The notes: a model not told the origin generated them from the sequence alone. Positions 1 through 64,000 are shown, counted from the first letter of the stretch. The stretch is 64,000 bases of DNA from Macrostomum lignano (GCA_002269645.1 NIVC01002381.1:62153-126152), one strand, 5' to 3'. Numbers and translations are program-made.

Positions 1-33
1 GCGGGGTCGGCGGCAGAGTGCGCTGGGGGCGGC

Positions 34-2930
34 TCAGAGGGCAGCCGTGGCGGGCAGCCGTGGCGGGCGGCCTCTCGGTCGCAGAGCCGGCGTCGGGACA
101 GGGTCGTCCGCGTCGATGACGGCTGGCTTCAGCCTATCCACTGACACCCGGTTGCGGCGAGTGCCCAGGTCCAGCAGGAAAGCTTTGGCGTCCCGCTCGA
201 GGACCTTGCACGGGCCGTCGTAAGGTCGCTGCAGTGGGGGGCGGTGGCCGTCGCGCCGGATGAAAACGAACTGGCAGGCGTCGAGGGCGGCGGGCCAGGC
301 GGTGGGGCGGCTGCCGTGACGGGACGTCGGCGACGGCCGGAATGCCTGGACGGCACCGCGGAGCCGGGTGAGGAACTGGTCGTGGTCGCCGGCCGGCGGG
401 CTGGGCTGCAGGCACTCGCCGGGCACGCAGAGGGGCGCACCGTAGACCAGCTCGGCTGACGAAACCGGCAGGTCCTCCTTGGGGGCCGTCCGGATGCCGA
501 GCAGCACCCAGGGCAGCTCGCTGACCCAGGCTGGTCCGGCCAGTCGCGCCATGAGGGAGGCCTTCAGCTGTCGGTGGAAACGCTCGACCAGCCCGTTCGC
601 CGTTGTCCGGTATAGCTGCATTTCGAGGAGTCGTGAGACGTTCGACCACAGCTGCGACGTGAATTGCGAGCCGCGGTCCGATGTGATGTCGCTCGGCACG
701 CCGAACCTGGCGATCCAATGGGCGATGAAGGCTGAAGCGCACGCGGCCGCGGAGGTGTCGGTCATCGGGATCGCCTCCGGCCACCGGGTGAAACGGTCCA
801 CGATGGTCAGCAGGTGCGTGAAGCCTTGCGAAGGCGGCAGCGGCCCCACCAGGTCGACGTGCACGTGGGCGAAGCGCTGGTCCGGGACGCGGATGTTGCC
901 AACTGGGGCTGACTTCCTTGTTCATGCCGGCCCACACGAACTTAGCGGCCACGAGGCGCCGCGTGCTGCGGACGGACGGGTGGGCGCGAGGCCGTGGATG
1001 GCGTCGAAGAGGGGGCGTCGGAAATTCGGCGGCACCAACGGGCGCGGCCGGCCCGTGGAGATGTCGCAGAGCAGGGTGACTCCAGGGCTGAGCTGCAGCG
1101 GCTCGAGCTGGAGGCTGGCATCGGCCTGGCTGGCCAATCGGCAACCTGCGCCATGGCCGCGAAATCCACGCCGGGGAGCAGCCGGGGCTGCACCGAAGAG
1201 ACCTTGCAGCGGGACAGCGCGTCTGCGACCGAGTTGTCCTTGCCCGCCACGTGCTGGATGTCCGTGGTGAACTCGGATACGTAGGCCAGGTGGCGCTGCT
1301 GCCAGGCGGACCACGGGTCAGACATCTTGGACATGGCGGCGACCAGCGGCTTGTGGTCTGTGAAAGCGGTGAATGCGCGGTCCTCGAGGAAATAGCGAAA
1401 GTGCCCGACCGCCAGGTACAGGGCGAGCAGCTCCCGATCGAAGGCGCTGTACTTCTGCTCGGGCGGGCAGAGCTGCCGGCTGAAGAAGGCGAGCGGCTGC
1501 CAGGCGCTGCCAACCCGCTGCTCGGGCGCCGCGCCGACTGCGGTATCGGAGGCGTCGACGGTGAGGGCGAGGGGCGCGTCTGGCCGCGGGTGCGCCAGCA
1601 TGGCGGCGGAGGCCAGCGGCCGCTTTGCCCTGTCGAAAGCGGCGGTCAGCTCGGGCGTCCACCGGACGAACTTCTCCTTGCCGGCCATGGCCGCATGGAT
1701 GGGGCGCAGCAGCTGGGCGGCGCGCGGCACGAAGCGGTGGTAGAAATTCACCATGCCGGCGAACTCCTGCAGGCCCTTGACGGTGGCTGGTGGTGCGAAC
1801 ATGGCGATGGCGTCGACTTTGGTGGGCAGCGGCACGGCTCCCTGGGCGCTGATCCAGTGGCCGAGGAAGTCGATCTCGCTGCGGCCGAACTCGCACTTGG
1901 CCGGGTTGACGATAAGGCCGTTGTCGGCCAGGCGCTGGAACAGCGTCCGCAGGTGCTCCATGTGCTGCTGCCGGCTTTGGTTAGCGACCAAGAAGTCATC
2001 GATGTAGGCGAAGACGAAGTCCAGGTCTTGGAAGACGGAGTCCACCAGCCGCTGGAAGGCCTGGGCAGCGTTCTTGAGGCCGAACGGCATTCGCAGGAAT
2101 TCGAAGAGGCCGAACGGGGTAGTGACGGCTGTCTTGGGCACGTCAACTGTAGCCACAGGCACCTGGTGGCAGCCACGGACGAGATCGATCTTGGAGAAGG
2201 CGCGCTGAGAAGTCCTGGATGTGCGGCACGGGGTAGCGGTCGGGCACCGTGGCGTCGTTGAGCCGCCTGAAATCGCCACAGGGACGCCAGCCGCCCGAGG
2301 CCTTTGGCACCATGTGCAGCGGCGAGGACCAAGTTCCGGCGAGGACCAGGAGCCGGAACTCCTCCTTGGCCACCGCCAGCTTGTCCGGCGGCAGGCGGCG
2401 AGGGCGGGCGTGGACCGGCGGGCCCTGCGTCGGGATGTGGTGCTCCACCCCGTGTCGTGGCGCAGCCCGCTGGAAACTGGGCTCGGTGAGGGCAGGGAAC
2501 TCGGCCAACAGCTGGCTGTACGGGTCCTCAGCGGTGGCTGCGGCGAGCTGCAGTCCGGGCCCCGCGCCGTCCAGCAGGTGCACGCTGGCGAGCGAGCGGG
2601 CGTCCAGGAGGCGCCGGTGCGGCAGGTCCACCAGCAGGCCGTGATGCCGCAGAAAGTCGGCGCCGGTCAGCGGGCGGGAGACCTCGGCTAGTATGAACGG
2701 CCAGGAGCAGCGCCGGATGCCGAGGTCCAACGTGAGCTGGCGGTGCCGAAGGTGCGGATGAGGCTGCCGTTGGCTGCGAAGAGCGGCGGGCCTGGCGAGT
2801 GCAGGCGGGCGTCGGAACCGGCGACGGGGAAAATGCTGACCTCGGCGCCGGTGTCGACCAGGAAACGCCAGCCTGTCTGCACATCCGGGATGAGGAGCAG
2901 GCTGCTGCTGTTGCCGGCCGTCGAGCTGTT
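34..2930 (-). pseudogene. pol: Gypsy pol (protease-RT-RNaseH-integrase) with several frameshifts
   Basis: Motifs are spread over ORFs 2688-3650, 2143-2997, 942-2279, 922-1314 and 34-864 in different frames. Confidence 0.9.
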
Positions 2931-3650
2931 CACTGACGGCCGGCCTGCCCGTTTTCCTGGAAGCTGTACGGGGGCTCGCAGTGGCGGGCCTTCGCACCGA
3001 AGCGACGGTGAAAGAAACACAGGCCGTCGTCCGGGCGGTGTTGCCGAAGCCGGCTCTGTCTGGCGCCCTTGCTGGCCGCAGAGACCGCCGGCTGGGCTTG
3101 CTGGACTGGGTCTGCCGCCGGCTGCTGGACGGAGGCCGCGACCAGCTGCGGCCGGCTGGCCCAGAGCTTGTCCACCTGCTGCGCTGCTGCCCGGGGGTCC
3201 GCGAAACTGACGGTTGTCATGGCCATGCGTACCTCCGGTGGCAGCTGTGGCGGAACAGCTCCTCGAACAGCAGGCAGGGGCGGTGTGGTTCCCCAGCAGG
3301 GCGAGCATCTCGTCCATCAGCTCGGACGGCCGCCGGTCGCCGAGGCCGGACATGCTGAGCAGGCGGCTGGCCCGCTGCTGAGGAGTCAAATCGAAAGTGC
3401 TGTTGAGGCGCTCCTTTAGCTGAGCGTACTTGTTCGCATCCGGAAGATCCTCCAGAACATCGAACAGGCGCTCTACTCTCCGCTGGTCAAGAGCTGCGAC
3501 CAGATGGGCGTACTGTATCGTCCTTGAGTGATGCCTCTCAGGGTAAACTGAGCTTCGGCCTGGATTAACCAGGCTCGAGGCAGTGAGGCTGGGCCGCCCG
3601 AAAAATGGCAGCTTCAGGGACAGCAGAGTCGGTTTGTTGGGCCATTGCAC
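2930..3650 (-). pseudogene. gag: Gypsy gag, frameshifted
   Basis: ORFs 2688-3650 and 2930-3226 hold consecutive gag segments in different frames. Confidence 0.8.
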
Positions 3651-3660
3651 GAAATGGCTG

Positions 3661-3674
3661 CGTAGGGCTCACCA
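3661..3674 (-). promoter_or_regulatory. Primer binding site, tRNA-Trp-like
   Basis: TGGTGAGCCCTACG lies 1 nt after the LTR end; 12/14 match to the recalled tRNA-Trp PBS TGGTGACCCCGACG. Confidence 0.65.
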
Positions 3675-3675
3675 A

Positions 3676-3865
3676 TGAAGCGCGGCTTGCGAGTTGTAGC
3701 TAAAGCGAGCAAAAAGAGCTTGTGATATTTGTTCAGCATAGTTATTTATACATAACGAGAATAGGGAGGTGTGAGTCAGATCGAACTGGCTGGCTGGGCA
3801 AAACTCCCCAGCAGCCAGACGTGCAGGGGGGTCTGTGTACAGGGTACAGGCGGGCCCCGCTCTCA
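3676..3865 (-). repeat. 5' LTR (~190 bp) of the Gypsy element
   Basis: Minus strand begins TGAGAGCG and ends CGCTTCA (TG...CA, imperfect terminal inverted repeat), contains TATAAATA, is followed by the PBS, and composition turns AT-rich beyond it. Confidence 0.7.
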
Positions 3866-4648
3866 GCCGTTGAATTTGATTGATTAAAAATTTCTAAGCT
3901 TAGCTTAATTTTAAGTTCAAACTAAACTCGAATTAATTCGGTTGAAGATTTTAAGCAGTGTCCTTTTTATGTAGGATTTAATAGAGAATGCGGTAGTCGT
4001 GCGAAATTTTTGTGAATACCAAAAATATCCACTTTTGTACATGTATGCAATACACAAACACAAAATATGCAAAAAGATGAAATACTAAGCTGGTAATAAT
4101 TTGATTAGAACGTGAATTCATTTATACATATGCATAGACAAAACTCTAAAAATCAGAAATTGCTATCGTACTGAAAGTGGAATAGAAAACATATTTTTAT
4201 AACTAAAATCATATACCAGCTGTGAGAAAGTATAGTAAAGCGACAAAAATATTAGAAAGCCCTTAAAACAGTATTTTTGTGCTCGAACAAAAATCGAGCA
4301 AAAATTGCAGAGTAAGACTGAAGAAGAGGCATAGAGATTTTCCTCTGCATTTTTTCCTTTTAGAGCAAAATCGGCAGAAAAAGACCTGGTTCTCAAATGT
4401 GCAGCAAAATCGGCAATCCGTAATTCCCAGAAACCAGACTAAAGCGTAATGTTACTTTACGCGAAAATTTAAAAGGTTTTTTCCTTGCTTCCTCAAATTT
4501 CGAAAACTTAATTCTCGTCTCGGCAGCTTGCTCGCACAACCCGGAACAGGAAACTAGCCGCACGATTAGCGGGAATAAAATTGCGGGAGGGGATTAGCTC
4601 ATTTGTTAGTTAGTAATTTACGGTTTAAAGCCGTGATCTAAAGTGGTC

Positions 4649-23672
<19,024 letters not shown>

Positions 23673-24712
23673 TCTAAATTTAACTGACAATAATAAATAA
23701 TAAATTAAATACATATCCGCCGCATACTACTGCTGCTGCGCGAGACTACTGCTGAACAAAAATTCTGGCAAAACTTCTGCTAGCGATTTCAATCAATCAA
23801 TACTGAACTCGGGTTCGCAGTCGGACACACTGATTAGAGCCATTCCTGTATTGCTACTTGATTTCTTGATCAGAGCTCCCTGCCTGCGCACCCACTAATC
23901 ACTGCTTTATACACCTCTGCCCCAGCCAGGTGCAATCCGACTTCCTTTTTGGTCCGTTTTTTTGCTGTCTTCAAGTCTGTCTGATTCGCAATTTTGGTTT
24001 TTTTGAGTTTTGTCAGAATTGCAAATTTTATAAATTGATTATTTTGAGTCAATTCTGTGCAGTAGAACTGTTTTTAACTGATTAGCGCTTTCTTAGCTGA
24101 GTGATTCTTCCCCAGTAATCCCCTTCAATTGGTGCTTTGAAATTCATTTATTCACTGTTTTGTACCTGATTACTATTAGTAATATTTTTATTAATTTGTT
24201 ACTTTTTCCGCACGGACTGTTTAGTGGACATTTAATAAATAATAATGATGATGATAATAGCAACAAATGTTCGCAGGCTCAGGTGCCAATGGAAAAATCG
24301 ACTCATTCATTTATTATCTGAAAGGTTTCTCCGGCTCTCATCTTGAAGGTCATGAAGAATTGAACTTTGAGGAAAGCCAGGAAAACGAAAGCCAAAACGA
24401 ACATTCGCATTTATGACCAAAATTATTAAAGAAAAAATGCGATGTTTGTTTTTGCTTTCGTTTTCCTGGCTTTCCTCAAACGATGTACCTTACCTTGACT
24501 CTGAATTGAACTTTAAAGTGCACAGTCGGTTGGAGTTTTCCTATGGCGAAACTCTGAAGCCTCTGACAAGTGACGAGAATTGCTTTTGTCAGCCAAAGTT
24601 GAGAATTCCCATTTGCCAGCAGTAGATATGGTCTTGCCCATAGACAGGCAAAAAATGGCCGTCAATCAAATTGATAAATCTGATCTTTACTACATGGAAG
24701 TAGATGTTTACC

Positions 24713-26072
24713 GGTTCACTGGTCAGATCGTCATATTCCATTTCGTCATATCGGATGACGAAGTGACCAAATATTTTGTTATGCTGGATACTTCGTCATC
24801 AACCAATCAGTAAAATGGGGGATGAAAATACCTTTAACGTGGATAACAACCATGCACAAAAACTAAACCGGATCAATTGGTATCCTAACTTCGTCATCCA
24901 CCAATGAGAAAGAAATAGCAAAAAATAGACACCGAGTCTTTTAGATATTAAAAAATTTAAAAATATTTTCTTTGCCATGAATTAAAGGATTTTCCACGCA
25001 ACAGTTTTATACGCACAACGCATATCTTTACAATGCCGGATAAACGTAGACCGCGAAAGTGCAAGAGACAATTGTGTGCTGCATGCTCAAAAACCGTGCG
25101 CAATGATGATGAAGCCATTTCGTGTGACTCATGCAAGAAATTGCAACGTCGCTGCTGCGGAACAGGTGTGTCGAAAAAAGACTACAATGCTAATAATGCA
25201 GGATAAATTCACGTGGATGTGCACTGAGTGCCGGATATCCGAAGCAAAATCGCCGCAATCGAATTCGCGATCAGGTCCTGCGTCCGCTCTGGCAGCTGTG
25301 CTGCCGAATTGCCACCGACTTTGCCGCCGTCGACTTCGCCGTCAGGTCCTGCGCTCTCGCAGTCGCCTCCGCTGCCGCCGCCACCGACTTCGCTGCCACC
25401 TGCGCCTCATCTGGAAGCAGCACTATCGCCGCCACCTGCGCCTCAGTTACTTAAGTATGCATTAATGCCACAACGGTTAGTAACGTCTATGGCTCAGCCA
25501 GCTACCATTTTGGATGAGCTGTATTCCTTCCATCTAGAACCCGTCCGCCATCCTGCGGCTTTTACTGGAAAATCCAATCGAGGGTCCTGAGCCGCAAACC
25601 GGTAATTTTCCTGCAGCTGGAATAACCAACGGAGTTTTTGATGAGGATCTGCTGGCAAAAGTCATATGAAGTTAAATGAATTCGTGTTTAAGGATTATTT
25701 AGCTTTCTATTAAAAAACCTTCCAATTGCAAAACTATCTAATAAAAATCCTAAAAAAGCAAAGTCCACGGGGGGTGTGTGTGAGATTTGAGTTAGTGTAA
25801 ACTATTTTTTGTTTTATTAACTATAAGCTGCGGCAAGCAGAACCGATCCATCGACAGGTTTTATCAATCGAGATGACAAAATGACTGGGATCATTAGGAT
25901 TCCAAGTAAATACGTTTAATTGCCACATTAATTCACTTGGAAGTTGAAACTAACATGATTGGTGGATGACGAAATGACTCTCTTCAGGTAGTGCATGTTA
26001 ATTAAGATGACGAAGTGACCCTAGTCGAGGTGAGCACCCCAGACACCTCAGATGAAGAAATGACTAGGAACC
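24713..26072 (+). mobile_element. Putative non-autonomous DNA transposon with subterminal repeats and a decayed PHD-finger ORF (copy at 33731-35090)
   Basis: Imperfect TIR GGTTC(A)CT(G/A)GTCA; ACC flanks both ends (possible 3-bp TSD); GATGACGAA(G/A)TGAC motifs cluster near both ends in largely opposite orientation; internal CAAC...CDSC...CC...WMCTEC. Confidence 0.5.
25033..25465 (+). pseudogene. Decayed PHD finger followed by a Pro/Ser-rich segment
   Basis: MPDKRRPRKCKRQLCAACSKTVRNDDEAISCDSCKKLQRRCC (His ligand position reads CGT/Arg), then a frameshift to DKFTWMCTECR. Confidence 0.55.
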
Positions 26073-26434
26073 ACCGACTTATATGAGCTAATAATTTAAT
26101 TTAATAAATTAATAATCGAGGTATCCTTTGTAGTCAAGTTGTTCCTCCTGAAATTCAGACTGTCGCTCTTTTCATTTCCTTGCTTTTGGCAGTTGGTTAC
26201 TATACCGACAAACGCCTACATTCCGTTCCTAAAGGCGATGTAAAATTTAATCGATATTGAGTCTTGACTACGGGCTTCTGACTACAGCGCAGACGCCAAA
26301 TGTTGCCTGTACCAGCAAGTTGGCTGGTTCGGAACCCCTCCCGAAGGGTCTTTGACGTGACCGCTCTTTTTAAGATACTGAATGAAACTGATTGAAAAAC
26401 TTTGATGTCAACAAAGCAGGGCATGCAGCTGCCG

Positions 26435-26878
26435 TCACGTCCTCGAGTTCGGGCAGGGCTCGCACGAGTCGCACTCGGCCAAAATCGTGCGGTCCTTTTT
26501 GACCTCCAGCACTCGGCAGTAGCCTGAGCAGCAGTCCTTGCCGCTCCAGCACCTGGCAGTAGCCTGAGCAGCAGTCCTTGCCGCTCCAGCACCTGGTGCC
26601 GCCTTCTGAGCACGACTTGCTGGATGAGCAGGCCGGTGCCATCTCTAGCTTTGCAGTGAGGAAAATTGTGTATTTGTATAGATACTTTATATACTTTATA
26701 TAGAGTCTTTGGGGTTAATGGCCCTCCTGGGTGCGAATGGCTCAGTATAACCCACCAGAGCCATGCAATACCTGTACTTGAAAAGAAGTCTCAATTGTCA
26801 GTTAATAAATGGCATTGCAAATGCATAAAACAGCTACTCACGCGTAAGAAGAGTTATGATAATCAAAAAGTTGAACAT
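26435..26878 (-). CDS. Secreted knottin-like peptide gene C (contains a 40-bp internal duplication)
   Basis: Exon 1 26842-26878 (MFNFLIIITLLT, gtgagt donor), phase-1 intron, exon 2 26435-26644. With one 40-bp copy removed: QMAPA|CSSSKSCSEGGTRCWSGKDCCSGYCRVLEVKKDRTILAECDSCEPCPNSRT*. Confidence 0.75.
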
Positions 26879-27400
26879 TTGTAATTTAGTGAAGAAGATG
26901 GAACTGTGTGCAAAGTGCAGTTGGGTTCGAAGATCGGTGGTACTGAGACTACGGACACTTGGCTGCATGATGATGGAGATGGATGGAGAATGATAATTAG
27001 GCTTAGTTCTGGCTCAACTGCTGCCATAGACGGTAAAGGCCTGACACAAATTGAAGAGACAAAGAGAAGGTTCTGTAGCTGCCGGCGGAGACTGTCCCGC
27101 CAAGGGCGGGTTTCTTGTCTATGGTAAAAAGTCAAACTTCTCTGTGGCACAGTCAACTGCAAGTGCCAGGGGTTCTCAATTCCTCTGCAAGACCTGGTCA
27201 CTAAAATCTCAAGCTTACATGATGTACTTGCTGCTTGCTTGGAATAGAACTGCCCTTTTTACGCAGTTATAGAATTTCTACTGGATACATGTAATTATTG
27301 GTCTGAAAGTTGGTAGCGGAAATGAAAGCTTAGCAATCTCTACACACGGATATATTGCGGCAGAGATCAAAACTGGGTGAAAAGCACAGGCTGGGCTGGC

Positions 27401-27940
27401 GGCAGAGATCAAAGCGGGGCAGCAGGGCACAGGCCGAGTTGCCGGCAGAGATCAAAGCGGGGCAGCAGGGCACAGGCCGAGTTGGCGGCAGAGATCAAAG
27501 CGGGGCAGCAGGGCACAGGCCGAGTTGCCGGCAGAGATCAAAGCGGGGCAGCAGGGCACAGGCCGAGTTGGCGGCAGAGATCAAAGCGGGGCAGCAGGGC
27601 ACAGGCCGAGTTGGCGGCAGAGATCAAAGCGGGGCAGCAGGGCACAGGCCGAGTTGGCGGCAGAGATCAAAGCGGGGCAGCAGGGCACAGGCCGAGTTGG
27701 CGGCAGAGATCAAAGCGGGGCAGCAGGGCACAGGCCGAGTTGGCGGCAGAGATCAAAGCGGGGCAGCAGGGCACAGGCCGAGTTGGCGGCAGAGATCAAA
27801 GCGGGGCAGCAGGGCACAGGCCGAGTTGGCGGCAGAGATCAAAGCGGGGCAGCAGGGCACAGGCCGAGTTGGCGGCAGAGATCAAAGCGGGGCAGCAGGG
27901 CACAGGCCGAGTTGGCGGCAGAGATCAGAGCGGAGCAGCA
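27401..27940. repeat. 43-bp minisatellite, 12 units, just downstream of the knottin gene B stop (9 units of a different variant at 36420-36830)
   Basis: GGCAGAGATCAAAGCGGGGCAGCAGGGCACAGGCCGAGTTGGC. Confidence 0.95.
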
Positions 27941-27951
27941 GGCACAGCAGC

Positions 27952-28276
27952 TCAGGTGCACTCTGCAGTGAACGTCAAGTTCGGCCAGGCCTTGAGCACT
28001 CTGCAGTAGTGTGAGCAGCAGTCTTTGCCCGACCAGCAGCTCACTCCGTTGACCAGACATGGCTCTGTGGCGGGGCAGGCGACTGATGATCTCAAGTCTG
28101 CAACAAATTGAGCGGGTAACGGACTGCTCTTTGTTCATTCTAGTCTTGGTTTTAATTAGGAAATAAAATCGTTATTTACAGTTGATATTAGTCGATAGAC
28201 TGCCTGAAAACTCACAGATTAGCAGTAAAATGAAGAAAGCAAGCAGAAGTGACTTCACGGACTGGTGTATTTTCAT
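27952..28276 (-). CDS. Secreted knottin-like peptide gene B (68 aa)
   Basis: Exon 1 28216-28276, 118-nt GT-AG phase-1 intron, exon 2 27952-28097: MKIHQSVKSLLLAFFILLLIYLRSSVA|CPATEPCLVNGVSCWSGKDCCSHYCRVLKAWPNLTFTAECT*. Confidence 0.88.
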
Positions 28277-28487
28277 GGCTGCGTGATCAAGTTGGCAAAC
28301 CTGCAAACTGACTTCTTGTGGTGGTCGCTCAAGTGAAGGTGGGTGCCAAAGCGCATGGCACCGAGAAGTAAATAAAAGTCCTTGTCTTGAAATTGTCTGT
28401 GGCTGAAAACCTGTTTCTTGTAAAAGAACAAGACTCTGCTTTTACAAATCAAAGAGACCATTCTAAATCAGAATTTATTGCAAAAAT

Positions 28488-28507
28488 TTTATATACCGGT
28501 ATTTAAA
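28488..28507. promoter_or_regulatory. Near-palindromic back-to-back TATA-like element between divergent genes B and A (copy near 37378-37397)
   Basis: TTTATATACCGGTATTTAAA is 18/20 self-complementary; it reads TATATAAA on minus and TATTTAAA on plus. Confidence 0.45.
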
Positions 28508-28535
28508 GCAGAAATTTTCAGTGGAAAGAAACCAT

Positions 28536-29310
28536 ATGTCTGGCTGGCTTATGTTACTCCTGCTGGGCCTCTCCGTCAGCAGCCAACTGATTACATGTGA
28601 GTCAGGGAGTTTTCAATGTCAGCGTTGCGCGCCATCATTGTGTTATGAACTTTCATGTTCTGAATTCGTGTTCTGAATTTATGTGTCCTGAATCTGTGTT
28701 CTGAATTCGTGTTCTGAATTTGTGTCTTCAATCTGTGTTCTGAATTCGTGTTCTGAATTTGTGTTCAATCTGTGTTCTGAATTCGTGTTCTGAATTTATG
28801 TTCTGAATTCGTGTTCTGAATGATCTTGTTCTGAATTCGTGTTCTGAATTCGTGTTCTGAATTCGTGTTCTGAATTCGTGTTCTGAATTCGTGTTCTGAA
28901 TTCGTGTTCTGAATTCGTGTTCTGAATTCGTGTTCTGAATTCGTGTTCTGAATTCGTGTTCTGAATTCGTGTTCTGAATTCGTGTTCTGAATTCGTGTTC
29001 TGAATTCGTGTTCTGAATTCGTGTTCTGAATTAGTGTTCTGAATTAGTGTTCTGAATTAGTGTTCTGAATTAGTGTTCTGAATTAGTGTTCTGAATTAGT
29101 GTTCTGAATTTGTGTTCTGAATTCGTGTTCACGAAGCTTCTTTCCTCCAATCCAGCAGCGCAGGCCTGCAAGTGCCCCAGGGACCACCGCGGCTGCACCC
29201 TGAAGCAGGACGGCCAGGTGTGCGGCCGCGGCAGCGAGTGCTGCTCCCGATGGTGCCGGCTGAGCTCGGTCGCGTCCGGCATTAACAGGCGAGTCTGCGC
29301 GTCCTGCTGA
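28536..29310 (+). CDS. Secreted knottin-like peptide gene A (71 aa)
   Basis: Exon 1 28536-28596 (gtgagt donor), phase-1 intron, exon 2 29156-29310 (NAGNAG acceptor): MSGWLMLLLLGLSVSSQLITSAQA|CKCPRDHRGCTLKQDGQVCGRGSECCSRWCRLSSVASGINRRVCASC*. Confidence 0.88.
28655..29130. repeat. 13-bp minisatellite (TTCTGAATTCGTG) in the gene A intron (copy at 37544-38100)
   Basis: Seen directly; unit number differs between copies. Confidence 0.95.
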
Positions 29311-29469
29311 TGAAGCTGAGCTGGCACCAGGCTCCCGCGGCCTCATCGCTTGGGGGGAAGAAACCGCATCACTAGTGCATGCATGTATTGTAATAAGTTC
29401 ACTGTTTTATACTCTGTTCATTTTAAATACACAAGTTACCGCAACAAATCAGTACATTTTAGTACAGTA

Positions 29470-32400
29470 TCAAGTTCTACCTGGAGTACAAGCCTATGCT
29501 GCTCAACGACCTGCTGCAGGTGGGGCTGGGGACTGAATCTGGCATTGCATGATGCCGCTTCATCTTGGGAGATGCAGGAATGAGAGTTATAAGAAGTGTG
29601 AAAAGTGCGAATGTGATAGCATTGAATAGGGTGAGATGGGGATGAGAGAGGGTGAGATAAGATGAGACAGGGTGAGATGAGCTGAGAGAGGGTGAGATGG
29701 GGATAAGAGAGGGTGAGATGGGGATGAGAGAGGGTGAGATAAGATGAGACAGGGTGAGATGAGAGAGGGTGAGATGGGGATGAGAGAGGGTGAGATAAGA
29801 TGAGACAGGGTGAGATGAGATGAGAGAGGGTGAGATGGGGATGAGAGAGGGTGAGATAAGATGAGACAGGGTGAGATGAGATGAGAGAGGGTGAGATGGG
29901 GATGAGAGAGGGTGAGATAAGATGAGAGAGGGTGAGATGGGGATGAGAGAGGGTGAGATGAGATGAGAGAGGGTGAGATGGGGATGAAAGAGGGTGAGAT
30001 GGGGATGAGAGAGGGTGAGATGGAGATGAGAGAGGGTGAGATAGAGATGAGAGAGGGTGAGATGGGGATGAGAGAGGGTGAGATAGGGATGAGATAGGGA
30101 TGAGAGAGGGTGAGATAGGGATGAGAAAGGGTGAGATAGGGATGAGAGAGGGTGAGATGAGGTTGAGAGGGTGAGATAGGGATGAGAGAGGGTGAGATGG
30201 GGATGAAAGAGGGTGAGATGGGGATGAGAGAGGGTGAGATGGAGATGAGAGAGGGTGAGATAGAGATGAGAGAGGGTGAGATGGGGATGAGAGAGGGTGA
30301 GATAGGGATGAGATAGGGATGAGAGAGGGTGAGATAGGGATGAGAAAGGGTGAGATAGGGATGAGAGAGGGTGAGATGAGGTTGAGAGGGTGAGATAGGG
30401 ATGAGAGAGGGTGAGATGGGGATGAGAGAGGGTGAGATATGGATGAGAGAGTGTGAGATTGGGATGAAAAAAAGTGAGAGAGTTGAGAATGAAGCCCGAG
30501 AGAAAAGGACACTCACATGAAAACAAACCGCAGTCCACATCACAGAAAACTCGCACCCCTGCCCAGGTGATGACCCCCCGCCTGGACCACACCCGCACCG
30601 TGAGCTACTTCACCAAGGAGGGCAAGCTGGCCATGGTGAAGCCCTACCTGAAGCAGGTGCAGCAGGTGAACAACAAGCAGGTGAACGAGGCCTTGAACTC
30701 GCTGTACATCCAGGAGGAGGACTTCCAGAGCCTGCGCGCGTCAATTGAGGCGTTTGGCAACTTTGACAACATCGGGCTGGCGCAGAAGTGCGAGAAGCAC
30801 GAGCTGCTGGAGTTCAGGCGCATCGCCGCCCTGCTGTACAAGAGCAACAACCGGTTCGGCCAGAGCGTGGAGCTGTGCAAGCGGGACCGGCTGTACAAGG
30901 ACGCCATGCAGTTCGCCTCGGACTCCAAGGACCCCGAGCTGGCCGCCTCCCTGCTGCAGTGGTTTGTTGACGAGCGCCTGTCGCACTGCTTCGCCGCCTG
31001 CCTGTACCAGTGCTACGACCTGCTGAAGGCCGACCGCGTCCTGGAGCTGGCTTGGAGATTCAACCTGATGGACTTCGCCATGCCGTTCCTCATCCAGGTC
31101 ATGGCTGAGACTCAGAACCGCCTAGATAAGCTGGAGCACGCTGAGGCCGTGCGGGCTGAGCATGATGAGGAGGCTGAGACTGAGCCCAGTCCCATTGTGA
31201 TGCCAGGTGAGTGTCTGATCTCATGGTGAGTGTCTGTCTGATCCCAAGGTTGCTATGCCAGGTGAGTTTCTCATCCCATGGTTGCTATGCCAGGTGAGTT
31301 TCTGATCCCAAGGTTGCTATGCCAGGTGAGTTTCTCATCCCAAGGTTGCTATGCCAGGTGAGTGTCTAATTCCATAGTTGCTATACCAGGTGAGAGTCTG
31401 TCTGATCCCAAGGTTGCTATGCCAGATGAGTGTCTAATCCTATAGTTGCTATGCCAGGTGAGTGTCTAATCCTATAGTTGCTATGCCAGGTGAGTGTCTA
31501 ATCCTATGGTTGCTATGCCAGGTGAGAGTCTGTCTGATCCCATGGTTGCTATGCCAGGTGAGTGTCTAATCCTATGGTTGCTATGCCAGGTGAGAGTCTG
31601 TCTGATCCCATGGTTGCTATGCCAGGTGAGTGTCTAATCCCATGGTTGCTATGCCAGGTGAGTGTCTAATCACAAGGTTGCTATGCCAGGTGAGTGTCTA
31701 ATCCCATGGTTGCTATGCCAGGTGAGTGTCTAATCCCATGGTTGCTATGCCAGGTGAGTGTCGAATCACAAAGTTGCTATGCCAGGTGAGTGTCTAATCA
31801 CAAGGTTGCTATGCCAGGTGAGTGTCTAATCACAAGGTTGCTATGCCAGGTGAGTGTCTAATCCCATGGTTGCTATGCCAGGTGAGTGTCTAATCCCATG
31901 GTTGCTATGCCAGGTGAGTGTCTAATCCCATGGTTGCTATGCCAGGTGAGTGTCTAATCACAAGGTTGCTATGCCAGGTGAGTGTCTAATCACAAGGTTG
32001 CTATGCCAGGTGAGTGTCTAATCCCATGGTTGCTATGCCAGGTGAGTGTCTAATCCCATGGTTGCTATGCCAGGTGAGTGTCTAATCACAAGGTTGCTAT
32101 GCCAGGTGAGTGTCTAATCACAAGGTTGCTATGCCAGGTGAGTGTCTAATCCCATGGTTGCTATGCCAGGTGAGTGTCTAATCCCATGGTTGCTATGCCA
32201 GGTGAGAGTCTGTCTGATCCCACGGTTGCTATCTCAGTTGAGTGTCTGATCCCATGGTTGCTATGCCAGGTGAGCAAAAGTCCCCAATCCCCTATTAATC
32301 CCCTGCTCATCTGTCACCTGGCTGCCATCCAAACTTCTTTCGCCCATCAAAGCGCAGCGATTGAAGGATTTCTGACAGCCAAGACGAATCCCCAGAAGGG

Positions 32401-32691
32401 GGGGGCACTGAAACGAATCCTGTCGGTCGGCCTCGGGCTTGCAAATATCGACACGATAAAGACTTTGCCCACAGGCCTCCCATAGGGAATTTTGATTTCT
32501 ATTACTGGACCCAGGGCGCCTTGGGATTGATGTTATAAGCTATTGCTACTATCAGTAGCATTATTCGGCCCGCCCGCAGCGAACCCCATGCTGATGCTGA
32601 CTGGCCCCGGCCAGCAGGCCATGGCACCGCCGCCCCCGCCGGCATGGGCTACCCGGGCGGCTTCTACCCTGGCGTGCCGCCGCAGTTTTAA
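29470..32691 (+). pseudogene. CLTC: Promoterless duplicate of the CLTC 3' end (last 50 nt of exon 12, exon 13' 30567-31206, exon 14' 32580-32691)
   Basis: Near-identical to 20670-23672. Exon 13' is in frame; exon 14' lacks one G. Confidence 0.9.
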
Positions 32692-35452
32692 TCTAAATTT
32701 AACTGACAATAATAAATAATAAATTAAATACATATCCGCCGCATACTACTGCTGCTGCGCGAGACTACTGCTGAACAAAAATTCTGGCAAAACTTCTGCT
32801 AGCGATTTCAATCAATCAATACTGAACTCGGGTTCGCAGTCGGACACACTGATTAGAGCCATTCCTGTATTGCTACTTGATTTCTTGATCAGAGCTCCCT
32901 GCCTGCGCACCCACTAATCACTGCTTTATACACCTCTGCCCCAGCCAGGTGCAATCCGACTTCCTTTTTGGTCCGTTTTTTTGCTGTCTTCAAGTCTGTC
33001 TGATTCGCAATTTTGGTTTTTTGAGTTTTGTCAGAATTGCAAATTTTATAAATTGATTATTTTGAGTCAATTCTGTGCAGTAGAACTGTTTTTAACTGAT
33101 TAGCGCTTTCTTAGCTGAGTGATTCTTCCCCAGTAATCCCCTTCAATTGGTGCTTTGAAATTCATTTATTCACTGTTTTGTACCTGATTACTATTAGTAA
33201 TATTTTTATTAATTTGTTACTTTTTCCGCACGGACTGTTTAGTGGACATTTAATAAATAATAATGATGATGATAATAGCAACAAATGTTCGCAGGCTCAG
33301 GTGCCAATGGACTTATCGACTCATTCATTTATTATCTGAAAGGTTTCTCCGGCTCTCATCTTGAAGGTCATGAAGAATTGAACTTTGAGGAAAGCCAGGA
33401 AAACGAAAGCCAAAACGAACATTCGCATTTATGACCAAAATTATTAAAGAAAAAATGCGATGTTTGTTTTTGCTTTCGTTTTCCTGGCTTTCCTCAAACG
33501 ATGTACCTTACCTTGACTCTGAATTGAACTTTAAAGTGCACAGTCGGTTGGAGTTTTCCTATGGCGAAACTCTGAAGCCTCTGACAAGTGACGAGAATTG
33601 CTTTTGTCAGCCAAAGTTGAGAATTCCCATTTGCCAGCAGTAGATATGGTCTTGCCCATAGACAGGCAAAAAATGGCCGTCAATCAAATTGATAAATCTG
33701 ATCTTTACTACATGGAAGTAGATGTTTACCGGTTCACTGGTCAGATCGTCATATTCCATTTCGTCATATCGGATGACGAAGTGACCAAATATTTTGTTAT
33801 GCTGGATACTTCGTCATCAACCAATCAGTAAAATGGGGGATGAAAATACCTTTAACGTGGATAACAACCATGCACAAAAACTAAACCGGATCAATTGGTA
33901 TCCTAACTTCGTCATCCACCAATGAGAAAGAAATAGCAAAAAATAGACACCGAGTCTTTTAGATATTAAAAAATTTAAAAATATTTTCTTTGCCATGAAT
34001 TAAAGGATTTTCCACGCAACAGTTTTATACGCACAACGCATATCTTTACAATGCCGGATAAACGTAGACCGCGAAAGTGCAAGAGACAATTGTGTGCTGC
34101 ATGCTCAAAAACCGTGCGCAATGATGATGAAGCCATTTCGTGTGACTCATGCAAGAAATTGCAACGTCGCTGCTGCGGAACAGGTGTGTCGAAAAAAGAC
34201 TACAATGCTAATAATGCAGGATAAATTCACGTGGATGTGCACTGAGTGCCGGATATCCGAAGCAAAATCGCCGCAATCGAATTCGCGATCAGGTCCTGCG
34301 TCCGCTCTGGCAGCTGTGCTGCCGAATTGCCACCGACTTTGCCGCCGTCGACTTCGCCGTCAGGTCCTGCGCTCTCGCAGTCGCCTCCGCTGCCGCCGCC
34401 ACCGACTTCGCTGCCACCTGCGCCTCATCTGGAAGCAGCACTATCGCCGCCACCTGCGCCTCAGTTACTTAAGTATGCATTAATGCCACAACGGTTAGTA
34501 ACGTCTATGGCTCAGCCAGCTACCATTTTGGATGAGCTGTATTCCTTCCATCTAGAACCCGTCCGCCATCCTGCGGCTTTTACTGGAAAATCCAATCGAG
34601 GGTCCTGAGCCGCAAACCGGTAATTTTCCTGCAGCTGGAATAACCAACGGAGTTTTTGATGAGGATCTGCTGGCAAAAGTCATATGAAGTTAAATGAATT
34701 CGTGTTTAAGGATTATTTAGCTTTCTATTAAAAAACCTTCCAATTGCAAAACTATCTAATAAAAATCCTAAAAAAGCAAAGTCCACGGGGGGTGTGTGTG
34801 AGATTTGAGTTAGTGTAAACTATTTTTTGTTTTATTAACTATAAGCTGCGGCAAGCAGAACCGATCCATCGACAGGTTTTATCAATCGAGATGACAAAAT
34901 GACTGGGATCATTAGGATTCCAAGTAAATACGTTTAATTGCCACATTAATTCACTTGGAAGTTGAAACTAACATGATTGGTGGATGACGAAATGACTCTC
35001 TTCAGGTAGTGCATGTTAATTAAGATGACGAAGTGACCCTAGTCGAGGTGAGCACCCCAGACACCTCAGATGAAGAAATGACTAGGAACCACCGACTTAT
35101 ATGAGCTAATAATTTAATTTAATAAATTAATAATCGAGGTATCCTTTGTAGTCAAGTTGTTCCTCCTGAAATTCAGACTGTCGCTCTTTTCATTTCCTTG
35201 CTTTTGGCAGTTGGTTACTATACCGACAAACGCCTACATTCCGTTCCTAAAGGCGATGTAAAATTTAATCGATATTGAGTCTTGACTACGGGCTTCTGAC
35301 TACAGCGCAGACGCCAAATGTTGCCTGTACCAGCAAGTTGGCTGGTTCGGAACCCCTCCCGAAGGGTCTTTGACGTGACCGCTCTTTTTAAGATACTGAA
35401 TGAAACTGATTGAAAAACTTTGATGTCAACAAAGCAGGGCATGCAGCTGCCG

Positions 35453-35896
35453 TCACGTCCTCGAGTTCGGGCAGGGCTCGCACGAGTCGCACTCGGCCAA
35501 AATCGTGCGGTCCTTTTTGACCTCCAGCACTCGGCAGTAGCCTGAGCAGCAGTCCTTGCCGCTCCAGCACCTGGCAGTAGCCTGAGCAGCAGTCCTTGCC
35601 GCTCCAGCACCTGGTGCCGCCTTCTGAGCACGACTTGCTGGATGAGCAGGCCGGTGCCATCTCTAGCTTTGCAGTGAGGAAAATTGTGTATTTGTATAGA
35701 TACTTTATATACTTTATATAGAGTCTTTGGGGTTAATGGCCCTCCTGGGTGCGAATGGCTCAGTATAACCCACCAGAGCCATGCAATACCTGTACTTGAA
35801 AAGAAGTCTCAATTGTCAGTTAATAAATGGCATTGCAAATGCATAAAACAGCTACTCACGCGTAAGAAGAGTTATGATAATCAAAAAGTTGAACAT
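35453..35896 (-). CDS. Knottin-like gene C, duplicate copy
   Basis: Exons 35860-35896 and 35453-35662; the same 40-bp duplication is present. Confidence 0.72.
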
Positions 35897-36841
35897 TTGT
35901 AATTTAGTGAAGAAGATGGAACTGTGTGTGCAAAGTGCAGTTGGATTCGAAGATCGGTGGTACTGAGATCCGGACACTTGGCTGCATGATGATGGAGATG
36001 GATGGAGAATGATAATCAGGCTTAGTTCTGGCTCAACTGCTGCCATAGACGGTAAAGGCCTGACACAAATTGAAGAGACAAAGAGAAGGTTCTGTAGCTG
36101 CCGGCGGAGACTGTCCCGCCAAGCATGGATTTCTTGTCTATGGTAAAAAGTCAAACTTCTCTGTGGCACAGTCAACTGCAAGTGCCAGGGGTTCTCAATT
36201 CCTCTGCAAGACCTGGTCACTAAAATCTCAAGCTTATTTTTTTTACTTGCTGCTTGCTTGGAATAGAACTGCCCTTTTTACGCAGTTATAGAATTTCTAT
36301 TGGATACATGTAATTATTGGTCTGAAAGTTGGTAGCGGAAATGAAAGCTTAGCAATCTCTACACACGGATATATTGCGGCAGAGATCAAAACGGGGTGAA
36401 AAGCACAGGCTGGGCTGGCAGCAGAGATCAAAGCGGGACAGCAGGGTACAGGCTGGGCTGGCGGCAGAGATCAAAGCGGGGCAGCAGGGTACAGGCTGGG
36501 CTGGCGGCAGAGATCAAAGCGGGGCAGCAGGGTACAGGCTGGGCTGGCGGCAGAGATCAAAGCGGGGCAGCAGGGTACAGGCTGGGCTGGCGGCAGAGAT
36601 CAAAGCGGGGCAGCAGGGTACAGGCTGGGCTGGCGGCAGAGATCAAAGCGGGGCAGCAGGGTACAGGCTGGGCTGGCGGCAGAGATCAAAGCGGGGCAGC
36701 AGGGTACAGGCTGGGCTGGCGGCAGAGATCAAAGCGGGGCAGCAGGGTACAGGCTGGGCTGGCGGCAGAGATCAAAGCGGGGCAGCAGGGTACAGGCTGG
36801 GCTGGCGGCAGAGATCAAAGCGGAGCAGCAGGCACAGCAGC

Positions 36842-37166
36842 TCAGGTGCACTCTGCAGTGAACGTCAAGTTCGGCCAGGCCTTGAGCACTCTGCAGTAGT
36901 GTGAGCAGCAGTCTTTGCCCGACCAGCAGCTCACTCCGTTGACCAGACATGGCTCTGTGGCGGGGCAGGCGACTGATGATCTCAAGTCTGCAACAAATTG
37001 AGCGGGTAACGGACTGCTCTTTGTTCATTCTAGTCTTGGTTTTAATTAGGAAATAAAATCGTTATTTACAGTTGATATTAGTCGATAGACTGCCTGAAAA
37101 CTCACAGATTAGCAGTAAAATGAAGAAAGCAAGCAGAAGTGACTTCACGGACTGGTGTATTTTCAT
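36842..37166 (-). CDS. Knottin-like gene B, duplicate copy
   Basis: Exons 37106-37166 and 36842-36987; same peptide as copy 1. Confidence 0.86.
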
Positions 37167-37424
37167 GGCTGCGTGATCAAGTTGGCAAACCTGCAAACTG
37201 ACTTCTTGTGGTGGTCGCTCAAGTGAAGGTGGGTGCCAAAGCGCATGGCACCGAGAAGTAAATAAAAGTCCTTGTCTTGAAATTGTCTGTGGCTGAAAAC
37301 CTGTTTCTTGTAAAAGAACAAGACTCTGCTTTTACAAATCAAAGAGACCATTCTAAATCAGAATTTATTGCAAAAATTTTATATACCGGTATTTAAAGCA
37401 GAAATTTTCAGTGGAAAGAAACCA

Positions 37425-38279
37425 ATGTCTGGCTGGCTTATGTTACTCCTACTGGGCCTCTCCGTCAGCAGCCAACTGATTACATGTGAGTCAGGGAGTT
37501 TTCAATGTCAGCGTTGCGCGCCATCATTGTGTTATGAACTTTCATGTTCTGAATTCGTGTTCTGAATTTATGTGTCCTGAATCTGTGTTCTGAATTCGTG
37601 TTCTGAATTTATGTGTCCTGAATCTGTGTTCTGAATTCGTGTTCTGAATTTGTGTCTTCAATCTGTGTTCTGAATTCGTGTTCTGAATTTGTGTTCAATC
37701 TGTGTTCTGAATTCGTGTTCTGAATTTATGTTCTGAATTCGTGTTCTGAATGATCTTGTTCTGAATTCGTGTTCTGAATTCGTGTTCTGAATTCGTGTTC
37801 TGAATTCGTGTTCTGAATTCGTGTTCTGAATTCGTGTTCTGAATTCGTGTTCTGAATTCGTGTTCTGAATTCGTGTTCTGAATTCGTGTTCTGAATTCGT
37901 GTTCTGAATTCGTGTTCTGAATTCGTGTTCTGAATTCGTGTTCTGAATTCGTGTTCTGAATTCGTGTTCTGAATTCGTGTTCTGAATTCGTGTTCTGAAT
38001 TCGTGTTCTGAATTCGTGTTCTGAATTAGTGTTCTGAATTAGTGTTCTGAATTAGTGTTCTGAATTAGTGTTCTGAATTAGTGTTCTGAATTCGTGTTCA
38101 CGAAGCTTCTTTCCTCCAATCCAGCAGCGCAGGCCTGCAAGTGCCCCAGGGACCACCGCGGCTGCACCCTGAAGCAGGACGGCCAGGTGTGCGGCCGCGG
38201 CAGCGAGTGCTGCTCCCGATGGTGCCGGCTGAGCTCGGTCGCGTCCGGCATTAACAGGCGAGTCTGCGCGTCCTGCTGA
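37425..38279 (+). CDS. Knottin-like gene A, duplicate copy
   Basis: Exons 37425-37485 and 38125-38279; one synonymous CTG/CTA difference in exon 1. Confidence 0.86.
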
Positions 38280-38440
38280 TGAAGCTGAGCTGGCACCAGG
38301 CTCCCGCGGCCTCATCGCTTGGGGGGAAGAAACCGCATCACTAGTGCATGTATTGAATAAGTTCACTGTTTTATACTCTGTTCATTTTAAATACACAAGT
38401 TACCGCAACAAATCAGTACATTTTAGTACAGTAATAATGT

Positions 38441-40676
38441 ACTGAATAGTCTATATAGTCTATGGTCTTCACTGAGTAGTCTATAGTCTATGGTCTTCAC
38501 TGAGTAGTCTCTATATAGTCTATGTTCTTCACTGAATAGTCTATAGTCTATGGTCTTCACTGAGTAGTCTCTATATAGTCTATGTTCTTCACTGAATAGT
38601 CTATAGTCTATGGTCTTCACTGAGTAGTCTCTATATAGTCTATGTTCTTCACTGAATAGTCTATAGTCTATGGTCTTCACTGAATAGTCTCTATATAGTC
38701 TATGGTCTTCACTGAGTAGTCTATAGTCTATGGTCTAACAGTCTATACCTATTGACAAACTCGGCAAATAAAACTTTGTTTAAAAAATTCGTTGCCCACC
38801 TCCGCTTGACTAAATTCCTACATGTACATTATTTTGAGAATTGGTGTTGCCAGGGCCCATTTTATTGCCGCAGGCACTCATTAAATTTAATTTGAATTTC
38901 TGAAAACCTTTCTGCCTTTCTGCAGAGGATAAACTATTTTATCCAATGACTCAAGAAGATTGAGAAAATTCATTAAAGACATAAACAAGCCCCTCTGAAC
39001 TGCCCTGAGGCTCGATTTAAATAAATGAGACAGAAGGCGGTGGTTCTTTGTTATTAATATTTTTAAGAACGAGATAATAATGGGCCAAAGGACTGCAACC
39101 GTTTGATTGCGGGTGCTTTCTATTTATAGCTTTTTGATGATGATGGGACATTCCGGAAGAAAAAATGTTCTAGAAAGAGTAGCGCGGGAATTCGAGTTAC
39201 TGTATTTAGAATTATTTTTATCGTGGAAATTTCTAGAATGAAATGCTTACTACATGGTCAGAAAGTTTGCGAAGGTTCAGTACAAGGTCACTTTGGTACG
39301 AGTGTACCGATAATATGATCTGCTTTACGTCGAGAAACTTAATTATTTAGTAATGGATGATTAAAGTATAATAGCAATTAAAATTAAAAGTTTAAATTAA
39401 AATAAATTTTAAGAAATTAAGATTTTAAAACTAGGATTTTTCATCAAAAGAATAAGTTAATAACAGTAATAGAATAGCAACAAACACTAATTATTTTTTG
39501 TAATTTTTCCTTCATTGTACTATAGCCTTAAATAACATTTTTAAATATGAAAATCAGCACCCTCTGCGCAAATTTTTAATAACAATATTTGTTGTTAATA
39601 TGTACGCTCGTAAGTACGGTTGAATTTTTAAAAGAGCGCTTCGAATCACTTCGTACTGACCTGCTTGAGGAAATTTTCCAGGCTGAACAAATTCGATTTT
39701 TGCAGTGTCCACAGCGTTTGTTCATGCACACTATGCGGCTTGCGGCAACGATCCATTTTGTGACCAGCATCAGGTGCGATGCAGAGTTGATCCTGCCTGG
39801 CATTTGGACGGCAGTCTCGAATTCGAAGCCATTTCGAGTTTCCCTTCTTGGCCACCAACAGCCAGGACTCCTGGCACTCATGCAGACCAGCGGGCCCGAT
39901 GTCCTTTTTCAGTGTATAGTGCACCTGATCCTCCGATTCACAGCAGTTGTCGCTGCCGAGACGCCAGCAATTGCCTTGCTCGATCATCGATGTTGGAAAC
40001 CTGGCCTGCGATTGAAAAGTTTTTTCATAATGACCAGAGGTTTTGGTATAGACTGTTAGACCATAGACTATAGACTATTCAGTGAAGACCATAGACTATA
40101 GAGACTATTCAGTAAAGACCATAGACTATATAGAGACTATTCAGTAAAGACCATAGACTATAGAGACTATTCAGTGAAGACCATAGACTATAGAGACTAT
40201 TCAGTGAAGACCATAGACTATAGAGACTACTCAGTGAAGACCATAGACTATAGAGACTATTCAGTGAAGACCATAGACTATAGAGACTATTCAGTGAAGA
40301 CCATAGACTATAGAGACTATTCAGTGAAGACCATAGACTATATAGAGACTACTCAGTGAAGACCATAGACTATAGAGACTATTCAGTGAAGACCATAGAC
40401 TATAGAGACTATTCAGTGAAGACCATAGACTATAGAGACTATTCAGTGAAGACCATAGACTATAGAGACTATTCAGTGAAGACCATAGACTATAGAGACT
40501 ATTCAGTGAAGACCATAGACTATATAGAGACTATTCAGTGAAGACCATAGACTATAGAGACTATTCAGTGAAGACCATAGACTATAGAGACTATTCAGTG
40601 AAGACCATAGACTATAGAGACTATTCAGTGAAGACCATAGACTATATAGAGACTATTCAGTGAAGACCATAGACTA
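38441..40676. mobile_element. Foldback-like structure: inverted arrays of a 30-bp unit (38441-38749 and 40045-40676) around a 1.3-kb loop
   Basis: Left units (...tagtctatggtcttcactga...) are the reverse complement of right units (...tcagtgaagaccatagacta...). Inner ends agtctatggtctaacagtctatacc and ggtatagactgttagaccatagact match exactly in inverse. Confidence 0.75.
39661..40005 (-). CDS. Orphan 345-nt phase 0-0 exon with a degenerate CCCH-like module resembling ZC3H7/HELZ-type repeats
   Basis: Acceptor ttttcaatcgcag, donor CAG|gtcagt, open frame containing KWLRIRDCRP...QLC...CRKPHSVHEQTLW. The family resemblance is from memory. Confidence 0.45.
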
Positions 40677-40986
40677 AGACCGTGTTAAGTCAATGTCAAT
40701 CAGACTCCAGAAAAAATATACCAATATCTCGCATTCTGGACTTCTGTATTGAAAACAAAGCAATTCTGCTTTTTTCGAAATTGATGCACAAGTTTCTTAC
40801 GCTAAAGCTGTCAGTCCAGTCAGGTATCATAAATTCTACCAGAGACAAACCGACTAGTTTGAGCAAAGTGAGCGAAGTTCTGGCGATCCCACTATTTTCG
40901 TGCGTTCTATATACGACCTAAGTTAAGTTGCTGTCCATGCTTTACGAGTGTAAGTACATGTAGTTTGATGCATTTAGCCACGATTT

Positions 40987-42435
40987 TTAAACGGCTGTTG
41001 AATATAATTTACAATTTACGAGAAAACTCACAGTTTTATCATTTTCTGGCTTAAGATATTCCTTGATCCAATTTTTGTCCAGTTGATCCAGACCGGCTGC
41101 TCCAGATGCTTCCTCAATTTGTCTTCTTTTGTGCTGGGACACAAAACGTAAGCTCGGTAGCCGCTCAGCTGCCTCCTTCATCCGGCGAATGCCCTCGGCG
41201 GGATCTTGGCCGCTGACCAGGAGAAAGCGGCCGAACTCGAACCGGACGTGAAGCCTCGTCTTGTTGCTGTCTGCAGCAGCCTGCTCTTCGAGGGCTTCGT
41301 ATCTCTCACGAAGTTCGACCTTGTCGACAGCTTCTTCATTCTCATTCAGACCCAGCAGCCTCAGCTGGGCCCAGGTGTTTGTTAGATCGACTTTTTGCAG
41401 CAAGTATCTGGCTTTCTGGATTCTGTCCTCGCCAGCATCTTTTGTTTTGATGAAGTACAGAGCGCACTGGAAAGCGAAATCGCTCTTCAGGAACTCGCTA
41501 TCTGACAGAGTCTCGCCAGTCTTCAAAACCTTCAGCTCCTTGTTCTTGAGCCTTTTCTTGAGAATTTGGTCCTGGTCTCCTTGGATTGGCACTTTCTTCC
41601 ACTGCACCATTTTTGTCAGTCCGCGATAGACTTTGCAGCAGGTGATGTATACCTGGAGGTGCTCGCCTGCAAACTGAACCGCCTCATCTGCCAGCTGCTC
41701 AGACTTGTTGAAATGAACAGCGGAGTACGCGAGGGCCTCAGCGAACCGAGCCAGAAACATCGGGTGCTGGACTTTACATTTGTCCAGAATCCTCTTAGCC
41801 TCATCCCACAGCTCCACTCTTTCCTCTCCAATCTCAGCACTGAGGTCCGCCTGACGCCTCTGCATGGCCATCGCCTCTGCCAGACCGAAGCGCCAGTGGA
41901 AGCTCTGGACCGACTGCTCCAGATGGTGCTCCACCTCCAGCTTCAGGGCCTCCCGGAACGCCTTCGCGGCCTCCTCCAGCTGCTGCCTCCCGAAGCTGAG
42001 CAGAGTCCAGCCTTTGGCGCCCCAGACTGAGGCCCGGACCTGCGGCTTCTGCCACTCATCAGAGAGCTTCTGAAGCATCATCTGCTCTTGCTGCTCATCT
42101 GGGTGGAATTTGTTCATCAGGTGCAGCTCCGTGGCCTCGATCAGGAAGGCCACATCCATGGTTAAAGGTGAATTAGCATTCAAATCCAGCTTTGCTTCGT
42201 TAAGGTACTTCAGACACCGTGCTTCATCACCAGGTTGCTCCAGCATGTGCACGTAGACCAGACTCAGCAGGTGCAGCCCCTTTAGTCCGAGCTGGGTGTC
42301 CATCCTGCCTTGCAAGCTGCTGACGAGTCTGTCGATGCTCTCTGGGCTCTCGGCAAGTTTCGGCCTCCACTGGAAGTGACACGGAACCTCGCCCAGGCTC
42401 TTGAAAGACTCCGCTGGATTGTTGAGTTCCGCCAT
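40987..42435 (-). CDS. IFIT-like tetratricopeptide-repeat protein (482 aa, single coding exon)
   Basis: Start gccATGG at 42435. Motifs PCHFQW (IFIT CHFTW), LHLLSLVYVH, CLKYLNEA, GAKGWTLLSFG...AAKAFREALK, FGLAEA. Length matches IFIT-family proteins. A splice acceptor lies upstream at about 42536. Confidence 0.72.
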   Translation of the reverse strand: MAELNNPAESFKSLGEVPCHFQWRPKLAESPESIDRLVSSLQGRMDTQLGLKGLHLLSLVYVHMLEQPGDEARCLKYLNEAKLDLNANSPLTMDVAFLIEATELHLMNKFHPDEQQEQMMLQKLSDEWQKPQVRASVWGAKGWTLLSFGRQQLEEAAKAFREALKLEVEHHLEQSVQSFHWRFGLAEAMAMQRRQADLSAEIGEERVELWDEAKRILDKCKVQHPMFLARFAEALAYSAVHFNKSEQLADEAVQFAGEHLQVYITCCKVYRGLTKMVQWKKVPIQGDQDQILKKRLKNKELKVLKTGETLSDSEFLKSDFAFQCALYFIKTKDAGEDRIQKARYLLQKVDLTNTWAQLRLLGLNENEEAVDKVELRERYEALEEQAAADSNKTRLHVRFEFGRFLLVSGQDPAEGIRRMKEAAERLPSLRFVSQHKRRQIEEASGAAGLDQLDKNWIKEYLKPENDKTVSFLVNCKLYSTAV

Positions 42436-44420
42436 GGCGAGAACTGACTGTCTGAATGAACGGGGGGAGGGGGTAGGGTTGGGATCAGCTCTCAGGCAGC
42501 TGTCAGACCAGAGAGTCGGACTGACATCAGTGGCTCTACAAATGAAAAAAACCGTTAGACCAAGCAAGGAGAACAATTAGTTTTACAAAATTACGAGTAG
42601 TAATGTTGGGTTACTTCCTTAGTACTTAAGCAGTAACCCTGTTGTTATATATAAATGTTGTCTGTTGTCTCTTTCGATTGAAGCTAAAATAAACCTTGAT
42701 GATGTCCGCTTTGGACGAAAAGCTTTGGCACGAGCTAATTGCACAACATTTTTCCTAGCTGCTGGTTCTATTTTTGAATCTGACGCTGATCTCAGAAAAA
42801 TAATAATGGAGGTTACTAAAAAAAGTCACGTACCGGAGCAGCAGTTGACAGATTTGACCCAATGGCTCACAAGGTACAGCCTACCTGATCGATATTTTAG
42901 TTCCATATTTCTGCTTTAAATAGCTATCCAAATATATACCATATGGTTGAACCTGTTATGAGGGATTTTTAGTGAAGAAAACTAGCAATCAGCGCCCCCT
43001 GTTGGGGAGCCAACATGGTATGGAATAAAAATTATTGAACAAACTACATTTAGCTTCTGACTACTCCTCAGCCTTGATATCTCAGCAATTCCCCGACCAG
43101 CCTTGACATTACAGCAATTCTCCCCAAGGATCGCAGCATTAGCAACCTCCCCATGGCTTGACATCTTAGCAATTGATCCCCAATGAACCTTTTGTGTTTG
43201 ACATAGCTCTTCTTTTACGTTAGACATGACAAAAAGTTTTCGTTTCACTGGGGAAGGTGCAAAGTATGAAGTTAGTGCGTTTCGAGAGAGGTTGGCCCCC
43301 TGTTCCACATTTCTGTGGGACCAACAAATTTAAAGTTAAGAGACGCAGCTTTATGAGCTTCAATGACAACTCTCACAGCAGTCATATTCATATCACAGGA
43401 GCACCCACGGGTTCGCTTGTAAATTTGCAGCCACTGTTCGAAAATGAAAAGAGCAAATTGGCGAGATCACTTACCGAAATACAGATGCTGAGAATGGCTT
43501 AGCGACTTTGTAGCACGGCTGGTTTATGTGAGTTGGTTTTGCTGGCCATTAGTTTCAATTAGTTTCAGATATAATATACAGTGTATACCATGCAGTCATA
43601 CATGTACATGTACAATAGTTGGAATGGCAGACCCCCTACGCACTTGAAATCTAATTGGGGTGGGCGAGAATTTCAGATACAAATACCAGCATATTCTGTT
43701 CGCAACTGCACGCTCTGGCTGTGATCGGTACAGTACGGAGCTAAGAGGAAGTTTGGGCAAATTGAGGGGGAACTTCATTGTTTCTCAATCCTCGTCTCCC
43801 TCCTTACGTACATGCGTGACGGAGTCATATCACGGGTCTTGGGTGATTGCGAGCTAAATTCAACTGGCTCTCTCGAGGGCCCGATCACAATCTTGTTCAG
43901 TTACCACATAGTAAGTCTATACAAAAGAATCCACATTGACTGTACGTGTGGTAGCCCAGCATTAATGTTGATCGATAATTTCCGCCTTGTCCTAATGGCA
44001 ACGCCAAGCAACGGACGCTGACGAGCTCGCTCGAACAACAGCAAGTTGAGATGCCTTCAAGTTTGAGTTAGCAACGCCGCGCCGTGCTACCCACACTCAG
44101 TGCAGGTGTTCATGCTTTACCGGCGGTGACAGGTGCGCACTGTGTTTCGTCGACTGCCTGCTGGCTCGTGCTGTCACCCGAATTTGGTAGGCGGCGGAAT
44201 GGCCTTTGTTTTCGCGCTATAACGCTGCTTTTTTTAGGCTGTAGGCATTCTGGCTCGCGCTCAACGCTTTCGGGGCGAAATCGTCTCAAAAAAACCAGCA
44301 GTTTTGCCCATTTCGCAGACTCCAGGGCACATGCATGCGCAAGCGCGCCAACACTGTATGCTTGGGGGTTGACAAACCCCCTGTGACCAATTTTCCTGCA
44401 CACAAGCCCCAAATGAGCGA

Positions 44421-44493
44421 GGCCACACAAGGAATCGAACCCGGGTTCTTGGCGGGAGAGTCGGACTCGGTTCACCACTGAGCTGATCCGCCC
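44421..44493 (-). pseudogene. tRNA-derived element (SINE head or pseudo-tRNA)
   Basis: Box A CAGCTCAGTGG and box B GGTTCGATTCC at tRNA spacing, but the acceptor, anticodon and T stems do not pair. Confidence 0.55.
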
Positions 44494-45407
44494 CGTCCGT
44501 AACTGTACGAGTATGGAGGGCGGGGATCCTTGACAGACGGTTAAAGGATGTCGATATTTCACCAAAAACTATGAGCACTGGTTTTTAAATCTAAGGAATT
44601 CAAGCCTGGACATCCAGTCCAAGGAAGCAGCTTCTTAAAGATGTACTTTAGCAGAACAGACAGCTGCCCCTGAACTAGAATGAGCTGCCTCCAGATCTTC
44701 TTCTACGAGCTAGAAGCTGAAGCCGCAACAATAGGCTAGCTTGTGTTCGTGAATTTTGTGTTTCACCTTTGGGATAGTTCTACAGGTGCAACCGAAGGAA
44801 CTCGAGCTGTCCGGCTTTGACTTGCGTCCGAGCAGCGTACATACCATACTACTTTGTAATAAACCAAACCAATTGAACTAAAAATACAATTGACTGCTGG
44901 TCTTATAGAAATGTCATTACCTGATTATATATTTTTTTAAATCAAACCAAATCAACTCGCCTTATCAAAAACATTGAATGTTGAAGTCTGTAACAGTAGA
45001 AAGCGTGAAAAAACTGTATTAAAATACAGCCTGATATTTGGTAAATGAGTATGAATATAGATGGATATAGTGCTGCATAATTACTGGTTCTACTCAGAAG
45101 CGCTAAGCTGGCTCTAAGAGCGAATGAATAAGACACTAAAAATAGCATCAGGCAGAGTAGGCACACTGGAGTTGCAGCATTCATTTCTCATTAGTATATA
45201 GAAAAAGGGAAGCATAAATCAAATTGGAAACATGTAGAAGAAAATTTGTGCTAAAATTTACACTCAAAATATTTTTATTTTATAACCAATGCTCAAGCTA
45301 CACTACTCGGGCAAGCAAGTCAGTAGCATCTAACGAGTGCATTTGCCGGGCGGTGGGCAACGCGGGTGAAGCGGAGAACATTTTGGACAGCAATAATGTC
45401 AGGCAGG

Positions 45408-45990
45408 GGTCCATAGACACGGACAGGTGAGGTCCTTAAACACGGATACACGGGGTCAATAGACAAGGACAGGAGGGGTCAGGTGGGATCTATAGATACG
45501 GACAGAAGGGTCAGGTGGGGTCCATAGACATGGTCAGGCGGGATCCATAGACATGGACAGGTGGGGTCCATAGACATGGACAGGAGGGGTCATATGGGGC
45601 CCATAGACATGGATAGGAGGGGTCAGGTGGGTCCATAGACATGGACAGGGGTCAGGTGGGGTCCATAGACATGAACAGGAGGGGTCCATAGACATGGACA
45701 GGAGGGGTCCATAGACATGGACAGGCGGGGTCAGGTAGGCTCCATAGACATGGACAGGCGAGGTCAGGTAGGCTCCATAGACACGGACAGGCGGGGTCAT
45801 GTAGGCTCCATAGACACGGACAGGCGGGGTCAGGTAGGCTCCATAGACATGGACAGGTGGGGTCAGGTAGGCTTCATAGACACGGACAGGCGGGGTCAGG
45901 TAGGCTCCATAGACACGGACAGGCGGGGTCATGTAGGCTCCATAGACACGGACAGGCGGGGTCAGGTGGGGTCCATAGACATGGACAGGC
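45408..45990. repeat. 33-bp minisatellite overlapping the stop codon of the C2H2 gene
   Basis: ATGGACAGGCGGGGTCAGGTAGGCTCCATAGAC units. Confidence 0.9.
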
Positions 45991-46786
45991 GGCGCGCGTG
46001 GGCCCGCAGGTGGCGCACCAGGTCGCCGGGGCGCTGGAAGCCGCGCGGGCAGATCACGCAGTCGAGTCGGCGACCGGCGGCGATGGCGTCTTCGTCCTCG
46101 TGCGCCCGCCGGTGGCTGTCCAGGTGGCTGCGGCGGGCGAAGCGGTGCTGGCAGAGGTCACACTGGAACGGCCGCTCGTTGGCGTGCAGGCGGCGGTGGC
46201 TCAGCAGGGAGCCGCTCTGGGCGAAGCTGCGGCCGCACTGGGCGCAGGCGAACGGCCGCTCGCCAGAGTGCGTGCGGCGGTGGCGGGACAGGTCGGTGTT
46301 GCGCGGGAACTGCCGGCCGCACTGGTCGCAGCTGAACGGGCGCTCGTCGGTGTGCCGGGCCCGCAGATGGCTGCGCAGGTTGCTGAGGCGGGCGAAGCTG
46401 GACGGGCACTGCTCGCAGCTGAAGGGCCGCTCGCCGCTGTGCACCCGCATGTGGCTGCTGAGGTGGCTCCGCTGGCCGAAGGCGAGGCCGCAGTCGCCGC
46501 AGCGGTGCGGTTTCGCGTGGCTCCGCCGATGCCGAGACAGCTGGCGGAGCTCCGGGAAGCGGCGCGGACAGTCCGGACAGCTGAACTGCTCGGCCGCGGC
46601 GGCCTCCATGGCGTCAGGCGGCTGGCGCTGGTCAGGCGCGGACTGCCGATCCTCAGTGTGCGGCGGCTGCTGCTGCAAGTCGGGCATGGCGGGGCGGGGG
46701 TCAGAGACCAGCTGCTCAGCCGCGGTGTGCATATATTGGGGCCGGCAGCGGCTCACATGCCGGCTCACTGTGTGGCAATGCGCCAT
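45962..46786 (-). CDS. C2H2 (Kruppel-type) zinc-finger protein, 7 fingers
   Basis: Seven CxxC...HxxxH units with SGERPF-type linkers; the exact start codon is uncertain. Confidence 0.9.
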   Translation of the reverse strand: MAHCHTVSRHVSRCRPQYMHTAAEQLVSDPRPAMPDLQQQPPHTEDRQSAPDQRQPPDAMEAAAAEQFSCPDCPRRFPELRQLSRHRRSHAKPHRCGDCGLAFGQRSHLSSHMRVHSGERPFSCEQCPSSFARLSNLRSHLRARHTDERPFSCDQCGRQFPRNTDLSRHRRTHSGERPFACAQCGRSFAQSGSLLSHRRLHANERPFQCDLCQHRFARRSHLDSHRRAHEDEDAIAAGRRLDCVICPRGFQRPGDLVRHLRAHARRLSMSMDPT

Positions 46787-47297
46787 TCACATTTCTGCTG
46801 CAGTCCCCACCTCACTGAGCTCTGCTCACAGCTCTCAACACTTCCTCGGACCACCCGGGCCAAGGTGGCTTTTTTCTAACTGCTGCTTTTTTATCGGCCT
46901 GCCGCGCTATCTTGCTGGGCCTCCCTCTCTCTCTCTCTCGCTCAGACCACTGGCAGCAATCTATGGGAACACCTGTGGAACACCTGCCAGAAGTGAGACG
47001 TCCTTTTTTATTAAAAAAAATGGGTGAGCAGGGTGTTCTTCATTTGCCGATAACTCCGCTAGCTCAGCTAAAATATGCCAAATAAACAAGCAATGTGAAA
47101 GACGCACAGGTGTATTGAAATAAAAATAGGGCATGAAACAAAAGTGAAATTGAATAGGAAATCAAAGCGTGTATTTGCCATCGGCCTGGCTGTGGCCAAG
47201 CAGAGCGATTCGTACATTGCGAGCTCAGCTCGGCAGGCCATGAAGTCACTGGGTGCCGCAGCATTAGCTGGATATGAATGAAACTGGCTGCCGCAGC

Positions 47298-49784
47298 TCA
47301 CACGGGCTTCGTGACCATCAGAGCAGCTGACGGGCACAGGTCCAGCGTGTACAGCGGCTTCTCCATGTCCTCAGCGGTGAACACCCGCTTTGGGAACAGC
47401 GTCATAAGGGCGAAGTCCTCACCAGCCCGGCCGTCTGTCCGGTTGGTTCGAACGTAGCAGGCCACCGCCGCGAGGCTCTCCTTGGCGCCGAACTGGGTAG
47501 TGAGCGGCTGGCCGCCGCCCGGCAGGCGGATCTGCAGCCGGCAGGTGTCGCCGTCCGACACCGCGGCGGGGGTCGCCGCCTTCGGCAGGCTCGGGCCAGA
47601 CGGCGCGCCAGCGGCAGCCGCAGGGGCAGCCGGTTGACCCGCGGCCGCTCGGCGCTCTTCGGCTTCGCGCGCCTCCATCTCGGCGCGGTCCTGCGCGTAG
47701 CGCTGCCTAATGCGCGCCAGGTACTCGCGCTGCTCCTCCTTCTCGCGCCGGCGCGCCTCGGCCTCGCGCTTTAACTCCTGCTCAGCGGACTCCTCGCGCC
47801 ACTTTTTGAGGCCTTTGCCGTCCGTGCGCCGCTTCCGCTCGCGCTCCAGCTCCGCCCGGCGCTCCTCAGCCTCCCGCTCTTGGCGCTTCGCCTCCAGCTT
47901 GGCCTCCAGCTGGCGCAGCTGCTCCGCCTTCTCCTCGGCTGTCAGGGCGCGGACCTGCGGTTAGGGCGGGGCGGATTCTGCTTGAGAGCTGAGATGGGGG
48001 CGGATTTTGGTTGAGAGCTGAGATGGGGGCGGATTTTGGTTGAGAGCTGAGATGGGGGCGGATTTTGGTTGAGAGCTGAGATGGGGGCGGATTTTGGTTG
48101 AGAGCTGAGATGGGGGCGGATTTTGGTTGAGAGCTGAGATGGGGGCGGATCATCCGCTAGTTGGGGGCGGATTATCCGCTAGTTGGGGCGGATCATCCGC
48201 TAGTTGGGGGCGGATCATCCGCTAGTTGGGGGCGGATCATCCGCTAGTTGGGGGCGGATCATCCGCTAGTTGGGGGCGGATCATCCGCTAGTTGGGGGCG
48301 GATCATCCGCTAGTTGGGGGCGGATCATCCGCTAGTTGGGGGCGGATCATCTGCTAGTTGGGGGCGGATCATCCGCTAGTTGGGGGCAGTGGCGGATCTG
48401 GCATTAGATAATGAGTTCGCTGACATTAACAGCCCTTCCCCAGCTGCTCACCTCCTCCGTGGACTGGGAGAAGTTGGCGTGGCCGGTCTTGGCGGCGTGG
48501 AATTCGGCCTCGGCCGGGCTGCGGAACAACTTGCCGCAGTCGTCGCACTTCAAAGATTTTGCATCGGCATCGGTGGCCTCCGCCGAGCCGGCGGTGCCTC
48601 CCGCCGACTCTCCTGACGCCGCCGACGAAGCAGCTGCCGCGTTGGCTGCCGGCGCGGGCTCCGGTTCCGGGATCGGGTCGTCAATATCCGGGTCATCCTG
48701 GTGGCTGGACAGCCTGCGGAATTTCCGAGGAAAAAGCAGAGTTAGGCAATGTTGGCATTGCCGAGTCAGCTGGGGTAAGATCGCTACTTGGTTAGAGGCG
48801 ATTCTCAGCTGAGGTCAGATGGCGGTTCTCATGGTGAGATCGGGGGGCGATTCTCATGGTGAGATCAGGGGAGGATTCTCATGGTGAGATCAGGGGGCGA
48901 TTCTCATGGTTAGATCAGTGGGCAATTCTCATGGTGAGATCAGGGGGCGATTCTCATGGTGAGATCAGGGGGCGATTCTCATGGTGAGATCAGGGGAGGA
49001 TTCGCATGGTGAGGTCAGGGGGCGATTCTCATGGTGAGATCAGGGGAGGATTCGCATGGTGAGGTCAGTGGGCAATTCTCATGGTGAGATCAGGGGGCAA
49101 TTCTCATGGTGAGATCAGGGGGCAATTCTAATGGTTAGATCAGGGGGCGATTATCATGGTGAGATCAGGGGGCGATTCTCATGGTGAGATCAGGGGAGGA
49201 TTCGCATGGTGAGGTCAGGGGGCGATTCTCATGGTGAGATCAGGGGAGGATTCGCATGGTGAGGTCAGGGAGCGATTCTCATGGTGAGATCAGGGAGCGA
49301 TTCTCATGGTGAGATCAGGGAGCGATTCTCATGGTGAGATCAGGGAGCGATTCTTATGGTGAGATCAGTAGGCGGTTCTCAGGTGGTATCAGGTGTCAGT
49401 ATGGTCAGGGTGGATCCTCGGTTGATGTCAGAGAGTGACTTTGGTCTATCAAAATTCAAAGCCAAAATCGACAAACTAAATAAGTTATTACATTGTTACG
49501 ATATTACTTGTAATATTAGTATACTCGTACTAATTAAACCAGCAAAAACATGAGTTGGAGAAACTTGAAGTAATACAATGGACTTACCAGTCCATTGCTG
49601 CTTCAATCCCTTTGTTCCCCGACTTCAACAGAGCTTTTTTTCTAAAAATAAAAGACAAAATAACGATTTCACTGGCAATGTAGCTTGTAGACATAGCAAG
49701 TGATTTATTTGGCATTTCTTACGCTCTGATTTCGGAGAAACCCATGTCTAAGAGCATGCTCAGGTTGGAGTCATTGGATGACAT
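47298..49784 (-). CDS. UBXN1: UBX domain-containing protein 1-like (UBA - C2H2 - coiled coil - UBX)
   Basis: Exons 49723-49784 (MSSNDSNLSMLLDMGFSEIRA), 49588-49641 (KKALLKSGNKGIEAAMDW), 48452-48713 (CDDCGKLF...HAAKTGH), 47298-47954 (CRLQIRLPGG...LMTLFPKRVF...LDLCPSAALMV); GT-AG introns with consistent phases. Confidence 0.9.
47985..48385. repeat. Adjacent 29-bp and 22-bp minisatellites in UBXN1 intron 3
   Basis: GGCGGATTTTGGTTGAGAGCTGAGATGGG then GGATCATCCGCTAGTTGGGGGC. Confidence 0.9.
48810..49375. repeat. 25-bp minisatellite in UBXN1 intron 2
   Basis: GATTCTCATGGTGAGATCAGGGGGC units. Confidence 0.9.
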
Positions 49785-50069
49785 GGCAGATTCGACTGTT
49801 GCATGAAGTATTGGATTTGAAAGTTCATTTGTTTAATTGACTTAATTTGAAGGTTTAAGATAAATTATAATATCTGGTCATTCAGAAGTTATTGTATTTT
49901 ACAAGTAAATATTATAATTAGTTAGAAAAAATGTATGCATTATATGTACATGCAATGTGTCTAAGGCCTTCTCTATTTTGTACAATTAATAATGCTTTTT
50001 GCACAAATTGAATTTGCACCAAATCTCTGAAAAATATTTTGTTGAAATATTTATACATGTAATTCAACA

Positions 50070-50288
50070 GGCCAGGGGGTTGTAGCCTAGAGGTTAGAAA
50101 GTTGGACTCACGACTAAAACTGAAAAGTTGGGGTTCAATTCCCAATCCCACTGGAACAATATGTGTCCATGAGCAAGACACTTAATTCTGCATTGCTTCA
50201 GTTCACCCAGCTGTAAAATGGGTGCCAGCATTAGCTAGGGTAATTGAGGGTGTGTGTGACAACCCCCAAGTCCTTGGACTGAACAGCT
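50070..50288 (+). mobile_element. tRNA-derived SINE (older copy)
   Basis: Degenerate A/B boxes followed by gtgtccatgagcaagacacttaattct...cacccagctgtaaaatggg; homologous to 59767-59960. Confidence 0.7.
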
Positions 50289-52139
50289 ATACTTATTTGA
50301 CAATGACCAATTTTTTAAAGTAAGATGTGGAAAGCCTTTTTTATTCTTTATTTTTAAGCAAAAATCTAATTTTCTGTGATTTCAAATCTGCACAAAAACT
50401 AAAAAACAAACTTTTTGTTTAAATAATCATATTTTTCTAAATATTTTTGTGATTTTTTGTTTTAAATGAACCAAGAAAATAGTATAAATAGATGCAAATT
50501 TTCAGACAAGAGAATCAACCTTGCCAACTGTGGTTACATATAATTAATAATAAACTAGGTGTAGCAGTTAACAAGAAGTGTTCCAAATGAAATTAAATCT
50601 TTGAGAATTCAATTTGACTTGGTTAATTTTCTGAGTGAAGTAGAAAGATAATAAGAATATACCATATATACTACTGAGAAGTAGAAAACCATAGTAAAAG
50701 AGACAAAGTAGATCTTGAAGCAGACATATAGAGGCCATGACCTTCTAATCTCAGAAATGCCCAGGACTAGAAAGATCAATACATGCAATCCATATACTAG
50801 TAGAATATATACTGCTCAGGTCAGATATTTATATATATAACACTACTAGAATTAATTAAGAATGCTACCAATGGAATAATAATGCTATCAGTTAAGAAAT
50901 AGGAAATACTAAGAACTATTACTTAGACTAATACTTAGATATATACTCAGACTTAGACAAATATTCAGTTACATATACTAAGAATAAAAGTCCTGCAACG
51001 ACTGAAAGAGAACAACATAACCATCGGGAAGGATAAGTGCAAGTTTTTAGTGGATTAAAATAATCTTCATGGGAATGCTACTAACTTGCAAGGATATTTA
51101 GGGTCTCAACCAATTCTAAGAAAGTAGAGAATTAGCATAGGAACAACTAGGTGGAAGCTTTTAGGACATTTACAGAGACTGAAGCAAGACCTTAGTGACA
51201 CCACACTCTCAAATCTGCTACATGGTACGCTAGAAAAAATGACCCCCTATACCATAAATTCAAATTTACACCACAAAAAACTAATTTACTTGTGATCTAT
51301 ATGCCAGACATTATCAAAAAAGCATTTTGGCAATAAAGGATTTTTTTGTTGCAGCAATACAAGAATAATTTTTTCTTGGAATTGGGATCAGGATTTGGGA
51401 TTAGGTCTTTTAGTATATTGAAGTTTGTAGGTCCATATAAAGTTAAACAAAATTGAGCAAAAAATGTCAATATCAAAAGTAAAACACAACAAAATTGATG
51501 CAAAGTTTGGTAATTAACAAAGTAATAACATAATGAATACTGGTAATTAACAAAGTAATAACATAATGAATACAAGTTAAAACAAAATAAATTTAAATAA
51601 TTATTAATTCTATAAACTTTTGATCAAAAGAACTGTTCCCAATTCTTGTGTTTTTTAGGGTTGGGATCCTAGTCCCACAGGAACACAATTTTCCTTGGGA
51701 TCCTAAGATTTTGGGATTGGGATCCCATCCAATGGTCCAGTGTTGCCACTACTTGCGTTTTTAATGTAGCTATATTTTTTTAGCTCTGGTTCTGCGTTGT
51801 GCAATAATTTTTTCACCAGATGTAATATCTGCGTTTTTTCTTATTATATACACCGTACCCATCCTTTTTCATGATTATAAATAAACAAGCCCAGTTGGTA
51901 GTCAAATTTTGACTCTGTTTTATACTTGTCTTTTTAATTTTAAGTAACATTTTTGGTATCTAGCAGTCAGCAAAATGATAATTTGTTTTATTTAATGCTA
52001 TTACTCTCACTTAAAGCAAAAATTAATTAATCCTTTCCATATATTTCAGTGTCCTTATTTTGCAAATCAAACTACTGTTGCAGCCAAGTGCCAATGATAA
52101 TACCAAATAGCAAAGTACCTAGTAAAAGCCACCAAACTC

Positions 52140-52545
52140 TTTTCAAGAGAGCTGGATTAAGAAATTGAATGCATAGACTTGGTTTCAAAAAGGCGAAACC
52201 CCAACAATTGCTTCATGCTCAGCCTGCAACGATGCCGAAATATCTATGGCCCAAGCAGGCATTCAAGCTCTGCATTAGCACAAGAAGGGTACTAAGCACA
52301 TTGTTGCTGTTGCTGTTACCATGAAGTTGCAGCACTCTATCAAGCATTTTTGCCAAGCCCCTGGCTGAAAAGGTTGATGTAGCTAAGCCAGCTGATCAAG
52401 TTATGGAAGCTGAGCTTTGTTGATGTCTCTATCTGTGCAAAACAAATACCACAATCAATTTGCAGGATCATTTGGCCCATCTTTTTGATTGAATGTTTCC
52501 AGACAGCCAAATTGCTAAAAGATGACCTGCAGTTGAACAAAGCTA
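52140..52545 (+). pseudogene. Decayed hAT-like transposase fragment (BED-type finger and FPDS motif)
   Basis: FQESW...TWF...CSAC...H*HKKGTKH followed by MFPDSQIAK; stops and frameshifts present. Confidence 0.6.
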
Positions 52546-54907
52546 TTGACATTGTACCTTCTTGTTCATGCCATGGATCCATTCTTCCAGAAAAGTCTGG
52601 TAGAACTGCTGAAAACGACACCAAAACAACACTAGGCCTACTATGTCTATCATGCCTATAATGTATATGTCATTAGGCCTACTATATAAATTATTTAATA
52701 AGTCAGTTCTTTAGGTCTCTGCCTCAGCCTGAGGCTCAGGGATTAAGTTAATATAAACATTTTTGGGTAGGATGTTGGCATAGACCTTAGTCCTATACCT
52801 AAAATAAGTCATCGTAGTAGTAGTAGTAGTAGTAAGTTTGGCTCAGGCAAGAAGCCTATTTGGCCAATATATTTCAATGTAGGGGGCCTAATTTAATAAA
52901 TTTCAATAAATCACACTGAATAGTAATTCAAGAGAGAAGGATGGAGTTTTGCAATAATATGTAATGTATCTTTATATCTATTTTAAAAGTAATCATATTT
53001 TGTACTTATTTTAAATTGTGCATTGTTTGTACTTGTATTCTATTTATATTTTACTGTACTTTTTACTGTATGTATTTATGTTTATTTTGCTGGACAGTTT
53101 AAAATAAAGCTTGTTTTAATGACTAATAATTAACTAATGTAAATATGAGTCATCGTTTTTTGTAAGAGTTCGCCGCTCTAATTTGGCATTGGCACTCTGG
53201 TCTCGACTGACGATTCAAATATTCAAATGGGACTATTCAAATTTATTACAAATATAGTATTTGAAAGAGCACCAAATTTTTCTACGAAACTTTAAACGAT
53301 CTTTAACGACTAACAAAGCAAAAAGTAAGAAATTAAAAAACAAGTATTGTATGAAATTTATGTATAGCAATTCGATTGATCCCGTAGGTAATGAAAAATA
53401 AGTTGGCGTCACTAGGGGAGCGCATAGATGCTGGCAGGGAGACAGGATTTCAATACTAATCTCCGGCTTAAGCCAAAAAAGTTCTGCAACGTCAAAACGA
53501 AATGCAAATAGGTATTGATCAGACAATAGCAAAAATCAAATGTAAGGATTGTTGGCAATTATTAGGCATTAAAGATGAAGGATATTTTTTAAAAGCAAGT
53601 ATAGGAGGAAATGACCAAAAAATAGAGCTCTTAAGTCCGCTGATAATAGAAAATATTTGAGATGAGACTGACACTCGGAAATAACAAACATATCTGCTTC
53701 TTCTAAACCACAAAACCTTAAAGCCATTTTACAGGAGAAACAAAGATAAACAGCCTTAAAAATGGATCTCCCAATTAGAATGATTTTTATAATTAACCAA
53801 AAAATGATTCACTTTCCTATTTTCACAGTGCACTAGATTAATATTTGCAGAGTGCGAAAGTACTCGCTTGCTCTCTGTTGCTTCAAATTTTTATTAATCT
53901 ATTAATAAAAAAGATTAATAAATTAAAAAATTAATAATTTTTATTTTTATTATAACTTAAACGAGAGCAAGCTTTGTGAATGATGTAATATGAGCTGCCC
54001 ACTAGAGCTACGCACAAAGCGGTTTGCACTCGTACATTTAACAATCAGCCGATCTCATGAGTAAATGTATATGTCTCATGATTTCCTCATCGTATCCAAC
54101 TGAAGATGATGATCCTAATGTGAAGAGCAGTCCTTGATGTGAGACTCGGTTGGCATGCTGACTGTCTTTGTTTCAAAATGAGGCCTAAAACTCGAAGATC
54201 GTCTATCTCCTCCTGAGAAAAATGCTGACCTTAATTATAGCTGGGCGAGGCCGGCTGGGGCGGGTCCATGAGATTTGCCCGCAGTGCATTTTGCCCTTGA
54301 GCGAATTGCCCGTCGAGTTTTTCCCGCCGAGATTTGCCCGATTTGCACATACTTTGCATGTAGTGCTATCCCAGACGGCGAACGGGCAGGAATGAGTCAA
54401 TTAGAGTTAGTCTAGGGATCTTTTGAAGGCTTTAATACTTCTGCATCAGCTCTATATGGCGACAAGTTGACAAATTTCAGGCCAAAAGCGAGAAAGCACA
54501 TGCACATGTATTTTCTGAGAGTTCAATGTACTTCGTACGAGTAATAGTGCATCCAGCGGAGAGACTCCTCAGCGCAGGAACCCCTGGAAAGTCTTCTCTG
54601 TCCCTGCATGGACACGACAACACCCTGGCCGATTTTCGTGCACAAGCCTCAAATGAATGTGTGACCGCGGGCACGGAATTGAACGAATTAGGGTCCGCCT
54701 CTCAATTACAGTAGCTATATGTACAGATACATGCGCCAGAAAGTTTTCATCCATGAAATGTTTGGCTATATGAAGTCCTGGCTTGCTAATCTGTCCAATT
54801 TAATAAATAATTGAGCATTGATTAATCAGTCGACAAGGCGTTCTGGAGAACGGGAAGTTTGCAAAGTCACAGCGTCACTGCGAGGGAGCTCCACTCGCAG
54901 TCATCGA

Positions 54908-64000: not shown

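Follow-up and report, generated by a model that had tools for sequence, protein, structure and literature searches.

Genomic context and gene model

The window analysed in this work (i.e. the whole 64-kb stretch of DNA) is eukaryotic DNA with a great abundance of minisatellites. Besides a retrotransposon-type region, exons of a clathrin heavy-chain gene and a large tandem duplication, it carries on its minus strand a long open reading frame whose product resembles the IFIT proteins of vertebrates (Table 1). The reverse transcriptase of the retrotransposon is 27-29% identical to reverse transcriptases encoded on the ENA contigs mentioned below, a level that says nothing about relatedness, and searches with Rfam and ARAGORN returned nothing in the window.

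The neighbouring features bear on the nature of the host genome. A clathrin segment of 168 residues was aligned without gaps to residues 973-1140 of mammalian clathrin; among the matches listed, none of which was a full-length or an M. lignano clathrin, its identity reached at most 76% (short fragments), with 72% for Tetraodon and 67% for Mytilus. Vertebrate clathrin heavy chains are far closer to one another than 72-76%, and identity so low when set against this likeness indicates that the genome is not that of a vertebrate, which bears out the invertebrate origin put forward in the initial annotation. Three copies of a tRNA-derived SINE were also found in the window, 83-89% identical to an element present in two M. 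lignano loci, and the match extends past the tRNA-like head. When four M. lignano loci totalling about 88 kb were compared with the window (L002 and L006 being nearly the same locus twice), a single SINE family was all that they had in common with it, an overlap compatible with the same species or with another one. GC3 is also similar in the M. lignano relatives of the gene, and a macrostomid flatworm, like M. lignano itself, is the most probable host.

Read mechanically from a TTG codon, the IFIT-like frame is open over 529 codons (40987..42576). Its first ATG, at 42435, leads to a protein of 482 residues followed by a TAA stop, i.e. an uninterrupted coding sequence of 1449 nt, and the start of the relatives described below aligns with this ATG. 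The window contains no other non-repetitive, non-transposon ORF of near-482-codon length, and some 500 consecutive open codons are far more than chance would give in DNA of about 45% GC. GC3 of the ORF is 0.66, as against 0.55-0.63 for the M. lignano copies. The 482-aa ORF also has significant homologues by phmmer. Exact look-ups retrieved no record of the 482-aa product or of the 529-aa one. Only one copy was detected in the window by tblastn with 28 query sequences, including 24 relatives, i.e. there is no tandem cluster of paralogues.

The ORF listing thus confirmed the intact 482-aa ORF of the initial annotation, and the CHFQW and KGWTLLSFG...AFREAL motifs were recovered at the places it had given. 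Its proposal that the whole ORF lies in a single exon also held, as it does for the genes of the M. lignano relatives. As for the upstream acceptor it had described, a pyrimidine tract ending in AG does exist as sequence, 16 nt 5' of the ATG, but it stands as a candidate site only; in the relative P0002, the acceptor-like sequence TTTTTCAG is located 27 nt 5' of the ATG. The upstream extension of the frame is probably 5'UTR or intron, and not coding. The C-terminus is uncertain because a donor-like GTGAGT hexamer precedes the stop codon and because pLDDT is below 50 over the last 18 residues of the structural model; if this donor were used, the C-terminus of the protein would differ.

Table 1. 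Features of the 64-kb window, with positions counted from its first nucleotide
Feature	Position	Strand	Evidence
Retrotransposon-type gag/pol	34-3650	-	Protein matches
Clathrin heavy-chain gene, exons	at least 12.7 to 18.3 kb	+	Protein matches
Tandem duplication, unit about 9 kb, 98.4% identity	20.7-38.1 kb		
Complete IFIT-like CDS, 482 codons + TAA	40987..42435	-	ORF listing, homologues, AlphaFold model, fold match
GTGAGT donor-like hexamer, 14 codons 5' of the stop	41026..41031	-	Read from sequence
C-terminal half with helical repeats (residues 256-464), likeness to IFIT seen only in the predicted fold	41044..41670	-	Foldseek
N-terminal half (residues 13-255), significant similarity to relatives and vertebrate IFITs	41671..42399	-	phmmer, tblastn, hhalign
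KGWTLLSFG...AFREAL (residues 141-164), counterpart of the IFIT helices with W146/K150	41944..42015	-	HMMER, profile alignment, hhalign, MAFFT
CHFQW motif (residues 19-23), counterpart of the IFIT N-terminal CHFTW	42367..42381	-	Alignment columns
In-frame ATG-less upstream extension (mechanical TTG start)	42436..42576	-	ORF listing
Pyrimidine-rich tract (~30 nt) ending in AG, candidate cis- or trans-splice acceptor	42452..42484	-	Read from sequence

Homology to IFIT proteins

Homologues were searched exhaustively with phmmer (HMMER) among 1.84 billion proteins (cluster representatives), using a cut-off of E<=1e-3. Twenty matches were obtained, the best at 9e-14, spanning approximately residues 13-255 at about 28% identity. 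The ten best all belong to the flatworm-type clade described below. According to cluster look-ups, the only named matches were M. lignano hypothetical proteins or vertebrate IFIT1/5-like proteins, the latter (E from 1.2e-7 to 4.5e-5) comprising IFIT1-like or IFIT5-like proteins from Chanos, Phyllobates, Hypanus and Dendropsophus and an uncharacterised protein from Electrophorus. The other matches are proteins encoded on long contigs in ENA, which have a GC content of 37-38% and represent two or more assemblies. Relatives were taken from this search because word-index protein searches were empty: the single sequence gave no match, and an alignment of 18 sequences returned just one of its own members. 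Scans of the protein against Pfam, NCBIfam and PADLOC yielded nothing above threshold, the Pfam TPR_2 and TPR_16 signals being weak, and a HMMER search of solved structures with the window protein alone returned IFIT5 only (E=0.23).

An invertebrate-only profile was then considered, in which the window protein was combined with 17 relatives from invertebrates (18 sequences in all), vertebrate IFITs being left out. Against PDB sequences, IFIT5 came top (E=7e-8) and IFIT1 further down (2.6e-5), and the profile alignments to both run in register from the N-terminal CHFxW helix. Compared by hhalign with five vertebrate IFIT-like proteins, the profile gave a probability of 98.9% and E=3.4e-17 over 393 columns. 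This comparison set is genuine, since one of its five sequences, the vertebrate match P0014, is clearly an IFIT, matching human IFIT1 at E=7e-51. Within the CHFxW motif, the residues C, H, F and W do not vary among five vertebrate sequences (IFIT1, IFIT5, fish and frog IFITs among them) and are found in 16-18 of the 18 invertebrate relatives. A GRF motif occurs in the window protein (FEFGRF), in M. lignano P0004 and in IFIT1/5 (HYGRF); as MAFFT left these occurrences unaligned, it was dropped as evidence.

Human IFIT5 and IFIT1 (PDB 3zgq and 4hoq-4hot; 5udi-5udl, 5w5h/i and 6c6k) are of the same length class as the 482-aa protein and have in common with it the C-H-F-x-W motif, the KGW..L..FG....A..F..AL helices and a predicted all-helical TPR clamp. 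In both cases almost the whole ORF lies in one exon, but the start codon is inside the large exon in the window gene and in a tiny first exon in the human genes. Identity ranges from 19 to 28% with the vertebrate sequences, and is just 19-22% with human IFIT5 and IFIT1.

Alternatively, the protein might be a TPR protein of the ordinary sort, resembling IFITs through convergence or simply because the TPR motif is degenerate. TPR motifs align easily to one another, and the invertebrate and cyclostome IFIT candidates obtained earlier, 'IFIT-like' BLAST matches of invertebrates included, were found by Liu et al. 2013 to be FKBP4-like TPR proteins (PMC3688568). Designed consensus TPR proteins also scored nearly equal to IFIT5 when the profile was run against the PDB; their matches fall on profile positions 445-503, which correspond to a canonical TPR of the long relatives and are mostly gap in the window protein. 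Such an origin is nevertheless difficult to reconcile with the phmmer search, in which no generic TPR family reached E<=1e-3 among the 1.84 billion representatives, and with a match to IFITs that is colinear and begins at a helix, CHFxW, which is not a TPR.

Predicted fold

The structure of the protein was predicted with AlphaFold2 from the invertebrate-only alignment, without vertebrate IFITs and without templates. The model obtained (mean pLDDT 79.9, pTM 0.75) comprises about 22 helices arranged in hairpins, with pLDDT mostly 85-95 in the N-terminal half (residues 13-255) and below 50 at residues 465-482. A single-sequence AlphaFold model (pLDDT 44) was set aside. The fold, which is predicted with confidence, would be an all-helical TPR clamp with the IFIT subdomain arrangement and a length within the 470-490 residue class.

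The structural comparison with IFIT1 and IFIT5 suggested by the initial annotation was performed with Foldseek against the PDB, and ranks 1-13 were all IFIT5 or IFIT1 chains. For the 12 full-length IFIT chains, TM was 0.56-0.67 and E about 1e-6 to 2e-5 over 503-534 columns. The next matches (BBSome, OGT, CTPR, LGN and APC/C) had a query TM of 0.42 or less; human IFIT2 and IFIT3 (PDB 4g1t and 9mk9) were outside the top matches of the model. Generic TPR proteins such as the consensus CTPR designs, the TPR domain of OGT, LGN and the APC/C subunits thus have helical hairpin repeats in common with the window protein, but they lack the CHFxW N-terminal helix and are set apart by Foldseek from IFIT1/5, for which TM is about 0.6. 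As the best structural matches are IFITs and unrelated TPR proteins rank below them, the protein is specifically IFIT-like.

Homology, profile comparisons and predicted fold consequently concur with the initial annotation in describing an IFIT-like rather than a generic TPR protein. The ordinary-TPR reading is largely refuted, and we would give it very little credence, while the 482-residue protein is very probably a true, albeit very distant, IFIT homologue (about 20-27% identity). In the C-terminal half, two sequence alignments disagree on the register: one keeps the sequences colinear at a shift of about +11, and the other calls for an additional helical hairpin in residues 260-316.

A flatworm-type clade of IFIT-like proteins

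The relatives of the window protein include M. lignano hypothetical proteins (PAA92423.1/PAA80017.1, i.e. P0004 and P0021, and PAA70660.1/PAA70671.1, i.e. P0005 and P0024) and proteins from ENA (P0001-P0003, P0006-P0008, P0010, P0013 and others). The best of them were retrieved by phmmer at E values of 9e-14 to 1e-9, and identity over the N-terminal half is 21-27%. Among the 45 columns conserved in at least 70% of the relatives, 30 are matched by the window protein, which possesses the clade-specific residues W128, R194, W210 and F227, absent from vertebrate IFITs. On account of these columns and residues, the window protein is placed with the invertebrate clade, in which it forms a deep branch (unbootstrapped neighbor-joining tree). 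Sequence comparisons delineate a small clade of IFIT-like proteins, otherwise seen only as M. lignano hypotheticals and on ENA contigs of eukaryote type.

Many clade members are much longer (750-1091 aa), as their C-terminus is prolonged by several hundred residues that have no counterpart in the window protein. The extension of the long relatives has no match in the PDB, Pfam or PADLOC, and no exon resembling it was detected by tblastn in the 64-kb window.

This placement also bears on the idea that a vertebrate IFIT gene reached the sequence by contamination or recent horizontal transfer. The known distribution of the clade is patchy, and identity of the window protein is 25% with a fish IFIT and likewise 25% with the M. 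lignano proteins, both of which might be expected of an acquired gene. However, the contig that carries it also carries the non-vertebrate clathrin gene and the SINE common with M. lignano, and the protein displays the clade-specific residues missing from vertebrate IFITs. A recent transfer would call for much higher identity than the 19-28% seen with every vertebrate IFIT, and we consider an arrival by either route extremely improbable.

RNA-binding residues and possible ligand

In IFIT5, the three largest electrostatic contributions to RNA binding come from K150, R253 and R186; K150M alone weakens binding about 15-fold according to microscale thermophoresis (an earlier gel-shift assay had shown a larger effect), and the Q41E/K150M/R253M triple mutant binds about 150-fold more weakly (PMC9677429). 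RNA contacts have also been described for T37 and K150 in IFIT5 and for R38 and K151 in IFIT1 (PMC3950709). We mapped these residues onto the window protein with HMMER, hhalign and MAFFT, considering in addition the contacts T37/R38, Q41/42, Y156, Y250, Y254, R260, H287 and Q288 and the cap-stacking W147.

None of the three main residues has a basic equivalent. IFIT5 K150 corresponds to S147 in all three alignments (C in 9, R in 3, S in 3, N in 2 and W in 1 of the 18 relatives) and R186 to M191 according to hhalign and MAFFT, whereas most relatives have an arginine at this position, which is basic in 17 of the 18 (R 14, K 3, E 1). R253 falls on I264 in the colinear alignment (R in 6 and K in 2 of 18 relatives) or on F321 in the alternative register, i.e. 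a non-basic residue either way. In the colinear alignment, three tyrosines of human IFIT5 are not kept either: Y156 aligns with L153 (Y in 9/18 relatives), and Y250 and Y254 with Q261 and T265. The tryptophan W146 of IFIT5 (W147 in IFIT1) is kept as W143 in this alignment, and is found in only 2/18 relatives. In one alignment, R44, Q48 and R271 occupy the positions of IFIT1 R38, Q41/42 and IFIT5 R260, in a region that is unstable; the alignments disagree over helix 2 and the C-terminal half. Finally, the protein is acidic over its N-terminal two thirds.

The initial annotation had proposed a sensor of 5'-triphosphate or cap-0 RNA, and this is the part of it that finds no support here. A working sensor of the IFIT1/IFIT5 type would clamp such RNA ends in a basic tunnel, independently of interferon; the fold and the N-terminal motifs match IFIT1/IFIT5, the tryptophan at the W146/W147 position is kept, the residues just mentioned at contact positions in one alignment would be compatible with it, and so would the basic residue found at the R186 position in nearly all relatives. 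What argues against it is the replacement of K150, R186 and R253, the K150M and Q41E/K150M/R253M mutations being costly in IFIT5, together with the lack of conservation of the K150 position across the clade and the acidic character of the N-terminal region. With these three equivalents non-basic, recognition of 5'-ppp or cap-0 ends in the manner of IFIT1/IFIT5 is improbable, and we regard both such a sensor and the sensing of ppp or cap-0 ends by the protein as quite unlikely. The triphosphate pocket that defines IFIT1/IFIT5 appears to be largely absent from the 482-aa copy. Two observations had been named from the outset as speaking against the proposal, namely best matches to unrelated TPR families and absence of the RNA-binding residues; the former was not seen, and the latter largely was.

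Loss of the triphosphate-contact residues may instead point to an adaptor or scaffold with the IFIT fold that binds proteins, like IFIT3, and that may have no antiviral role. Work by Abbas et al. in 2013 reportedly showed that IFIT2 and IFIT3 do not have the full triphosphate pocket of IFIT1/5 and act partly as partners or adaptors, and these two proteins offer a plausible functional analogy for a pocket-less copy, although neither domain-swapped dimers nor the C-terminal motif of the IFIT1-IFIT3 interaction were evident for the window protein. Peptides are common ligands of TPR clamps, and as the extra C-terminal region of the long relatives is absent here, the window copy could be their partner or regulator. 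The conserved basic R186 position and R194 suggest, on the contrary, an anionic ligand for the family, and we hold the adaptor role to be an unlikely though serious alternative.

Overall, the locus is likely to hold an intact single-exon gene encoding a distant IFIT homologue, which would act as a ligand-holding clamp and probably not by end recognition of the IFIT1/5 type. In such a clamp, predicted to consist of three helical-repeat subdomains, the central channel between the subdomains would hold the ligand, for which single-stranded RNA is the likeliest candidate. An anionic polymer of this kind is probable since basic residues are retained in the clade at the R186 position and at R194; that the ligand is RNA in the case of the window protein is a possibility to which we would grant somewhat less than even chances. 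Without the K150, R186 and R253 equivalents, binding may proceed through other residues, unless the protein has an adaptor role like IFIT2/IFIT3.

The protein would presumably act without interferon. Interferon genes have been found solely in jawed vertebrates (PMC3688568), and no ISRE-type motif (GAAANNGAAAS) is present within 18 kb of the IFIT-like gene; for these two reasons, interferon control is not expected. ISRE elements and inducibility are traits of how the vertebrate genes are regulated, and have no bearing on the structural definition of the family. The window gene differs in this respect from human IFIT5 and IFIT1, as it has no nearby ISRE and belongs to a host group for which no interferon has been reported.

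Evolutionary implications

Liu et al. 2013 searched invertebrate genomes and dated IFITs to jawed vertebrates, together with interferon (PMC3688568). Our literature search found no paper linking IFIT to flatworms or to other protostomes, and the M. lignano relatives, although public, are annotated merely as hypothetical. What appears to be new is a clade of IFIT-like proteins in invertebrates, whose pocket differs and many of whose members carry an extra C-terminal region. Its existence suggests that the IFIT family is older than interferon.

More tentatively, and with odds that we place well below even, IFIT would have been present in an early bilaterian or anciently exchanged, instead of originating with interferon in jawed vertebrates, and flatworms would keep an expanded, diversified, interferon-independent clade of nucleic-acid-binding defence proteins, some of them fused to a C-terminal region acting as an effector of unfamiliar type. 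If this is true, the 482-aa gene would be the clade member nearest to vertebrate IFITs in size and layout. Viperin and cGAS-STING predate interferon. Mx is likewise an interferon-stimulated effector that predates it (PMC11789081). A real protostome homologue would add IFIT to these interferon-stimulated effectors older than interferon, and would provide an outgroup for retracing how IFIT1/IFIT5 acquired their pocket for RNA 5' ends.

Genomic surroundings of the IFIT-like gene

The features recognised in the window, together with one locus of a relative on an M. lignano contig, are listed below. The retrotransposon at the start of the window lies in very GC-rich DNA (63-70 %) and its pol region is distributed among three or more ORFs that do not share a frame. 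This implies a minimum of two frame changes, including one within the reverse transcriptase domain. The element is probably a defective copy. The clathrin heavy-chain gene has a GC3 of about 0.9 and introns containing minisatellites and (GTCT)n runs; its identity to any database fragment was at most 76 %, and the gene served solely as evidence on the host.

Features of the window and IFIT-like locus of a related protein
Feature	Sequence	Coordinates	Strand	Description
Retrotransposon-type gag/pol	Window	34-3650	minus	DUF7041 gag-like ORF, reverse transcriptase, RNase H, integrase core
Clathrin heavy-chain gene	Window	about 12700-18330, possibly longer	plus	Propeller, linker and clathrin-repeat exons
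Tandem segmental duplication	Window	20669-~29100 and 29469-~38100		Unit about 9.0 kb; copies 98.4 % identical
28-30-bp minisatellite, two arrays	Window	38441-38736 and 40058-40676	mutually opposite	
tRNA-derived SINE copies	Window	44380-44500, 50130-50287, 59788-59952	minus, plus, plus	
IFIT-like locus of the P0004 cluster	L005, M. lignano NIVC01000264.1	10001-13596		

Minisatellite arrays with 21-, 32-, 43- and 13-bp units were found inside the tandem duplication, which also holds four of the six GAAAACGAAAG sites of the window resembling the ISRE, a promoter element of vertebrate IFIT genes. The two opposed 28-30-bp arrays enclose about 1.3 kb (38.7-40.06 kb), and the second lies downstream of the IFIT-like gene, starting some 310 bp past its stop codon. 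Among the SINE copies, that at 44380 was assigned by eye and identity figures cover the other two only, which are 89 % (50130) and 83 % (59788) identical to an element in L002/L006, near-identical copies of one M. lignano locus, the likeness reaching past the tRNA-like head. These SINEs are the principal indication of a macrostomid flatworm as host.

On the other side of the IFIT-like gene, a TTTATATATAA stretch is present on the minus strand at 42645-42655, preceding the ATG by about 210 nt. It is a candidate TATA-like promoter element; a promoter at this position would offer another explanation in place of an upstream exon.

Long relatives of the IFIT-like protein

The database cluster of the relative P0004 includes two further entries. 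One is P0022, for whose gene Pfam matches to TUDOR and, faintly, to SNase are on record; the other is an 'AMP deaminase' fusion of 4203 aa. In L005, the IFIT-like locus adjoins an AMP deaminase gene. Both entries look like gene-model fusions around a single IFIT-like locus.

Many members of the IFIT-like clade are 750-1091 aa long (e.g. P0002, P0003, P0004, P0019, P0024 and P0027, from loci L002-L006), and in these long members the C-terminal part, several hundred residues in length, is conserved. Searches of this region against Pfam, PDB and PADLOC returned zero matches. It could represent an effector module that has been joined to the IFIT-like clamp.
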